From a virus (lineage: Duplodnaviria > Caudoviricetes), in the IMG/VR virus record IMGVR_UViG_2857096214_000002, positions 408 to 64,407 of that record: a stretch of DNA of 64,000 bases, one strand, 5' to 3'. Shown in pieces: positions 1 to 64,000 of the stretch. The notes under the pieces were generated by a model that was not told the origin of the DNA, made no database searches, and worked only from the letters and a program-made list of their open reading frames with translations. A program made the translations under genes and the position numbers. Each line of letters begins with the position of its first letter. The first letter of the stretch is position 1.

Positions 1-10
1 GAGGGAGAGC

Positions 11-493
11 TTGGTGAGCGGGATTCCTGGGGAGAGCATGAGCGCGGCGGCGGCCGTGGATGCGCTTCTGGCTGCCGTTGAGACGGAAGAGGAGGGTGAG
101 ATCCTGCGGGATCTCCTCGTGCGGACTGACCTGATCAAGGAATGCACGAAGTGCGACGAAGTGCATCGGCAAGCAGGTCAGTTGTGCATCTCGTGCCAGT
201 CCGCGTCGAACCGTGAGGCGCCGCTGTCGGATGACACCCGCTGGAGCCTCGCATTCGGCGAGGCGGGGGTTGGCGACGTGCATACGTGGGCTCTGCGCAT
301 CGGCGAAGGTTCCGCGGCCCTCGTTCAGGCGATCAACGTGACGCTTGACCCGGAGGACTTGGGCGGAGCACAGAAGTGGGCTGCCGGTCTTCTGGCGAAG
401 AAGCTGGAGCTGATCATCGTGGACTGGGCACCGAAGGCCGCCGAGGCGGGGGCAGAACCCGATCAGTGGATTGCCGTCATGCAGACCGACTGA
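11..493 (+). CDS. hypothetical protein with CxxC...CxxC motif
   Basis: 160-aa ORF, two CxxC pairs (CTKC, CISC), followed by a hairpin terminator; start uncertain (ATG at 38 has a GGGGAGAG SD). Confidence 0.55.
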   Translation: MVSGIPGESMSAAAAVDALLAAVETEEEGEILRDLLVRTDLIKECTKCDEVHRQAGQLCISCQSASNREAPLSDDTRWSLAFGEAGVGDVHTWALRIGEGSAALVQAINVTLDPEDLGGAQKWAAGLLAKKLELIIVDWAPKAAEAGAEPDQWIAVMQTD

Positions 494-507
494 TCGCAAG
501 AGCCACC

Positions 508-531
508 AGACCCCGCTTCAGCGGGGTTTTC
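508..531 (+). terminator. intrinsic terminator
   Basis: ACCCCGC-TTCA-GCGGGGT stem followed by TTT, just after the stop at 493. Confidence 0.6.
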
Positions 532-602
532 GCATTTCAAGGGGCGTTGTCAGTGACCCCTGGTAGACCACTAACTCCAAGCAGAGAGAGAGGGAGTTCG
601 AC

Positions 603-968
603 ATGGCACGTCTGACGGTGACCGGGTGGCGCGGTGTGGAGGGGGAGGAGGCTGAGGAGTTCTCGCCCTGGTACTTCGACACGGAGAACGTCCGGGTGAA
701 GGTCGAGAACGAGACGGACCTGGACGGTCAGAGCAACAACGTCTCCAGGACCACCGGTGACGAGTTCAGCCGCGAGACGCTGTACGTGACGGCCAAGGGC
801 CGGCTCGCCGTGCGCTTCACCTCGCAGTGGCAGGGCCAGCCGGACCAGGTGGAGCAGTTGGAGGTCAAGCATGCCGTGGACTGGCTGGTCCGCAACGGCT
901 CGGACCCGTCGGAGTACGAGGGGATGCCGGAGGAAGTGGTGAAGGAGTACCAGAGCCGCGAGGGCTGA
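603..968 (+). CDS. hypothetical protein
   Basis: Strong SD (AGGGAG), high-GC3 codon usage, terminator downstream. Confidence 0.65.
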   Translation: MARLTVTGWRGVEGEEAEEFSPWYFDTENVRVKVENETDLDGQSNNVSRTTGDEFSRETLYVTAKGRLAVRFTSQWQGQPDQVEQLEVKHAVDWLVRNGSDPSEYEGMPEEVVKEYQSREG

Positions 969-986
969 TACCGCGGCCGATTTCTT

Positions 987-1020
987 AGGGCCCCGCTCCC
1001 GTGTGGAGTCGGGGCCTTTT
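987..1020 (+). terminator. intrinsic terminator
   Basis: GGCCCCG-CTCC...GGAG-T-CGGGGCC stem followed by TTTT. Confidence 0.55.
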
Positions 1021-1050
1021 GCATGCCCGAAAACAGGGAGGGAGGTCGGC

Positions 1051-1446
1051 GTGGCCGACGACGAAGTGAGGAAACCGCACGGGCTGATGGGGTACGCCAC
1101 GTGCTTGCACGACCCGCGGTGGGACGACAACGAGTTCGTGCAGAACGTGGGCCATGCGCTGGCCGGCCTGGTCCCGCTGAGGATGTCCGAGCTGAGCAGC
1201 GCGGGTGAGGCCGAACTGATGGCGCTGGCCCAGGGGGCGGCGAAGACCATCACGGAGAAGGGCGATGTCTTCCAGTTCCAGGCGGATCAGCGGCGTAAGG
1301 GCTGGAAGCCGAGCGGTGTGCTGAGCGCACTGGTGAACGCGTACGCGGTCCTGGCCCTGAACTCCCCGGATGAGGGGGTCACGTTCTTCGCGTTCCACTG
1401 CTGTTTCTGGGAGCACGAGGGCTGCCCGAAGAACAACGACCGGTAG
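1051..1446 (+). CDS. hypothetical protein
   Basis: GGGAGGGAGG SD before GTG at 1051; coding-like codon usage. Confidence 0.6.
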   Translation: MADDEVRKPHGLMGYATCLHDPRWDDNEFVQNVGHALAGLVPLRMSELSSAGEAELMALAQGAAKTITEKGDVFQFQADQRRKGWKPSGVLSALVNAYAVLALNSPDEGVTFFAFHCCFWEHEGCPKNNDR

Positions 1447-1516
1447 TCGCGCCGGTCGCCATCTGGTCCCCGTTTCCGGTTGGGAGGCGGGGCTTTGTCG
1501 TGTCTGGAGGCAGGCA

Positions 1517-1726
1517 GTGGTGGGGGTCGTTCTGGAGTTCCTGGGGACCGTTGTGGGGTTCATGTTCCACAGCACGGTCTCGACGGTGGTCACCGCGGCG
1601 GTTGTGTCCGCGGGGTGCCTGTGGTTCGCCCACTGGCTGATGTCCGAGCCGGAGCCGAGGCGCGCGAAGCGAGCGAAGCGGCGCCGGCGACGGCACAAGG
1701 GTCGTTCCGGGCCTTGGGCAGGGTGA
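1517..1726 (+). CDS. small membrane protein with basic tail
   Basis: GGAGG SD, hydrophobic stretch then RRAKRAKRRRRR; converges on the 1732 gene. Confidence 0.45.
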   Translation: MVGVVLEFLGTVVGFMFHSTVSTVVTAAVVSAGCLWFAHWLMSEPEPRRAKRAKRRRRRHKGRSGPWAG

Positions 1727-1731
1727 GGGGG

Positions 1732-3243
1732 TTACTCCTTCGGCGCGGGCTCCTCGACGACTTCGGCGTCCATGATGCCCAGTTGGCTGAGGGCGTCTTC
1801 GGTTGACACTGTCCCGGCCGGCGAGAGGGCGGGGGGCCCATCGGAGCGTGATCCGAAGAGGCGGGAGATGATTCCGACCTCGTTGGTGGCCGCCCCCTCT
1901 CCTCGGCCGGCCATCTTCATCGAGAACGTAAATCCCGCCTCCTCGATGTCCGCCTTGAGCTTCACGTATTTGGCGAGTCGATCCATCTCGCCGGAAAGGT
2001 TCGGGTCCGCGTATCCGCCTTCTACCTCCTCTGACATGCGCATAGAGAAAACGCGCATGGCTTGCATGGTGATAAGTGAGTCGAGCAGGGCGATGTACTG
2101 CTCTTTGGTTTTGACCCTGACTGGCATCTCGTAGACGCAGGACTCCCCGGGCTGGTACTCGGGGCATTTTTTGGCGAGGAAGCACCCGTCGCAGACCCGG
2201 ATGTTGGGGTCGACGGCGTTGATGCGGTGTTCGGTGCGCGTCTTTCGTTCCCCGGTTTCGGGGTCGGTGTAGCGGTGGACGAACTCCTCGGTGGCGATGC
2301 CGGGGAGGAGCTTCTTCACTCGTTCGGTGGGGGGTTGAGTTGCTACCTCGTTCCCGGTTTCTGGGCGGATCGCCGTAACTGATGCGAGGTGCCTTTCCCC
2401 GTTTCGGGGTGTGGCCTGTTCGGGGGTGGGAGTTACTGCGTCTCCGTGGCGCTGTGAAATGTGCGCGATCTGGTGCTGCCAGGACCACAGGCTGAGGCGG
2501 AGGTTCTCGGTGGCGTCGTCGGCTTCGATCTTGTCGATGTCGAAGCCGGCGCCGGTGATGAGAGTGCGGTGCCTCTTGCGGGCCTGGCCCTTGTAGCGGG
2601 TGGGATAGCGCTTCATCTCGGAGCCGGCCCAGATGAAGGTCTCTCCGTGCTGTGCGGCGCTGAGCCAGGTGGTGGAAGAGACGGAGTACCAGTCCGCGGA
2701 GAGCATGAGGGGTGGGCTGGAGAAGCCCATGCCGTGCAGTCGGATGGTGCGGCTGATAGAGCGCAGCAGAGGGACGATGTCCCGGTCGCCGACGGTGGCC
2801 TGGCCGACGGCGATGTAGGGGTACTGGTTGGCCATCTGCTTGAGGGCGTCGATGCCCCACTCTTCATGCCAGACGACGATGGCCTTGTCGGTGTCGAGGT
2901 GCTGCCGGCGGGCTTCGATCCAGTCGCGGCCCATGGGCAATGCGTCGAATTCGGTGTATGCCTGGGTGCGGTCCAGGTTCTGTTCCACGAACGCGTCGTA
3001 GTGGTCGGCGATTTCCTGGATTTCCTCGGGTGTGACCTCGACGCCGGGCCGGTTGAGGGTGTGACAGCCACTGTCTAGAAATACGGACTGCTCCGGGGGG
3101 TAGTGGTCGTTGATGAGCCAGGGCTTGGAGAACTTGACCCGTCGGCGCAGTCCCATGTAGCTCATGCCGACGTGGGGGACCTTTTCGGTGGTGAGCAGGT
3201 TGCGGTGGGAGGGGATTTCCGCGCCCGCGAAGTAGAAGATCAC
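1732..3243 (-). CDS. TGT/DpdA-like (queuine tRNA-ribosyltransferase fold) protein with C-terminal Cys cluster
   Basis: Motifs VFLDSG, RLHGMG and YSVSSTTW resemble phage DpdA/TGT-like proteins; C-terminal CDGC-x5-C-x8-C. Confidence 0.55.
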   Translation of the reverse strand: MIFYFAGAEIPSHRNLLTTEKVPHVGMSYMGLRRRVKFSKPWLINDHYPPEQSVFLDSGCHTLNRPGVEVTPEEIQEIADHYDAFVEQNLDRTQAYTEFDALPMGRDWIEARRQHLDTDKAIVVWHEEWGIDALKQMANQYPYIAVGQATVGDRDIVPLLRSISRTIRLHGMGFSSPPLMLSADWYSVSSTTWLSAAQHGETFIWAGSEMKRYPTRYKGQARKRHRTLITGAGFDIDKIEADDATENLRLSLWSWQHQIAHISQRHGDAVTPTPEQATPRNGERHLASVTAIRPETGNEVATQPPTERVKKLLPGIATEEFVHRYTDPETGERKTRTEHRINAVDPNIRVCDGCFLAKKCPEYQPGESCVYEMPVRVKTKEQYIALLDSLITMQAMRVFSMRMSEEVEGGYADPNLSGEMDRLAKYVKLKADIEEAGFTFSMKMAGRGEGAATNEVGIISRLFGSRSDGPPALSPAGTVSTEDALSQLGIMDAEVVEEPAPKE

Positions 3244-3437
3244 GGGGCGTCCTCGAAAATCGCGTCCATGAAGGTGGAGCGCCGGAAGTGGATGTTGTCC
3301 TGGGCGAACATGGAGGCCAGGCCGGCGGCGACTTCACGCACGGTCTGGGTCCGTGTCGGTTGTCGCTTGCCTTTGGGCGGCAGGGCCGCGCGCAGGACGG
3401 CGGCGGCTTCGCGGTAGTGCTTGCGCGACATGCTCAT
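3240..3437 (-). CDS. hypothetical protein
   Basis: Translationally coupled to both neighbours by 4-bp overlaps. Confidence 0.6.
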   Translation of the reverse strand: MSMSRKHYREAAAVLRAALPPKGKRQPTRTQTVREVAAGLASMFAQDNIHFRRSTFMDAIFEDAP

Positions 3438-3706
3438 TCGGCGTCGGCCTCACGGCTGTCGATGAGGGTGACGACGGTGGCGCCGTTGTGGCCGTGGATG
3501 GCTACGACGTCGTCGATGGAGTCGTAGATGGCGGTCGACTTGGTGCCGGTGTTCCAGCGCATCGCTACGGTGCCGTCGGGGAAGATCACGCCGCCGGCCA
3601 CAGTGCCTTCTCCGCTGACGCCCGTGATGTCCTCGTGGCGGTCGAGGTGGAAGCGCACGAGGTCGGTGTCGCTTCGTACGAGGTACTGGGTGTGCTGGGT
3701 GGTCAT
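3434..3706 (-). CDS. conserved phage hypothetical protein
   Basis: RxEDxTGVSGxGxVAxGVxFxDG motif seen in actinophage small proteins; ATG coupled to upstream stop. Confidence 0.65.
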   Translation of the reverse strand: MTTQHTQYLVRSDTDLVRFHLDRHEDITGVSGEGTVAGGVIFPDGTVAMRWNTGTKSTAIYDSIDDVVAIHGHNGATVVTLIDSREADAE

Positions 3707-4170
3707 GGCTGCTCCGTGCGGTGGGGGGTGAGGCGGAGTTCGGTCTGCCGCTCGACGGCCTCGGTGAGGTCGTCCCAGGGGCGTGGCGTGCCGGGGTAGT
3801 CGGGCCGCCACTGGGGCTGGCTGTATGCGGCGTGTGTGATGACCGCGGTGTTCCAGCCGGCGTCAAGCTCGGCGGCGGCGCAGGTGGGGTCTGGTTCGAG
3901 AACCAGGCCCACGCGCCAGGACCGCAGGCGTTCGAGGGCTTCGAGGCGGCCGGCCGGCCCGGCAGCGGGCTGGTGGATGTAGTTGATGTGGCCGCGGAGT
4001 TCGCGTTTGGCGAGCCAGAGCCGGGACTGCTCTTCCGTCCAGACGGCGGACAGCAGGTAGAGGCGTGTGTTCTTCGCCAGGGCCTGGTAGAGGCTCCAGC
4101 CGGTGTCGTAGTGGCCCTCGCCCTCGGGGGTACGCAGGATGCCTTCGACGACCATGACGGCGGCGAGCAC
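3703..4170 (-). CDS. hypothetical protein, degenerate HAD-like fold
   Basis: VMVVEGIL...RLYLLS...WL pattern resembles a HAD core lacking the DxD motif. Confidence 0.45.
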   Translation of the reverse strand: MLAAVMVVEGILRTPEGEGHYDTGWSLYQALAKNTRLYLLSAVWTEEQSRLWLAKRELRGHINYIHQPAAGPAGRLEALERLRSWRVGLVLEPDPTCAAAELDAGWNTAVITHAAYSQPQWRPDYPGTPRPWDDLTEAVERQTELRLTPHRTEQP

Positions 4171-4178
4171 GGCTGGGC

Positions 4179-4472
4179 CTAGAGCTTGAGTCGGTCGGCG
4201 AGGGACTGATGTTGGGCGGCCTGCTGCATCTGCGCGGTGACGGCCATCAGCTGGTGTGCAGTGATCGCGGCTTGCTTGCTGGCCTCGATGTCGCTGACGA
4301 CCTCGCTCGCGCCGAACTTCATCTCGATGACGCTCGCGGTGTGCTCGGGGTTGACGGCCGTGCTCAGGTCGCTCACCGCTTCCCATTCGCCGTTCTCGTG
4401 CTGGACGACGACAAACGCGGTGCGGCACTTGATCGGCTTGCGGCCGGTGTCGGTGGGCACGTCGAGAGGCAT
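4179..4472 (-). CDS. hypothetical protein
   Basis: AGGAG SD before ATG at 4472. Confidence 0.6.
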   Translation of the reverse strand: MPLDVPTDTGRKPIKCRTAFVVVQHENGEWEAVSDLSTAVNPEHTASVIEMKFGASEVVSDIEASKQAAITAHQLMAVTAQMQQAAQHQSLADRLKL

Positions 4473-4480
4473 GGGTGCTC

Positions 4481-4723
4481 CTAGCTGATTGCGTCTGGAA
4501 TTCGGTGCGGGTTCGTTTCCGTGCACTGGCAGCCGTCGACCGGGCTCCAGGAGGGGCACGTGTCGAAAAGGCCGGCGGTGTGACCGCAGGGCTCGTTCCA
4601 CCACTTCTCGTCGCAACCGCACTTGTCGTTGTTGTGCCAGCGCGGTACGGGTTGGTGGCAGCGTTCGCAGATGAGATAGGGGTTGGCGAACTGGACGTAC
4701 ACGTGGGTTCTGGTTCGGGTCAC
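4481..4723 (-). CDS. small Cys-rich (probable Zn-binding) protein
   Basis: AAGGAG SD; 8 Cys in 80 aa. Confidence 0.55.
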   Translation of the reverse strand: MTRTRTHVYVQFANPYLICERCHQPVPRWHNNDKCGCDEKWWNEPCGHTAGLFDTCPSWSPVDGCQCTETNPHRIPDAIS

Positions 4724-4733
4724 CTGCGCTCCT

Positions 4734-5207
4734 TTAGAACCTGAAGGGTGAGTCCTGCTTTTCGAGGCGTTTGGCTGCTCGCCGTTCGCGGTCGCGGGCT
4801 CGGATGCAGGTGATGCATTCACGCCGGCCGGAGTGCCAGCGGGTGTTTTCCTCGGTGTATTCGTGGCCTTTGGGGCAGTGGGTTTTGCGTGCGTTGCGGG
4901 CGGAGAAGGATTCGCCGCGGGCTACGTTCTCTGTGGCCGGGACCGGTTCGAGATGGTCGGGGTTGCAGCAGGCGCGAATGCGGCAGCGGTGGTCGACGTG
5001 CCAGCCGGGCGGGACGATCTTTTGGTTGGCGAGTTCCCAGGCGATGATGTGGGTGCCCTTTGTGTGGCCGTTGGGGAGGCGGAATTTCCCGTAGCCGTAG
5101 TCGTCCTTGGCGCCTTGCCAGATGTGGCAGTCGTCGTATTCGGTGCCCTTGTCGACCTTGTCGAAGAATCGCTTCTCCCAGTCGCGCCCGGTCGGCCGGC
5201 GACTCAT
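4734..5207 (-). CDS. HNH endonuclease
   Basis: CHIWQG...GYG, VDHRCRIRACCNPDHLEPV...EN, C-terminal KTHCPKGHEYTEEN. Confidence 0.9.
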   Translation of the reverse strand: MSRRPTGRDWEKRFFDKVDKGTEYDDCHIWQGAKDDYGYGKFRLPNGHTKGTHIIAWELANQKIVPPGWHVDHRCRIRACCNPDHLEPVPATENVARGESFSARNARKTHCPKGHEYTEENTRWHSGRRECITCIRARDRERRAAKRLEKQDSPFRF

Positions 5208-5719
5208 TCGTACAGTCCCAGCTTGTGCCGCACCTTCTGCTCGTTGACGGAGCGGATGGGGCAGTAGTCACAGAGGTAGCGCTGGCCGGCGGGGTTGGAC
5301 TTGTCCCACTTCGGCAATCCTTCGGACTTCCGGGCGGCGGCAGTGGGAGGCGTCAGGAGCTTCTTGTCCGAATGGAAGTCGGCGCACGTCTCCGGCCGGT
5401 GGCGAGAGCGCCAGCACTGCATTGCATCGGCCTTGAGCGTGTCGACGGCCTGGTAGACCCAGGGCTCCAGGCCGGTAGCGCCCTCTTCCTGCCATACGCG
5501 CTTGAGGATTTCCTCACGGATCTCGGATGAGGAATGCCAGCGGTCCTCGTCTACGCCGTCGATCGGGTAGAGCCGGCCGAAGTGTCGCTCCCCGTTAGGG
5601 TAGGCGTGCTTGGCTGCGGAGTATTCGAGGACCGTGTCTCCGCGAGGGTCCCCCTCATAGGCGGGAAGGACTTCTGTGGTGTGGCAATCCCTGCACAGGA
5701 GAAGGCGGATCTGCGTCAT
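5204..5719 (-). CDS. hypothetical protein with CxxC motifs
   Basis: CRDC, CDYCP; coupled to the HNH gene. Confidence 0.6.
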   Translation of the reverse strand: MTQIRLLLCRDCHTTEVLPAYEGDPRGDTVLEYSAAKHAYPNGERHFGRLYPIDGVDEDRWHSSSEIREEILKRVWQEEGATGLEPWVYQAVDTLKADAMQCWRSRHRPETCADFHSDKKLLTPPTAAARKSEGLPKWDKSNPAGQRYLCDYCPIRSVNEQKVRHKLGLYE

Positions 5720-5728
5720 GTGTGGACG

Positions 5729-6397
5729 CTAATACCACCCATTTTTCTGCCAGAAATACCAGGCATCGCACGGGCTTCCGTACCTGGAGTTCATATAAGA
5801 AATCCCCCACCGCATTTGCGTGAGGGGGTTCGTTCGCCAGTCGCTGCCGGCTGACTCCATCTTCGATCCGGGCAGGGCCTGGAAGAGGCCGTAGGCGCCG
5901 GAGCTGGAGTTTGTGGCGAAGGGGTCCCAGCTACTTTCCCTGTAGACCACGTTGCTCAGGCACGAGTACTGGGCGGAGGACATTCGCGAGCGGGCGTAGC
6001 TCCTGGCGCCGATGAGTGTGGGCGCGGCCTTGAGGGCTGGGCGGGCGCCGGAGCGGCTGACGCGTTTCGCGACCGTGGCGGTGACGGTGGGCCGGGGGCT
6101 CGGGCGGGTGGCCGGCGGCTTGTGTTGAGGCGGGGCTGTGGTCTTGCTCGGGGCGGGGGCCTTGGCGGTGGCCTGGTGCCTTAGCGAGCTAACGACGTGG
6201 AGGGGGCTGTCGAGCAGGACACGGAGCGGAGCCGGTGTCGGCGCGATTCGGCCTCGCCGTTCGGGCGGCTTGGTGATGGTGGGGTCCGCGTCAGCGGATC
6301 TGACCAGTGCGAGCGGGATGAGGAGAACGGCTGTCGCGAGGACTGCGGAGATGCGCCAGGCGTGCCAGGAGATATCGGGGATCTTGGGCCGGGACAC
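5729..6397 (-). CDS. secreted lytic transglycosylase (SLT/lysozyme-like)
   Basis: N-terminal signal/TM segment, Pro/Ala linker, RESSW...SSGAYGLFQALPGSKM...RYGSPCDAW. Confidence 0.85.
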   Translation of the reverse strand: MSRPKIPDISWHAWRISAVLATAVLLIPLALVRSADADPTITKPPERRGRIAPTPAPLRVLLDSPLHVVSSLRHQATAKAPAPSKTTAPPQHKPPATRPSPRPTVTATVAKRVSRSGARPALKAAPTLIGARSYARSRMSSAQYSCLSNVVYRESSWDPFATNSSSGAYGLFQALPGSKMESAGSDWRTNPLTQMRWGISYMNSRYGSPCDAWYFWQKNGWY

Positions 6398-6479
6398 GAT
6401 GGGCCTTTCAACGGGGACATGACCCCGGCCATCCCACGGGCGTTCCGGCGTCGGTCACCCTAAAGGCCCGAAAAATGGT

Positions 6480-6770
6480 TCAGGTAGTCGGCCTGGTCGG
6501 CGGCTTGCCCCAGGGAGTCACCGTCGGATCGGGCTGGGGGTAGGTGGGCGGCCTGGCCAGTCCCAGCAACCAGCCGAAGGAGGGGTGGACCTTGGCCTCC
6601 AGCAGGCGGAAGACGCCGTAGTAGACGAGGGCGAACAGGCCCACGAGGGCCTGGGAGAGGGCCTGTTCATCGACGTGGATGTAGATGCGAGCGAGGAGCG
6701 CTACCACCCAGCCGACGATGAGAGGGACCGTGGTGCGCCAGAGGCCGCACAAGACGTCGTAGACGGTCAT
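6480..6770 (-). CDS. putative holin
   Basis: Two TM segments, directly downstream of the endolysin; RTxVP and GWLLG motifs typical of actinophage holins. Confidence 0.7.
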   Translation of the reverse strand: MTVYDVLCGLWRTTVPLIVGWVVALLARIYIHVDEQALSQALVGLFALVYYGVFRLLEAKVHPSFGWLLGLARPPTYPQPDPTVTPWGKPPTRPTT

Positions 6771-6772
6771 TT

Positions 6773-7540
6773 CTAGGCGACTTTCTTTTCCAGAGCCGCG
6801 ATCCGCGCGCCTTGCGCCGCGACGAGCTTTTCAAGGGCTGCCACCCGCGAGTCGATGGTGGGCGTCGGAGTGGGCGTGGGTGTGGGCGTGGGTGTGGGGG
6901 GTGCGGGGGACCAGTTCGCGGCGTGGTTGAGGCGCTCGGCGACGCGGGTACGGATGGAGGCCATCGTGAACCCCCTGGGGTCCGACTTCTGGTTCGACCA
7001 TTCCAGGTGTCCGATGACGCTCTTGTCGTGCCAGCCGTGGGCCCGGCAGATTGCGGCGGTGGCCCGCACGATGGACTCGATCTGCTTGGCCGGCCAGGGG
7101 TCCTGGCCGTTGCCGAGGTTTTCGCACTCGAAGCCGTAGAAGTGGCTGTTGCCGTCGACTGCGCCGGAGTCGCCCTGGCCGTAGTGAGTGGTGGGCGGGT
7201 TGGTGGTGTAGTTCTCGGCGATGACGGCCTGGAGGACGTTGTTGTCGCCGCCGCCGGCGTGATTGGCACGGCCGTATCCGACGAGGTAGATCACGCCGTC
7301 CTTGCCGATGACGCCGTGACACAGCGGGCCGGGCAGGGCGGTGTACCCGTCGCGGCAGATGGTGACCGTGTTCGAGGTGCCGGAGGTGACGGTGTGGTGG
7401 ACGATGACGCCGTTGACGGGGCCCCACGCCCCCTTGCTGTTGCGGTTGTGGGTGCGCCAGGAGCCGACCTCGACGACCGAAAGTCCTTCGGCTCTCAGGG
7501 CGTTGAGGAATGCGGCTGCGGTCAGGGGGGTGGCCATCAC
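6773..7540 (-). CDS. endolysin, N-acetylmuramoyl-L-alanine amidase (Amidase_2)
   Basis: GVIVHHT, GPLCH, GRANHAG, YGFECEN, VIGHLEW...KSDP; PT-repeat linker. Confidence 0.9.
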   Translation of the reverse strand: MMATPLTAAAFLNALRAEGLSVVEVGSWRTHNRNSKGAWGPVNGVIVHHTVTSGTSNTVTICRDGYTALPGPLCHGVIGKDGVIYLVGYGRANHAGGGDNNVLQAVIAENYTTNPPTTHYGQGDSGAVDGNSHFYGFECENLGNGQDPWPAKQIESIVRATAAICRAHGWHDKSVIGHLEWSNQKSDPRGFTMASIRTRVAERLNHAANWSPAPPTPTPTPTPTPTPTIDSRVAALEKLVAAQGARIAALEKKVA

Positions 7541-8100
7541 TCACGCTCCTCTTGCTTGCGTGTGCCGGGTACCGGCCGCATGAAGAAGGGCGGCTGGTAG
7601 AAATGTCCCGGATAACCGACCTTCATTTGGCGGGAGTTGTACAGGTCCACGAACTCGCGGCGCTGGTCCTCGGACAGGTGCTGAAAGTAGAACTTCGCTT
7701 CCGTGTGGGCGCCTTCGAGCTGGGCGACCTGCAATTCGTACGCGGTCTCCAGCGCGGCCTTCGCCTGCTCCGGTGTCTCACCCCGCTTGCTGGCGGTCGC
7801 CTGGATTTCCTCGGGGCTGAAGCCGGCCATCCAGCGTTCCTTGCGCTGGGCCTTCTCCTCGTCGGTGAGAGGGCGGGAGAGGTAGACCTTGTAGGTTTTG
7901 TCGGTCGGCCCGACGATCCACCCTTCGCGCACCAGGGCCATGAATTTGTCCGGGTGTAGAGAGCCGCAGAACGAACAGGACAGGCCCACGCTGTCCTGCC
8001 CGATCACTCCGTGGCCGGTGGTCCAGGAGTCCAGTCCTTCCTCCCGTTCCCACGGGCCCATCTCGTGAGTGCGGCGTGGGCATGTCTGAGCGGTGGTCAT
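7537..8100 (-). CDS. hypothetical protein
   Basis: CSFCGSLHP motif; coupled overlaps with neighbours. Confidence 0.65.
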   Translation of the reverse strand: MTTAQTCPRRTHEMGPWEREEGLDSWTTGHGVIGQDSVGLSCSFCGSLHPDKFMALVREGWIVGPTDKTYKVYLSRPLTDEEKAQRKERWMAGFSPEEIQATASKRGETPEQAKAALETAYELQVAQLEGAHTEAKFYFQHLSEDQRREFVDLYNSRQMKVGYPGHFYQPPFFMRPVPGTRKQEERE

Positions 8101-8408
8101 CAGGTCAGCTCCGGCCAGGTCCACTGGCCTACGTCAGGGCCTTCCTTGCGGGAGGTGGCCCAGTAGGTGTCGTTGCCGTCGAGGCTGACTTGCAAGTTGA
8201 CACCGTCCTCGGGTTTGCCCCAGATACGGACGATGACGGCGGGCAGGATCTGGCCCTCGGCGGCGTGGTTGCCGGCGTGAACGATGAAGCCGGTATGACC
8301 GTGGGAGGCGCCGGACGTCGCGCCGTCGCCGCGGCGCCGGTTGATGCACTCCGCGTCGTCTGCACTGAGGCGGTAGTGCACGGTCCGGCCGATGGTGGGG
8401 GTGGCCAC
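8100..8408 (-). CDS. conserved phage hypothetical protein
   Basis: PTIGRTVHY...PAVIVR...VNLQV.LDG...W.WP motif; GGGAG SD. Confidence 0.7.
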   Translation of the reverse strand: MATPTIGRTVHYRLSADDAECINRRRGDGATSGASHGHTGFIVHAGNHAAEGQILPAVIVRIWGKPEDGVNLQVSLDGNDTYWATSRKEGPDVGQWTWPELT

Positions 8409-8422
8409 GGTGTGTTCGCTCC

Positions 8423-9927
8423 CTACGAGGTGGTGCCGGTGACGGCCGGCGTCGACTGGGCGCCTTCGCCTACCGAGTTCACGGCGGAGACCGTGATGCT
8501 GTAGGCCGTGGCGGAGGTGTATCCGGTGAGGCTGGCTGTGGTGATGGGGGCGGTGATGGTGGCCTTGACGGTGGCGCCGTCGTAGACCTTGTAGGAGGTG
8601 ACCGGGGGATTGGCGCCGGCCGGTGCGGTCCAGTTGACGTCCATGCCGGTGGCGGTGACGTTCGTGACGGCCACGCCCGTGGGGGCGCCCGGGACAGCCG
8701 GGGTGGGCACGGTGCCGGTGAGTGCACTGGAGGCCGCGGAAACGCCGATGCTGTTGCCGGCGACGACCGTGAAGGAGTACGTCTGCGCGGCGGCGTACTG
8801 GAGGGTGACGTGCGGTGCGGTGCCGAGGGGGGCGTAGGCGGTGGCGACCTTGCGGGCGCCGTCGTACACCGCATACCACTCGGGAGCGCCGTGAGTGGAG
8901 TCCACCGTGGGCGGGGTGAGGGTGAGCTTGACCTGGCCGCCCACGATGGGGGTCGTGGTGAGGGTCGGGGCGCCCGGTGTGCCCGGGGCAACCGTGGTGG
9001 CCGGCAGGTGGCCGCGCAGCAGAGGCGAGAAGTCGCTGACGGCGGTGCCGTTGGAGTCCGTCCGTACGGCGCGCACCTTGAGGGCGAACGGCTGACGCGG
9101 GGTGGCGTAGTTGGGGGTGGTGAAGGTGACGGTCTTGGTGCTGGCGCTGGGCTGGTTGACCTCGCCGATCTTGACGTCGTGGCTATTGAGGCCAATCCGG
9201 CTGGGGTCCATGCCATCGGTCGTGGAGGCCGTGGAGTTGTCGTAGATCTCGTACTTGGTGACGTTCGGGATCTTCGTCCAGCGAAGCTGGATTCCTGCGC
9301 CGGTGCCAGAGGTGATCAGCGGCAGGGGGGCCGCGAAATCGACGTCGTTCGGGGGCTTGGGGGCAGGGTGAGGTGGAGCTGGTCGTAGCCGAGCGCGGGG
9401 GTATGCACGGTGATCGGGTCGGAGTCCGGGCCGTAGCCGAACTCCTGGTTGTGGGCGGCGATGGTGATCGTGTAGTCGGTGTCGGGCGCGATGGCCGTCC
9501 AGACCGGGTTGTCGGGGTCGGTGCGGTCCCAGAAGCCGGTGAGGGTGGCGGACGTCTCGCCGCCGGGGTGGTGGACGTCGCCGCCGTTGACGGTGATCTT
9601 GTGGCCGGTGACGCCGACGGACTGAAGGCCGGCCACGCCCATGTAGTAGGAGTCGGCGAGGTCGGCGTTCTGCTCACCGACGTTCGAGCGCCAGAACAGC
9701 AAGATCTTGTAGGGCTCGGCGACGCCGTGGGAGTGCGGGTTGCCCTGCGGGTCGAGGTACCACAGCGGCTTCGGGGGGACGGTCTGATCACCGTAGCCGG
9801 AGGGGCGGGCGCTGACGCGCTGGTCCGCGGTGAGCGGGGGGTTGACCAGACCGACCGGGCTGCCGGGTTCGGCCGTCAGGGCGGTGGTCGTGTTGAGGTT
9901 CCATTGTTCGTTAGCCATCGGCGGCAT
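8423..9927 (-). CDS. multi-fibronectin-type-III protein, frameshifted at 9359-9363
   Basis: ORFs 9316-9927 and 8423-9211 join into one ~501-aa Fn3-repeat protein if the C5 run were C6; repeated P.APT...W...Y.V...Y...V.A.N..G motifs. Confidence 0.7.
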
Positions 9928-10087
9928 CGCTTTCCGGTGGGGCCTTCAGGGGCGAGGGTGTGTCGAGGGGGCGGACGACCGGCGGGGGGTCTTCGGGTAC
10001 GAACCGGGCGATGAGCCGGAAGAGGAGCAGCCCCAGGACGCTGATGAGCATCGAGACGAGCTGCGCCGCGACGGAATTGAGGGTCAT
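9911..10087 (-). CDS. small membrane protein
   Basis: Single TM segment; GAGGGAG SD. Confidence 0.55.
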   Translation of the reverse strand: MTLNSVAAQLVSMLISVLGLLLFRLIARFVPEDPPPVVRPLDTPSPLKAPPESDAADG

Positions 10088-10485
10088 GGCTGCTCCCTCT
10101 TGTGCCGAAGCCAAGCGGAGAAAGCCACCACCGAAATACCCGCGATGGCCGTGGCGTTCGAGAGCTGCATCCCTACGCTGACGGGTGAGTTCATGAGCGA
10201 GACCGCGACGAATGCGAGCAGGTAGGAGCCGATGGCGCCCATGAATTTCAGGCTGGATGACTTCAACGAGTGCACCAGCGCGATGAGTCCGAGAATTACA
10301 CCGATCGTGCAGTAGCCGAAGGCAATCCAGTAGGTGGCGGTGAATTGCTCGGCGTGCACGACCGAGAAGGGCGTGTTGCCCAGCGCCTGCCGGAATGCTG
10401 TCGCCACCGTGAAGATGCTGAGGCCGGCGCCGAGGATCTTCTTCGTGACGGCCGGCGGATAAATGAGTACGTATCCGTGCTTCAC
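10084..10485 (-). CDS. membrane protein (about 4 TM)
   Basis: Four hydrophobic segments. Confidence 0.6.
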   Translation of the reverse strand: MKHGYVLIYPPAVTKKILGAGLSIFTVATAFRQALGNTPFSVVHAEQFTATYWIAFGYCTIGVILGLIALVHSLKSSSLKFMGAIGSYLLAFVAVSLMNSPVSVGMQLSNATAIAGISVVAFSAWLRHKREQP

Positions 10486-10486
10486 T

Positions 10487-10735
10487 TCACATCCCGAAGT
10501 AGAGGTGCGCCGGCGCGTTCGGCACGTAGCCCGGGGTGCGCGCTGCGACGCCGTCAGGACGGCGCTTGACGGGCGTTTCGTGCAGGCCGTAGTAGAGGTC
10601 GTTCCAGTCCTGGCGGACGCCGTACGTGGTCGGCTCGACCACGCCGCCGCGGTCGCGGTTGATCTTCTTGTAGGTCTGGTCCGTCAGGCCCTCGTCGAGT
10701 TCGGCCGCGAGGGAACGGCTGGGTGCATAGCTCAT
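10487..10735 (-). CDS. hypothetical protein
   Basis: GAAGGAG SD; tightly packed with neighbours. Confidence 0.6.
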   Translation of the reverse strand: MSYAPSRSLAAELDEGLTDQTYKKINRDRGGVVEPTTYGVRQDWNDLYYGLHETPVKRRPDGVAARTPGYVPNAPAHLYFGM

Positions 10736-10842
10736 GTGGGCGGGCTCTCCTTCCGGTTCTCACGGCGCTTGGCGCGGGCCGCTTCGTACTTGGCCTTCAG
10801 CCGCTGGAATAGGGTCACGAAATAGCTGGAGAGGGCTCGCAT
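10732..10842 (-). CDS. 36-aa basic peptide (not in ORF track)
   Basis: MRALSSYFVTLFQRLKAKYEAARAKRRENRKESPPT; fills the gap exactly, ATGA overlap with next gene. Confidence 0.45.
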   Translation of the reverse strand: MRALSSYFVTLFQRLKAKYEAARAKRRENRKESPPT

Positions 10843-10844
10843 GC

Positions 10845-11096
10845 TCACTTCTCGACACCCAGCTTCCTCACGGCCGGGGCCGCCCGCTTCTTCGATCCGC
10901 CGGCCGGCACGCCACGGCTCATGGTGGTTCCTGCCGATGCGCCGGCGTCGAACTCCGACTTGGTGGACGGGGCCTTGGGCGCGTACCGGGCGGCGGTGCG
11001 CTGGTCGAGTTGATTGGCCTTGGCGCTGACGACACGGCTGGAATTGTCACCACGGCCGTGCCGACGACGGTCGGAGAGGCTGGTGGCCTTGGGCAT
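10845..11096 (-). CDS. small basic protein
   Basis: K/R-rich 83 aa, packed in operon. Confidence 0.55.
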   Translation of the reverse strand: MPKATSLSDRRRHGRGDNSSRVVSAKANQLDQRTAARYAPKAPSTKSEFDAGASAGTTMSRGVPAGGSKKRAAPAVRKLGVEK

Positions 11097-11097
11097 G

Positions 11098-11400
11098 TCA
11101 GATCACTCCCAGTGCGGGGAAAGAGGTCGCGGAGTACCCGGACTGGCGCTGCGAGAAGTCGACTCGGCTTCCGGGGTAGACGTCGTCGAGGCGGGCGATA
11201 TCGCTGATGCCGAGTACGTGCTGTACGTATCCGAACCGGGGCGGCGTGCGGCCGATATTCGGGATCGGCGGCTTCATGCGGCGCGCGGCGTCCGCGGGGA
11301 TGTCCGTCCATTCGCTCAGCGCGTCGGTGACCTGCTGCTCCCGGGCACTGGACCAGGGACGACGAACGTAGAGGGAGTCCTGCTGCAACACGCCGATCAC
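11098..11400 (-). CDS. hypothetical protein
   Basis: Coupled GTGA overlap, GGAGG SD. Confidence 0.6.
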   Translation of the reverse strand: MIGVLQQDSLYVRRPWSSAREQQVTDALSEWTDIPADAARRMKPPIPNIGRTPPRFGYVQHVLGISDIARLDDVYPGSRVDFSQRQSGYSATSFPALGVI

Positions 11401-11966
11401 CTCCAGGCCGGCCGGAAACGCATGAGCTGCGCGCGGCGCTGCGCATTCACGGCCGTATAGGAGGGGGTGATTTCCTGCTCGTAGACGCGCATGGCGGTGG
11501 CGAAGCGTGCCGAGGTCGCCACGAGCGTTTCGGACTTGCCGTCATTGACCAGCGGACTGCCGATCATGGAGCCCTTTTGGGTCCACTTCTCGCCGCGGGC
11601 CTGGGCCTGGAGGGCGGCAGCCGGGTGGACGTCCTCGGTCCAGTAGTAATCGGCCGGGTCGATCCTCTCCCCTTTGTGCACGCCGCGCTGGTAGCTCTTC
11701 TGGGTGGCGCGGTTGCCGATGTTGTTCAGGAGTCGGTCCTGGCGACGGGTACCGGCGCCGATGGTGCCGAGGTAGCCGTCGGGGTATTCGGCGCTGGGCA
11801 CGTGGCCGGTGTCCATCATCCGGCGTGCGTCGAGAATGTCGCGGGCCCCGGACAGCAGGAATCCGCCCGAGCCTCCGGCATAGGTCACCGCCCCGCCCAC
11901 CGGTGCCTGGTAGGGCGGGTTGTACATGAAGTTGGCGTTGGCGCCTGCGCCGTTGGGGTAGCTCAT
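11397..11966 (-). CDS. conserved phage hypothetical protein
   Basis: PSAEYPDGYLGTI and YQRGVHKGERIDP blocks; ATGA coupling. Confidence 0.65.
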   Translation of the reverse strand: MSYPNGAGANANFMYNPPYQAPVGGAVTYAGGSGGFLLSGARDILDARRMMDTGHVPSAEYPDGYLGTIGAGTRRQDRLLNNIGNRATQKSYQRGVHKGERIDPADYYWTEDVHPAAALQAQARGEKWTQKGSMIGSPLVNDGKSETLVATSARFATAMRVYEQEITPSYTAVNAQRRAQLMRFRPAWR

Positions 11967-12766
11967 GACTTCATCCACCCCTGGTTCGACCGGTAGAGCG
12001 GGTTTCCGGAGCGCTTGGGGTCGGTAGCGGGCTTGTTGATGGACTGGAGGGCCTTGGCGGCGACGAAGATGCCGGCACCGGCGTAGCGGCCAGCCTTTGC
12101 GAGCTTCGGGGATACGGCGAGCGACGATCCGGGGGTAGAGGGCGGTGTGCTCGGTCGTGGAGGTGCGGTCGGCCGGGGCGGGACGGCACTCGTTGCGGGG
12201 GGCGGAGCGGAACTCGGTGCCGGCGGTGGCGAGGGCAGACGATGTCCTCCGAGCCCTCCGGCCCGGGTGGCGGCGCTGACGGTGAAGACGTGGGGCGTGC
12301 GGGTGTAGGTGCGCCCGGCGGGAGGCGTTGGCGTTGGCGTAGATGTGGGCCAGTGCGTGGGGTTGGGTCCCGCGGCAGAGGGCGAGCTGGGTGAGCTGGG
12401 TGTGGGCCCGAGGCCGAAGAGCTGGGGCTGGGTCCAGCCGGGCCCGGATGTCGCAGACGATGACGGAGCGGGCGGCGCGGGGGGCTGTGCGGGTGGGGTG
12501 ACCCGCTGGCTGGCCATGGCGGGGTTGCTCATGCCGGGAAGGGCATGCTGGGCCCTGCGGAACTGGTCCGCGTTGAACGTCGGCTGGGGTGGCCCTTGGA
12601 GTTCGGATGCCTGGAAGAGGGTGCCCTGGTGGCCGGAGGAGGCTGCGGGGCGCTGCGGGGTCGGCTCGGGCTGGGCAGGTGCGGGCGTCACCCGGTAGCG
12701 GCGCATGGCCTGGTCGCCGAAGCCGCGGAAGGCGGGCTGGGTGAACTGGTCCGGGTTGAAGTCCAT
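11963..12766 (-). CDS. Pro-rich low-complexity protein
   Basis: GGGAGG SD; internal repeat FNPDQF/FNADQF. Confidence 0.55.
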   Translation of the reverse strand: MDFNPDQFTQPAFRGFGDQAMRRYRVTPAPAQPEPTPQRPAASSGHQGTLFQASELQGPPQPTFNADQFRRAQHALPGMSNPAMASQRVTPPAQPPAPPAPSSSATSGPGWTQPQLFGLGPTPSSPSSPSAAGPNPTHWPTSTPTPTPPAGRTYTRTPHVFTVSAATRAGGLGGHRLPSPPPAPSSAPPPATSAVPPRPTAPPRPSTPPSTPGSSLAVSPKLAKAGRYAGAGIFVAAKALQSINKPATDPKRSGNPLYRSNQGWMKS

Positions 12767-12767
12767 G

Positions 12768-12959
12768 TCACCTCCCAGAGGTCATGCCGTGCTGGAATTC
12801 GCTGATGGCGGCGGCACGCGAGGTGCCTGTGTCGGTGCTGAAGCCGGTGTCGGGTGCGGTGGGCGGCGGGGCCGGGGCCAGAGAGCCACGGTCAGCGGTG
12901 CCGGTGGTGGCTACCGAGCTGGGTGCGGGCGGGCTGGGCGAGGTGGCGGCGGTGCTCAC
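12768..12959 (-). CDS. small hypothetical protein
   Basis: GTG overlaps the upstream TGA; fills the gap. Confidence 0.35.
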   Translation of the reverse strand: MSTAATSPSPPAPSSVATTGTADRGSLAPAPPPTAPDTGFSTDTGTSRAAAISEFQHGMTSGR

Positions 12960-13204
12960 GAGTGCAGCCATCCCGACTGGTCGCCCGCAGGGGCCGGCTG
13001 GGGGCTGCCCTGGTTGGACCGGCCGGCCGAGACCACGTGGGCTCCGGCGTTGGCGAACTGTGCGGCCGACAGCAGGCGACTGCCGGACGTGGCGCCGGTC
13101 GTTCCGGCGCTGATGGCGCCACTTTCCGCGGCCGAGGTGACTGCCGTGCGGGCTACGGTGCCGACCCCGATCCGGGCGGCGATGCCCGCGAGGAGAGGCC
13201 ACAT
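12956..13204 (-). CDS. small Ala/Gly-rich protein
   Basis: Hydrophobic N-terminus, AAAGGG SD. Confidence 0.5.
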   Translation of the reverse strand: MWPLLAGIAARIGVGTVARTAVTSAAESGAISAGTTGATSGSRLLSAAQFANAGAHVVSAGRSNQGSPQPAPAGDQSGWLHS

Positions 13205-13207
13205 GGC

Positions 13208-13576
13208 TCAGCCCTTTCGTCCTGTTGCCTCACCGGCGCGGAACTGGTCCTGGCTGCCGAAAGCACTCGCGACCGGGCGGCGGCCGGTGGTGGCGCAGCA
13301 GGCGCAGCCGGGTCCGTGCAGGGAGCGCTTGACTTGGACCACACCGGCCGGGCCGTAGGTCTCGGCGGCCGAGGTCTGGCGATGGGATCGGTGGGTGTTG
13401 CGGCCGTAGTTGCCGCCGCCGCTCTTGGAGATGCCCTGGCGGCTGGCGCTCTGGCCGCCCTCGGGGCGCACCCACGTCACGCGGTGCAGCTCGTCGCCCA
13501 TGGTGGGGAACTGACCCGTGCTGACCGGGCCGCCCGTGCTCGTCTTGCCCCGGTTGGGGGGAGTCCAATGCGTCAT
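13208..13576 (-). CDS. hypothetical protein
   Basis: GGAGGA SD; HGPGCACC motif. Confidence 0.5.
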   Translation of the reverse strand: MTHWTPPNRGKTSTGGPVSTGQFPTMGDELHRVTWVRPEGGQSASRQGISKSGGGNYGRNTHRSHRQTSAAETYGPAGVVQVKRSLHGPGCACCATTGRRPVASAFGSQDQFRAGEATGRKG

Positions 13577-13693
13577 GTCTTCCTCCGCGCGGCTGGTTGG
13601 CCCTCGGGAGTCAGAACATGATCAGTGTGTGAGTCAGCAGCAGAATGGGGCCTTGTGGGGCGAGTTTAGGTCTCGTTATTTTCTGCCGGTATT

Positions 13694-13978
13694 TCAGGTG
13701 CCCATGACGCGGATCGCGATGCCGAGGATCTCACCTTCCGGAGTTTTGCTGCGGAAAAATGTGATCTCTTCGAGGAGCTTCGTTCCGAAGGAGGAGACGA
13801 ACGACTGGGCGATGGGGATTGCCTTGACCGCCTGGTTGATGGCGCCGGCGCCGACGGCCTTGAGGATGACCTGGTTGCCGGACTTGATGGCGTGAGCGAT
13901 GGCGGAGCCGAGTTCAGGGGGCGGAGTGACGCTCTTGACGCGGAACTCCTTCTCCTTCACGGCGGGCTGAGTCTGCAC
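13694..13978 (-). CDS. spoVS: SpoVS-family (Alba-like) nucleic-acid-binding protein
   Basis: FRVKS..PP.LGSAIAHAI...VILKAVGAGAINQAVKAIPIAQSFV matches the SpoVS signature AIGAGAVNQAVKAIAIA. Confidence 0.85.
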   Translation of the reverse strand: MQTQPAVKEKEFRVKSVTPPPELGSAIAHAIKSGNQVILKAVGAGAINQAVKAIPIAQSFVSSFGTKLLEEITFFRSKTPEGEILGIAIRVMGT

Positions 13979-13984
13979 GACAAT

Positions 13985-14021
13985 TACGCTCCCTGCATTT
14001 TGAGCTGATGCAGGGAGCGTA
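13985..14021. promoter_or_regulatory. 14-bp perfect inverted repeat covering the spoVS ribosome-binding site
   Basis: TACGCTCCCTGCAT-N9-ATGCAGGGAGCGTA. Confidence 0.6.
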
Positions 14022-14042
14022 TGGCGGAGGAATTACCGCGTG

Positions 14043-14603
14043 TTATGCGGGGGCCGGACGCTTGCGGATGGTGTCCAAGACCTCCCGCTGGAACTTCAGC
14101 TCGGGCGGCTCAGGGGTGGCCAGGGCGTCGGCGATGCGAGCGAGTACGTACGCATCGGCCGCATCGTTGTTGTCCGGCTCGAACCCCCAGCGCATGTACA
14201 CGGACATCATGATCTTGTCCTTGTCCGCGCGGCCGGAGCCGGTGACGTACTTCTTGACCGTGGCCGGGGCGACCGCGTGGATGCGGCGTTCGATGTGGTT
14301 GGGGAAGACCTGGGCGAGCGCGAACTTCGTGGCGGCGCCCAGTTCGCCCAGCTCCTCGCGCCGGAATTTCGCGCCGTAGGCGTAGCCCTCGTAGCAGATG
14401 TGGGTGACCTGGCCGAGCTGGTTGATCATCCGGAAGTGCGGGGTGAGGGCGGCGGTGACGTACAGCAGCCGGGTGATGCCGGTGCCGGCCACCTTCGGGG
14501 AGAAGTCGAAGACGGCCTGCTCCGCGGTGTCGGTGGTGGCGTTGTAGTAGACGATGGCGCAACCGCTGTAGGACTGGTCGATCCCGATGGAGATGCGCGG
14601 CAT
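14043..14603 (-). CDS. RuvC-like Holliday junction resolvase
   Basis: IGIDQS, ICYEGY, P.TVKKYVTGSGRADK, DNNDAADA. Confidence 0.85.
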   Translation of the reverse strand: MPRISIGIDQSYSGCAIVYYNATTDTAEQAVFDFSPKVAGTGITRLLYVTAALTPHFRMINQLGQVTHICYEGYAYGAKFRREELGELGAATKFALAQVFPNHIERRIHAVAPATVKKYVTGSGRADKDKIMMSVYMRWGFEPDNNDAADAYVLARIADALATPEPPELKFQREVLDTIRKRPAPA

Positions 14604-14604
14604 G

Positions 14605-15072
14605 TCACACCCCCCACTTGCTGTAGCGGGTGTCGGATTGGCTGTTTTGCCGACGGGAGAGGTCGCGGGAGCAGAACTGCGCGCGGGCCTCAGCGTTCTT
14701 ATGGACCATCTCCAGGCCCTCGGCCAGGGCGACGGCGTCCAGGTGGCGCCGCTCGTCTTCCTGGACCTGGGTGTCGGCCGCGGCGGCGGCCTTGCGGCCC
14801 GAGACGGTCTTCTCCGTGCTGGCGGCGAGAGCGGCTCGGGCGGTGGAGTAGTCCAGGTTCTGCTTCGCGGCGCGGACGTTGACGCGGGCTTCCACCAGGC
14901 GCATGGCCGCGTACGCGGTCCACGAAACGTATTCGCCGTACAGGCCCATGAGTTGGCGGTCGTCGAGGGAGGTGATGTCGGCCGGGAGGGGCGGCATGTA
15001 GCCGTCCGGCTTCTCCTCCTTCTCGAAGCCGAGCTTTTCCAGCTTTTCCCACAGGTCGTCGGCAGCACTCAC
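14605..15072 (-). CDS. coiled-coil hypothetical protein (recombination module)
   Basis: GTGA coupling, helical composition. Confidence 0.6.
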   Translation of the reverse strand: MSAADDLWEKLEKLGFEKEEKPDGYMPPLPADITSLDDRQLMGLYGEYVSWTAYAAMRLVEARVNVRAAKQNLDYSTARAALAASTEKTVSGRKAAAAADTQVQEDERRHLDAVALAEGLEMVHKNAEARAQFCSRDLSRRQNSQSDTRYSKWGV

Positions 15073-15977
15073 TTGTCGTCCTCCTTGAATTCCAGGCATG
15101 AGGCGCAGCCGGCACGGCCGTTGAGGTTGCAGAACGGAGGGGTGTCGGTCTGGAGGCAGTCGACGATTGCTGTGGCGGCTTCGATGAGCGGCTCGGAGAA
15201 ACTCTCGTCGTAGGCGACGGTGAACGACTTCGTTTCCTGCGTCGGCTTGAAGTCGTAGAAGAAGATCGTCCGCTCGGCCGGCAGATCCTCGAAATGATTG
15301 GCGATGTACATGTAGAGCTGCACCTGCCGGACTGCTGCGGGCAGCGGTCGGCGAAAGTCCCGCCACAGGCGGGTCATGTCCGGCAGCCGGCCGTGGTCGG
15401 TCTCGACGATGTAGCGCTCCAGGAACTCCGGGCGCTCGTATCGCAGCGAGCCCAGGCCGAGGGTCTTGATCTCGATGAGGGCCGAGTCCTGGGGACTGAA
15501 CCCGTCGGCCTTTCCGCCGATAAGCAACGGGTGGGCGTTGAGGGGGACTTCGGCGTACTCGATGCAGGAGGTCGGGGCCGAGCAGTATTCGCACGCTTCC
15601 GGGGTCTCTTCGGCCCAGAAGTAGCCGTCGCAGAACAGGCAGTGCCAGTCGCCGGCCAGGCGGCCCATCTCGGTGAGCCAGCGCTGCCATTTGCTGTGGG
15701 TGCGGTGCCCTTCCTCGAAAATGTTCTCCCGCGTGAAAGTCGTCTTACTCTTTTCGGCGGGCTCGACTTCCAGGCGGAGCCGGTGGAAAGCGGCCAGGTG
15801 GCACCAGTCGGACTTCACCATCTCGCTGGGGTGGAGGACGTCCTGTCGGCGACCCGAGGGCCGGGCGGCCTTTTCCAGGACATGCTTTTGCACGTCCCCG
15901 AAAAGAGGCTCGGCGATCTTGGTGGCGTTGAGGTATTCGGTGAGGCCGGGGCCGCCCTTTACGACGCGTGGGGCCAC
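15069..15977 (-). CDS. Cas4-like PD-(D/E)XK exonuclease
   Basis: LHPSE...C, G...H, GKADG...IEIKT, Q.QLYM, C-terminal C..GCASC. Confidence 0.85.
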   Translation of the reverse strand: MAPRVVKGGPGLTEYLNATKIAEPLFGDVQKHVLEKAARPSGRRQDVLHPSEMVKSDWCHLAAFHRLRLEVEPAEKSKTTFTRENIFEEGHRTHSKWQRWLTEMGRLAGDWHCLFCDGYFWAEETPEACEYCSAPTSCIEYAEVPLNAHPLLIGGKADGFSPQDSALIEIKTLGLGSLRYERPEFLERYIVETDHGRLPDMTRLWRDFRRPLPAAVRQVQLYMYIANHFEDLPAERTIFFYDFKPTQETKSFTVAYDESFSEPLIEAATAIVDCLQTDTPPFCNLNGRAGCASCLEFKEDDK

Positions 15978-16324
15978 TGATTCTCCTGAGTTTCTGAGGT
16001 GACTTCGTCGCTGGGCGGATGCCATGTCCAGCGCTCGGGCATGGCCGGGTAGCGCATGCGCAGTGCCAATCGGTCTTCGGGGGTCATCCCGCCCCACACG
16101 CCGTAGTTCTCCCGGTTGAGCATGGCGACGTAGAGGCATTCGGCGCGGCGGGGGCAAATGAGGCCGTCCCAGGTGCCGTTGCACACGTCGAGGGCGAAGC
16201 TCTCGTCAGAGAAAAAGATGTCCCGCTTCCGGGTCGGGGTGAGGGAGTCTTCGCGGCATTTGGCTTCGCCGCGGTGGTGCTTGGGTGACCAGTCGGGGGC
16301 GTTGACGACGGCGCGGATTCCCAT
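15959..16324 (-). CDS. WhiB-family Fe-S transcription factor
   Basis: AKC...IFF...VC-x8-CPRRAECL..A.....YGVWGGMT..DR. Confidence 0.9.
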   Translation of the reverse strand: MGIRAVVNAPDWSPKHHRGEAKCREDSLTPTRKRDIFFSDESFALDVCNGTWDGLICPRRAECLYVAMLNRENYGVWGGMTPEDRLALRMRYPAMPERWTWHPPSDEVTSETQENQWPHAS

Positions 16325-16641
16325 CAGATGTCCGCCTCCAGTTCCAGGAACCGCAGGAAGTTCTCCTCGGAGATCACCACCCAGTTCCGGCCGTGCAGTT
16401 CGACCACGAACGCCATCTGCCGCATGTCCAGGAGGGCGTTCTTCTCGGCGTTGACCAGCGCGGCATGGGTGATGGTGAATTGGCTGCTGGCAGTGGTTTT
16501 GCACTCGATGGACCACTTGGTGTTACGGACGTCGTTTTTGACCGCCCACCCGTTGCCGGAACCTGCGGTGGTGGTGCCGCCGACCTTGCGGGCGAGACGT
16601 TTTTCCTGAGCGCGGGAGGCTTTGATGCGGCGGTCCATCAC
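16324..16641 (-). CDS. PD-(D/E)XK nuclease, Hjc-like resolvase
   Basis: QEKRLA...GSG...KNDV...IECKTT. Confidence 0.7.
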   Translation of the reverse strand: MMDRRIKASRAQEKRLARKVGGTTTAGSGNGWAVKNDVRNTKWSIECKTTASSQFTITHAALVNAEKNALLDMRQMAFVVELHGRNWVVISEENFLRFLELEADI

Positions 16642-17684
16642 GCCGCACCGGGCTGCACCAGGGCCAGGACGTCCGCGCTGAGCTGCTCCTGGAGGTCGAC
16701 GTCCTCAAGGAAGGCGGAGCGCAGTTTCTTCTCGCCGTGCCACTGCTGGCCGCCGTACTTGTACCAGGAGCCGTCCAGCGTGATCAGGCCCCAGTAGATG
16801 CCCATGGTGATCATTTCGGCGGCCACGTCGTAGTCGCCTTTGCGGATGCCGGTGGCGGAATCGGCGAAAAAGAAGCGGATGGATGCCACCTGCTGGGGCG
16901 CGGCGCTCTTGGACTTGATCGTCTTCATCTTGATGACCTGGCCGACGCGCATGCTGCCGCCGCCGGGTCGCTTCTCGTCGATCCATTCCGTGCGGGACGC
17001 CTCAAGTCGCGTGTAGTAGGCGTAGTTCTTCGCCTTCCCGCCCGGCGACGTCTTCGGGGTCATGCCGGCCGGGGACCATCCGCCGATCTGGTCGCGCCAC
17101 TGGTTGACGATCAGCGCCAGCAGGGGGCGTTCCTTTTCCACCAGGCTGCGGCGGGTGGCCGAGCCGACCTTGCGGAAGAACTTGCCCGTGACCCGGGCGC
17201 CGGCACTGATGGTGGCCTGGTCCATGTCCCGTTCGGCCTCGTCGTCGGCGACTAGGGCCGGATAGGAATCCAGCACCACCGCGTCGAACGCCCTAGATTC
17301 CGCGGCCTTCAGCATGGCGGTGTAGGCGTACTCCATGGCGTTCGTGGAGTAGACGGCCACGCGGTCGACATCCACGCCGAGGGTCGTGGCCCATTCGGTG
17401 TCGTAGTGCTCCGCGGCCACCCAGAACGTAGAGAATTCCGGGTCGCGTTGCTGGTTCGCTGCAATCGTCTTGTGGACGATCGTGGTCTTTCCCGAGCTTT
17501 CCGAACCGACGATCTCATTCCACTGGTTGGCCGGCCATCCCCCTCCCAGCATGACGTCGAGAGAGAGGGAGCCGGTCGTGAACCGTGAAACGGCGGGCAT
17601 CGTCGAGGCGACAATGACCGAGCCGGGGCCATGTTTCTTATTGATCTGCGCCATGACGACGCGGGCCTCATCACTGAGCGGCAT
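16638..17684 (-). CDS. recA: RecA-family recombinase
   Basis: TGSLSLDVMLGGG, GSESSGKTT Walker A, VVLDS, NQWRDQIG, PGGKA. Confidence 0.95.
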   Translation of the reverse strand: MPLSDEARVVMAQINKKHGPGSVIVASTMPAVSRFTTGSLSLDVMLGGGWPANQWNEIVGSESSGKTTIVHKTIAANQQRDPEFSTFWVAAEHYDTEWATTLGVDVDRVAVYSTNAMEYAYTAMLKAAESRAFDAVVLDSYPALVADDEAERDMDQATISAGARVTGKFFRKVGSATRRSLVEKERPLLALIVNQWRDQIGGWSPAGMTPKTSPGGKAKNYAYYTRLEASRTEWIDEKRPGGGSMRVGQVIKMKTIKSKSAAPQQVASIRFFFADSATGIRKGDYDVAAEMITMGIYWGLITLDGSWYKYGGQQWHGEKKLRSAFLEDVDLQEQLSADVLALVQPGAA

Positions 17685-17746
17685 ACGACGACCGTATGGA
17701 CCGAAAAAATCACCGCACAGGGCCAAATGGGTGGCCTATTTTTTAT

Positions 17747-17890
17747 TTACGGGCAACCGGCGGGTTCGTCGTCCGTTCCATAGCACTGGTACGTACGCGG
17801 GTCGGTCGCGGTATCCACCGCCGACCAGATACACAGGGCGGCGCCCGCGGCGAGGCAAAGGGCCGCGCAGATGAGGAGAATGCGGCTCAC
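17747..17890 (-). CDS. small secreted/membrane peptide
   Basis: Hydrophobic N-terminus, GTGA coupling. Confidence 0.4.
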   Translation of the reverse strand: MSRILLICAALCLAAGAALCIWSAVDTATDPRTYQCYGTDDEPAGCP

Positions 17891-18306
17891 ATCCGCCCCA
17901 CGATGACGTCCGGCCGGTAGCCGGCGCCCTTTGCCTGGTGCAGCGATGGCCTGGCCGGCGCGTCTCGGTTGGAAATGGCCACGCCCTGGGTGGAGTTCTG
18001 GACCGGGTAGTGGCACTGGTTGCACATTGCCTGGGTGTTGGGGGTGGGCCGCCAGTACTCGTCGCTGCCGCAGGAGGGGCAGCGCTCGGTGACCTTCGCG
18101 GACTGGGCCTTGTTGGTGACGTAAACGCCCTGCTGGGCCGGTGCGGGCTGCTGCGGCTGTGCGGGGGCCTGCGGCTGGCCGTAGGTGGGGTGGGCCCACC
18201 ACGGCGTGCCCGAGGGGGTGAGGCCCGCTTGCGGGGCCTGTGGAGCTGGCGGGGCGGGGGTCCCTCCGGTGCCGGTGAGCTTGTTGAGCCAGAAGTCGCT
18301 CGTCAT
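17887..18306 (-). CDS. Zn-ribbon protein
   Basis: CPSCGS...CNQCHYP. Confidence 0.65.
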   Translation of the reverse strand: MTSDFWLNKLTGTGGTPAPPAPQAPQAGLTPSGTPWWAHPTYGQPQAPAQPQQPAPAQQGVYVTNKAQSAKVTERCPSCGSDEYWRPTPNTQAMCNQCHYPVQNSTQGVAISNRDAPARPSLHQAKGAGYRPDVIVGRM

Positions 18307-18674
18307 CTCGAAACTCCCAGGGTTCCGTTTTCCAGGAGATGGCCGACGACGGTGGCCACGGCGGTGCGGCTGATCACCGCGAACATGGCGCGCTCCGGAT
18401 CGTCCTCGTCCTCCGGCTCGTCCCCGTCGCGGTTGAGACGGACGAGCCGGTACAGCAGGTCGGCCGCGATGTCCGCGTGCGCGAAGACCTCGGGGGCGAC
18501 CGTGTTCACTTCTTCGATCCGCATGTGCGACTTGTAGTGCTCGATCTGGTCGACGTCGGGGCCGGCGGGCACCAGGCCGAGCATCCGGCAGACCTCGTGA
18601 TAGTCGCCGCATGCGACAACGTCGCGGAGCATTCCGCGGAAGATGGCCGGCGCTTGGATTTCGGTGTCGGGCAT
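18303..18674 (-). CDS. hypothetical protein
   Basis: Coding-like ORF coupled to the next gene. Confidence 0.6.
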   Translation of the reverse strand: MPDTEIQAPAIFRGMLRDVVACGDYHEVCRMLGLVPAGPDVDQIEHYKSHMRIEEVNTVAPEVFAHADIAADLLYRLVRLNRDGDEPEDEDDPERAMFAVISRTAVATVVGHLLENGTLGVSR

Positions 18675-18696
18675 GATGCCAGAGTAGATCGAATGA

Positions 18697-20583
18697 TTAT
18701 TTCGCTTCACTCCACCGATTGCAGATTTTCACGTCTGTGGTAACGGGCACGGACAGAAGCTGCATTTCGGGGCCGGCCATCGCGTTGTGCAGCACCTTGG
18801 CGCCTTCCTCGGCAATCTCCGCGGGACACATGGCGGCGATTTCGTCGTGCACGGTGAGCAGGATTTGCATGCCCGGCAGCAGTCCCTTGTGCAAGCGGAC
18901 CAGGGCGAGCTTGGTCATGTCCGCATTCGAGCCCTGGATATGGCTGTTGACGACCTGGCGTTCAGCCTTGCCGCGGCGGCCGTGGTCGTGGGAGAGCAGG
19001 TCGGGCAGACGCCGCTTGCGGCCCAGCAGGGTGCGCAGGTAGGGCTCCGGCCGGCGCGAGCGCACCGTACGCAGCAGCTGGCGCTTGTAGGCGTAGACCT
19101 CGGGGAACTGCTTCTCGTGCTCGCGCAGGATCTGCTTTGCCCGGCGCAATGTGGTGTGAGACATGTCGGCGACTTTCTGAGGGCCGGCGCCATAATTGAT
19201 CGCAAATGCGATGGCCTTGGCGACCTGCCGCATCTGCTTGGTGACGTCCTCGGGGGCAACACCGAACACCGCTGCTGCGGTGGCGGTGTGAGCGTCCACG
19301 CCATCCCAAAACCCTTGCCACAAGGCCCCCTTGCCCGCGAAATGGGCGAGGATACGCTGTTCGATCTGGGCGTAGTCAGCGACCAGGAGCACGAACCCGT
19401 CGAGGGGGTCGATGAGGTCGCGGATGGCTTTGCCCCACTCGGTGTCCGCGCGGGGCCAGTTCTGGACGTTCGGTTTGGAGCTGCTGAACCTGCCGGTGAC
19501 CGTGCCGTACTGCTTGAGGATCGGATAGATCCGGCCGTCGAAAATTTGGGTCGGCTTGTCGTCCTCGGGATTGCCCAGGTAGCCCTCCACGTAGGTGGAG
19601 AGGATCTTGGAGACGTCCTGGTAGGCGAGGATCGCGTCGACCACCGCGTTGCGGCCCTTGTAGGGCTCCAGGGCTTCGGCGTCCGTGGACGGCGCCCCCT
19701 TCGGCGTCCGTTTCCTGGGGCGCAGGCCCTGCTCCTCATAGAGGATGACCTGTTTCTGCGGTGCGGAGCCGATGTTGAAGACCTTGCCGGCCGCGCGGTA
19801 CACGTCGGCCTCGCACTCGGTCATCCGTTCGCGGAGCGCCATGCGGAGCTGCTCCAGGGCCTTGATGTCGACCGGGACGCCGCCGGAGCCCATGTGCAGG
19901 ACGCAGGCGAGCACGTCCATCTCCAGGGCCCACATGTCCTCCAGGCCCTCGGCGGTGACACGGGAGCGAAGGTCCAGCCACTGGAGCCAGGTCGAGGCCG
20001 CGTCCATGTAGGAGTAGTCCGCGACGGTGCCGAAGGCGTGTTTCTCGATGCACTTGCCGACGTCTTCGAGGTCGTAGACCAGGTTCCAGCGCTCTTTGTC
20101 GAGCGGCTTGAGACCGATGGGACGGTTTTCGTTGACCATCCACGCGGCGACGATGGTGTCCCCGTACGGAGGGGGCGGGTAAGTGCCCTTGTAGTACTTC
20201 GCGACCGACAAGAGGTCGAACGGGGCGTTGTGTGCGACCTTCAACCGATCGCTGTAGAGCAGTTCTTCCAGGGCGTCGAACACCACGGAGGGGCGGAGCT
20301 GAGGTGGGGGCTCCTCCCACTGCGCGGCGATGTGGTCCCACTCGCCGGTGCGTTTGTTTTTCCGCCGGGTGGCTTTCCGTAGGAGGTTGTGGCCGTTCGG
20401 GTGCCCCATGGGAATGACGGCCGTGTGGCCGTTGGTGGCGAGGGAGATCCATACGACCTCGTTGACCGCGGGGACGCCGCGGTACTCGCCGGTGGTCTCG
20501 ACGTCGAAGGCGAATGCGTCCTGGGTGCGGAAGTAGCCGACGACGTCTTCGAGTTGACGGGTGTCGGTGATGAGCTGCTGCAC
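18697..20583 (-). CDS. polA: family A DNA polymerase with 3'-5' exonuclease
   Basis: FAFDVET, HNAPFD, TVTGRFSSSKPNVQN, ADYAQIEQR, R..AKAIAFAINYG, TVHDE; no 5'-3' exonuclease domain. Confidence 0.95.
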   Translation of the reverse strand: MQQLITDTRQLEDVVGYFRTQDAFAFDVETTGEYRGVPAVNEVVWISLATNGHTAVIPMGHPNGHNLLRKATRRKNKRTGEWDHIAAQWEEPPPQLRPSVVFDALEELLYSDRLKVAHNAPFDLLSVAKYYKGTYPPPPYGDTIVAAWMVNENRPIGLKPLDKERWNLVYDLEDVGKCIEKHAFGTVADYSYMDAASTWLQWLDLRSRVTAEGLEDMWALEMDVLACVLHMGSGGVPVDIKALEQLRMALRERMTECEADVYRAAGKVFNIGSAPQKQVILYEEQGLRPRKRTPKGAPSTDAEALEPYKGRNAVVDAILAYQDVSKILSTYVEGYLGNPEDDKPTQIFDGRIYPILKQYGTVTGRFSSSKPNVQNWPRADTEWGKAIRDLIDPLDGFVLLVADYAQIEQRILAHFAGKGALWQGFWDGVDAHTATAAAVFGVAPEDVTKQMRQVAKAIAFAINYGAGPQKVADMSHTTLRRAKQILREHEKQFPEVYAYKRQLLRTVRSRRPEPYLRTLLGRKRRLPDLLSHDHGRRGKAERQVVNSHIQGSNADMTKLALVRLHKGLLPGMQILLTVHDEIAAMCPAEIAEEGAKVLHNAMAGPEMQLLSVPVTTDVKICNRWSEAK

Positions 20584-20615
20584 GAGATCCCCGGGCCGGT
20601 GAAGAGACGGGAGAG

Positions 20616-20655
20616 CCCGCGCCGGCGAGTCAGAGCGGGAGCACCGGCGCGGGCG
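20616..20655 (-). terminator. GC-rich stem-loop after SSB gene
   Basis: GCCCGCGCCGG...CCGGCGCGGGC 11-bp inverted repeat. Confidence 0.5.
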
Positions 20656-20672
20656 TCTGTGGGCGGGGTCGG

Positions 20673-21416
20673 TCAGGCGTCCATCAGCATGCGGACGATT
20701 TCCTCCATGCCCTCGTCGTCGAGCAGTTCCTTGACCTTGTCGCCGTATTCGTGGCACTCGGCCTGGAACTGGCGCAGGGCCTCGTCGTCGAGCGGGGCGA
20801 CGTTGTACTCCTCGTCCAGGTCCCGCTCCTTCACCCGCTCCAGGGTGTACTCGACCGACTTCTTCTTCTGTTCCTTGCGGATGGTGAAGTAGAGGTCGGG
20901 CCGGTTCAGCGGTCCCCTCTTGTCGTCGGCCGCGATCTCCTTGAGCTGACGCGCGATCTTGATTCCGACGTCCCAGACCTTCATGACCGGGTACTCCGGG
21001 TCCTCCAGAGAGACCACGTCGAAGCACGCGGAGAAACGCTTGGCCTTGTCCCCGATCGCGCACAGCGGGCAGTCCGGAGTTCCCCAGCAGCGCACGCTCT
21101 TGGAGCCATCCTCGATCTCGTCGATCCAGTGGCTCGCGAACACGTCGAAGGGGCCGTCGCCGAGGATCTTGATGACCATGCGGTTCTCGGTGACCTTGAG
21201 GTACATGTCGCCGCCGCCGGCCGCGGAGGCAACCTTGTCGACGTCGTCCCAGCCGGCCTGGTGGGTGGGGCCGGCGCTCGTCTTCACCACGCGGCCGGTG
21301 ATGGCCTCGCGGCGCGTGATGGCGGTGCCGTCCGTGCGACCGGCGTCGAATCCCTTCTGCTCGGCCTCCCGGGCGGGAAGCGAGCGGCGACGTCCATAGC
21401 TGCGTGTTTCGGGCAT
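20673..21416 (-). CDS. single-stranded DNA-binding protein (T4 gp32-like)
   Basis: HW...C....CPLC Zn motif, acidic C-terminus, located next to the polymerase. Confidence 0.7.
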   Translation of the reverse strand: MPETRSYGRRRSLPAREAEQKGFDAGRTDGTAITRREAITGRVVKTSAGPTHQAGWDDVDKVASAAGGGDMYLKVTENRMVIKILGDGPFDVFASHWIDEIEDGSKSVRCWGTPDCPLCAIGDKAKRFSACFDVVSLEDPEYPVMKVWDVGIKIARQLKEIAADDKRGPLNRPDLYFTIRKEQKKKSVEYTLERVKERDLDEEYNVAPLDDEALRQFQAECHEYGDKVKELLDDEGMEEIVRMLMDA

Positions 21417-21419
21417 GAG

Positions 21420-21872
21420 TCAGCTCCAGTCGTGAATGGGCTCAGGGAGGACGCCGCGCGTGTGCTTGAACAGCTCCTTGCAGCGGTCCGGGAAATTGGT
21501 GTGGGAGATGAAACGCTTGGTCCCGGACAGGACGCCCTCTTCGTAGGCGATGGCGATGACGCCTTCGATCTGCCGCCGGGTGTACAGGCGGCGCCGGCCG
21601 TTCTTGGATTCGCTGTTGTAGATCCAGGTGGCGCCGGGGAACAGGCCGATGGTTTCCCATTTGTAGAGCGTTTTGGGAGACCGGCCGAGCGCCGTGGCCA
21701 GGTGGCTGGTCGCGAAGAACTCGCGGTAGTAGCCGGTGATTTTCTTGTAGATCGGGTCCTCGTCCCAGCGGACCATCTCCCCGACGCTCGGGGTTTGGAC
21801 GGGGTGGGGAACGCCGAGAGGACGCGCGGTTCCGGGGTAGACATCGAGCGGCTTGCGCTGAGGGCCGATCAC
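21420..21872 (-). CDS. MerR-like HTH DNA-binding protein
   Basis: LATALGRSPKTLYKWE..GLFP...GRRRLYT. Confidence 0.75.
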   Translation of the reverse strand: MIGPQRKPLDVYPGTARPLGVPHPVQTPSVGEMVRWDEDPIYKKITGYYREFFATSHLATALGRSPKTLYKWETIGLFPGATWIYNSESKNGRRRLYTRRQIEGVIAIAYEEGVLSGTKRFISHTNFPDRCKELFKHTRGVLPEPIHDWS

Positions 21873-22339
21873 GATGTCAGGCCCCGGAAGGCGAACGTCT
21901 CTTTCTGGACGAGGATTTCGTCCATTTCCGCTTCGGTGAGATGTCCTTCCTGGAGGAGGACGTACAGCTCATCCGGGTCCAGCATGGGGACCGGCGGAAA
22001 TGCGCGGCGGTAGAGCGCCTCGCCCTTGGCCCTGAGAATCCGCTCGGCGGCTTCCTCGTCGGCACTGATGGAGACGCGGCGCTCCCGCTTGATGCGCGTG
22101 TACTCCGAGTCGCCCGCCGGAATCGGGAAGGGAAGGTCCAGGTACTGGCTGCCCTTGTGATCGGTGTACCCGCGCTGCTCGACCGCGGCAGCTACTCTGT
22201 CGCGGAGTTTGTTCAGGCGTGTGGTTTCTTCGGTGACCTGAGCCTTGAGGACCGCCCACTCCCGGAAGATCGGGATGATGGGGTCGAACGGAATTCGCTG
22301 AGGTTCCGGGGCGGCCGTTGGATTGAGTTCTTCAGGCAC
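21869..22339 (-). CDS. hypothetical protein
   Basis: GGGAG SD, coupled to the next gene. Confidence 0.65.
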   Translation of the reverse strand: MPEELNPTAAPEPQRIPFDPIIPIFREWAVLKAQVTEETTRLNKLRDRVAAAVEQRGYTDHKGSQYLDLPFPIPAGDSEYTRIKRERRVSISADEEAAERILRAKGEALYRRAFPPVPMLDPDELYVLLQEGHLTEAEMDEILVQKETFAFRGLTS

Positions 22340-22439
22340 GCAATGCTCCCGTAGGGGTGGTGCGAAGGAGCTACTCCAAAGCTCCGTGCACCGACCCTAT
22401 GAGCGTGAAAAATGACCGCCAATCGGCCAAAAGAGTGCC

Positions 22440-24026
22440 TCAGAAACTATTTCCGATGTGTTCCGAGAGACTTTCCACATCGACGTCCAGCGAGCCGGCG
22501 CCACGGCCGTCGACCACCGCCTGGGACAGGCTCTGGCGCAGCCGGAGCGTGGCCTGCACGCGCTCCTCGATGGAGTCCTCCACCACGAGGTTGACCACGT
22601 GGACACGGTCGAATGTCGAGCTGGCGCGGACGTGGCGGGTGTTGCGCTGTGCCAACAGGCCGTTGGAGTAGGGGAGGTCGTAGTTGATGAGGTACTGCAC
22701 CTCGGGCAGATCGAGCCCGTACCCGCCGGCATTGGTGGACAGGAAGATCCGGCACTCGGGGTCCGTCTTGAATTTGGCGAGTGCGGCGGCTTTCTTGTCC
22801 GCGGTGAGCTGGCCGTGGAAGAGGACGAGGTCGCCGTGCTTTTCGAGCCGCGCGGAGAGGTAAGGGAGCAGTCGGCGGTAGTCGGTGAAGACGGCGACCT
22901 TCGCGCCCTCGGCCGTCATGGTGGCCACCAGCTCGTCGAGGGCGTTCAGCTTGGGCGAGTGGTTGAGGTCGGGTAGGTCGGTGCGCGAGGCGGCGAATTG
23001 TGCGGCGTACTCCGAGCCCTCCGCCTTCGTCTCGTGGTAGGCGACCGCGGAGTCCATCAGGAGTTGGGGGTGGTCCAGCAGCAGCCGGGCCGCCTGCATG
23101 CGGGCCATGACCTTGCCCTGGGCGCCGAATCCTGCCTCGGGGCGGACGCCGGCGTAGTAGGCGGCGATGTCCAGCTCCTGGCCGGCTTCGGTCAGCTCGT
23201 CCATCGCGGCCTGGAGGTCGAGAAGGATGGCCTTGTAGATGGCCCGGGTCGTCTTGTCGAGCTGCACCGAGTGCGTCGTCTCGGTCACGGCCGGCAGGTA
23301 CTTCGCGACCTCCGGGTCCAGGCGCGACTTGCGGATCATTGCCTTGGACAGGTTCCGGTGCAGCAGGTCCAGGTTCTTGTAGCCGGTGACGCCCCCGAAC
23401 CAATTTCGCGTGATGAATGACTTGTCGAAGTGGTCCCACCTGCCGAGGATCTTTTCGTTGACCCACTCCATGATGGAGAAGACCTCTTCGGGCCGGTTCT
23501 CCACCGGAGTTCCCGTCAGGGCGACGCGGATCGGGGGCTTGAGTTTCTTGACGCGCTTGGTGGTCTGGGCCGCGAAATTCTTGATGGCGGTCGCCTCGTC
23601 GAGGACCAGCGCGTCGGCCCAGACGGCGCATAGGTACTTCCAGTCGTTCAGGACGGACCCGTACGAGGCGATGACGTAGTCCGCGTGCTGGGCGGCCTCC
23701 CACTGCTGGCGGCGCTTGGGGGGTGTGCCGTTGATGACCACGCACACGTTCTCAGCGGGCACGGTGAGGCTGACGCCGCGGACCTTGACTGTGCGCCGGG
23801 GAGCGTCGGTGAAGTTGGCAATCGCCTGCGCCCACTGCCACTTCAGCGAGTTCGGCACGAGGATGACGCAGCAGCGGATCTCGCCTTGGCCGAGCAGTTC
23901 TTCGAGAGCGGCGATGGTCATGACCGTCTTGCCGGTGCCCATGCTGTAGGCGACCAGCAAGCGGCGGTCGGACAGAATCCGAGCTACGCCGTCAGTCTGG
24001 TAGGGGTGCAGCTTTCCGACGAACAT
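22440..24026 (-). CDS. SNF2-family helicase
   Basis: MGTGKT, VLDEA, LTGTPVEN, SPKL, STNAGGYGLDL, QRNTR. Confidence 0.92.
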   Translation of the reverse strand: MFVGKLHPYQTDGVARILSDRRLLVAYSMGTGKTVMTIAALEELLGQGEIRCCVILVPNSLKWQWAQAIANFTDAPRRTVKVRGVSLTVPAENVCVVINGTPPKRRQQWEAAQHADYVIASYGSVLNDWKYLCAVWADALVLDEATAIKNFAAQTTKRVKKLKPPIRVALTGTPVENRPEEVFSIMEWVNEKILGRWDHFDKSFITRNWFGGVTGYKNLDLLHRNLSKAMIRKSRLDPEVAKYLPAVTETTHSVQLDKTTRAIYKAILLDLQAAMDELTEAGQELDIAAYYAGVRPEAGFGAQGKVMARMQAARLLLDHPQLLMDSAVAYHETKAEGSEYAAQFAASRTDLPDLNHSPKLNALDELVATMTAEGAKVAVFTDYRRLLPYLSARLEKHGDLVLFHGQLTADKKAAALAKFKTDPECRIFLSTNAGGYGLDLPEVQYLINYDLPYSNGLLAQRNTRHVRASSTFDRVHVVNLVVEDSIEERVQATLRLRQSLSQAVVDGRGAGSLDVDVESLSEHIGNSF

Positions 24027-24995
24027 TCAGTGCCTCCCGCGCCACGGGTAGTGGGCGCCGGCGTAGGCGGACCTGGCGGCCTCGTCGCTCATCTCGCCCA
24101 GGTCTTTCGCGGGAATCCCGCGGTAGTTGAGGAACTTCATCGCCAGCCCTCGCGGGCGCCAGCGCGCGTACAGCCGGTCGCGTGAGGTGATGCCAGCGGC
24201 GTCGTTGTCCAGGCCGAGGACGAGCGTGGTGCAGCGCGCTTTGATGAGCCGCATCTGCATCTCGGAGACGTGCGCCCCGAAGGCCGCGAATGCGCCCTCG
24301 ATGCCGAGGGAATGGGCGCGGACGGCGTCGAGGGGGGATTCCAGCAGCAGCGCTGTCTCGCCGGCCCAGGCGATGTCACCGAAGAGGGTGCGGGACTTGA
24401 GGATTCCCTGCGGGTAGTTCCGGAAGAACCGCTTACCTTTCTCCTGCCACCCCCACAGCTCGCCCGTCATGGGGTTACGGATCGGGAGAATCCAGCGCTT
24501 CTTTTTCGGGTCCCACAGCACTCCGTACGCGGCGCACGCCTCGGCGGTCAGTCCTCGCGAGTCCAGAGCCGGGGGCGGAGGAGGTTCGAAAAGGGCGAGG
24601 GCTGCTTCGGTGAGCCGTTCTCTCGGCTCGTGATGCTCGCGCTGGTCCTCCTCGTCGCGGACGCGGTATACGCCGTGGCGTGCGATCCACTGCCAGGCTT
24701 CTACGCGGGCGTAGCCGAGCTTGTCTTCGACCAGGTCGATGAAGAGCCCGCTGTACTGGCAGGAGAAGCAATTGAACAGGCCGGTACGGGAGTTGACGCT
24801 GAATGAGGGCCGCCGGTCGGCTTTGCCGGTGTTGGCGAGGTGGGCGGGGCAGCGAGCGAGATACTCCGATGAGTCCTCTCCGCTCACCTCCCGCAGCACC
24901 TCGATGCCCATGCGGTGCATGGCGCCGGCGACGTCTGCGGGTACCGGGTTCGCGTACGCCGCGAGCTGCTCCCAGACGTCAGTAGGGGAGGTCAT
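24027..24995 (-). CDS. DNA primase (CHC2 Zn finger + TOPRIM)
   Basis: CPAH...PSFSVN..CFSC; LLESPLDA; LDNDAAG. Confidence 0.9.
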   Translation of the reverse strand: MTSPTDVWEQLAAYANPVPADVAGAMHRMGIEVLREVSGEDSSEYLARCPAHLANTGKADRRPSFSVNSRTGLFNCFSCQYSGLFIDLVEDKLGYARVEAWQWIARHGVYRVRDEEDQREHHEPRERLTEAALALFEPPPPPALDSRGLTAEACAAYGVLWDPKKKRWILPIRNPMTGELWGWQEKGKRFFRNYPQGILKSRTLFGDIAWAGETALLLESPLDAVRAHSLGIEGAFAAFGAHVSEMQMRLIKARCTTLVLGLDNDAAGITSRDRLYARWRPRGLAMKFLNYRGIPAKDLGEMSDEAARSAYAGAHYPWRGRH

Positions 24996-26211
24996 CGTCG
25001 ACCTCCTCCTCCTCGAACGCGGGCGGGTCCCAGGAGATGGAGATGAGGTGTTCCTGGGGCGGGGAGTTTCTGGAGGCGAGGACTTTCATTCGGTAGAAAA
25101 AGTCCTCGTCGGTCGCTTCCATGCCGACGACGAGGTCCGCGTCCTGGGCCCAGGCGGAGGTGTAGCCGAGGCTGTTCACGGTCAGGCCCTTGGCGCCGAC
25201 CTTGTGCGACAGCGACTGAGTGGTGACGACGACCGGGAGGTCATTGTTCAGCGCGAGCTTTTTCAGGCCGCGGCTGATGTTGGTCAAAGCCAGGGGTGTC
25301 CCCGACTCCCGGGACACCTCGTCGAACAGGAAATAGGCCCCGTCCACGAACACGACGGACGGGGAGAGTTGGTCGATCTTCGATTGGATGCCGGTCAGGG
25401 TCATGACGCCGGCACGGTCCTCGGTGACGACGTACGGCTGTTCGCCCAGCGGCCCGGACAGGGCCTTTTCCAGAGCCCGCCACTCGCGGGGGCTCAGGTC
25501 GCCGGTCTGGAGCTTCTTCGGGTTGACCTGCGCGAGGAATCCGTCCAGGCGCCGGGCGATTTCCGCGTACGGCATCTCGAAGGAGATCAGCAGGGGCTTC
25601 GCGCCGTAGTCGTACGCCGAGCGGGTCATGCCGAGCATGACCGTCGTCTTGCACGACTTCGCGAGTCCGGTGAGGACGATCATCTGCTGGGGCTGAATGC
25701 CGAGCGTGACCTTGTCCAGGAACCTGAACCCCGTGGGGATGCCCAGGAGTTGCTCAGGATTCTCGCGGGCCTGCCGGTAGGCCGCGAGCCGGTCGGCCCC
25801 GGTGGCGGCGTAGTCGATTTCGCGGGAGGTGGCGGAGGCGGTGGTGGCCTGCGCGAGCATCATTCGCAGCAGCGGGAGTGCGGCCTCTGAGCCGTTCTTG
25901 TCGAGGGCCTCGGCCACGGCGTCCAGGCCGAGGTCGATGATGACGCGCCGGCGGGCTTCGTGCAGTTGGCGGACGAGGTAGTCGAGCGGGCCGGAGGAGT
26001 CCTCGCGGAAGGCGAAATTGGGGTGGTCACGTTGGATGACCTCCGGGGTGGGCGGCTCCCCGTAGTCCTCCCGGAACGTCACGATGTCGACGAAGATCTT
26101 GCGGTTGTTCGGGTCGAGGAAGTGATCAGCCGTAATCCGCGCCTGGGTGACCTTTTCCAGGTCGCCGGTGAGCGCGATGTAGCTGATCACTTCCTCTTCG
26201 ATGCTGCTCAC
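24979..26211 (-). CDS. DnaB-like replicative helicase
   Basis: GIPTGF..LD, G.AKSCKT, SFEM, FVDG, ISRGLKKLA, QDAD. Confidence 0.92.
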   Translation of the reverse strand: MSSIEEEVISYIALTGDLEKVTQARITADHFLDPNNRKIFVDIVTFREDYGEPPTPEVIQRDHPNFAFREDSSGPLDYLVRQLHEARRRVIIDLGLDAVAEALDKNGSEAALPLLRMMLAQATTASATSREIDYAATGADRLAAYRQARENPEQLLGIPTGFRFLDKVTLGIQPQQMIVLTGLAKSCKTTVMLGMTRSAYDYGAKPLLISFEMPYAEIARRLDGFLAQVNPKKLQTGDLSPREWRALEKALSGPLGEQPYVVTEDRAGVMTLTGIQSKIDQLSPSVVFVDGAYFLFDEVSRESGTPLALTNISRGLKKLALNNDLPVVVTTQSLSHKVGAKGLTVNSLGYTSAWAQDADLVVGMEATDEDFFYRMKVLASRNSPPQEHLISISWDPPAFEEEEVDDDLPY

Positions 26212-26492
26212 AGGATCTCCAGCAGCGTCAGCGGTCCCGCTTCCTCCATGAGGTCGCCGAGCGGGACGGGGCCCATGCAGTCGTCGTCCACCACTGGTTC
26301 GACAGAGATCTCGGGAAGCTCGCCGGCGCGGAAGGTGACGACGACGGCCCAGCCGACCAGGTCCCGTTCCTCGTAGCCGCACAGCCCGATCTCCGAGTGC
26401 AAGCGCGCGATCTTGCTGGTGTGGTCGGGGATGAGCTGGACGACCTCGCGGCGCGGGTCCTGGTGGGGCTCGGGGCGGTAGTCGGCGGTCAC
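26208..26492 (-). CDS. hypothetical protein
   Basis: Fills the gap with coupled overlaps. Confidence 0.5.
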   Translation of the reverse strand: MTADYRPEPHQDPRREVVQLIPDHTSKIARLHSEIGLCGYEERDLVGWAVVVTFRAGELPEISVEPVVDDDCMGPVPLGDLMEEAGPLTLLEIL

Positions 26493-26950
26493 TAGATCAC
26501 CGCCCGCATCAGTTCGGGATTTTGCGGGTGGACGTAGATGCCGCGTGGGCCGTAGCGCAGGGTCTGGTCGGGCAGGCTGTGGAAGATGTGGGTGTGGCCG
26601 AGCAGCCCGATCAGCCGCGCCATCTCGTTGGGGGTGGTGACGACCAGGCGGCTGGCGGGGAGGGCCTCGGCCTCGATCCGTGTGGCGAGGTGGCCGGCCA
26701 TTTCCTCGGGCAGGAACGTGACCAGGGCGATGTTCACCTCGCGGGTCCACAGGTGCCAAAGCTCGCCAACGGCAGAGCCGTTGGTCTCCTCGAACAGGTC
26801 CAGCGCGGCGGCCCGGCGGTTCCAGCGAATAAGCCTGCGGAAACGATTCTCCGAGTAGCGGGGCCCGGGGAGTCCGATCAGGTGCTCCCAGACGACGAAA
26901 ACCTCGGTGGGGATTTCCTCGTCGTCGTCGAGGTCGGCGTACCCGATCAC
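26492..26950 (-). CDS. hypothetical protein (possible degenerate HAD fold)
   Basis: GTGA coupling to the loader gene. Confidence 0.55.
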   Translation of the reverse strand: MIGYADLDDDEEIPTEVFVVWEHLIGLPGPRYSENRFRRLIRWNRRAAALDLFEETNGSAVGELWHLWTREVNIALVTFLPEEMAGHLATRIEAEALPASRLVVTTPNEMARLIGLLGHTHIFHSLPDQTLRYGPRGIYVHPQNPELMRAVI

Positions 26951-27615
26951 GCGTCGGCCCCCCGCAGCGTCTCGCCGACGAAGATCGTCCGGCGGGTGCA
27001 ACGGTCGACGAAGGACCGCAGCGCCTTGGAGTAGCGCTGTGACCACTCGGTGCCGGAGAGGTTGGTGGTGATGAGGGTCGGCCGGCCCTCGTCGTATCGC
27101 TGCCGTAGAAGCTGGTCGAGCGTGTCTTCGGCGTAGCCGGAGTCGGTGGTGTGCTCATGCCCGACGTCGTCCAGGAGCACGACGTCGGCCCACTCCACGC
27201 GCTCGATGGCGTACTGCCACCGCGAGAGCTGCTCGGGGACCGTGTCGGCCCCGGCCTTGAGGACCGAGATCTTCCGCGAGACGTGGTCGGTGTAGCGGGT
27301 CTGGTAGACGGAGATGCCCCAGCGTCGGCGTAGCTCGCACAGCACCGCGGAGGCCAGGGTGGTCTTCCCGGTGTTGGGCGGCCCGGCGAAAAGGAGGCCC
27401 TGGCCGAAAATGTTGGGGTTGGTGGGTAGGGCCCTCCAGTTGCGGTCCTGCTGGCCGCGGAACTGGTCGACGTAGGTGCGCGCTTTATGGAGGGCCTCGG
27501 GCTGGATGAGGTCGCCCATCTCCTCGACGTCGTTGAGGGTGATGCCGCGCAGGCGGGGCGGGATGCCGGTGCCGACCCAGCGGGCGCGCTCTGGGTCCAT
27601 CGGGCGAGTGATCAC
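26947..27615 (-). CDS. DnaC/IstB-like AAA+ helicase loader
   Basis: GIPPR, GLLFAGPPNTGKT, VLLDDVG.E, R.RYD...PTLITTN. Confidence 0.9.
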   Translation of the reverse strand: MITRPMDPERARWVGTGIPPRLRGITLNDVEEMGDLIQPEALHKARTYVDQFRGQQDRNWRALPTNPNIFGQGLLFAGPPNTGKTTLASAVLCELRRRWGISVYQTRYTDHVSRKISVLKAGADTVPEQLSRWQYAIERVEWADVVLLDDVGHEHTTDSGYAEDTLDQLLRQRYDEGRPTLITTNLSGTEWSQRYSKALRSFVDRCTRRTIFVGETLRGADA

Positions 27616-28142
27616 AGGGTCTCCCAGGAGGCGGCGAAGGCGTCGGCGGTGGTTGTGTCGTGGGTGGCCGGGGCCTGCCAGCTCTCGTAGTCCGCGGCCG
27701 TCACGGTCACGCCGGTGGCGCGCAGGGCGCGCAGCAGCTCGTAGCGGCGCCATTTGAAGTCCCAGATGTAGGGCTTGGAGGGCGCCCGGCCGGCGAGGCG
27801 GCTGATGTAGAGGTCGACTAGGGCCCGGCAGTCGTCGGGGGTGAGGCCGACGCCGTGGCGCAGTTCGCTGAAGACCGTCATGAGGGCTTGGCGGTTGCCG
27901 ATCTCCAAAGTTCCGGCCCAGCTCAGCGGGGGGCAGGAGCGGGAGAAGTAATCGCAGAGGCCGGCGACGGAGTCGGGGCCGTACAGGCGGCCCCTGGTGC
28001 GCCGTACGCGGCGGGGCGCGGGCTCGGGTGGGGTCCAGGAGGTCTGAGGGGCTGGAGCGGAATCTGAAGCGTCCTGGAGGAGTTTCCGGGCACAGGCCGT
28101 GGCGTCGAATTCGGAGTCAGGGTCGATGTGGCGTCGAGCCAT
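27612..28142 (-). CDS. putative replication-initiator partner / C-terminal-like protein
   Basis: AGGAG SD; directly upstream of and coupled to the DnaC-like loader. Confidence 0.55.
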   Translation of the reverse strand: MARRHIDPDSEFDATACARKLLQDASDSAPAPQTSWTPPEPAPRRVRRTRGRLYGPDSVAGLCDYFSRSCPPLSWAGTLEIGNRQALMTVFSELRHGVGLTPDDCRALVDLYISRLAGRAPSKPYIWDFKWRRYELLRALRATGVTVTAADYESWQAPATHDTTTADAFAASWETL

Positions 28143-28203
28143 GTCGGTGTCTCCTGGTGGTGTGGCGTACCAGAAACTGCACGCGAACAGACGTTCGCGG
28201 GCA

Positions 28204-28322
28204 GCTAATAGAAACCGAAGGTTTCTATTTAGCAGTTCTCTTGCTGGAGCTAGAGCTGGTGCTTTTGCTTGAGCGCGTATGTGCACGCTCGATGCGTCAG
28301 TTGCTGCGTCACGTCAGTTACT
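28204..28322. other. candidate replication origin (AT-rich palindrome plus short direct repeats)
   Basis: AATAGAAACC-GAA-GGTTTCTATT palindrome; CGTCAGTT twice; lies between the HTH gene and loader-associated genes. Confidence 0.4.
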
Positions 28323-28728
28323 CGCTCTCCGGCATGTGGTCCTCCAGTTCGCGGTTCGATTTGACGAGCATGCGGATTGCGCAGTCCACGAGCTGGTGGT
28401 GCGGCATCTGCTCCTGAGCCATACGGATGGGGCCGAAGACGCTGGCGATGGAGACGGCGCCGACGCGCACCTGTGTCTCGGTCTTGGCTCCGGGCCATGC
28501 GAGAATGCGCACAAGTCCGATGGTGCGCAGGTCACTTAGGGCTCGGGTGGCCGTGCGGAGGCAGACCTTCATTTCGTCCGCGAGATCCTGCTGAGTGATA
28601 TAGGCGCAGGACCACCCGGTGAGTTCGTCGTACCGGCTGTCCCGATGAGTAACGAGATTTGTGTACGCGGTCCGAGCCCTTTCAGGAACTCGCGCGAGGA
28701 TCTCGTCTACGGGAATTTCGAGGCTCAT
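28318..28728 (-). CDS. winged-HTH protein, putative replication initiator
   Basis: ITQQDLADEMKVCLRTATRALSDLRTIGLVRI. Confidence 0.7.
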   Translation of the reverse strand: MSLEIPVDEILARVPERARTAYTNLVTHRDSRYDELTGWSCAYITQQDLADEMKVCLRTATRALSDLRTIGLVRILAWPGAKTETQVRVGAVSIASVFGPIRMAQEQMPHHQLVDCAIRMLVKSNRELEDHMPESE

Positions 28729-28821
28729 GTAAACTCCCGGTGGAATGTGTCGAATGGCGTGGCAGCCAGAAGTGCGGCCCCCGGCGGAATGCTGTCAATG
28801 TCCGTCGGGGGTCTTTCTTTG

Positions 28822-29706
28822 TCAGGCGGGAACCCGGCGCGTCTGCGCGTCCTTTGGGGGACGGCCTCGGCCGGCCGGCTCCCACTGCCCGGACTTCTCG
28901 TTGAAGATCTCCAGGCGTGTCTTTCGCGGCTTCGTGCCGTCTTCGGTGTCCGCGGGGATCTCCGGCTTGGGTGCGAGCACGGAGCGGGCACGGATCAGGT
29001 CCTGGCGCAGCTCGGCCGCGGAGTTGACCATCTGGCCGAAGACGACGTCGATGAAGCCTTCCGTGTCGATCAGGGCCTGGTTGACGGTGGCGGCCTCTTG
29101 GGCGGTGAGCGTGACGTCCGGGGCGTCGCTGACGACGGTGAGCGCCGTCTGTCCGTCGGCCTCGACCTCCAGGGCCGCTTCCTCCGGCGGCTCGTGGTCG
29201 GGCAGGTGCTGCCAGGTGACCTCCAGCAGCATGCGCGAGAGGTCGTGGACCGGGATACCCTCGCGCAGGGCTGCCGCCGCGGCGCCGGCGGCCACATCGT
29301 CGAACTTCCCCTCGGTCGACAGGACCAGGAGCATCGGGTTCTCGGCCTTGGCGAGCCGCTCCACCATGCCGTTGTCCGGGTCGGTGCAGTTGATGAGGAT
29401 GTCTTCCTCGGGGTCGTCGACATTGCCGAGGATGTCGTCGGTGCGCTCGTTCATGGTCTCGTCGAAGAGCACCTTGTAGGGCAGCTCACAGCGGACGATC
29501 CATTCCCAGAACGCGTGCACCCCCGGGGAGGTGAGTGTCTCGCCGGCCGGGATGAGTGCGCTCAGTGCGTAGCGGTCGGACGGGGCGAAATAGCCTTCTG
29601 TGTCTTCGGAGCCGAGGGAGAAGTGGGCGTTGAGGGTGTCCACGACGAGGTTCCCTGCGACCTCGGCTTCCCCCAGAACCCCCAAGGTGACTGTCCGCAA
29701 AGCCAT
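28822..29706 (-). CDS. acidic protein with C-terminal AT-hook-like motif
   Basis: GAGG SD; alpha/beta N-terminal domain; C-terminal AGRGRPPK. Confidence 0.6.
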   Translation of the reverse strand: MALRTVTLGVLGEAEVAGNLVVDTLNAHFSLGSEDTEGYFAPSDRYALSALIPAGETLTSPGVHAFWEWIVRCELPYKVLFDETMNERTDDILGNVDDPEEDILINCTDPDNGMVERLAKAENPMLLVLSTEGKFDDVAAGAAAAALREGIPVHDLSRMLLEVTWQHLPDHEPPEEAALEVEADGQTALTVVSDAPDVTLTAQEAATVNQALIDTEGFIDVVFGQMVNSAAELRQDLIRARSVLAPKPEIPADTEDGTKPRKTRLEIFNEKSGQWEPAGRGRPPKDAQTRRVPA

Positions 29707-29850
29707 ATTTACCTCACATGGGTTGATCGGGTGGGCGTCAGCGATAGTGCCCCTGATGGCCCGTCGGAAATAGATGCGACAGGGCAATTTCGTTTAAGAC
29801 CACTCGCCTGGCTCAATTGGGGCCGCCAGGGTGAGACAGCGGCTCTGACC

Positions 29851-30156
29851 TCACGGTCCAGGCATTGGCATCCCCCGTCTGGCCCTGCCACGTGTCACGG
29901 TGGCAATTCGAGGTGACTCACTCGAACGGCTCAGGAGATGAAGCGTCCCCGCAATGGAGGCCGCCGCGAGGGGCAGCAGAAAATCCGGGTCGACCCAGCG
30001 CTCAAGCGCGAACGCGATGCCCAGAGCGGACAACGATTTCACGTAGGCAGCGACCATCTCGGGCACCGGCAGCAGAGAACACAGCGCCCCGATGATCGGG
30101 CGTACGAGGCATTCCCAGACGAAGAACGTGGCGAGCGCAAGGACGAGCAAGTGCAT
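29851..30156 (-). CDS. membrane protein
   Basis: Three hydrophobic segments and a basic tail. Confidence 0.55.
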   Translation of the reverse strand: MHLLVLALATFFVWECLVRPIIGALCSLLPVPEMVAAYVKSLSALGIAFALERWVDPDFLLPLAAASIAGTLHLLSRSSESPRIATVTRGRARRGMPMPGP

Positions 30157-30169
30157 GGCGTATCCCGGG

Positions 30170-32251
30170 TCACGGAGCGCTCGCGTACACAAGGCGGTAG
30201 GAGGCGCCCACACCGATCTGCCGTTGAATGAGCTGATCCAGACGGTATTGGCTGACCCTTTTTCCGCGGTAATAGTGCGAGCGGGTATCCCCGGGGGTGC
30301 CCTCCCACATGTAGTCGGCGCTGGGCTGGTTGCCGTCGAAGTAGTCGCCGAGCTTGTCGGCCTGCTCGACGAGCAGTTGGTCGTAGCGGAATGTGAGCGG
30401 GCCGACGTTGGCGTAGGGGCCGTTCGTCACGAGGGACTGCCACACAGAGCCGGCGTACTGGACGACGGCGCCGGCCGTGTACGGGATGGACTGCGACCAG
30501 GTGGGTTCCGCGGTTGGCAACTGCGGTAGGAGGGTCCACACCGCGTCGTTGCTGTCCGGCGGCACGGCCGAGAACACCGTGGCGACGTCGTCGGCCGCAT
30601 AACCGAGGTAGAGGCGAAGCGAGCCGCCGTAGGTGCTGGAGGTTTTGAACGTTACCGACAACCGGGACCAGGTGGTGTTTCCGGTCGGGTCGAAAATCGG
30701 CGAGGAAGTACCGCGGATGATGTTCGTGCCGTCGCCTGCGAACAGCGTGATGGGTACCGGGCAGGCTGTCGGCAGGACGTAGACGGACGCCGTGTAGACC
30801 GTGTCGGGTTTGAGCGAGTCGACGAGCGCCGGCTGTGTGACCTGGGAGATCACGCCGGTGCGCGGGGAGGTGCCGTTGACCAGAGTGGCCGTGGGAGCAG
30901 TGGTCATGCTGAACTGCGCGGCGTTGCCGATGATGCCGCCGCCCGTCACCAGCGTCAGGGTCGAGGAGAGCGACGCGTCCTTTTCCTGGCTCCAGCCCCA
31001 AAGGGAGTTCTGGAAGCTGGGGTTTTTGGCGTAGTTCACGCGGGTGGCGCGGAGCTTAATGATGAGCTGTCGCGGGGCCTGCCAGGCCCTGGCCGGTGAA
31101 GCGCCCGCGCTCTTGGTGGCGAGGGTCGACGGCACCCAGATGCGGTGCTCGTCCACGTAGAAGTGCACCGAGCTGGCACCGCCGGAGGTGACCCGGGGGA
31201 CGACCGCGGCCCAGGCGGCGGTGCTGTCCATGGTCAGGGTCGCCGCGGCCTGCTGCCACTTGAAGCCCCCCGCCGTGGTGACCGAGCTACCCGCCACGAA
31301 GGTCCCGATCAGGTTGAAATTCGCGTCGTAGCGCAGCACGGCGCACTGGAGGGTCTGGCCGGCGGCCTCGGCCGCCACGGAGACCTGCGCCTGATAGGTG
31401 ACGCCGGGCTCGACGCGCACGAGCGCGGTCTGGAGCGGGGCGAGCGTCAGCACGGCTGGCGCGGCGATGGGGGTGCCCAGCGGGACCCCGCCGCCGTTGG
31501 GGTTGTCCGGGGTGCCCTCGCCGGCAGTGAAGGTGCGGTATTTGACGTCGGCGTATGTCTGGCGCTTGGCCATCAGGTTCGGGTAGGTGCCGAACTGGGC
31601 CACCGCCTGATAGGAGTTGGTGGCCGGCGGGGACTGGTAGACGAATTTCCCGGAGAATTCGCCGCACGACGTGTACTCGTTGGTGCGGGTGAAGGTCATG
31701 TAGGCCGTCTCGCCGCCGCCACCGACCGGCGTGTACATCGTGCGGCCCTCGTACGAGGACTGCTCGATGCTGAAGAGGTTGCTGCCGAACTGTGAGGTGT
31801 CGGTGTCGATGCCGGGCGGCGTCTTCTCGAACTGCACGTAAGCGATCTGCTGCGTTTCGTTCAGCGCCATGGCGGAGGAGGTCACGCCGAGGCGTGCATA
31901 GTCGTACACGCCGTAGATCGCGCCGATGGGGCCCGGGGAGTAGTAGGAGTTGCGGGCCTGGACGGTGACGGACAGCCGTTTCCAGGTGTTCGTGGGGTCG
32001 GTGCCGCCCAGACGGATGGTGGCGGAGGTGGGGTGGCTGAAGGCAGGGTCGGAGTAGACCGACGGCCCGTACGCCACGACCGCGAAGTCCGTGAAGGCAC
32101 CCGGCACATTGGAGTAGGTGATCGCGATGGTGCCGTTGCCGGTGCTGCGGCCGGCTGTCATGGACACGAGCGTGATGAGCCGCAGGGCGGGATTGAACTC
32201 GCCGGTGCTCGGCGACGTGCCGTCCAGCGTCAGGGGAATGGGGACGGTCAC
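30170..32251 (-). CDS. tail/baseplate-associated protein with carbohydrate-binding-like domains
   Basis: NYAKNPSF CBM-like starts, WSQSIPYTAGAVVQYAGSVWQS (CBM5/12-like), YFDG..W.GT motif. Confidence 0.7.
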   Translation of the reverse strand: MTVPIPLTLDGTSPSTGEFNPALRLITLVSMTAGRSTGNGTIAITYSNVPGAFTDFAVVAYGPSVYSDPAFSHPTSATIRLGGTDPTNTWKRLSVTVQARNSYYSPGPIGAIYGVYDYARLGVTSSAMALNETQQIAYVQFEKTPPGIDTDTSQFGSNLFSIEQSSYEGRTMYTPVGGGGETAYMTFTRTNEYTSCGEFSGKFVYQSPPATNSYQAVAQFGTYPNLMAKRQTYADVKYRTFTAGEGTPDNPNGGGVPLGTPIAAPAVLTLAPLQTALVRVEPGVTYQAQVSVAAEAAGQTLQCAVLRYDANFNLIGTFVAGSSVTTAGGFKWQQAAATLTMDSTAAWAAVVPRVTSGGASSVHFYVDEHRIWVPSTLATKSAGASPARAWQAPRQLIIKLRATRVNYAKNPSFQNSLWGWSQEKDASLSSTLTLVTGGGIIGNAAQFSMTTAPTATLVNGTSPRTGVISQVTQPALVDSLKPDTVYTASVYVLPTACPVPITLFAGDGTNIIRGTSSPIFDPTGNTTWSRLSVTFKTSSTYGGSLRLYLGYAADDVATVFSAVPPDSNDAVWTLLPQLPTAEPTWSQSIPYTAGAVVQYAGSVWQSLVTNGPYANVGPLTFRYDQLLVEQADKLGDYFDGNQPSADYMWEGTPGDTRSHYYRGKRVSQYRLDQLIQRQIGVGASYRLVYASAP

Positions 32252-35175
32252 GGGCGCACCCTTTCCAGCAGGCCGTAGCCGACGGCAGTGTTGTTGCGGG
32301 TGTCGGAGACGTTCGCGAGCGTGCGCCAGCCCGACCAGCCGCGGGCCTCGACGAGGATGTCTCCGGACCTGTTGCGCACCCGCATGCGCTCGCCGTAGGA
32401 GATCGGCGTCCAGGTGGCAACGACCGAGACGTTGACCGCGGTGACATTGCCGCCGGAGACGGTGAGGGTGGTGTAGGTGAGCCGGTCGCGGGAGGCGAGC
32501 CAGTAGGCGGTGTTGAGGGTGAAACGAAAGACGATCCCGTGCTCCATCGTGGCGGCCGAGTTGTCAGGCAGCGACATGAACGTCACGTACGCCTGCTCGC
32601 CCTGCTGTCCGGTGGGCACAGTGGGGTAGACCCAGTCGCGCTGGAACCACAGGACCCGGCCTGCCTGGCGTTCCAGCGTGGCCGACGAGTTCCAGCCGGT
32701 GGGGTAGACCGTGCCGCGCGTGTTGGCCCAGGTGCCGCGGGTGTAGTTCCACGGGACAGGCACGCCGTGCTGGCCGGCCGTCGGCACGGTCCATCCGGCA
32801 GGCGCCCCGGTGCCCGTGGCCTGCGGGTAGGTGGGCGTGGTCTCGAACCGGTCGAACAGAAGCTGTGCGTCGCTTTGGACGTAGGCGATTCCGCCGTAAC
32901 TTCCGGAAGAGTTATACCAGTTGATGAAGGGGCGGACGTCTTCGCCGGTCGCTGTCGAGGTGCGGTTGTGGTACAGGCTGAACGTATAACGCTGGATATT
33001 CAGGCCACACCAACGCCACCACAGATTGTCGGTGTTGTAGCCGCTGGGATAAATACCGAGGGACGGGCGGGCGGCCTCATACAGATGCCCGCTCCAGGAG
33101 ATCCGATCGCCCTTTTTGTAGGAGCGCGTGGCCGACCAAGAGACGACTTTCGGGGTGTAGACGGAGTCGGTCAGGATGCGGCTGGTCTCGGGTGCCGTGT
33201 TGGCCTTGTACGCGGTGAAGCGCCACTTGTCCGGGTTGAGGTCGGGCTGCCGGCCGACGCTTTGAGCGACGGCGACGTACACGGGAGCGCTGGCCCAGCC
33301 GAGCGGATTCCAGGTGCATGCCTGCCCCGGGTAGTACGTGTTGGTGGCATCCCACGGGTTCGCACGCACGAGGCCCGACAGGAACACTTCGCGGGTGCCG
33401 GATGACGAAAGTGCCGTGTAGTTAAGGGAGTTGCCGGTGCCGGGACTGGAGGTGCCGACGGACGCGCCCTGGGGAGAGATCCACCAGTCCGGAGTGGTGG
33501 TGGCCGTGACGTCGGGGTCGATGGTGCCGCTCGGCAGTGACAGATTCCAACTGCCGTAGCCGCCGGTCAACGGGTTCCATTCGCTCTGGGTGTCCTTGAG
33601 CGTGTTCGCGGTGATGGCCTGCCAGTTGGCGGCGGACTGGGCGTTGCCGGTCGGCGGGATGTTCAGGTTGGTTCCGCTGCCCAGCAGGAGCAGGTAGGAG
33701 ATGGTGATGTCGTAGCCCGTGGACAGGGCGTTTTTCCCTGTCGAGGTCAGGGTGAGGGTGTTGCCCGTGGCGGTGAGCGTGAAGGTGCCGACGGTCACGA
33801 TGGGGATCTGCTGGCGGGTGGAGCTGTACAGGTCGACCGGCACCATGCCTCCGTCGACCCCGTTGACCGTGCCGTCGACAATGCCGCCGGCCGGGTCGGC
33901 GATCAGGACGGCCAGGACGGTGTAGGAGCCGGCGGCCGGCGCGGCGAAGGTGTACGTCATCGAGTCGCCGGAGGCAGCCCCGGTGACGCGGACATAGCCG
34001 GGGTAGGGGTCGGCGACCCGGTCGGGGTCCTTGACGATGGTGCCGGTACCGGTCCTCGTGGGGTTCGAGCCCGTGTAGGACAGGTACACCGAGTCCCGGC
34101 GGGGGGTGCCGATGGCGGCGTACAGAGTGCCGTTGTAGCCGACGATGTCCGAGTAGAGCTGGCTGCCAGCGGTGGTGTAGTAGACCTTGTCGCGCTGCCA
34201 GTCCGGGTAGGTGGGCGAGGCGAAGGCGGATTCGTCTAGGTCGTGCAGTTCGTTGTAGCCGATCAGGACGTCGGAGTCCCAGCCGGTCGCGGCCTTCACG
34301 AGAGCCTGGGTGGACTCGACGCTGCCGCGGTCGCGCTGAATGAGAGCAGCGTTGGCGACGTAGGTGCGGCGCAGCTCGGGCAGCGCGGGAAGCTGCTGGG
34401 CGATGCCCATCTCCTGCGCCAGGAGGTACAACTGCCGGTCGCTGCAACGGATTACGTCGTTGATGCGGAGCAGCTGGTCGTTCTCACATTTGATGATGTC
34501 GAAGTAGTAGCCGAAGATCCGGCAGAACTTGGCCAGTTGCTCGTTTACGGGGATGGCAGACGCGGTGCTTTCGACGACGTCGATTTTGTACGGGCGTGGG
34601 ATCTGGTCGTACAGCAGCTCGCTGTGCTTGAAATCCCTGGCGGCCAGGCCCACGCAGCCGCCGCACCGGTACCACGCCTCGGTCATGCCGGTCAGCGACC
34701 AGGAGCCGGGGTTGGTGTCGGGCTGGAGTCCGGTGACGGTGGTGGTGGCCGCGTACACCTTGCTGCTGTAGGTGACGAGGTCTCCGGCGTAGTACGTGAT
34801 CGTGGCGTCGTACGTGTCCGGTGCCGTGCTGACGAACACCGCGTAGTAGTAGACCTGGGCCGGGACGACCGTGTCGTCCAGGAACCGGTTCTCGGGGTCC
34901 CCGGTGCCGCCGCCTGCGCCGGCCGGGGCTTCGAAGATCACCCAGCCGTCGTCTTCCGTCTCCGGGACACCGTAGGAGTTACGAACCAGGCGCAGCCGGG
35001 TCCAGCTCTTGACTCCAGCGATGATCTGACTGGAGCCGGACTGAATCGGCGTACTCCACGAGACTTCCAGTGCACCGTAGCCGCGCTGCTCGGCGGACAT
35101 GGTCGACTGGAAGGAAACGAAAAGGGGTGCGCCGTATAGGGTTTTCGCGTAGATGTCGAGTTCGTAGACGCCCAT
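32248..35175 (-). CDS. baseplate wedge/tail protein (P2 gpI-like) with CBM5/12-like repeats
   Basis: LYDQIP..Y, L.KF..IFG, L.LLAQEMG, RGS...ATGW core; repeated W/Y-x5-Y..G..V.Y modules. Confidence 0.75.
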   Translation of the reverse strand: MGVYELDIYAKTLYGAPLFVSFQSTMSAEQRGYGALEVSWSTPIQSGSSQIIAGVKSWTRLRLVRNSYGVPETEDDGWVIFEAPAGAGGGTGDPENRFLDDTVVPAQVYYYAVFVSTAPDTYDATITYYAGDLVTYSSKVYAATTTVTGLQPDTNPGSWSLTGMTEAWYRCGGCVGLAARDFKHSELLYDQIPRPYKIDVVESTASAIPVNEQLAKFCRIFGYYFDIIKCENDQLLRINDVIRCSDRQLYLLAQEMGIAQQLPALPELRRTYVANAALIQRDRGSVESTQALVKAATGWDSDVLIGYNELHDLDESAFASPTYPDWQRDKVYYTTAGSQLYSDIVGYNGTLYAAIGTPRRDSVYLSYTGSNPTRTGTGTIVKDPDRVADPYPGYVRVTGAASGDSMTYTFAAPAAGSYTVLAVLIADPAGGIVDGTVNGVDGGMVPVDLYSSTRQQIPIVTVGTFTLTATGNTLTLTSTGKNALSTGYDITISYLLLLGSGTNLNIPPTGNAQSAANWQAITANTLKDTQSEWNPLTGGYGSWNLSLPSGTIDPDVTATTTPDWWISPQGASVGTSSPGTGNSLNYTALSSSGTREVFLSGLVRANPWDATNTYYPGQACTWNPLGWASAPVYVAVAQSVGRQPDLNPDKWRFTAYKANTAPETSRILTDSVYTPKVVSWSATRSYKKGDRISWSGHLYEAARPSLGIYPSGYNTDNLWWRWCGLNIQRYTFSLYHNRTSTATGEDVRPFINWYNSSGSYGGIAYVQSDAQLLFDRFETTPTYPQATGTGAPAGWTVPTAGQHGVPVPWNYTRGTWANTRGTVYPTGWNSSATLERQAGRVLWFQRDWVYPTVPTGQQGEQAYVTFMSLPDNSAATMEHGIVFRFTLNTAYWLASRDRLTYTTLTVSGGNVTAVNVSVVATWTPISYGERMRVRNRSGDILVEARGWSGWRTLANVSDTRNNTAVGYGLLERVRP

Positions 35176-35183
35176 TCGCTACC

Positions 35184-35963
35184 TCACGTCAGGTTGCGTA
35201 CGAACGACAGGGAAATGTTGCAGTTGGCATCCACGGTGTTGTCGACCGCGCCGTGCTGGCTCACCTGCACCTGAATCGGAACGCCTGCGTTCCATCGGCC
35301 CTGCCATGCCATGTTGATGCGGTGGCGAATCCACGTGCGGGTTTCCACCATGCTGTCCTGGCCCGCGACTTCATCGTTTCCGCGCATCAGCCGCACATGG
35401 AAGAAATGCAGGTCGTGCGAGTAACGCACCGTGGAATCGGCCCAGATGTTTACGGTGATGTCCCAGAATCCTGTCACCGGGGCGTAGATGTTCGAACCAC
35501 CGTGGTACATGTGGTTCGGGTCGTAATCGGCTGCGCCCCATTTGAACGGAGTCCACGCGCCTTCGCCAGTCGGTACTTTGATGCCGGGGGCGCGGATGAC
35601 AGCGGCAGGCGGCGGGGCCGGCTTCTGTCCGCCCTGGCCGGCCAGGAGCTGCGTCATCAGCGTCAGCCAGGTCATCTGCTGCTGCATGGACTTGAGTCGG
35701 TCGGCCACGGTGGAGTAGGTCTTGGCCGAGCCGAAGTTGCTCACCGGGGCGGGCGTCTTCACGGTCATCGTGCCGGTCTTCGGCGGCCATGCCGTGTTCC
35801 CGCTCGGCCACCAGCCCGACCACACATGCGGGTTGGCGCCCACCGTGCGCTCGACGGCCGCCATTTCGTTTTGGAGGTCGTTGACGTGGGCGGCCCAGAT
35901 CGTGTCGACGTTGTCGGTTTTCGGTGTGAAGCTCCGCACCGACATGGGGTAGACAGCGGGCAT
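35184..35963 (-). CDS. tail fibre / minor tail protein
   Basis: AAHVNDLQNE..A.E N-terminal motif; C1q/TNF-like C-terminal beta domain. Confidence 0.65.
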   Translation of the reverse strand: MPAVYPMSVRSFTPKTDNVDTIWAAHVNDLQNEMAAVERTVGANPHVWSGWWPSGNTAWPPKTGTMTVKTPAPVSNFGSAKTYSTVADRLKSMQQQMTWLTLMTQLLAGQGGQKPAPPPAAVIRAPGIKVPTGEGAWTPFKWGAADYDPNHMYHGGSNIYAPVTGFWDITVNIWADSTVRYSHDLHFFHVRLMRGNDEVAGQDSMVETRTWIRHRINMAWQGRWNAGVPIQVQVSQHGAVDNTVDANCNISLSFVRNLT

Positions 35964-35974
35964 GGCGCGGGCTC

Positions 35975-37507
35975 CTATACTCCGCCGCTGGCGGTGATAA
36001 CGATGCTGCCGACGATCGGGATTTCTTGGTCACGGCATACGACGTCGGCTGTGCCGCTCTGCGTCAGGTCGGAGCGGGCCATCATCTGAATGACCGCCCA
36101 GTCGACTCCCGGGACGTCCTGAATCGCCTTGTAGATACGGGAGATGGAAATCCGCGAGCCGAAGGTCGTCTCGGGCGGAGTGAAGACCTGCTGAATGGCC
36201 TGCTGCACGGCGAGCTTGACGGTGTCGCGCCGGTAGCGGGCCTGGACGGAAATAAGGACGGGCAGTGTGCTGGAGCCGACGTTGACCGGCACCAGGGTGC
36301 CGTTGACGACGTTGACGACCACGCCGGAAAGGGAGCGTGCCTGTACGTACTGAGCGACGGTGTCCCGCTGCCCCTCCGAGGGGAGGATGTTGTTCGGGCC
36401 GATGATGAAGATGGTCACGGCGCTGGCGGAGCGGACCACGGCTCGGGCGTCTGCGACACCGGCGACGGTGAGAGCGAGGTCGGCGTAATCCTGGGCGCTG
36501 ACCGCGCGGCCCTGGGCCCGGAAGACTCGCGGGGCGTTGATGCGGATCTGGTCGATGGTCTCCTGGTCGGCGCCGCCCGCCATCGGGGAGGACCCGGCGA
36601 CCACCACACCAGGGACGGACTCGGCCAGGTCGACGATCGACGACTGGGGCACATTGCCGTAGGAGCCGCCCCCGGTCCGGTACGCGGCGGTGATCTTCAG
36701 GCCGGTGGCCGGGACAGCGCCATTGACACCGTCGCCGAACGTGATCTGCGTGACGCCCTGGTCGTCGGTGACCGCCGTGAAGATCAGGTCGGAGGACTGC
36801 GCCAGGAGGAAGTCATCGACCGCGGTCCACTCGGTGCCGCCCACCCCGTCGTCGATGAAGATTCTTACGGTGTCGAGCAGCACCGGGCTCTGGGCCAGGC
36901 TGAAGGTCTGCGACTTGGTGCCGTCGCTGGCACCGACGTCCTCGACGCGCACGGTGGTGGCCGGCTGGCCGGACGTGGAGGCGTACAGGGCCAGCGAGCG
37001 GCTGCCTTGGGTGGCGCCCTCGGCGACCAGAGCGACGATCTGGGGGACGGGGGTGGTGTAGGCCGGCACGATGACGTCCGTGGTCGTCTCGTACGTGATG
37101 GGCCTATCCAGGGCCGGGATGTAGGCGGTGATGACCTGCGTGCCGGCCGGCAGGGTCACCGGTGAGGTCAGGCCGGGGGCGGGGCTGAAGGCGACTTGGC
37201 CGGTGGCGGGGATCGCGGGGTGAGGCTGGTAGCCGAGCTGCTGCGCGATGGCCACGACGCTGGAGCGCTGGGTGGCCGTGGTCAGAAAGCTCTCGTCCTG
37301 AATGCGGTCCTGGTAGAAGGAGATGATGTCACCCATATAGGCGAACAACTCCACCATGACGACGCCGAAGTCTGCCGGAGAGCGGGACGTCCATTCGGGA
37401 AGAATCTGCTGCGCGTACGCGAGGAGGGAATCGCGGTAGCCCGTGAAGTCACGCGACGTGTAGTCGATATTCGCTACCGACCCGCTGTCGACTGCCACTG
37501 CACACAC
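35975..37507 (-). CDS. baseplate J-like wedge protein
   Basis: IDYTSRDF, DFGV..VELFAY.GD, FGDG..G..P, GGAD.E, RAVS..DY. Confidence 0.92.
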   Translation of the reverse strand: MCAVAVDSGSVANIDYTSRDFTGYRDSLLAYAQQILPEWTSRSPADFGVVMVELFAYMGDIISFYQDRIQDESFLTTATQRSSVVAIAQQLGYQPHPAIPATGQVAFSPAPGLTSPVTLPAGTQVITAYIPALDRPITYETTTDVIVPAYTTPVPQIVALVAEGATQGSRSLALYASTSGQPATTVRVEDVGASDGTKSQTFSLAQSPVLLDTVRIFIDDGVGGTEWTAVDDFLLAQSSDLIFTAVTDDQGVTQITFGDGVNGAVPATGLKITAAYRTGGGSYGNVPQSSIVDLAESVPGVVVAGSSPMAGGADQETIDQIRINAPRVFRAQGRAVSAQDYADLALTVAGVADARAVVRSASAVTIFIIGPNNILPSEGQRDTVAQYVQARSLSGVVVNVVNGTLVPVNVGSSTLPVLISVQARYRRDTVKLAVQQAIQQVFTPPETTFGSRISISRIYKAIQDVPGVDWAVIQMMARSDLTQSGTADVVCRDQEIPIVGSIVITASGGV

Positions 37508-37599
37508 TTCCTCTCGGTCCCCGCCAGCGGGATCGAGTCATAAATGTGTGCCGGCCGATATTGGGATTCTACGGTTTATGGCGACACTCCGTTAATGGC

Positions 37600-38694
37600 C
37601 TACCCGCCGGTGGCCACGACCGTGCCGCCCACGAGGACGCCGACGGTGCGTACCGTGTCTTGCTCGGCTCCGGGAGTGTCGTTGCGGGATACCTGGACGT
37701 TGACGTTGACGGTGCCCAGCTCGTTGTCCACATCGGCGACGACCGCGTTGACCACGGCCGACTTCTCGAACTGGGCGACCGCATCGAGCACGGCCCGCTC
37801 AAGCTGGGCGTGCGCGGCCTCGGCGTTCACCGCGAACAGGGCGGCCGACGTCGGGACTCCGTAGGTCGCGCGCATGACGCGCTCGCCCGGCAGGGTGCCG
37901 ACCAGGGCGTGGACGCGGTCCAGGAGCTGCTCGCGCTGGTCGGTGGTGGAGGCCACTGCCCCGGTGTGGTCGATCTCGAACGGAGTGCGGATGGCCACAC
38001 TGGCTGAGGTGTCGGCGGGCCCCGTGGCGGAGATGACCGGCGGAACCTCTTCCTCATCGACGCTGAGCGGGACCTGGGCGGCGGCCCGCTTGACGGCGTC
38101 ACCGAAGGCGAAGAACGGCGTCAGCCGGTTGGCGGGGTTGTTCACGCTGGCCTGCGACAGGTCACCGCTGGCGTAGAAGCTCTCGCGTAGGGACCGCGTG
38201 AGGTCGAGCTGGACGCCGGCGTTGATCCGGGTCTTGTTGACGATGTTCCGCGGGTCACTGCCCTCGAACCGCAGGGGCGGGGTGTCGCAGACGAAGCCGG
38301 CCGTCGTCAGCTCCTGGGTGAGCAGGGACACGAGGACGTCGTCGAGGCCGGAGATGTAGACGACCTCCTCGCTCTCTCGCTGGTCCTCCACTCCGCGGAA
38401 GCTGATGGCACGGGAGCTGTTGCCCACGTTGACCTGACAGAACGGCTCGTCGAACGTGACCGCGGGCAAGGCGAGGGTGTCGGCCGTCAGGTCGGAGAGG
38501 CCCTCGAAGCAGTAGTAGGCGCCGGTCGTGTCCGCGCAGTACGTCGCGAGCTGAGAGGTGGGCGGCTCGATGGCCCCGCCGTGAATGGCGATGTAGACCA
38601 GGTAGTCGCCAACGCCGTAGCGGTTTTTGATGTCGTAGTCGATGCCGAGGGTTTTCGACGCTGCCAGAGTCCGGAAATAGGGATAGGTCGTCAC
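37600..38694 (-). CDS. fusion of poly-gamma-glutamate-hydrolase-like domain and gp25/GPW baseplate domain
   Basis: N-terminal IAIHGGAIEP.TS, Y.FEG, FDEP, NIVN, GVQL; C-terminal T.PGERVMR..YG (gp25 signature). Confidence 0.8.
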   Translation of the reverse strand: MTTYPYFRTLAASKTLGIDYDIKNRYGVGDYLVYIAIHGGAIEPPTSQLATYCADTTGAYYCFEGLSDLTADTLALPAVTFDEPFCQVNVGNSSRAISFRGVEDQRESEEVVYISGLDDVLVSLLTQELTTAGFVCDTPPLRFEGSDPRNIVNKTRINAGVQLDLTRSLRESFYASGDLSQASVNNPANRLTPFFAFGDAVKRAAAQVPLSVDEEEVPPVISATGPADTSASVAIRTPFEIDHTGAVASTTDQREQLLDRVHALVGTLPGERVMRATYGVPTSAALFAVNAEAAHAQLERAVLDAVAQFEKSAVVNAVVADVDNELGTVNVNVQVSRNDTPGAEQDTVRTVGVLVGGTVVATGG

Positions 38695-38703
38695 GGCTGC
38701 TCC

Positions 38704-39675
38704 TCAGACGATGCGGGCACGGATGCCAGTCAGCGACATGTCGTAGGGGGACGCAGCCCCGATGGGAAACAGCGCCTGGAGGTCACCGCTGGGCTGCATG
38801 GTGATCCGGGCGGCGGGGGTGTCGTGCAACCCGATGGGATAAACCACGATCCACTTGTTGTCGAAAGAAGCAGACTGGCTGGAGTCGTCGGTGCGGTATA
38901 GAGCCGTCACGGTGTAGGTGGACCCGGGCGTCAGGCCGGTCACGGTGCGCGAGTTCGAGAAGGAGCCGTTGTCCTGGCCCTGGTTTTCGGCGGAGCGGTT
39001 GTCGTCACCGTCGGCGAGGATCGTGGACCCGGAGGTGACTTTGCAGCTCATCAGGCAGCGAGCCGTGGTGTTGCCCGCCTGTGCGAAGCAGCCAAAGACG
39101 ATGACGACCTGACCACTGCCCGGCGAGACGAAGGTGAAGGACGGGCCGTTGGAGTCGGTCACGTAGGTGGTGCTGGTGGTGGTGGTCGTCGTCCGGTATT
39201 CGCCGTAGGCGATTTTTGCGTTGTAGGCGCTGCGGTAGACCGTGGCGGTGGTGGCCCGGTAGGTCTCAAGGGGCCGGGCTCCGTCCGGGAGGCTGGCGAA
39301 TTTCACGGTGGAGCCGAGGCTGATGGCAGTGGACGTTTCCACCGACCCCGCCAGCTCGACCATGCCGTCCTCGGTGGTGCGGTAGACCGGGGTGCCGGCG
39401 GAGGACACGGTCCAGCCCGGCTCCAGCGGCAGCGGCGTCCAAGGCGCCACCGTTTCCGTATTCCGGGGCCAGTAGACCGGGTAATTCATGTCGCCGCCCT
39501 CAAAAGCGACAGTGACTTTGTCTCCCGGTGCCACGGTCCCGTAGGAAACGGGCTCGGCCCAGCCGGACACTGCTGTGCCGGTGATCTGCGGGACACGCAC
39601 CCGCACGCGGCGACGGTTCTGCGGGTCGTTGGTGGCGACGACCAGACCGGCGTACACACCAAACAGGGCGGTCAT
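38704..39675 (-). CDS. baseplate spike (gp5/gpV OB-fold) with C-terminal extension
   Basis: G.V....DP....RVRVRVP, WA.P, GDKV.V.FEGGD...PV. Confidence 0.85.
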   Translation of the reverse strand: MTALFGVYAGLVVATNDPQNRRRVRVRVPQITGTAVSGWAEPVSYGTVAPGDKVTVAFEGGDMNYPVYWPRNTETVAPWTPLPLEPGWTVSSAGTPVYRTTEDGMVELAGSVETSTAISLGSTVKFASLPDGARPLETYRATTATVYRSAYNAKIAYGEYRTTTTTTSTTYVTDSNGPSFTFVSPGSGQVVIVFGCFAQAGNTTARCLMSCKVTSGSTILADGDDNRSAENQGQDNGSFSNSRTVTGLTPGSTYTVTALYRTDDSSQSASFDNKWIVVYPIGLHDTPAARITMQPSGDLQALFPIGAASPYDMSLTGIRARIV

Positions 39676-40871
39676 GACGAGCCTCCCGTATAGGCAGCCC
39701 GCCAGCGGCCGGAGACCAGCACGGTCGGTGCGGGCTTTCGTGGCCTGTCCAGCACCCCCAGGTCGAGTTTCCGCGCGTCGTTACGGCCGACCGTGAGGGT
39801 GGTGTCGTACTGGCTCTTTTGCGGATAGAGCTGGTTGATGCACATCCTGTGGACAGCCGAGCGGACCATCCACAGGCCCTCGTTCGCATCGCCGATTCCC
39901 GCACCGCGCAGCTCGACCAGGGCGCCGGGCCGCAGCCGGGGGTCGCCGTTGGTCACGGCGCGGGCCTCCACCCACAGCCAGTCCGCCTCGGCGCCGAGCA
40001 GCCGCTGGGACTGGGCGTAAGAGCCCGCCGGCCGGATGCTGTACTGCTGAGTCAGCAGCGGGTCGACGCTCTGGCCCTGAACCGTGGTGCGGTCCTGGGT
40101 GTAGGTGCTGTGAGTCAGAATGTCCGAGGTCCGGTTGTAGGCCGTGGTCTCGAAACGTGCGCGGAGCCCACCGGCCGGGTCGGTGTCGCCCACCACCGCG
40201 CTGAATTCCCGCAGGGAGTCGATGAACCCGGGGGATTTGCGTTGCCAGAAAACGGGCCATGTCCCGTCAGGAGCCTGCATCACGGTGCGCCGGTCGGTGA
40301 ACCAGAGCGAGGTGTTGTCGCAGTAGAGCCGATAGCCGATGCGGTCGGCCAGGTCGACCAAGTACTGCCAGTCGCTGCTTGCCTGCGTGCTCTGTTCGAA
40401 GACGTGCGTCACGGCGTCCACGCGCGGCTGGAGGTTGTAGTCCTGGGCGATCTGGCGGGCCGCGGCCGAGGCGGTCGTGCCGCTCCAGGTGCGATTGCGT
40501 CGTGTCTGCATCGGCATGCTGGCCCCGGTCAGGGTGTACACCACCGGGATCTGCACGGCGTGCCCGAACTTGGGGTCGCTCTCGTTGGCCACGACACGGG
40601 AGGAGGCCACGTACCCGTACCAGTCCGCGGAGTCGTCCGCGTACCAGCCATATTGGAGATGGACGGGGGTGTTCTCCGGCCAGACCGACCCGGCCGGCGT
40701 CCGCCACTGCTGGGCCGGGAACGCCGGGTTGTAGGTGTGCATCACGGTCAGCTCGACGACCTGGTGCGCACCCTCGGCCTGGTACACCGACACCTCGGAG
40801 AGCCAGGCCCCCTTCTCCAGCGTGGGGAGCTTGGCGTACAGGTGGGGGCGGTAGATCTTACGCCAGGCCAC
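39672..40871 (-). CDS. baseplate hub (late control D / gp27-like)
   Basis: V.L.YGW, SDWQYL..LA.R.GY, GDPRLRPG.LV.L.G.G...G.W.V..A.H. Confidence 0.85.
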   Translation of the reverse strand: MAWRKIYRPHLYAKLPTLEKGAWLSEVSVYQAEGAHQVVELTVMHTYNPAFPAQQWRTPAGSVWPENTPVHLQYGWYADDSADWYGYVASSRVVANESDPKFGHAVQIPVVYTLTGASMPMQTRRNRTWSGTTASAAARQIAQDYNLQPRVDAVTHVFEQSTQASSDWQYLVDLADRIGYRLYCDNTSLWFTDRRTVMQAPDGTWPVFWQRKSPGFIDSLREFSAVVGDTDPAGGLRARFETTAYNRTSDILTHSTYTQDRTTVQGQSVDPLLTQQYSIRPAGSYAQSQRLLGAEADWLWVEARAVTNGDPRLRPGALVELRGAGIGDANEGLWMVRSAVHRMCINQLYPQKSQYDTTLTVGRNDARKLDLGVLDRPRKPAPTVLVSGRWRAAYTGGSS

Positions 40872-41142
40872 GGGGCACCATGATTTGCTGGCCGGCCGGC
40901 ACCTGGGTCCAGTCGAGAATGGTCGGGTTGGCTTCGGCGTACATCCACCAGGACGATTCGCTGCCGTAGTACCGCGCGGCGATGTCGTCGACCCGCTCAT
41001 CCGCACGCCAGCGGTAATCCGTCACGCGGAGACTCTGGTCTGTGGGGGCGCGGTGCAGGATGGCGAGCTGAAGATTCCCGTTACGGTCGGTAACCAGGGC
41101 CGTCTCATTGCGCTGGTACCGCGAGGTGATATCGATGGCCAC
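40858..41142 (-). CDS. LysM-like tail X / baseplate protein
   Basis: ERVD.IAARYYG...WW..AEANP...PAG..I.VP. Confidence 0.85.
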   Translation of the reverse strand: MAIDITSRYQRNETALVTDRNGNLQLAILHRAPTDQSLRVTDYRWRADERVDDIAARYYGSESSWWMYAEANPTILDWTQVPAGQQIMVPRGLA

Positions 41143-41150
41143 GATGCCTC

Positions 41151-41885
41151 CTAGACCCAGCCGGCGGTGGACATTAGTTGCATGCTGACGCCGACCGCGC
41201 ACCGCACCGGAGTCATGCGCTGAGTGAAGTGGGTGTACTGGATGTCCAGGCTGTTGAGGTATCCGAAATAACTCATCCGCGACAGGTTCGGCAGTTTGTC
41301 GGAAAAGAGGTGCCGGGCCTGGTTGAAATGCACCCAGCACGGGTTCATTTGCATGATGCCGATGACGTCCCCGGTTTGACTGCTGGCGGCATCTGATGAG
41401 GTGGCCGAACTCCACACCTGCTGCTTCATGTTGATGCCGCAGAGGTTGTACAGCACGTGGATGTCGGCCATAACCCCGTAGGTTCCCTCAATGGTGTTCC
41501 ACTGACTGGGGTCGCTCATCTCGTAACTGCGGTCGAACAGCAGGGAAAAGGAGAGCGTTCCGCCCGCCGCGATGAGTGGCGTGCCGCTGTCCTGGTCGCT
41601 CCTCGTGTAGGCCGGCATGACCTGGTTCGCGGCGTCGATACCGTGACTGACCTGCACCGTGGAAGGGTTGTACAGGAAGTTCAGGATGTAGTAGCGGCCC
41701 GAGTGTCCCTTCGGGAAGGCCGTGACCATGTAGCCGCGGTACAGCTTGTAATTGACCCCGCCCTCGTCAGTCGACTGGTACGAGGGGATGGCTTGGATGC
41801 GGGGGTCGAAGGTGTTGTCGGTGATGCCGGTACCCGGCAGGGTCACTGTGTCTGTCTTCTTCTTTTTCTTCTTTCCGGCCATCAC
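41151..41885 (-). CDS. tail tube initiator-like protein
   Basis: F.YNP..V, LSF.LLFDR, G.L.SL...YTHF...M.PVRC.V.VS. Confidence 0.75.
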   Translation of the reverse strand: MMAGKKKKKKTDTVTLPGTGITDNTFDPRIQAIPSYQSTDEGGVNYKLYRGYMVTAFPKGHSGRYYILNFLYNPSTVQVSHGIDAANQVMPAYTRSDQDSGTPLIAAGGTLSFSLLFDRSYEMSDPSQWNTIEGTYGVMADIHVLYNLCGINMKQQVWSSATSSDAASSQTGDVIGIMQMNPCWVHFNQARHLFSDKLPNLSRMSYFGYLNSLDIQYTHFTQRMTPVRCAVGVSMQLMSTAGWV

Positions 41886-44851
41886 CAGCCTCCCATCATG
41901 GACTTGATCCGGTCGTCGGCCGCGATGTGGGAGACGAATGCCTGGGCGGCGCTCTTGGCCCCCTCGGCGGTGGCAGTAGGCATTTGCACGACGACGGAGC
42001 CCGCGCCGAAGTGGAGATTCACCGACCCTGTGGGTGCAGGCGAGTTAGAGCCCTGCCCAGGAGAGGGGGTGAGGCCCTGGTTGAGGAGGGCCTGGCGCAC
42101 GGTGTGGGCGGTGTTGCGCTCCAGCACCATTTCGCCGCCGTGCAATTTGGCGTCGAGACCCTCGCCCGCCTGCCCGGGGACATCCCACGCGCCGTCCTTG
42201 TACCAATGCGGGCTGCGAGCCTGCCATTTGGCCCATGCGTTGCCGGGGTTTCCGTAGCGTCCCTTGATGTACTTCAGGCCCCACGCGATCTGCGTTGCGG
42301 GGTTTGTCTTCCAGTCGGAACCTTCGGACGCCATTTTCGAACCGGGAAGCGATTGAGGAATTCCCGTAGCGCCTGAATCCTTGTTCACCGCCCAGTGGCG
42401 CCAGCCGGATTCGCCAAGCCACAGCTTGTACAGGTCGTCCCATTGGGTGCCTGTCCAACCGTACTTGGCGGCCATTTTCTTGCCGAGCTTGACGTTGGCC
42501 TGCACGTTGTGCGGCGCGTCCTTGCCAGCGTTGCCGCCCCCTGAATCCTCGCTGGTGGCCTCGGAGTTCTGCGTCGCCGACGGAGTGCTGCCACCGGTCT
42601 GGGCTGTGCCTGCGCCGCCGGCCAGGGCCGCGGCGAGGGCGTCAACCTCCTCGACCGATCCGTAGGGGCCGGCGACGGTGAACCCGCCCTTGTCCGCAGT
42701 GGAGCCGTTCTCCTTCGTGGGGTCGCTCTGGTCGCCGTCAAGCGTCCCCGTGGCTTCCACGCCACCCGAGAGGATGCGCCTGGCCCTCTTGAACTTTCCG
42801 TACATCGGGCCCTCGACAACGCCCCGGGTGGGGTTCGCCGCCTCGATGACCTTGCCGCCGCCGGCGTAGATGCCGACGTGGCTGACGTCCTTGTAAAAAA
42901 CGAGGTCACCGGGCTGGACCTTGTCGATGGGGACTTCAATCCCCTTGTGGATCTGCTGGTAGGTGGTGCGAGGCAGCTTGACGCCGGCCGCGGCGTAGGC
43001 ATGCTGCACGAGACTGGAGCAGTCCCAGGCGTCCGGGCCGTTCGCGCCGAGGACGTATTTGTCGCCGACCTGCGTATTGGCGAAGGCGAGCGCCTTCATC
43101 ACGCCGGCGCCCGGGTAGTCATTGTTCTTGTCGGAGGTCTTCTTACTGCCGCCCTGCTTGGACTCCGGGGTACCGGAGTCACCGCCGAAGAGGCTGGTGA
43201 GACCGTGCCAGGCGGACTTGGCCCAGGAGGACTGGTCGGTCCCTGCGCCCCAGTCGCCGAAGAAAACGTTGGGTCCCGAGTTCCATCCGGAGCGGGCCCC
43301 CGACATGAAGCCGGAGCCCGCGTCCTTGACTCGGCTAACGGTGCCGCCCACGGGGCCACCGGCCTTGTAAGCGCCGGTGAGCCCACCGAACCAGTCGGCG
43401 AACGGCCCGAGCGCCTTCTGAAGCAGCGTGTGGATGTCGGCCAGGGTGTTGGCGCTCGACTTTGCCGCGTCGAGGAACGACGCGGAGGCGGGCAGGTGGC
43501 CTTCCCGGTCCAGACCCTGGAGGTAGCGCTGGGCGTCCTGGTAGGAGTCTCCGACGCTCGGCGCGTACTTCTGGATGCGCGCACGGGCCTTTTCACCGGC
43601 CGAGTCCCGCCCGCCTGCGTCCTCGATGAGCTTGAGGGCCTCTTCGGACGAAAGACCGCGCAGTCCCTTTTTTGCGGGATTCATCAGATCGCGCAGCAGC
43701 TCGGTCTGGTTGCGCATCGCTTCCATGGTCTGGCCCGAAAGTCCGGCAGCGCGGGCGTAGTTGGCCATGGACATGGACAGGGAGCCGCCCTGGGCCATCT
43801 GTGCCGCGAGTTGACCGCCGGTGAGGTTGCCGAAGCCGCCGTTGTTGACCCGCTGGGCCAGGGAGAGGGCCATGGCAGCAGGGGAGTTCAGTGCGCCGCC
43901 AGCGAACCGTGTCGGGGCCAGACCGAACATCTGCGACGCGTAAAACGCCTGACCAGTGCCCAGCTCGTTTTGCATCTGGGCAGCGCCCTGGATTCCCAGA
44001 CCGGGGGTGATATACGCCGCGGCGGAGGCTCGCCGCATGTTGGTCGCGTACTGGTCGAGTGGCGACTGCTGAAGAATTGCGCTGGCACCGGCGAAAACGT
44101 CCTCGTTGGACGTGCCCCACATGACGGTGCCGTAACGTTTCATCTCCTGGCCCAGCACGCGGGCGCGGTGACCGGAACTCCCGCCCCAGTCGGGCCGCAA
44201 CAGTGAGGCACGCCGCTCGAACTGCCCCAGCATTTCCTCAAAACCGCCGGAGTAGTACGAGCGGGCAGCACCGACGATCGCCCCGCCGACCTGCCCGGCC
44301 ATGGCGATGCGGTTCATCGTGGTCTGCATCGTCTGCTGGCTGCGCAGCCGATCCATGTCCGCGTTCATGCGCGTCATCTGGGAGGAGAAGCTGTTCTGCC
44401 GCAGGTCCCAGTCACGGTCGATGGCGTCGGTGCGAATCCGGTAGAGCTGCGCGCCCTCGCGCAGCCGCTGACGGGCCTCGGCCTCCTGCGCCACCGTCGA
44501 GCGCGGGTCGCTGATGATGCGGTTCTGGGTGCGCTGGTACTGCTGCCAGCGGATTCGCTGCTGCTGAACCTCGTCCTGCATCCGCTGGTAGGCGGCGTTG
44601 TGCGCCCCCTGCGCTTGGTAGGACTGCTGCTGGAGGCGGTCTGCCTGGTCCCCCAAGCGTTGCCCTGCGCCCGCGTTGGTCGCGTGCCAGCCCATCGTGG
44701 ACAGGCCGGCCGTGCTCGCGAACCTATTCGTAAAGTTGGTGAATGCCCGGGTGAGCGCGTCGAGTTGCTGCCCGAGATTGTTTGCGCCGAAGAGGCGGCC
44801 CCCGGCGGGATTGGGTGTGGGTGGGCCGGGCGGCGGCGGGGGAGTACCCAT
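41882..44851 (-). CDS. tape measure protein with NlpC/P60 peptidase and SLT transglycosylase domains
   Basis: Helical Ala/Gly/Gln-rich body; YV.GA.GP..WDCSS...PGDLVF...HVGIY; ESGW...SGA.GIPQ.LPGSKM. Confidence 0.9.
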   Translation of the reverse strand: MGTPPPPPGPPTPNPAGGRLFGANNLGQQLDALTRAFTNFTNRFASTAGLSTMGWHATNAGAGQRLGDQADRLQQQSYQAQGAHNAAYQRMQDEVQQQRIRWQQYQRTQNRIISDPRSTVAQEAEARQRLREGAQLYRIRTDAIDRDWDLRQNSFSSQMTRMNADMDRLRSQQTMQTTMNRIAMAGQVGGAIVGAARSYYSGGFEEMLGQFERRASLLRPDWGGSSGHRARVLGQEMKRYGTVMWGTSNEDVFAGASAILQQSPLDQYATNMRRASAAAYITPGLGIQGAAQMQNELGTGQAFYASQMFGLAPTRFAGGALNSPAAMALSLAQRVNNGGFGNLTGGQLAAQMAQGGSLSMSMANYARAAGLSGQTMEAMRNQTELLRDLMNPAKKGLRGLSSEEALKLIEDAGGRDSAGEKARARIQKYAPSVGDSYQDAQRYLQGLDREGHLPASASFLDAAKSSANTLADIHTLLQKALGPFADWFGGLTGAYKAGGPVGGTVSRVKDAGSGFMSGARSGWNSGPNVFFGDWGAGTDQSSWAKSAWHGLTSLFGGDSGTPESKQGGSKKTSDKNNDYPGAGVMKALAFANTQVGDKYVLGANGPDAWDCSSLVQHAYAAAGVKLPRTTYQQIHKGIEVPIDKVQPGDLVFYKDVSHVGIYAGGGKVIEAANPTRGVVEGPMYGKFKRARRILSGGVEATGTLDGDQSDPTKENGSTADKGGFTVAGPYGSVEEVDALAAALAGGAGTAQTGGSTPSATQNSEATSEDSGGGNAGKDAPHNVQANVKLGKKMAAKYGWTGTQWDDLYKLWLGESGWRHWAVNKDSGATGIPQSLPGSKMASEGSDWKTNPATQIAWGLKYIKGRYGNPGNAWAKWQARSPHWYKDGAWDVPGQAGEGLDAKLHGGEMVLERNTAHTVRQALLNQGLTPSPGQGSNSPAPTGSVNLHFGAGSVVVQMPTATAEGAKSAAQAFVSHIAADDRIKSMMGGW

Positions 44852-45004
44852 TTACTGCCTCCTCTCGATTTCCCAGGCGGCGCGCAGGAGCCAGTGGTGG
44901 CGCTCGCGAGCGGAAAGGGCCTTGATCTCGCTCAGTGACCAGGAGTAGAACCGGGCGAGGATTTCGATGTCGGAAAAGGCCCGCTGGTAGTCACAGTCCG
45001 CGAA
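44852..45004 (-). CDS. start-less tail-chaperone extension (frameshift-dependent)
   Basis: DYQRAFSDIEILARFYSWSLSEIKALSARERHHWL...; no ATG/GTG/TTG; stop abuts the TMP ATG; lies in the +1 frame after TTT_CGC. Confidence 0.7.
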   Translation of the reverse strand, partial: FADCDYQRAFSDIEILARFYSWSLSEIKALSARERHHWLLRAAWEIERRQ

Positions 45005-45854
45005 ACAGGACGGCCAGCGAGATCGGCAGCGATACCTCCTCTCCGCACGTCTCGTGCGTCCACTTGAAGTCGAGGAGCCGCGGGCCGGGTTGGGTGTCGG
45101 TGAGGAACTGGAGGATGGTCTGCCGGTCGGCCATGAAGATGCTCTGCACCGGCGGGCGGCGTACTTCGGTGCCGTCGGGCCGGATCAGGCGCAGGACGCA
45201 GCGGGAGAGAATTTCCGAATCCTGCTTGGCCCGGTTGCCCTTGATGCCGAGAACCGCCGTCTGGTCCTGGCCGGTGGGCAGGCGCACGATGGCCGTCTCG
45301 CCCTTGCGCAGGGGTACTTCGAATTCCGTGCGCTCGGGGTCTTCGAGATGAACGAGAGGGACGGAGTCGAGCGGGACGGTGAGGTCAGTCAGCTCGCCGC
45401 AGTTCGAGCAGGGGAGGCGCTCGAATTCCAGGTCCGGTCCGAACGTTGCGCGCCGGACGCCCATCACAAGCAGTTCGCGGTCACCGATGAGCAGCTCACC
45501 GGCGAGCTTGCGGGTCATGGGTTCGCCGCCGACGGCGGTCACTCCCCGCAGCAGCAGGGCCTCGAAGACCTTGAAGGCGTCACCGCTGACGCCAGCAGCG
45601 GCGATGGCCTCTTCGTCGTAGCCGTTGAGTTCGCGTACCTCTGCGTCGCGGTACCAGGTGCCATCCCGGAGAATTCCGCGTGCGAGAGGGACCTGATTGT
45701 CCCCGGGGTTGTCGATGCGCGGCCGGCCGCTTTCCCGGTCCTCCTTGAGGAGGGCCTGGGTGGCGGCGTTGGCCTCTTCGGGCTTTTCCAGGCCGTTGAT
45801 GGACTGGTTCCCGAAGGTCTCGAAGTCGGGGAGGACAATAGGGGGTTCGGGCAT
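44991..45854 (-). CDS. tail assembly chaperone / baseplate hub assembly protein
   Basis: VREL.G.DEE, LLIGDR..L...VRR.TFG, CSNCG, RLPTG.DQ, PGP; between tube and TMP. Confidence 0.8.
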   Translation of the reverse strand: MPEPPIVLPDFETFGNQSINGLEKPEEANAATQALLKEDRESGRPRIDNPGDNQVPLARGILRDGTWYRDAEVRELNGYDEEAIAAAGVSGDAFKVFEALLLRGVTAVGGEPMTRKLAGELLIGDRELLVMGVRRATFGPDLEFERLPCSNCGELTDLTVPLDSVPLVHLEDPERTEFEVPLRKGETAIVRLPTGQDQTAVLGIKGNRAKQDSEILSRCVLRLIRPDGTEVRRPPVQSIFMADRQTILQFLTDTQPGPRLLDFKWTHETCGEEVSLPISLAVLFRGL

Positions 45855-45880
45855 GAGTCGTCCTTTAAGCGGGTGCTGAT

Positions 45881-46465
45881 TTACGGCAGCGAAATGCCGG
45901 AGCCGGGCCCGTAGCTGTTGGCGATCTTGAAGTTCCAGCCCTCATGGGCGAGGGTGATTTGCTGGAGTTCGACGCCATTTGCCCCGCTGTCGAGGTCGCC
46001 GAAGGCGATGCTCGTGGGCCAGCAGTTGTAGACCCTCCAGCCGGCCTTGTAGGAGACGGTCTTCGTGGTGACCGGGTGGTCCAGCAGGTAAATGTCCATG
46101 ATCGCGCGGAAGTTGTAGTTGCCCGGGTTACCGCCGGTCCCCTGCATGACCATGAACAACTGCTTGAGCCAGGCGTAGATGTCCGAGTCGCCACAAATCA
46201 GCCCCCTTGAGAGGGTGATGGGCGCAAAGTCCGATTGGCCTGGCATCTTCTGAGTTGTCGTGTTCATTCCACCCTGGCGGTACACGACGACGTCCGTGGT
46301 GATCGACAACCCGCTGACGGACATGAAGCCGAGCTGGTTCTTGCGCTTGGAGCTGTCGAGGGTCGAGCCCGCCAGGTGGATTTGCACCTGGAACTTGAAA
46401 TTGCGGAGCGGGTCGGTCTGGAGTGTTGCGAGCGAAGGCTTCTGGGTCGTAGTCGTCGTCGCCAC
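45881..46465 (-). CDS. tail tube protein (T4 gp19-like)
   Basis: DPLRNFKF.V, GF..VSGL, YRQGG, K.PG...F..ITL.RG, WP, L.HEG. Confidence 0.95.
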   Translation of the reverse strand: MATTTTTQKPSLATLQTDPLRNFKFQVQIHLAGSTLDSSKRKNQLGFMSVSGLSITTDVVVYRQGGMNTTTQKMPGQSDFAPITLSRGLICGDSDIYAWLKQLFMVMQGTGGNPGNYNFRAIMDIYLLDHPVTTKTVSYKAGWRVYNCWPTSIAFGDLDSGANGVELQQITLAHEGWNFKIANSYGPGSGISLP

Positions 46466-46494
46466 GGTTCACCTCTCATTTCCCGGGCTGAAGG

Positions 46495-46526
46495 GCCGCC
46501 GTGCTGAGCAGGAATGAGAGGCGGTC
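46495..46526 (-). promoter_or_regulatory. 32-bp conserved element, copy 3 (upstream of tube)
   Basis: + strand GCCGCCGTGCTGAGCAGGAATGAGAGGCGGTC, similar to copies at 56995 and 57902. Confidence 0.65.
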
Positions 46527-46536
46527 GGTCTGAGGA

Positions 46537-48543
46537 TCAGACAGTGGTCGTCTGGTCCGTGGAGTCGGTCGATGCCGATGTGGAAACCCCGCCCTGGTAC
46601 TGCGAGATCTCGATGACGATGAATTCGGCCGGGGAAGCGAGGGCGACTCCGACGGTGATGTGGATTTCGCCCAGAGCCACGGTGGCCGCCGTGTTGTTGG
46701 TCGCGTCGCAGACGACCCAGTACGCCTCGTCCGGCACCGTGGACTGAAGCTGGCCGGCCTGGGTGAGAGTGAGGAGCTGCTGATCGACCAGGGCCTCCAA
46801 CGACTGCCACAACTCCGGCCCGTTGGGTTCGAAGATCGCGAAGCGCGTGACGTCTTCGAGGAGGGTTTCCAGGTAGGTCAGCATGCGCCGGACGCTGATG
46901 TAGCGGTCGGGCATTCCCTTCTTCAGGGTCCTGGCGCCCATGACACAGAAGCCGGACCTCGGAATGGGGCGAATGACGTTCACGGCGGATTCGTTCAGCG
47001 TGTCGAGCTGGTCGGTGGTGAAGAGGTGCTCGACGCCCACCGCTCCGACGATGTTGTAAGCGACGCCAGCCGGGGAACGGTTGGGGCCCACTGCCGCATC
47101 CGCCTGGGCGTACTGCCCCATCACGGCGCCGCCCGGCGGCAGCGCGCGAGTGCTGGAGACCGAAGAGCCGGCCGGGTCGGCGACCTGGAGCCACGGCCCG
47201 TACGCCGCGGCATAGCTGGTTGCCGGTGCGTAGCCGGACACGGTCTCGGTGTACTTCGTCGTCGCCGCGGCGGAGTCGATCGGAGAGGGCTGGCGGGGCA
47301 CGTCCAGGACCACGAAGGCAGCGCGCCGGTCCTCGGCCCATGCCAGGGCCGCGTTGATCTGGGTGGCCGGCGGGACGTGATCAGTCATGGCCGTGTTGCC
47401 GCACAGGTTCACCAGCAGCACATCCGAGACGGCCGCGAACTGGTCGGAGAGCTGCTGTGCGAGGTTGACGGCCTGGACGCCGTCGGTGCCGGTCTCCAGC
47501 GGGGCGTCTGTGACGTACTCGGGCAGCCAGGAGCCATCCGGAGTCGAGCCGGTGCCGGCCGTCGCCGACGCGGGGGGCAGCAGGTTGGTGACAGTGACGT
47601 AGTTCGAGCCGGACGACGCCGAGTCGAGAATGCCGACCACGTAGCGAGGATCGGCGGGGTTGAGGGAGAGATCCTGCCAGCTCTCGACCAACGCGCTGGA
47701 CGCGGTCGACCCGTACTTGACGAACAGGTGGAACCGGCCGCTGGTCCAGCTCGGGGCCGTGGAGATGTAGATGCTGTTGCCGTAGGCGCCCTTGCCGCGG
47801 GCGGAGACCTGAAGAGCATCGACGCTGGTGTACCCGACCAGCGTGGTGAAGGTGGCGGGCGTGTCCATGGGAGGCCCGGCCGTGCCGCCCTTGTACGCGG
47901 TGATCTGCACCGAGTAAGTCGTGTTGGGTGCAAGATCCGTGAAGGCAGCCTGGGGCTTGCCGGTGTCGGGCTGAGCGACCCACACCTGTTGGTTGAAGGA
48001 GCCCTCGGCCGGGTTGGTGACCACGACCTGGTAGGCGTCCACATCAGTCAGAGGCGTGATCGCGTTCCATTCGATCATGAACGCGGTCTGCTCCGGGTTG
48101 GCCGTCACCGACCCGGACGGCGTGACGAGCTGCACGCCCGTGACCTGAGCGGTCGGTGCGGTGCCACTGCCGGTCGGGGCGGTGCCGTCGGGGGTGGCGA
48201 CGATGGTCTCGGCCGGGGGAAGCGGCTGGTTCTTCACGACCAGACTGGCGATGGTGGAGTCGGTGGGGGTGGCCCGCAGAATCCATGCCGTCTGACCGCC
48301 GTTGGCGAAGTACGAATAGACCTGGAAGGGCAGGTAGTTCAGGCCATTTCCGAACCCACCGTAAAGGGACATGAACTGTTCCCAGCTCGTCACCTTCATC
48401 GGCACGGACGGGCCGGCGTCATGCGTGCCGACGAATGTTCCCACGGCCAGGCCGGGCGGACTCACCTGCTGCGGAAGGGGCTTGAGCGTTTCCGAGATGT
48501 ACACCCCGGGACGCTTGTACGGAAATGCGGTGGGCGTGGTCAT
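46537..48543 (-). CDS. contractile tail sheath with inserted Fn3 domain
   Basis: Y.RPGVY..E, YF.NGG, YAAAYGPW, PPGGAV.G, GARTL, YISVRR, FEPN...LW, PAEFIVI. Confidence 0.95.
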   Translation of the reverse strand: MTTPTAFPYKRPGVYISETLKPLPQQVSPPGLAVGTFVGTHDAGPSVPMKVTSWEQFMSLYGGFGNGLNYLPFQVYSYFANGGQTAWILRATPTDSTIASLVVKNQPLPPAETIVATPDGTAPTGSGTAPTAQVTGVQLVTPSGSVTANPEQTAFMIEWNAITPLTDVDAYQVVVTNPAEGSFNQQVWVAQPDTGKPQAAFTDLAPNTTYSVQITAYKGGTAGPPMDTPATFTTLVGYTSVDALQVSARGKGAYGNSIYISTAPSWTSGRFHLFVKYGSTASSALVESWQDLSLNPADPRYVVGILDSASSGSNYVTVTNLLPPASATAGTGSTPDGSWLPEYVTDAPLETGTDGVQAVNLAQQLSDQFAAVSDVLLVNLCGNTAMTDHVPPATQINAALAWAEDRRAAFVVLDVPRQPSPIDSAAATTKYTETVSGYAPATSYAAAYGPWLQVADPAGSSVSSTRALPPGGAVMGQYAQADAAVGPNRSPAGVAYNIVGAVGVEHLFTTDQLDTLNESAVNVIRPIPRSGFCVMGARTLKKGMPDRYISVRRMLTYLETLLEDVTRFAIFEPNGPELWQSLEALVDQQLLTLTQAGQLQSTVPDEAYWVVCDATNNTAATVALGEIHITVGVALASPAEFIVIEISQYQGGVSTSASTDSTDQTTTV

Positions 48544-49220
48544 GGGGTATCAGCCTCCGAAAGGGTGACCACCTGTTCGGGGTCCAGCTCGACGGTGTGC
48601 CCCTCATCGAGAAACCGCTTGTCGAGCCAACTGATAAGGACTCGCTGCGCAGGTGTGAGGGTCTGAATGTCGGAGACAAAGAGTTCGCTGGAAATACGGA
48701 CCAGCCACGTGGCCACGAACAGCCGCTTTCCTTGTTCGTCCTTCGACTCGCTGTACTCCGGTCCGCCGAGCAGATCCAGACGGCGAACGGTCCCGTCCTC
48801 ACCGATCGACAGATAGCCGAAGCGAGGGGGAAGAAAATCGAACCCGGACAGTGCGCCCGTCATCTCGATGAGATGGGTTTCTTTCCGCGCGTAGGCGTCG
48901 ATCTGGTAGTCGACGTTCAGCGGAATCGGCATCTGCGTGAGGTACGGCGATTGCTGGGGGTCCGTCATATCCGCCCACGGCTCATAGCCTTCGGGGGCGT
49001 AGTGGAGCCACACATTGCCGCGGTGTTCCCGGTCCTCGTCCCGGGAGATCCGCGAGTGGGAGATCAGGACGAGCGGGTAAGTGGCGTCGGCCAGCTCGTA
49101 CTCGGGGTTCCTGTACCGCACGGTGACCCTGCGGCCATCGCTCCCGGAGGTGGCGTCATGCACCATCAGGCCCTGGAACTTAGCTTTCAGGGCCTTATCT
49201 TCGTTGAGAAGAAAGGGCAC
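48540..49220 (-). CDS. tail terminator / completion protein
   Basis: Position immediately before sheath; P.P.N.DYQID motif. Confidence 0.6.
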   Translation of the reverse strand: MPFLLNEDKALKAKFQGLMVHDATSGSDGRRVTVRYRNPEYELADATYPLVLISHSRISRDEDREHRGNVWLHYAPEGYEPWADMTDPQQSPYLTQMPIPLNVDYQIDAYARKETHLIEMTGALSGFDFLPPRFGYLSIGEDGTVRRLDLLGGPEYSESKDEQGKRLFVATWLVRISSELFVSDIQTLTPAQRVLISWLDKRFLDEGHTVELDPEQVVTLSEADTP

Positions 49221-49300
49221 GTGGCACTCCGGTATGGGCGGTTGTAGATCGCCCAACCAGAATGCTTGGGGCTATTTGTGGCCGGTTAATGGCCGATGGC

Positions 49301-49381
49301 TCAGATAAGCCCTGACACGTGCAGGATGACGATGATGAGCAGGACGACGAGGACGAGAGCGACGATCTGACCGACAGTCAT
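49301..49381 (-). CDS. 26-aa single-TM micropeptide (not in ORF track)
   Basis: MTVGQIVALVLVVLLIIVILHVSGLI with GAAGGGG SD. Confidence 0.5.
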   Translation of the reverse strand: MTVGQIVALVLVVLLIIVILHVSGLI

Positions 49382-49443
49382 GGCGGTCCCCTTCCGAGAG
49401 GGCCGGGCCTGCCACCCCCGAGAGCGGCAGGCCCCCGGCGGTC

Positions 49444-49686
49444 CTACTGCTGGTTCTGGTCGCCCTGATCACCCTGGTCGTCTTCGGCACTCCCGCCGGC
49501 CGGCGCCTCGGGCGACAGCGCCGCACCACCCGCGGAGTAGTGGTAGCCCTGGGCCAGGGCCTCGGACTCCAGCATGATCTTCTGCCCCTCCGGGACCACG
49601 TACGTGTTCGGGTCCTCCAGCTCCAGCGGGCCGTACTTGATCTCCTTGTCGACGCCGTCAGCGTCTACGAGGACATACGTGGCCAT
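49444..49686 (-). CDS. small acidic hypothetical protein
   Basis: AGGAGG SD; followed by a GGGCCTGCC/GGCAGGCCC stem-loop. Confidence 0.6.
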   Translation of the reverse strand: MATYVLVDADGVDKEIKYGPLELEDPNTYVVPEGQKIMLESEALAQGYHYSAGGAALSPEAPAGGSAEDDQGDQGDQNQQ

Positions 49687-49758
49687 TGAGACCTCCTGAG
49701 AGAAAGCAACATGGGAGTTTGAGCGTCGCACGCACCGTTATTTACGGGGTAATTGCGA

Positions 49759-51045
49759 TTAGAACCAGGCGGTTTCAGACCACGCCTTCACCGGCTTCGC
49801 AACCCAAGCGCTTCCACTCCAGACCTTCAGCGGCTTTTGCACCCAGCCACTGCCGTCCCATACCTTCACGATCGTCGTGGGATACGTGTTCACGTTGTCG
49901 ACTTCAGCAGGGGTAGTGGTACTGCCCGTATCGGCGTAACCCTCAAAGTTGGTACGCAGCGTCCCGAATTTCAGCCACTGCGGAGTCGTCATACTGCGCC
50001 GCACGGTCCAGGTAGCCGCGTCCGGAGAAGTTTCCCAGTAGAAGGTGCCGCCGGATTCACGGAATCGGAACCAGCGGTGCGCCACCGGATCGTAGGTGAG
50101 CGTGGTCGGAGAAGGGTCGTAATAGCCGACGCAGCTCTCGAACGTCAGATTTCCACTGGCCAGCGCATACCGCGTGCGGACGAAGGTGCCGTTGTCGGTC
50201 GGGCCGAGCACGACGGCAGAGAAGGCCGTGCCGGTGCCACCCGTGGGCATGTGCACGATCTCGGCGTAGTGGGAAGAGCCGGTGATCTCGTACCCCACGT
50301 CGGTGGCCATCAGCCCGGGGTACTGGTCGTTGGCCGGCACTGCCACGCGCTTCCAGGTCGAGTTCCAGAACGTCCCGCCCCAGTACACGAAATATGAGCC
50401 GATGCCGGTACCGAACTTGTCGATGATGTTCGAGGTGGGCGCGCTGAAGAGTCCGTCGGCTCCGGAGAACTCGACCCAGCTCGGGTCGGTCGTCACGGCC
50501 GTGGCCGCGGAGACCAGGTCAGTGGTGCCCGTGGCGCCGTAGTACATCGTGCCGGTATACGAGGTGCCCGAGGTGTTGGTGGCCTCGTAGCCGAACTCCA
50601 CCACGATGCGGTCGCCGGCCTGGAGGCTGACACTGCCGATGGTCTGTCCCGTGGCGGTCCCGCCAGCCGCGGTCACCGGCCAGTTCGTACTCCCCTGCCA
50701 GTTGTCGAGCAGGGTGCCGCGCACGGTGTTGCTGTCCCCAACCGTGACGTACATGTGGACCCGGGTAACGAAGGCCGCCGCCGAATCGGAGGCTCCGCGG
50801 CCGGTGGTGAAGGAGACGGTGCCGGACAGAGTGCCAGCCGTGCGTGCCGCCGGGCTGATCCACCGGCCCAGCAGGACACTGTTCTGGGCCGTCGAGGTCT
50901 CGGCCTTGGCCGAGGTCGTCGAGGCGCCGGCCGGCTGCCGGCCGAGTAGCCCGGTCACCGTGGAAGTCGCGTCGTCCCAGGCACCTTGTGCAGTCGTCGG
51001 TGTGTAGGGGGCTGCGGAGGTGGTCAGCCAGAAACGGGTAGCCAC
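49759..51045 (-). CDS. minor virion protein with lectin/concanavalin-like domain
   Basis: Thr/Gly-rich; HRWFRFRESGG..YWETSPD; C-terminal (VK.W.G..W) x3 repeat. Confidence 0.6.
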   Translation of the reverse strand: MATRFWLTTSAAPYTPTTAQGAWDDATSTVTGLLGRQPAGASTTSAKAETSTAQNSVLLGRWISPAARTAGTLSGTVSFTTGRGASDSAAAFVTRVHMYVTVGDSNTVRGTLLDNWQGSTNWPVTAAGGTATGQTIGSVSLQAGDRIVVEFGYEATNTSGTSYTGTMYYGATGTTDLVSAATAVTTDPSWVEFSGADGLFSAPTSNIIDKFGTGIGSYFVYWGGTFWNSTWKRVAVPANDQYPGLMATDVGYEITGSSHYAEIVHMPTGGTGTAFSAVVLGPTDNGTFVRTRYALASGNLTFESCVGYYDPSPTTLTYDPVAHRWFRFRESGGTFYWETSPDAATWTVRRSMTTPQWLKFGTLRTNFEGYADTGSTTTPAEVDNVNTYPTTIVKVWDGSGWVQKPLKVWSGSAWVAKPVKAWSETAWF

Positions 51046-51054
51046 ACGAGGGCC

Positions 51055-51264
51055 TCAGTTCGTGTCGATCCATACGTCCCCCACCGCGGGGGACGAGGGG
51101 GCGGTAATACCGACCGTGATCTTCGGCGTCGGGATCTGGGCCTGGGGCACTTTGCTGTCCGTGCCGAGGGAGGCGACACCGCTGGCCGCGCCGATCTTGT
51201 CACTGGAGACGACGTTTCCGCCCGCGGTGGGCACTGTCTGCGCCGCGAGCTGCCGGGCAACCAT
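51055..51264 (-). CDS. small fibre-associated protein
   Basis: GAASGVASL..D.KVP.AQIP and AP.SP..GD.W.DT fibre motifs. Confidence 0.6.
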   Translation of the reverse strand: MVARQLAAQTVPTAGGNVVSSDKIGAASGVASLGTDSKVPQAQIPTPKITVGITAPSSPAVGDVWIDTN

Positions 51265-52379
51265 CAGCCCACCACCGTGACGCGGAAAGTATCGGCCGCG
51301 TATGAGGCGGACGTGGTGACGGAGACGGTGTTGGCGTCGACCACAACGAACTTCGCGCCCACCAGCTCGCCGGTGGAGATCTCCTTGAGCGAGGGCTCCA
51401 GGATGTCTGTGGTGCCCAGGCTGTGCGTGATGTTCAGCGCGGAACCGCCGGTGAGAGCCGCGACGTTGGCGGAGTACTTGCCCACAGTGCCCAGCGCGGT
51501 GCGGGCGCCGGCCGCGTCCGTAGCGCCGGTGCCGCCCTTGGCGATGGAGACCAGGCCGACGGTCAGGCCGGAGGCGCTCTTGGAGAGGGTGGCGTCGGCC
51601 AGCTCGATGCTGAAGGTCGTGCCCGACAGCTCGATGCCCTGGCCGTCGGCGGTGTAGGTCTGCCCGCCACTGCTGTACTGCACCCACGTCTGGGTCCAGG
51701 CGCCGGGCGCCCCGGAGGGGGTGGCCGTCTGCATGTACTGGGCGCCGGCCTTGGTGGTGCCCTCGGACACTGCCACGAGGGTGCCGTCGAGGATCTCCCC
51801 CGTGGAATCGGCATCGGTGCGGCGGGTGGCCGCCCCGCCGGAGGCGGAGTAGGTGTAGATGCCGTTTTCGGTGCCGGTCGTCTGGGCTGTGGCGAGGAAG
51901 CTGTCATTCGCGGCGAGGGTGACGCCGTCGAGGGCGGCCGGGAGGCTGGACAGGTTGACGTTGGCCGTGGCGACGACGCGGACAGGGTCCTTAACGCCCG
52001 CGATTCCTGCGCGGGCATTGTCGACGTAGGACTTGGTCGCGAGGTCGGAGGATGCGGTGGGAGTGGCACCGTTGGTCACCCGCTGACCGTTGACGTTCAC
52101 GGCCGCGGTGGGCGCGGCGAACTGGTCCAGCCGGTAGCCCTGCACGGTGGTGGCGAGGTCGGAAATCGTGCTCGCCGTCTGGGTGCCGGTGTGGTCGCCG
52201 CGGTCCAGCGGGTTTTTCCAGGCGGACAGGTTCCAGAACTTCACCACGTGACCCGCGGTGTCGGTCCACAGCTGGCCCTCAACCGGGGACGTGGGTGCGG
52301 AACTTGCCGATTCGGGGACGAGGCCCTGAACCGGGAGCTTGTTCAGCTTGACTGGAAACCGGAAATCCGTTGTGGCCAT
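51264..52379 (-). CDS. head/tail fibre protein
   Basis: D.ATK.YVD, K..VRVVATANV.L, QT...ENGIY, ITH.LGT. Confidence 0.75.
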   Translation of the reverse strand: MATTDFRFPVKLNKLPVQGLVPESASSAPTSPVEGQLWTDTAGHVVKFWNLSAWKNPLDRGDHTGTQTASTISDLATTVQGYRLDQFAAPTAAVNVNGQRVTNGATPTASSDLATKSYVDNARAGIAGVKDPVRVVATANVNLSSLPAALDGVTLAANDSFLATAQTTGTENGIYTYSASGGAATRRTDADSTGEILDGTLVAVSEGTTKAGAQYMQTATPSGAPGAWTQTWVQYSSGGQTYTADGQGIELSGTTFSIELADATLSKSASGLTVGLVSIAKGGTGATDAAGARTALGTVGKYSANVAALTGGSALNITHSLGTTDILEPSLKEISTGELVGAKFVVVDANTVSVTTSASYAADTFRVTVVG

Positions 52380-52388
52380 GGCGGGCTC

Positions 52389-53045
52389 CTAGTGCAATAC
52401 GGCAGATCCGGTTTCCGCGTACGAGAACCGGATGGTGACGGTGGTCGGGTCGGTGTATTCGACGGAGCCGCCGATTTCGTTGCCCGAGACGTCGTAGACG
52501 ACCACCGCGGGCCGGTAGGGCAGCGTGTGCGCGATCGTCCACTGACTGCTGGGCGTGCTCTGTGTGAACTCCTGCGGCCGGGGGGCGACCCTCGCTTCGA
52601 GCGCGTCGAGCTGGGCGAGGGTGACATCTCCGGGATCGCCCTTGTCGCCCTTGGCGCCCTGCGGGCCGGCCACGGGCAAGTAGTTGCCGGCGTAGGGAGA
52701 GACAGGGGCGATGTCCGCCAGGTCGACAGTGCCGGTGCCGCCCGGCAGCATGATGTGGAAGACCCGCGGTGGTGTGCCCTTGAGCTTCTCGGTCACCTGG
52801 TACGACCACCGGGCGGGCGACATGCCCGGCGCGTCCGTGGGGATCAGGTCGACCTCGAAATAGCCGGTGCCATCGAGCGTGACCTTCGCGGCCGTGGTGG
52901 AGATGATGTCGGATTCGGGCAGGGTGAGCACCGAGGGCGGGGCGAAGGACACTGTCCCCGACAGGGGCGTGCCGTCGGGTGCGATGTAGCGGCCCTTGAG
53001 CCGTACCGCGGGCACGCCGGCCGGCAGATCAGGAGTAAGGGTCAT
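52389..53045 (-). CDS. virion protein with short collagen-like linker
   Basis: GPQGAKGDKGDPG; W.I.H.L...P.V.V.D. Confidence 0.65.
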   Translation of the reverse strand: MTLTPDLPAGVPAVRLKGRYIAPDGTPLSGTVSFAPPSVLTLPESDIISTTAAKVTLDGTGYFEVDLIPTDAPGMSPARWSYQVTEKLKGTPPRVFHIMLPGGTGTVDLADIAPVSPYAGNYLPVAGPQGAKGDKGDPGDVTLAQLDALEARVAPRPQEFTQSTPSSQWTIAHTLPYRPAVVVYDVSGNEIGGSVEYTDPTTVTIRFSYAETGSAVLH

Positions 53046-53634
53046 CGCTCGCGCCTTCCTCCGGGTGGATCACGGTCTGCGCCATCTGCTGCGGGCTGAC
53101 CGCGGGCAGCTCGGTCGGGTCAGTGAGGTAGTCCGTGAACATGGGGTCGTTGACGATCTCGTCGTTTTGGATCTGCTCGCCCTCGATGACGACCACGACG
53201 TCTCGCCGGCGGATCTGGCCGAGGACACTGACCCGCTGCACGGCATAGAGCACGTTGTCGTAGGCGATGCGGTCGCGCTGGAACGAGCCGTGCTTGATGT
53301 CCATTTCGGTGAGGCCGAATTTGGCGAGTTGGTCGTATTCCAGGACTGCGCGCAGGGTGTCGGTGACGTAGAGGCCGCTGTCGCGGGGGTCGGTGTTGGG
53401 GGACTCCACGTGTGTGACGTGCAGAGCCGGGACCTGCCAGCGGCCGTAATACACGCGGCCGGCGCCGGTCGCCTCGTCATAGACCTCGTGCATGTCCGAC
53501 TCGTCACGCTGGAACCGGAAATAGGTGAGGACGTCGCCGGTGCGGTTCTGCCAGCTCCGCAGTGCGCGGTGAATAAGGGTGGTCTCCGTGTTGATGCCGA
53601 AACGGCCCCTTTTCCAGCCGGCCCGATCCTGCAT
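53029..53634 (-). CDS. putative head-closure protein
   Basis: Position after adaptor; beta-rich DRI.YD..LY.V motif. Confidence 0.55.
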   Translation of the reverse strand: MQDRAGWKRGRFGINTETTLIHRALRSWQNRTGDVLTYFRFQRDESDMHEVYDEATGAGRVYYGRWQVPALHVTHVESPNTDPRDSGLYVTDTLRAVLEYDQLAKFGLTEMDIKHGSFQRDRIAYDNVLYAVQRVSVLGQIRRRDVVVVIEGEQIQNDEIVNDPMFTDYLTDPTELPAVSPQQMAQTVIHPEEGASDDPYS

Positions 53635-53640
53635 GTCCGC

Positions 53641-54471
53641 TCACCCCCACGTGCCCGGGTAGAGGGGCGAGGGGATACCGGACTCGTCGTCGTACGCGTC
53701 GCCGTCGATCGGCGGCAGCAGCCGTTTGGGCCGGGCGGTGTCGTCGTATTCCCGGCTCTGGAAAATGGGCACCAGACGGTTGGTGGTCCGCGAGATCCGC
53801 CGGAGCTGGAACATCTCGATGCGGGCAAGGCCGACGTTGAGCTGCTGCGCGAGCGTGTTGTACCGCTGCTGAAGCTCGGCCAGGTGCTCCATGAGCTGCC
53901 GGTAGCGCTGGCTGCGCGGGACGAAGGTGCCCTCGGCCGTGTTGACGTCGATATCGCTGGAGGCGTCGGTGGCCATGGTCCACAAGACGTTGATCACTGC
54001 GAGGTAGGCGACCAGGGGCTCCTCGACCGGCGGGAGGCTGTCCAGGTCGACCGGTTCCAGGTCGTAGGCGATGTTGCCGTTGCCGTCGCGGTACCTCGTC
54101 CGCAGAGTGCGGCCGTAGGTGTGCTGGTTCATCGCGTCGGTCACGTACACCGTGAGGTCGGCGTCCGAGAACATGCCCTCGCTCGTGCCGCGGACGATGA
54201 GGGTCTGGCCGTGCTGGAGCGGGCTGTAGTCCGGGTTGATCAGGAGAATCGAGCCCTCGGCCGGGTTCAGGACGTAGTCCGTGTCCTGGACCAGGTCGAC
54301 GGAGCCCGCGGGGTCAGTGGTGACGACCTTCGCCTGCACGGAGGTGACGTTGACCTCGGACAGGTCGTAGGAGGACAGCTCGGAGCCGCCGATGAAGGTG
54401 TCGACGAACGGAGCTGGCTGATCGCCAACTTCCGAACGGACGCGCTGAATGATCCCCGCGAGCGTCGCCAT
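53641..54471 (-). CDS. putative head-to-tail adaptor
   Basis: VR.EVGD...FSD.DL motif typical of adaptor proteins. Confidence 0.6.
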   Translation of the reverse strand: MATLAGIIQRVRSEVGDQPAPFVDTFIGGSELSSYDLSEVNVTSVQAKVVTTDPAGSVDLVQDTDYVLNPAEGSILLINPDYSPLQHGQTLIVRGTSEGMFSDADLTVYVTDAMNQHTYGRTLRTRYRDGNGNIAYDLEPVDLDSLPPVEEPLVAYLAVINVLWTMATDASSDIDVNTAEGTFVPRSQRYRQLMEHLAELQQRYNTLAQQLNVGLARIEMFQLRRISRTTNRLVPIFQSREYDDTARPKRLLPPIDGDAYDDESGIPSPLYPGTWG

Positions 54472-54473
54472 GA

Positions 54474-54965
54474 CTACGACACCGCCAGCGTCATCGTCAA
54501 AGCACCCGCGGCGAGCTGGAGGGCCTGGTTCTGCTGCGTGGTGATGGCCGAGTCGAGGTTCCAGGCCATGAGGCAGATACCCGAAGGCTGGCCGGCCGAC
54601 GACGTCATACGGGTCACCAGGGCCGCACCGGTGACCGGGGCCGCGAGGCCCGCCGGGTCGCTGAAGGGCCCGAACTGAATGAGGTCGGTGTTCGTGCTCT
54701 GCCGGGTACTGGTCGACGCGGCCCCCCAGGGCACGGGCTGGCGGGCGTAGCCGGTGCCGGCGGCCTCGGTGCCCACCAGCGACGTCATGTCCGTAGTGGC
54801 GTCGGTAACGACCTGGGTGAGCAGCATCAGATACGTGGTCTTCGGCTGTGGGTCACCGCCGGCCGTCTTGGCGTCCCACTCGGCCTGGAGCGCGGTGGTG
54901 CGGCCGTTGAGGTAGTCGAGCGCGGAGACGGCCCCCTGGAGCGCGATGAACCCGTTGGCAGCCAC
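54474..54965 (-). CDS. virion structural protein
   Basis: E..GTGYARQ...W, N...I.F motif of phage minor structural proteins. Confidence 0.6.
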   Translation of the reverse strand: MAANGFIALQGAVSALDYLNGRTTALQAEWDAKTAGGDPQPKTTYLMLLTQVVTDATTDMTSLVGTEAAGTGYARQPVPWGAASTSTRQSTNTDLIQFGPFSDPAGLAAPVTGAALVTRMTSSAGQPSGICLMAWNLDSAITTQQNQALQLAAGALTMTLAVS

Positions 54966-55336
54966 TACTCACCTGCCTGCTGGGCTTGCCAGTCCGCGTA
55001 TTCGGGCGGCTCCTCGCCGGGGCCGACGATCTCGGTGAACTGGGTCATGGGGAAGGAGATGTGGTGCTGGGAGAACCGGCCGGGGGCGGTCTGCTCCAGC
55101 CACATCGCGACGACCGTGTACTCCGGGCTGTAGCCGACGCCGTAGCTGGCCGGCTCGACGATGGCCAGGACCAGGAGCATGCGGTCGCTCTCCTGGACGT
55201 CGTCGCTGTCGGACAGCCGGTAGCGGTGCGTCTTGGTGAGCATGCCGACGCCCTCTCCGAAATCGGAGAGGAGCTGGTACCAACTGCCCCTGGCCGGGGC
55301 CTCCTCAAGCGCCGCGAGGCTCTTCGTTTCCGCCAC
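54965..55336 (-). CDS. hypothetical protein
   Basis: AAAGGGG SD, packed in operon. Confidence 0.55.
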   Translation of the reverse strand: MAETKSLAALEEAPARGSWYQLLSDFGEGVGMLTKTHRYRLSDSDDVQESDRMLLVLAIVEPASYGVGYSPEYTVVAMWLEQTAPGRFSQHHISFPMTQFTEIVGPGEEPPEYADWQAQQAGE

Positions 55337-55351
55337 GAGGGCGCCCCTTTC

Positions 55352-55738
55352 TCAAAGCCACTGCCAGACGTAGCCGAGCCGGTCCAGATGCAGCGCCACA
55401 TGCAATGGCAGCTCGTAGACCTGGCCCTCTTTGAAATCGAAATCCGTGCCCTGGCCGATCGTCACCTTCTCCAGGTCGCAGGCGATGCGAATGCGCACCT
55501 TCTCCGGAGGTAGTTCGACGGGCCCTTCCGTCTTTTCCTCCTCGGGTACTGCCTGGAGGGTGCGGCCCTTCTCGTCCAGGGAAATCGGCTGGTCGAGGTT
55601 GGCGGCTGCCTCGGCATGCTGCATGGCGAGTTCGCCCTTGCGCTGGGCGAGTTCCTCGGCGTGCTGCTCGGCGAGGATGCGCTTCTTATTCCCGGTGTGA
55701 TCCTTCGGATTCGGCCGGGTTCGGGGATTCGCGGGCAC
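55352..55738 (-). CDS. conserved protein downstream of capsid
   Basis: AGGAG SD; F..G..Y..P..VA.HL...GY motif. Confidence 0.65.
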   Translation of the reverse strand: MPANPRTRPNPKDHTGNKKRILAEQHAEELAQRKGELAMQHAEAAANLDQPISLDEKGRTLQAVPEEEKTEGPVELPPEKVRIRIACDLEKVTIGQGTDFDFKEGQVYELPLHVALHLDRLGYVWQWL

Positions 55739-55768
55739 GAGTGTTCTCCTAATGAGTCGGGTGAGGAA

Positions 55769-55815
55769 TCCGGGGCGCCGGCGGCGACAGGTCGAGTGGG
55801 GCGCCGACGCCCCGG
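55769..55815 (-). terminator. stem-loop after major capsid gene
   Basis: CCGGGGCGCCGGCG...CGCCGACGCCCCGG inverted repeat. Confidence 0.5.
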
Positions 55816-55828
55816 AGAATGGGGCCGG

Positions 55829-56971
55829 TCAGTTCGTCACGGCCTGCACCACGGCGTAATCCGTGATGAGTCCGAGCCCGAAGATCGAATACCAGGCCAG
55901 AGCGTGTTCACGGCCGAAGTCGAGCACGCCCCCATCGCGCAGTTCGACGGGCAGAGAGATGGCGTGACCCGCGGCATTGTCCCCGATTACCAAAGCACGG
56001 TAGAGGGGATTCGCGGGGGCGTTCGGGTTCGACGGAGTCGACGTGACGGCCGGAATTGCGGGGGTCGATCCGGAGGCGGTGCGGGCGGGCTGACCGCCCC
56101 ACGTCTGCGCGGAATTCGTCGGGATATTCGTCCCGAGCTGCTGGGTCGCCGGCGGAGTCGTGTTGCCCTGGAAGACCTGAGTTGTCTCGATGAACACGAC
56201 ATCGTTCAGACGTCCGATTTCTCCCAGCATGAAGTTGCCGGGAGCCGCATACTTTGTCACCTCGATGAACTCCGGATCATCGCGGAGACGGCGCGACTGA
56301 TGAGGATGTACGAATGCAACGTACGTCTCGCCCAGACGGGGGACGTTCTTCGTCGCGAGGGTCTCCACGCAGTCCTTGACCAGGGCAGACGTGAAGTAGA
56401 AGCCGCCGTTCGTGGCCATCGTTGCTTCGCTGTCCGCAAACATGCCGCGGTCGTAGGGCGAGATCGGAGTGCGGGTGGCGCCAGCCGACCAGGAGGCCAG
56501 CTTGTCATACCCATACAGCACCGACGGGGCGCCCATGAAGGTGTCCCTCGCGAGCGCATCGATGTAGGTAGCCATGTTCCTCCCCAGCAGACGCGCGCCG
56601 GAGGCCATGACGTCGTCGAAACTCGCATTCAGGAGGAGTTCCGTTACAGCGATTGCGAAGCCGTGCTCCGCGACCGTAATAGTGATCTGCTCGGCAGACA
56701 GTGCGTGAGTTTCCATGCGCACGCCCTCGACGAGCTGCTGAGCCCCGTCGAGCGAGCGATACCGCATGAAATTCACGGTGAGGCCGGGGGCAGTCCCAAG
56801 CTCCGTCTTCTTCACAAGAAATTGTTCGAAGCGGAGCACCGGCATCGCCTGAAAGAGCACCTCCTTCGACCAAATAGTTTGGATCGCCGGAGTGAGCATT
56901 GTGGAGTTCGCCGCCTGGTACGCGGTGGGCGTCGGCGACAGGACCGGAGTCCCAGTGATTCCGCTTGCCAC
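55829..56971 (-). CDS. major capsid protein (N4-gp56 family)
   Basis: F.AMP.LRFEQF..KKT.L...PG, L.EG, E.G, HP.Q...L..D, GEIG....V.F.ET, DFGR...LAWY. Confidence 0.92.
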   Translation of the reverse strand: MASGITGTPVLSPTPTAYQAANSTMLTPAIQTIWSKEVLFQAMPVLRFEQFLVKKTELGTAPGLTVNFMRYRSLDGAQQLVEGVRMETHALSAEQITITVAEHGFAIAVTELLLNASFDDVMASGARLLGRNMATYIDALARDTFMGAPSVLYGYDKLASWSAGATRTPISPYDRGMFADSEATMATNGGFYFTSALVKDCVETLATKNVPRLGETYVAFVHPHQSRRLRDDPEFIEVTKYAAPGNFMLGEIGRLNDVVFIETTQVFQGNTTPPATQQLGTNIPTNSAQTWGGQPARTASGSTPAIPAVTSTPSNPNAPANPLYRALVIGDNAAGHAISLPVELRDGGVLDFGREHALAWYSIFGLGLITDYAVVQAVTN

Positions 56972-56994
56972 GGGTGCCTCTCATTCCGTGTTCG

Positions 56995-57026
56995 GCCGCC
57001 GGAATGAGTAGGAATGAAGGGCGGAC
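56995..57026 (-). promoter_or_regulatory. 32-bp conserved element, copy 2 (upstream of capsid)
   Basis: + strand GCCGCCGGAATGAGTAGGAATGAAGGGCGGAC. Confidence 0.7.
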
Positions 57027-57041
57027 TAGCGAGGGAGCGGG

Positions 57042-57878
57042 TCAGTCGAACAGCCCGCGATTGCTGGAGTTTGTTGCTGCCGCACCGAGAAGCTGCGAGC
57101 GGTACTTCGCGAACTCGCTCATCGGCATATTTTTGATGTCCTCGACCGAAAGCTGCCGGGCGCCAGCGTCCCCATCGGTGGGGCCGTTGCCGGTGTAACC
57201 GGTCGTGCTCACGCCCCGCATCTGGGAACGTGCCTGCTGCTGGGCCGCGGTGACCGACTGGAAAATGGCGTCGGTCTTGGCCCTGAGCAGTTCGATCGAA
57301 GCGTCGACCTCTTCCCGGGTGTTACCGGTGACCAGGTCGACCAGTTCGGGAGCGATATTCGACCGCTCCGCGTTGACTCGTTCCTGAATGTACGCGCGCA
57401 AGGCGTTGTACTCGGCTTCCTTGGCAAGGGCCGCACGCTCCTGCTCGCGCTCCGCCTGAAGCTCCTGGAACTTGCGCTCCCACTCAGTGGAACGCTCCTC
57501 CACCAGCTTCTTGGCGGACATCTCCGCTTCGGCCCGCTCCTTGGCCGCCTGTTCCTCCGCGGCCTGGCGCTCGGCCTCCTCACGCTGGCGGGCCTCACGC
57601 TCCTCGCGCAGGGTCGTCAGCTCGGCCTCCATCGCCTGGAGCCGCTCGTCCCCCTTCTGCATGCGGGAGTAGAGCTTCTCCTTCTCCTCCGACCGCGCCT
57701 TCTCGATGTCAGCGGCGGTGAAGGTGCGGCCCGGGGCCGGCTGCTGTGCCGGCGGGTTGGCCTCGGTGCGGACGGTCACTGTCCCGTCGGCGTTCGCCTG
57801 TGCACCGCTGCCCGGATGAGCCGGGGGCGTGGGCTTCGGCGGGTTGGGCGGAGACGGGGTCGGGTTCTCGGGGGGCAT
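57042..57878 (-). CDS. capsid scaffolding protein
   Basis: Long E/A/R coiled coil between portal and capsid; I..M.MSE.A.YR..LL C-terminus. Confidence 0.85.
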   Translation of the reverse strand: MPPENPTPSPPNPPKPTPPAHPGSGAQANADGTVTVRTEANPPAQQPAPGRTFTAADIEKARSEEKEKLYSRMQKGDERLQAMEAELTTLREEREARQREEAERQAAEEQAAKERAEAEMSAKKLVEERSTEWERKFQELQAEREQERAALAKEAEYNALRAYIQERVNAERSNIAPELVDLVTGNTREEVDASIELLRAKTDAIFQSVTAAQQQARSQMRGVSTTGYTGNGPTDGDAGARQLSVEDIKNMPMSEFAKYRSQLLGAAATNSSNRGLFD

Positions 57879-57901
57879 TTCCTACACTCCAGTGCGGGGT
57901 A

Positions 57902-57933
57902 GCCGCCGGAACGAGTAGTAATGAGAGGCGGAC
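57902..57933 (-). promoter_or_regulatory. 32-bp conserved element, copy 1 (upstream of scaffold)
   Basis: + strand GCCGCCGGAACGAGTAGTAATGAGAGGCGGAC; 28/32 identical to copy 2. Confidence 0.7.
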
Positions 57934-57936
57934 GGT

Positions 57937-59655
57937 TCAGTCGTTTTCCGGATTTCTCCGCTGGGCGATTTTCGTGCCCTTGGAGAGCGTCACGAGTTCA
58001 CTGAGGACCGATTCGATGTCCTGACCGCGGCCTGTGCCGGGAAGACCTGGCAGAGGGCCGGCGGCGGTCGCTCCCGACTTGGTGGCGTCCTTCGTGCCAC
58101 TCGCGGGGGCAGGCGGCGGGCTTTCCACGCCTTCAGGCGGCAATCCCGTTTTCTGCAAGATAGCGCTGGCAATTTGAGCCTTGATATATTCCAGCGCTCC
58201 GTCTTCCTTGGCCTCCGTGAGACGCTCGTCGAAGATCTCCGCCATCTTCTCGTCGACGAAGACCTCGCCCAGGTCCCGCAGGGCTCCACGCTTTGATTCC
58301 AGACCGAGCGCGAGCTTCGCCTGGACCTCGTTGAGCATGACCAATTCGTCGACCGGAAGCGGGGGCGGCCAGTCGCACGTGGTGTCGTAGACATCGGGGT
58401 CGCGGGGGTCGACGACGAGAGGCTGTTCCTCGGAAGTACGGATGCCCTGGGTATCGGGGTTGTAGATGCGGGTCTCGGGCTCGTACAGGAAGAGCGTGCG
58501 CAGGACGAGTTCGTTGATCCGGCGCAGGCCCTCGGTGTAGTTGGTCTGCTTGAGCGAGTACCGCTGCATCAACGGGAAGAATTGAATGGAGAGGGCAACT
58601 CCACTCGTATTCGAGATCGCCTGAGCCTGCCCCAGGGCTGATTCCGGGACGCCCGTCAGCTCGTGCATGGAGCGCTTGATCAGGTCCAGGTAGGCCAAAG
58701 GGCCCGCCAAATCAACGCCGTTCTCCAAATTGAAAACGTTGGCATCCTTGGGCAGACCGCCCCAGATCTTGCGGGCGCCGCGCTCCAGGTTGCTTGCCTT
58801 CGCCCCGGTGATGATCGTGACGGGAGCGGAGTGGTAATTCACGATGTCCGAGATCTCGGTGGCCTTTTCGTTGAACTCGCGGTTCAGCGGGATGACGTCC
58901 ACGATGTCGGCCAGGCCCCAGGGCGACCCGGAGATGGAGATGTTCCGGATGTGCACGATCGGGATCGTTCCGAGGGGGTTTTCACGGGCGTCGAGCAGCT
59001 CGTCGTTGACGTACTCCTCAATGAATTCGTCCGTGATGATCTCGGTGTAGGTGTAGACGGCGCGGGTCCCCTCCATCGAGGTGCCCCAGAACTTGTACTT
59101 GATCTTGAACCGGAGCAAGCGGTAATCGATCCCGGTCATGCGGGTGATACTCCGGAAAACACTGTGCAGCGTTCAGCGGAAGAATCCTCACGCGACCGGG
59201 ATGCTCATTTCCTGCCGGGTCGATCCATGTGGGTTCGTAGGCGACTTTGACGAAGGAGTCCCCAGAGACTCCGCCGTTCTCGCCCATCTGCCAGAGCAAG
59301 CTCTTCTTGTCGTTGTCGACGTTCCAGGCCCTGTCGAGAAGGGCGGGAACGATGTGCTCGTACCGCTTCTCGGACTGGAAGTGGACGCCCCTGCCGAAGG
59401 TGAAATTCGTGATGTAGCGGGAGAGCGCGCCGACGTAGTTGATGGTGACGTTGGGCTCGCCGGCCTCGCGCTTATATGCCCAGTGGTACCCGAGGTACCA
59501 GGCCCAGTGATTGGAGTAGCGCGTCAGACGAGGGCCGTGGACTTCGGTAATTCAAACTCCTCGTCCGCCAGCTCGACCAGGCCCAAGGGGCTGACCGAAA
59601 CGGTCAGGTCCGAGGCGCTGGCCCGCATGCTGGGGGAAACAAAGGCGATTGACAT
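57937..59655 (-). CDS. portal protein (SPP1 gp6-like), split into three reading-frame segments by two TTA-containing gaps
   Basis: NPLG.IP.VH..N...S..GL.D, SG.AL, V.W..PLP; skipping 8 nt at 59543-59550 and 7 nt at 59119-59125 gives a continuous ~567-aa ORF. Confidence 0.85.
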
Positions 59656-59668
59656 GGCATCACCCCCT

Positions 59669-60382
59669 CTACGTCGGTGCGCCGACGATAGGAACGTCGG
59701 GCCCGCTGCCCCACGGGAGCTTGATCGCGTAGATGTGCGGCCACATGTAGGCCGGCTCCGCGGTCTTGCTGCTGGTGGCGGCGCCGACGACGCTCAGGCC
59801 GAGGCCGATGCGGCAGCCGATGCCGGCCGGCAGGGTCTCGATGTGCCAGGCCGAGAGCGTCTGGTAGACGCCGGTCTGAAGGGCACGCGCACGGTCGGAG
59901 TAGACGGACTCGCCGTCGCGCTTGATCTGGAGAGCGCCCATCATGACGGCGGACGTCGTGCCGTCCGTCCAGCGCATGTTCACTGCGACCCCGCAGATCA
60001 ACAGGGTCTTGACCGTGCTGGAGGGGACCACCAGCGAGTGGGCCAGGTAGTTCGACGAGGTGCCGTTGATGGTGAACGACGTGGTGCGGTCGGTGACCAG
60101 GGCCCACGGGGCGACGCTGAGGCCGGCCACCTGCCCCTGCAAGGTGGTGATCTGGGACTGCTGCGTCGTCTGCGTGGTGTTGAGCGAACCGATGGAGGCG
60201 GAGGCGTCGACCAGAGTGGGGCTCAGCGGTCCCGTGGGCGCAGTTGCTCCCCCGATCACGTTTTTGAGCAACGTGTCCAGGGGGTCAGCGAGAGAGGCGA
60301 GGTCCACCGGTACGTCGGGGACCGCACCTTCGCTCGGGATCGGCAAGTGCGCCCAGGGCGTGGTCTGGCCGGGGTTGGTCAC
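59669..60382 (-). CDS. minor structural / fibre-like protein
   Basis: L.IP....VPDVP.DL..LA..LD N-terminal motif; short coiled coil. Confidence 0.55.
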   Translation of the reverse strand: MTNPGQTTPWAHLPIPSEGAVPDVPVDLASLADPLDTLLKNVIGGATAPTGPLSPTLVDASASIGSLNTTQTTQQSQITTLQGQVAGLSVAPWALVTDRTTSFTINGTSSNYLAHSLVVPSSTVKTLLICGVAVNMRWTDGTTSAVMMGALQIKRDGESVYSDRARALQTGVYQTLSAWHIETLPAGIGCRIGLGLSVVGAATSSKTAEPAYMWPHIYAIKLPWGSGPDVPIVGAPT

Positions 60383-60392
60383 AGGTCAGCCC

Positions 60393-60788
60393 TCAGTCGA
60401 CGCGGGCGTAGTTCCGGCGCTCGTGCCGGCCTTCACCGCGGTCGACGCTGGAGTACTTCAGCTCCTGCTCGGATGCGCCTTCCGCCATGGCGGAGATGAA
60501 AGTCGGAGCCTCCGGCCAGGAGGCCGAGCCCACATGAGCGCGCTCGCGCATCGTCTCCTCGGGGCTCTTCTCGAAGACGTTGGCGTTGTGGTTGCTTCGG
60601 CCCGGCGGTGTGCGGTAGCCCTGCATCACGCCTTCGCCGAATTCCCGCGGGATGTCGGAATCGGAGGCCACGCCCTCCTGGAAACGCAGGGGGCCACGGC
60701 GGGACGGGTTGTTGGCCGTCTTCCGCTCGTAAAAGCGGTCGGCGGACTCCTGGAACTTCGGGTCCGGGGCGAGAGGACTCTGCGCCAT
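60393..60788 (-). CDS. conserved phage hypothetical protein
   Basis: GGAGG SD; RRGPLRFQEG, ERAHVGSA.W motifs. Confidence 0.7.
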   Translation of the reverse strand: MAQSPLAPDPKFQESADRFYERKTANNPSRRGPLRFQEGVASDSDIPREFGEGVMQGYRTPPGRSNHNANVFEKSPEETMRERAHVGSASWPEAPTFISAMAEGASEQELKYSSVDRGEGRHERRNYARVD

Positions 60789-60856
60789 GGTGGGGCCTCC
60801 AATTTGAGACGTCTCACCAAGGACGCTAAACACGCCATTTTTCGCGCCGATAATGG

Positions 60857-62416
60857 CTACCAGGGGGAGTTGTGCATCTCGGCTTCCGGCATGGCGATAT
60901 CCGCCGTCAGGTAGAGGGCGTTCGCGAGGCTGTCCACGTAGTCATCGTGGGCTGCGTCTACCTCGGGAGCGGCCACGATGATGTGGGGGCCCTGGTAGGT
61001 GAGTTCCGCGTCTTCCATCTGCTGCCGGAACCGGCGCCAGTTTTTCGTCTGCCGGGTCTTCGCGTGGGCCGGCCAGATGACGAGGCCCTTGGACATGAGA
61101 TCCATGGTGTGGGCCCAACGCTTGGTCTGGTTGGTGCGGTCGCTCTTGAGGTCGACGATCTGCGCGTACGGCATGAGGACACGAAGCCGACTGGCGACGA
61201 CGTCGCCCAGGCCGCCGGCGTCGATGCCGATGGCGAAGACGTTGTAGTGGTTCAGGAAATCAACGATCCGGTAGTACTGGCTTTCCCAGTCCATGCCGGT
61301 CAGGTCTAGCCAGTTGAGTACGCGATGTTCGAAGTAGCCGTATTCATCGGGATAGTCCCAGTTGACCCAGCACACGGTGACGACCGTGGAGTCTGCTTTT
61401 CTTGCGGGATCGATGCCGACAACGACGGGAGAGCGGTGCCATTCCTGGACCACACGCATGGAGACATCGCCCAGGGCATCGAACCGGTCGCTCGTGACGA
61501 GCATGCCTTTGTCGAGGAGCCAGATGAGGCGGTAGCTCAGCTTGAATTCGTCGGACTCCTCGCCGAGGCGCTCCTTCTCGGACTCGACGAACTTCCGGTA
61601 ACGCGGGACGTGTTTGGAGACCTCTTTCCAGTCGACCTGGAAGTGGTCGGTCTTCCTGCCTTTCCGGTTGGCCTCGCGCTTGTTCTTCTGGATTTGCTCG
61701 TAGAACCCGTTCTTCGTGTAGGACGGGGTTCCCGTCATGCACAGGGTGCCCGCGGTGCTGGACAGCATGGGGGCAATCGACTTGTTCAAGACCTTGTCGT
61801 CGGCGGCCTGGGCCTCGTCGATGATGACCAGGTGGTAGGTCTGCCCTTCGATCTGTGCTTTCGGGTGGGCGGTCTGCTTCCGGATATGGGAGCCGCAGCG
61901 CTTGAGCCGCAGCAGCTTCCCGCGGGTGATGAGCTTGTCGTCGATATCGGGGTCAGCGAGCACGTCTTGGGCGCGCTCGGAGGTGAGCCGGCCGGTGATG
62001 CGGGTGAAAAGCGTCTCCGACATTTCGTCGGTCGGGGCGAAGACGCCGACCCACAGCCCCTCGGCGAATTTCCCCAGCAGCTTGGGGAAGAGCTTGGCCA
62101 GCCGAGGCAACATGATCGCCGCGCCGACCACGGTGTCCGCGACGGTCTCGGACTTGCCGCTCTGCCGGGACCACAGGGCGGTGATCTTGGCGGAGTCCTC
62201 GGTGATGAGGCTCTCCAGAATCCGGCGGGCGAGGGGGAGTTGGTAGGGGCGCAGCGGGTGGCCGGACAGGTCGTCGATGACCAGGATGATCTTGCTGATG
62301 ATGTCCTCGATGAGGGCCTGGTCGTCGAGGCTGTTGGCGGCCGGCTCGCTCTCTTCGGGCACGCCCAGGGTCAGCTCGTGTTCGGTGGCGTCGAGCGGCG
62401 TGGTCCTGGTCCCCAT
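60857..62416 (-). CDS. terL: terminase large subunit
   Basis: SRQSGKS Walker A, LVIIDEAQ Walker B, TGTP, GIDPAR, HDDYVDSLA. Confidence 0.93.
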   Translation of the reverse strand: MGTRTTPLDATEHELTLGVPEESEPAANSLDDQALIEDIISKIILVIDDLSGHPLRPYQLPLARRILESLITEDSAKITALWSRQSGKSETVADTVVGAAIMLPRLAKLFPKLLGKFAEGLWVGVFAPTDEMSETLFTRITGRLTSERAQDVLADPDIDDKLITRGKLLRLKRCGSHIRKQTAHPKAQIEGQTYHLVIIDEAQAADDKVLNKSIAPMLSSTAGTLCMTGTPSYTKNGFYEQIQKNKREANRKGRKTDHFQVDWKEVSKHVPRYRKFVESEKERLGEESDEFKLSYRLIWLLDKGMLVTSDRFDALGDVSMRVVQEWHRSPVVVGIDPARKADSTVVTVCWVNWDYPDEYGYFEHRVLNWLDLTGMDWESQYYRIVDFLNHYNVFAIGIDAGGLGDVVASRLRVLMPYAQIVDLKSDRTNQTKRWAHTMDLMSKGLVIWPAHAKTRQTKNWRRFRQQMEDAELTYQGPHIIVAAPEVDAAHDDYVDSLANALYLTADIAMPEAEMHNSPW

Positions 62417-62521
62417 GTCGGCGAAGCTAAATCGCCGCAAATATGGACAGATAATCCCCGTAGAGGCATCAATGCATGGAAGTCCCTGACTACCTATGCG
62501 TTACGCGGCTAGGGTGCCTCC

Positions 62522-63547
62522 ATGCCAACCAGCACGAGCACGCCCGCCTGGGCCGACCGCAACCGCCGTAGCCGCAACGTCGACATGGACCTGCCCACGT
62601 TCCTGTCGCGCTGGGAGAAGCAGATCAGCAGCCGGGAGACCTGGCGGAAGTACCGGCCCTACTTCGACCTCTTCCTTCTGTGGATGGAGCGCTACAGCGA
62701 CCACGCAGACATCGAGGTACTGAAGGACGCCGGCGTCGAGGAGCTGGAGGACTACTTCGACTACCTCAAGTCCCCCCACTGGGACGGCCACCCCGGCGAC
62801 TGCGTTACCGAATGCGTCAGCCTGCCCTACGAAACCCCGAGCCTGAAGGCGAAGTACGACGCCCTCAGCTCGGCCTTCAACTACGCCGGCGTCCTCCAGC
62901 TCCGCCGCACCAACCCTGTCAAGGCCATCAAGCTCGAAAAGCGGCAGCGCAAGCAGCGCCTGATCCTGCTGCCCTGGGAAATCGGCGACGTCATGGGGGC
63001 CGCCCGCCAGACATCCATCCGATCCGCGGTCGCCAACGGAATGGCCATCGGCCCCGGCCTGCGATGCGACGAGATCGAAAACGTGGACGTCGAGCGGTTC
63101 TACCAGGTCCCCCGGGGGCGAATGCTGCGCTTCCAACGCAAGGGCGGCGACTGGACGGACATCGACATCCCGCGCCCGCTCGAACCCCTCCTGGACGAGC
63201 ACCTCGACGGCCGCACCGAAGGGCCGCTCATCATGTCCACCGGCCGGCGCACCCGCAACCAGGAGACCGGCCGACTCGAACACACCCGCCTCGACGCCTC
63301 CGGCATCTACCGCATGGTCCAGGAAGCCGGCCGCGAATGCGGCTTCAAGATCGGCCCACACGACGGCCGCGCCACCTCCATCACCCTCGCCCTGGTCGAC
63401 CCGGCCAAGCCCAAGCACGACCGGATCATGAACTACTACGGGCACAAGGACTTCAGCACCACCATGATCTACCGCCACGCCTCCCGCCTCCCGGCCGGCC
63501 ACCACCGCAACCCCTACGGCATCGACTGGAGGACCCAGGCCCCTTAA
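62522..63547 (+). CDS. tyrosine recombinase / integrase
   Basis: GLRCDEI (R), KGG (K), PHDGRAT (HxxR), GH....TT.IY (H,Y). Confidence 0.9.
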   Translation: MPTSTSTPAWADRNRRSRNVDMDLPTFLSRWEKQISSRETWRKYRPYFDLFLLWMERYSDHADIEVLKDAGVEELEDYFDYLKSPHWDGHPGDCVTECVSLPYETPSLKAKYDALSSAFNYAGVLQLRRTNPVKAIKLEKRQRKQRLILLPWEIGDVMGAARQTSIRSAVANGMAIGPGLRCDEIENVDVERFYQVPRGRMLRFQRKGGDWTDIDIPRPLEPLLDEHLDGRTEGPLIMSTGRRTRNQETGRLEHTRLDASGIYRMVQEAGRECGFKIGPHDGRATSITLALVDPAKPKHDRIMNYYGHKDFSTTMIYRHASRLPAGHHRNPYGIDWRTQAP

Positions 63548-63560
63548 GCGAATATCCGCG

Positions 63561-63614
63561 AAAAACCCTCCCTGCCTACGGTCGAAACCACCGGCCACGC
63601 ACGGGAGGGTTTTT
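63561..63614 (+). terminator. 12-bp inverted repeat (terminator and/or SD-sequestering hairpin)
   Basis: AAAAACCCTCCC...GGGAGGGTTTTT; the 3' arm contains the SD of the 63617 gene. Confidence 0.55.
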
Positions 63615-63616
63615 CC

Positions 63617-64000
63617 ATGGCGCTGCACGGATTCAGCGACGACGAAATCCGCGAATACATCCTCAGCTCGCGCGAGCAGCTCGGCCCCCGCAAGTTCGCC
63701 GCCCTCGTGCGGGCCTTCCACCTCGGCGACGACCAGGGCCTGCTCACCCAGCGGCCCACCAATACGAGCAACCCGCCCCGGCCGCGGACCATGGCGGCCG
63801 GCTACGACTACCGGTCCAAGACGATGTTCGTGCGATTCCGCGGCGAGAAGATCGCCAAGGGCCTCTACCGCGACGGGGTCGGATACGAGTACTACAACGT
63901 CACCCGCCGCGAATGGAACCGGTTCCGCGACGCCCCCTCGCCCGGCAGGCTGATCAACACCCACTTCAACAACAAGCCCTACAGCCCGGCCGCCTGGTGA
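63617..64000 (+). CDS. KTSC-domain protein
   Basis: AAGYD....TMFVRF...YEYYNV....W..F..A.SPGR.IN. Confidence 0.85.
   Translation: MALHGFSDDEIREYILSSREQLGPRKFAALVRAFHLGDDQGLLTQRPTNTSNPPRPRTMAAGYDYRSKTMFVRFRGEKIAKGLYRDGVGYEYYNVTRREWNRFRDAPSPGRLINTHFNNKPYSPAAW

What the first reader, a model, noticed from the sequence alone, without database searches (positions are those of the whole stretch)
59119..59553. Portal gene carries two tandem TTA-gated ribosomal bypass sites (candidate bldA-sensing switch on virion assembly)
Seen: the portal ORF starts at 59655 (MSIAFVSPSMRAS...ELADEEFE). It then reads GAA TTA CC GAA GTC CAC (take-off GAA 59551-53, TTA 59548-50, landing GAA 59543-45). About 140 codons later it reads CGA TTA C CGC TTG CTC (take-off CGA 59126-28, TTA 59123-25, landing CGC 59119-21). 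Both breaks put a TTA exactly in frame, share ATTACCG, and have a same-amino-acid codon 8 or 7 nt downstream (Glu/Glu, Arg/Arg). Hopping both gaps yields seamless ...EEFEVHGPRL... and ...HDRDRLLRFKIKY... in a ~567-aa portal. Decoding TTA normally leads to stops (a 43-aa product at site 1; TGA at 59018 at site 2). Site 1 has an SD-like GAGGAG 3 nt before take-off. Known: UUA is read only by the developmentally regulated bldA tRNA in Streptomyces; matched-codon hopping occurs in T4 gene 60 and at hungry codons; I recall a UUA-containing gap proposed in a Streptomyces phage terminase gene (phiHau3). Inference: portal is made only when bldA tRNA is scarce, and two sites in series sharpen that inverse developmental gate. 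Two independent sequencing errors giving this same pattern seem unlikely.
Basis: partly seen in the sequence, partly recalled or inferred. Interest (0 to 1): 0.93.

Follow-up and report, generated by a model that had tools for sequence, protein, structure and literature searches.

The report
TTA-led ribosome hops in portal gene
The essential portal gene of this Streptomyces-type prophage is broken by two tiny inserts that each begin with the almost unused codon TTA, and many differently built inserts of the same design in related prophages indicate that ribosomes stall there and hop to a matching codon, a trick published so far only for a few Streptomyces phage terminase genes.

Summary
Observation confirmed. 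The portal gene (57937-59655, minus strand) lies in three frames. It is split by an 8-nt insert (GAA|TTA CC GAA|GTC, 59550-59543) and a 7-nt insert (CGA|TTA C CGC|TTG, 59125-59119). All 41 uninterrupted homologous loci lack both.

These are not errors or decay:
- 13 of 15 close relatives, including isolate genomes, carry TTA-led inserts at 8 positions.
- 11 of 13 insert variants have a landing codon readable by the take-off tRNA (P about 1e-13).
- Every other indel in the gene is a multiple of 3.
- dN/dS downstream of the breaks is 0.04-0.18, also between genes that share an insert.
- 0 of 17,460 other codons in the window are TTA.

Best reading: UUA-triggered short translational bypassing, as proposed for the phiHau3 terminase (PMC10732093), here in a portal gene. 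It is a new member of a known (proposed) kind. My searches found no paper reporting portal cases. This scan has already noted the same phenomenon at least 8 times on other DNA.

The parts
57937..59655 (-). Whole portal gene (SPP1 Gp6-like), 1719 nt in three frames; 567 aa if both gaps are skipped
59551..59655 (-). Coding segment 1, codons 1-35 (MSIAF...ADEEFE), ending in take-off codon GAA 59553-59551
59557..59562 (-). SD-like GAGGAG 3 nt 5' of take-off 1. It also codes for the conserved D-E-E and is present in uninterrupted homologs
59543..59550 (-). Coding gap 1, 8 nt: TTA (59550-48, A-site hungry codon), CC, landing codon GAA (59545-43). Absent from all 41 uninterrupted loci
59524..59526 (-). 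TGA that ends the 43-aa product if TTA at site 1 is decoded normally
59126..59542 (-). Coding segment 2, 139 codons (VHGPRL...HPHDRDR), ending in take-off codon CGA 59128-59126
   Evidence: dN/dS 0.05-0.17 versus relatives
59119..59125 (-). Coding gap 2, 7 nt: TTA (59125-23), C, landing codon CGC (59121-19). The same insert is in L056 and in two soil-metagenome contigs; an 8-nt CGA..CGA version is in a third
59018..59020 (-). TGA that ends translation if TTA at site 2 is decoded normally
57937..59118 (-). Coding segment 3, 393 codons plus stop (LLRFKIKY...PEND)
   Evidence: dN/dS 0.055-0.18

Best explanation
The portal mRNA carries two short non-coding gaps that are skipped by translational bypassing (a ribosome hop). 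When the very rare codon UUA enters the A site, decoding is slow because it depends on the single tRNA-Leu(UAA), bldA in Streptomyces. The peptidyl-tRNA in the P site unpairs: tRNA-Glu on GAA at site 1, tRNA-Arg on CGA at site 2. The mRNA slips 8 or 7 nt, the same tRNA re-pairs with the matched landing codon (GAA; CGC), and decoding resumes at GUC or UUG. The product is a colinear 567-aa portal. If UUA is decoded normally the ribosome terminates after 43 aa (site 1) or at TGA 59018 (site 2).

Shown: the inserts are real, recurrent, TTA-led, flanked by matched codons and kept in genes under purifying selection.

Inferred: that the event is a hop rather than a one-base shift (about 0.7 given recoding), and that its yield rises when charged bldA tRNA is scarce, tying portal supply and virion assembly to the host's growth stage (about 0.4-0.5).
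For: 1. Absence in homologs. 41 of 59 homologous loci are uninterrupted, with exactly 102 nt from the start to the EVHGPRL codon. The Alone3 and BRock proteins align across both junctions without gaps.

2. Recurrence. 18 of 59 loci (17 distinct contigs) have extra bases. In the close clade 13 of 15 sequences carry at least one TTA-led insert, at 8 positions, with lengths of 4, 5, 6, 7, 8 and 10 nt. Carriers include isolate genomes of Streptomyces sp. HMX87, S. mangrovi, NPDC058257, NPDC026672, AD2-2 and Saccharothrix sp. ST-888.

3. Matched codons. 11 of 13 TTA variants have a landing codon of the same two-base family as the take-off codon: GAA/GAA, GAG/GAG, CGA/CGC, CGA/CGT, CTT/CTC, TAT/TAC, CAC/CAC. 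The Poisson-binomial P is 1.3e-13. A soil contig has site 2 as CGA TTA CC CGA, meaning the length changed while the match was kept (my reading of tables 3-4).

4. Frame otherwise kept. All other indels among the 15 genes are 3, 6, 15 or 18 nt. Removing the insert columns gives full ORFs in all 15; the one apparent stop, in L056, is a gap-placement artefact.

5. Selection. dN/dS downstream of the breaks has medians of 0.09 and 0.12 and a maximum of 0.25 over 105 pairs. For pairs that share the same insert it is 0.02-0.18; dS is 0.59-1.47 in 14 of those 15 pairs, and 0.049 in L059/L061.

6. TTA exclusivity. There are 0 TTA in 17,460 other codons of the window and 0 in 20,007 flanking codons of 14 relatives.

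7. Against a one-step shift. Two variants (L058 CAC TTA G CAC; L056 GAG TTA GG TAG GTA) put a TAG in the frame that a one-step shift at the stalled codon would enter.

8. Precedent. The phiHau3 terminase has GGC TTA CTCC GGT and TCT TTA ACGG TCC. A junction peptide was found by MS for a UAA version expressed in E. coli (PMC10732093, sections 3.4 and 3.6, passages read).

9. Independent DNA. Soil-metagenome contigs from three studies cover site 2 and keep an insert there.
Against: - No protein, RNA or ribosome data exist for this gene: no RNA run holds it, and no run holds the whole stretch.
- Two of 13 TTA variants lack a matched landing codon (L056 site 1 lands on TAG; L064 site 2 is CGA TTA G C|CTG).
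- One insert type (CGA TTA CGC, 5 loci) is in frame and needs no hop.
- The 13 variants are not all independent events, and the inserts are patchy on the tree, so recombination may spread them.
- No significant local RNA structure (z -1.25 and -0.31).
- The SD-like motif is present only at site 1 and also in uninterrupted genes.
- None of the 6 related records of cultured Streptomyces phages (5 phages) in the phage collection was seen to carry an interrupted portal. Two were checked by alignment; the others only by their annotation as a single portal protein. So virion production from an interrupted gene is not demonstrated.
- Whether bldA tRNA is truly limiting in young hyphae is debated (recalled, not from a call).
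Confidence: 0.72

Rival explanations
1. Single-step ribosomal frameshifting at the hungry UUA (-1 or +2 at site 1, +1 at site 2) restores the frame. The portal would then carry 2-3 extra residues at each junction.
For: Insert lengths of 3n+1 or 3n+2 can be corrected by one shift. For the window's two sites the shifted frames are open: ATT ACC GAA at site 1, TAC CGC at site 2. Hungry codons are known to promote frameshifting (established knowledge; reference list of PMC10732093). L064 site 2 and L017 fit a shift better than a hop.
Against: The matched landing codon in 11 of 13 variants is unexplained by shifting. All 41 uninterrupted homologous loci have no length variation at junction 1. TAG blocks the shifted frame in the L058 and L056 variants. 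There is no slippery heptamer at either site. The +4, +6 and +13 variants all end on a matched codon.
Confidence: 0.12
2. The inserts exist mainly for a DNA-level reason, with hopping only tolerating them as in T4 gene 60; there is no developmental regulation. One such reason would be breaking the target site of a homing endonuclease or another nuclease. Another would be spread by gene conversion as tiny selfish elements.
For: Earlier notes of this scan report an association with homing-endonuclease genes in other lineages (unchecked). This phage group hosts mobile group I introns in the capsid genes of relatives. The inserts are patchy on the gene tree, and identical inserts occur in distant branches. 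The motif TTACC recurs.
Against: No extra gene, and no HNH-type gene, lies within about 3 kb of the portal. Gene order is the same in 13 of the 14 close relatives and in the window; L005 holds only 97 nt upstream. The window's two neighbours have no Pfam hit; the relatives' ORFs were compared only by tblastn. The strict use of TTA as the first gap codon at all 8 positions points to selection on decoding, not on DNA recognition.
Confidence: 0.12
3. The portal is a pseudogene in a decaying prophage, and the two inserts are inactivating lesions.
For: The record is classed as a provirus with a CheckV completeness estimate of 65%. No expression data are available. L064's site 2 looks irregular.
Against: dN/dS is 0.04-0.18 downstream of the breaks, including between genes sharing the same insert at dS of 0.6-1.5. 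All other indels are 3n. The lesions are always TTA-led with matched codons. The neighbouring terminase, scaffold and capsid ORFs are intact.
Confidence: 0.03
4. The inserts are sequencing or assembly errors.
For: Nothing specific. Raw reads of the source sample were not available.
Against: The same 7-nt insert is present in L056 and in contigs of two other soil studies, and a variant in a third. The same 8-nt and 7-nt inserts are shared by independent isolate assemblies. The inserts are 4-10 nt of complex sequence, not homopolymer errors.
Confidence: 0.01

Closest known systems
UUA-led coding gaps in the large terminase of Streptomyces phage phiHau3 (g6/g7/g8) and of the StrepC.1 and S. catenulae prophages (Smith et al. 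2013, as cited in Antonov et al. 2023, PMC10732093)
   Same: An essential late gene of a Streptomyces (pro)phage. Short inserts absent from homologs. The first gap codon is an in-frame UUA. Take-off and landing codons are synonymous: phiHau3 has GGC..GGT and TCT..TCC; here GAA..GAA and CGA..CGC. A stop follows soon if UUA is decoded. There are two sites in one gene. The proposed link is to bldA tRNA availability.
   Different: A different gene (portal, not terminase) in an unrelated phage lineage. The gaps are shorter: hops of +8 and +7 here and +4 to +13 in relatives, against +10 in phiHau3. The natural series is much larger: 13 of 15 close relatives at 8 positions, against 3 of 100 terminase genes (PMC10732093, section 3.4). 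The sites cluster in the first 55 codons. More distant relatives use TAA or TAG instead of TTA (L012, L017, L046).
Phage T4 gene 60 translational bypassing
   Same: Matched take-off and landing codons, a slow A-site codon at take-off, and one protein made from two out-of-frame ORFs.
   Different: T4 skips 50 nt, has a UAG at take-off, and needs a take-off stem-loop and a nascent-peptide signal (as described in PMC10732093 and PMC5009743, passages). Here the gaps are 7-8 nt, the A-site codon is a rare sense codon, and no significant structure was found.
Short hops at hungry or stop codons in E. coli reporters (Weiss et al. 1987; Gallant and Lindsley), known to me from the reference list of PMC10732093 and from recall
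   Same: Peptidyl-tRNA re-pairing a few nucleotides downstream when the A site is starved. Hop sizes of +5 or +6 are in the same range.
   Different: Those are low-level events in artificial constructs. Here the design is fixed in natural essential genes and conserved.

Membership tests
UUA-mediated translational bypass (phiHau3-type coding gap) | Short insert inside an essential late phage gene that is absent from homologs whose flanking sequences are adjacent | tested here: met
   8-nt and 7-nt inserts; 41 of 59 homologous loci are uninterrupted
UUA-mediated translational bypass (phiHau3-type coding gap) | The gap opens with an in-frame UUA in a genome that otherwise avoids UUA | tested here: met
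   0 of 17,460 other codons in the window; 0 of 20,007 in relatives' flanks
UUA-mediated translational bypass (phiHau3-type coding gap) | Landing codon cognate to the take-off peptidyl-tRNA, immediately 5' of the resume codon | tested here: met
   GAA/GAA and CGA/CGC; 11 of 13 variants in the family, P 1.3e-13
UUA-mediated translational bypass (phiHau3-type coding gap) | Normal decoding of UUA leads to early termination | tested here: met
   43-aa ORF 59524..59655 and stop at 59018
UUA-mediated translational bypass (phiHau3-type coding gap) | Downstream frame is functional (full-length product) | tested here: inconclusive
   Indirect only: dN/dS 0.04-0.18 and 3n-only other indels. No protein data
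UUA-mediated translational bypass (phiHau3-type coding gap) | 5' stimulators (internal Shine-Dalgarno, local stem-loops) | tested here: inconclusive
   GAGGAG 3 nt 5' of take-off 1 only, and also in insert-free genes. Folds not significant: z -1.25 and -0.31
UUA-mediated translational bypass (phiHau3-type coding gap) | Yield depends on availability of charged tRNA-Leu(UAA) (bldA) | not testable with these tools
   No tRNA gene in the window. The host genome is not held, because the record is a provirus only
T4 gene 60-type bypass | About 50-nt gap with a stop codon at take-off, a take-off stem-loop and a nascent-peptide signal | tested here: not met
   Gaps of 8 and 7 nt, a sense codon at take-off, no significant structure
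Programmed -1/+1 ribosomal frameshifting | Slippery heptamer (X XXY YYZ), or a shift-prone P-site codon able to re-pair in the new frame | tested here: not met
   No slippery run at either site. At -1 or +1 the P-site tRNA would face UGA or GAU
SPP1 Gp6-like portal protein (PF05133) | Match to the Pfam model across the protein | tested here: met
   Segment 3 scores 48.4 bits (cut-off 25.5) on profile positions 149-410. Segment 2 scores 16.2 bits on positions 11-132, below the cut-off on its own. 55-61% identity to annotated portals of the Alone3 and BRock phages

The most novel reading that the evidence does not exclude
TTA-led hops in the portal gene are a widespread, repeatedly evolved regulatory device of temperate Streptomyces phages. 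Portal, and hence virion assembly, would be made only while charged bldA tRNA is scarce, that is in young, growing hyphae, and shut off as the colony differentiates. Sites placed in series and near the N-terminus would set the sharpness of the switch and avoid toxic truncated portal. The family of variants (hops of +4 to +13, TTA replaced by TAA or TAG in lower-GC relatives) would then be a natural mutational series that defines the rules of short-range ribosome hopping.
Probability: 0.4. Interest if true: 0.9.

Novelty: new member of a known kind. Interest (0 to 1): 0.76.

Why it matters
Regulatory translational bypassing has rested on three terminase genes and one heterologous experiment. 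A second essential gene carries the same design, with 13 variants at 8 positions in genes under clear purifying selection. That gives comparative support for real bypassing that the terminase case lacks.

It also provides ready-made test constructs: different hop lengths, matched against unmatched landing codons, and an in-frame version. Several of the prophages that could be induced sit in cultured strains.

If the bldA link holds, this is a phage reading its host's developmental clock through one tRNA. It also matters for annotation, because such portal genes are currently called as two or three fragments or as pseudogenes.

Tried and rejected
- **Shared ATTACCG as the mark of a mobile mini-element.** It occurs 6 times in the window against 2.3 expected, and 3 of 100 shuffles reach 6. 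The four other copies are not at frame breaks. Relatives use other gap sequences. Rejected as a defining feature.
- **Other hop sites in the window.** A scan for X-TTA-N-X' with frame change gave candidates at 6192 and 1298 on the minus strand. At 6192 the TTA is out of frame in a continuous 241-aa ORF. At 1298 it lies antisense to the better plus-strand ORF 943..1446. The rest had poor coding signal. None accepted.
- **RNA structure around both sites.** Not significant. The GACGAGG/CCUCGUC stem at site 1 is not kept in relatives.
- **Raw reads.** No run holds half or more of the stretch's words, and all runs served are contigs, so the reads of the source sample could not be checked. No RNA holder is listed.
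- **Homing-endonuclease link, a lead from earlier notes.** No extra gene lies within about 3 kb of the portal where upstream sequence is held. The window's two upstream ORFs have no Pfam family.
- **Cultured phages with an interrupted portal.** None found among 15 matching records. The 6 related Streptomyces phage records are annotated with a single portal CDS, and only Alone3 and BRock were checked by alignment.
- **tRNA in the window.** None.
- **Portal cases in print.** Three full-text searches found only PMC10732093, which deals with terminase. Its single use of the word "portal" refers to the GEO portal. Its supplements were not seen and may list further genes.
- **Stop-led inserts in L012, L017 and L046/47/49.** No matched landing codon could be assigned. 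Left unexplained.
Full report
**What is there.** The window is an IMG/VR provirus record (window = positions 408-64407 of a 64,407-nt record) with 66% G+C. On the minus strand the late genes run in this order:
- large terminase, 60857..62440 (Pfam Terminase_6N/6C)
- two small ORFs without a Pfam family
- the portal
- a scaffold-like ORF
- the major capsid, 55829..56971 (Phage_capsid_4/3)

A tyrosine integrase lies at 62522..63547 on the plus strand.

The portal starts at ATG 59655 and ends at TGA 57937, but it lies in three frames. Segment 1 is codons 1-35. It is followed by GAA|TTA CC GAA|GTC. Segment 2 is 139 codons. It is followed by CGA|TTA C CGC|TTG. Segment 3 is 393 codons. Segments 2 and 3 hit SPP1_portal PF05133 on consecutive parts of the profile.

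**The extra bases are inserts relative to homologs.** The portals of Streptomyces phages Alone3 and BRock (55-71% identity) align across both junctions without a gap. They read EEFE-M-HGPRL and HDRDR-(L/M)-LEFK. I fetched 54 IMG/VR loci and 7 loci from species-representative genomes with segment 3. I then ran tblastn with the three segments separately.
- Of 59 loci that hold all three segments, 41 are uninterrupted. In these the distance from the start to the EVHGPRL codon is exactly 102 nt, and the next interval is a multiple of 3.
- 18 loci (17 distinct contigs; L062 is the same contig as L011) carry extra bases.

**The inserts form a family with one design.** I aligned the 15 closest genes: the window plus 14 loci with at least 75% protein identity, L062 dropped as a duplicate. 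In this set the only indels that are not multiples of three are TTA-containing blocks:

| Position | Sequence | Loci |
|---|---|---|
| codon ~30 | CTT\|TTA C CTC | L008, L060 |
| codon ~32 | GAG\|TTA CC GAG | L009, L058, L059, L061 |
| codon ~32 | GAA\|TTA CCTCGAT GAA | L010 |
| codon 35 | GAA\|TTA CC GAA | window |
| codon 35 | GAA\|TTA T GAA | L004 |
| codon 35 | GAG\|TTA GG TAG | L056 |
| codon ~41 | CGA\|TTA CGC or CGT (6 nt, in frame) | L007, L008, L011, L060, L064 |
| codon ~50 | TAT\|T TAC | L007, L008, L011 |
| codon ~54 | CAC\|TTA C CAC | L060, L064 |
| codon ~54 | CAC\|TTA G CAC | L058 |
| codon ~174 | CGA\|TTA C CGC | window, L056 |
| codon ~174 | irregular 5-nt form | L064 |

Thirteen of the 15 genes carry one to three such inserts. 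L005 and L006 carry none. All remaining indels are 3, 6, 15 or 18 nt.

More distant, lower-GC relatives have breaks led by a stop codon instead: L012 has GAA TAA.., L017 has CGA TAG.., and L046/47/49 have an 11-nt insert containing TAA.

**Not errors, not decay.**
- The carriers include six independent isolate assemblies.
- Soil-metagenome contigs from three other studies cover site 2. Two keep the 7-nt insert without a gap. One, about 88% identical, differs by one substitution and one added base. On the coding strand I read this as CGA TTA CC CGA TTG: the length changed but the codon match was kept (tables 3, 4 and 8; my reading).
- Removing the insert columns gives complete ORFs in all 15 genes. 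The single stop in L056 and the single TTA in L008 and L060 are artefacts of where MAFFT placed the gap.
- dN/dS downstream of the breaks has medians of 0.09 (codons 55-173) and 0.12 (codons 174 to about 505) over 105 pairs, with a maximum of 0.25.
- For pairs that share the very same insert, dN/dS is 0.02-0.18. dS is 0.59-1.47 in 14 of those 15 pairs, and 0.049 in L059/L061. The downstream frames have therefore been kept by selection while the insert was present.
- The window's 8 + 7 = 15 nt cannot be a pair of compensating frameshifts. The 139 codons between them are conserved in their own frame, and relatives carry a single insert (L004, L009, L010).

**TTA is the point.**
- Crude gene calls in the window (61 ORFs, 17,460 codons, 1,401 Leu codons) contain no in-frame TTA.
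- The flanking genes of the 14 relatives contain none in 20,007 codons.
- Inside the 15 portal genes, outside the inserts, there is one: L006 codon 531.
- Every one of the 13 close-clade insert variants puts TTA as the first frame-0 codon after the last conserved codon.
- In 11 of 13 variants the last three bases of the insert form a codon of the same two-base family as the codon before the TTA. All non-identical pairs are ones I recall as being read by one tRNA (CGA/CGC/CGT, CTT/CTC, TAT/TAC). By base composition the chance is 1.3e-13. The variants are not all independent, but each of the 8 positions has at least one matched variant.

**Hop or shift.** A single +1 or -1 shift at the stalled ribosome would also restore the frame. 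It would add 2-3 residues in a region where none of the 41 uninterrupted loci varies in length, and it does not explain the matched landing codons. Two variants also place a TAG in the frame that such a shift would enter: L058 CAC T|TAG, and L056 ..GTT AGG TAG. Against the hop, L056 site 1 and L064 site 2 have no matched landing codon, and L017 looks like a +1 shift at a stop. I put a hop at about 0.7 and a shift at about 0.15-0.2, given that recoding occurs at all.

**Comparison with what is known.** PMC10732093 (Antonov, Baranov, Atkins and colleagues, RNA Biol 2023) is the closest work. I read the abstract, section 3.4 and passages of the introduction, section 3.6 and the discussion. It describes the proposal of Smith et al. 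(2013): the phiHau3 terminase has two 10-nt inserts starting with UUA that are bypassed when bldA tRNA is lacking. Only 3 of 100 terminase genes have such inserts. A junction peptide was found by MS for a UAA version in E. coli.

I read the two phiHau3 sites directly: GGC TTA CTCC GGT AAG and TCT TTA ACGG TCC ACG. This is the same design with a +10 hop.

The Atkins 2016 review (PMC5009743, passages) calls these the best candidates for regulatory bypassing. A 2025 paper (PMC12646305, passages) mentions a possible UUA-linked bypass in Bxb1 primase. None of the three full-text searches found a portal case.

Earlier notes of this scan record the same portal phenomenon in at least 8 other windows of other genomes. 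These are unchecked AI notes, but they agree with what I found independently. Their added claim of a link to homing endonucleases does not hold for this clade within 3 kb.

**What remains inference.** Three things are untested: that the hop yield depends inversely on bldA tRNA; that two sites in series sharpen a developmental switch; and that the N-terminal clustering limits wasteful or harmful truncated portal. No protein or RNA evidence exists. No cultured phage with an interrupted portal of this family was found. Local RNA folds are not significant. The SD-like GAGGAG is part of the conserved D-E-E coding sequence.

**Verdict.** This is a real, conserved pair of TTA-led coding gaps, best explained by UUA-triggered short translational bypassing. 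It is a new member, in a new gene family and with a much richer natural series, of a kind so far proposed only for a few terminase genes.

Noticed in passing
L005:2882-3139 and 4114-4384; L011:5198-5439 and 5744-5996; L064:5856-6107; L007:3717-3974 and 4943-5196: The major capsid genes of several close relatives are interrupted by group I introns (Rfam RF00028, 52-78 bits against a gathering score of 50), at three different positions. The window's own capsid gene (55829..56971, minus strand) is uninterrupted. L056 has a similar gap of about 285 nt in the tblastn match but no Rfam hit at gathering score.
   Followed up: partly
L006 portal gene, codon 531: One of the two insert-free portal genes carries an ordinary in-frame TTA (CCC TTA CCG) where all others have CTT, CTG or CTC. 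This would be a conventional, positive bldA dependence rather than a gap.
   Followed up: partly
L012, L017, L046/L047/L049 (N-terminal 55 codons of the portal): More distant, lower-GC relatives have frame-breaking inserts led by a stop codon instead of TTA: GAA TAA GT GCA; CGA TAG C; TGG AGA CCC TAA GG. None has an obvious matched landing codon. The 11-nt one is identical in three metagenome contigs.
   Followed up: partly
window 1-64000: There is no in-frame TTA codon in any of 61 crudely called ORFs (17,460 codons), and no tRNA gene in the window.
   Followed up: yes
window 4734-5207 (-): A 157-aa ORF has a Cys/His-rich C-terminal part that looks like an HNH-type endonuclease by eye (translation). 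It was not tested against Pfam and lies 54 kb from the portal.
   Followed up: no
window 5729-6454 (-): A 241-aa ORF has a proline-rich middle and a C-terminal part that resembles a lytic transglycosylase by eye. Not tested.
   Followed up: no
window 59119-59126 versus L056 and L064: The identical site-2 insert occurs in the window and in L056, which sit on distant branches of the portal tree, while nearer relatives lack it. Either it is old and often lost, or it moves by recombination.
   Followed up: partly
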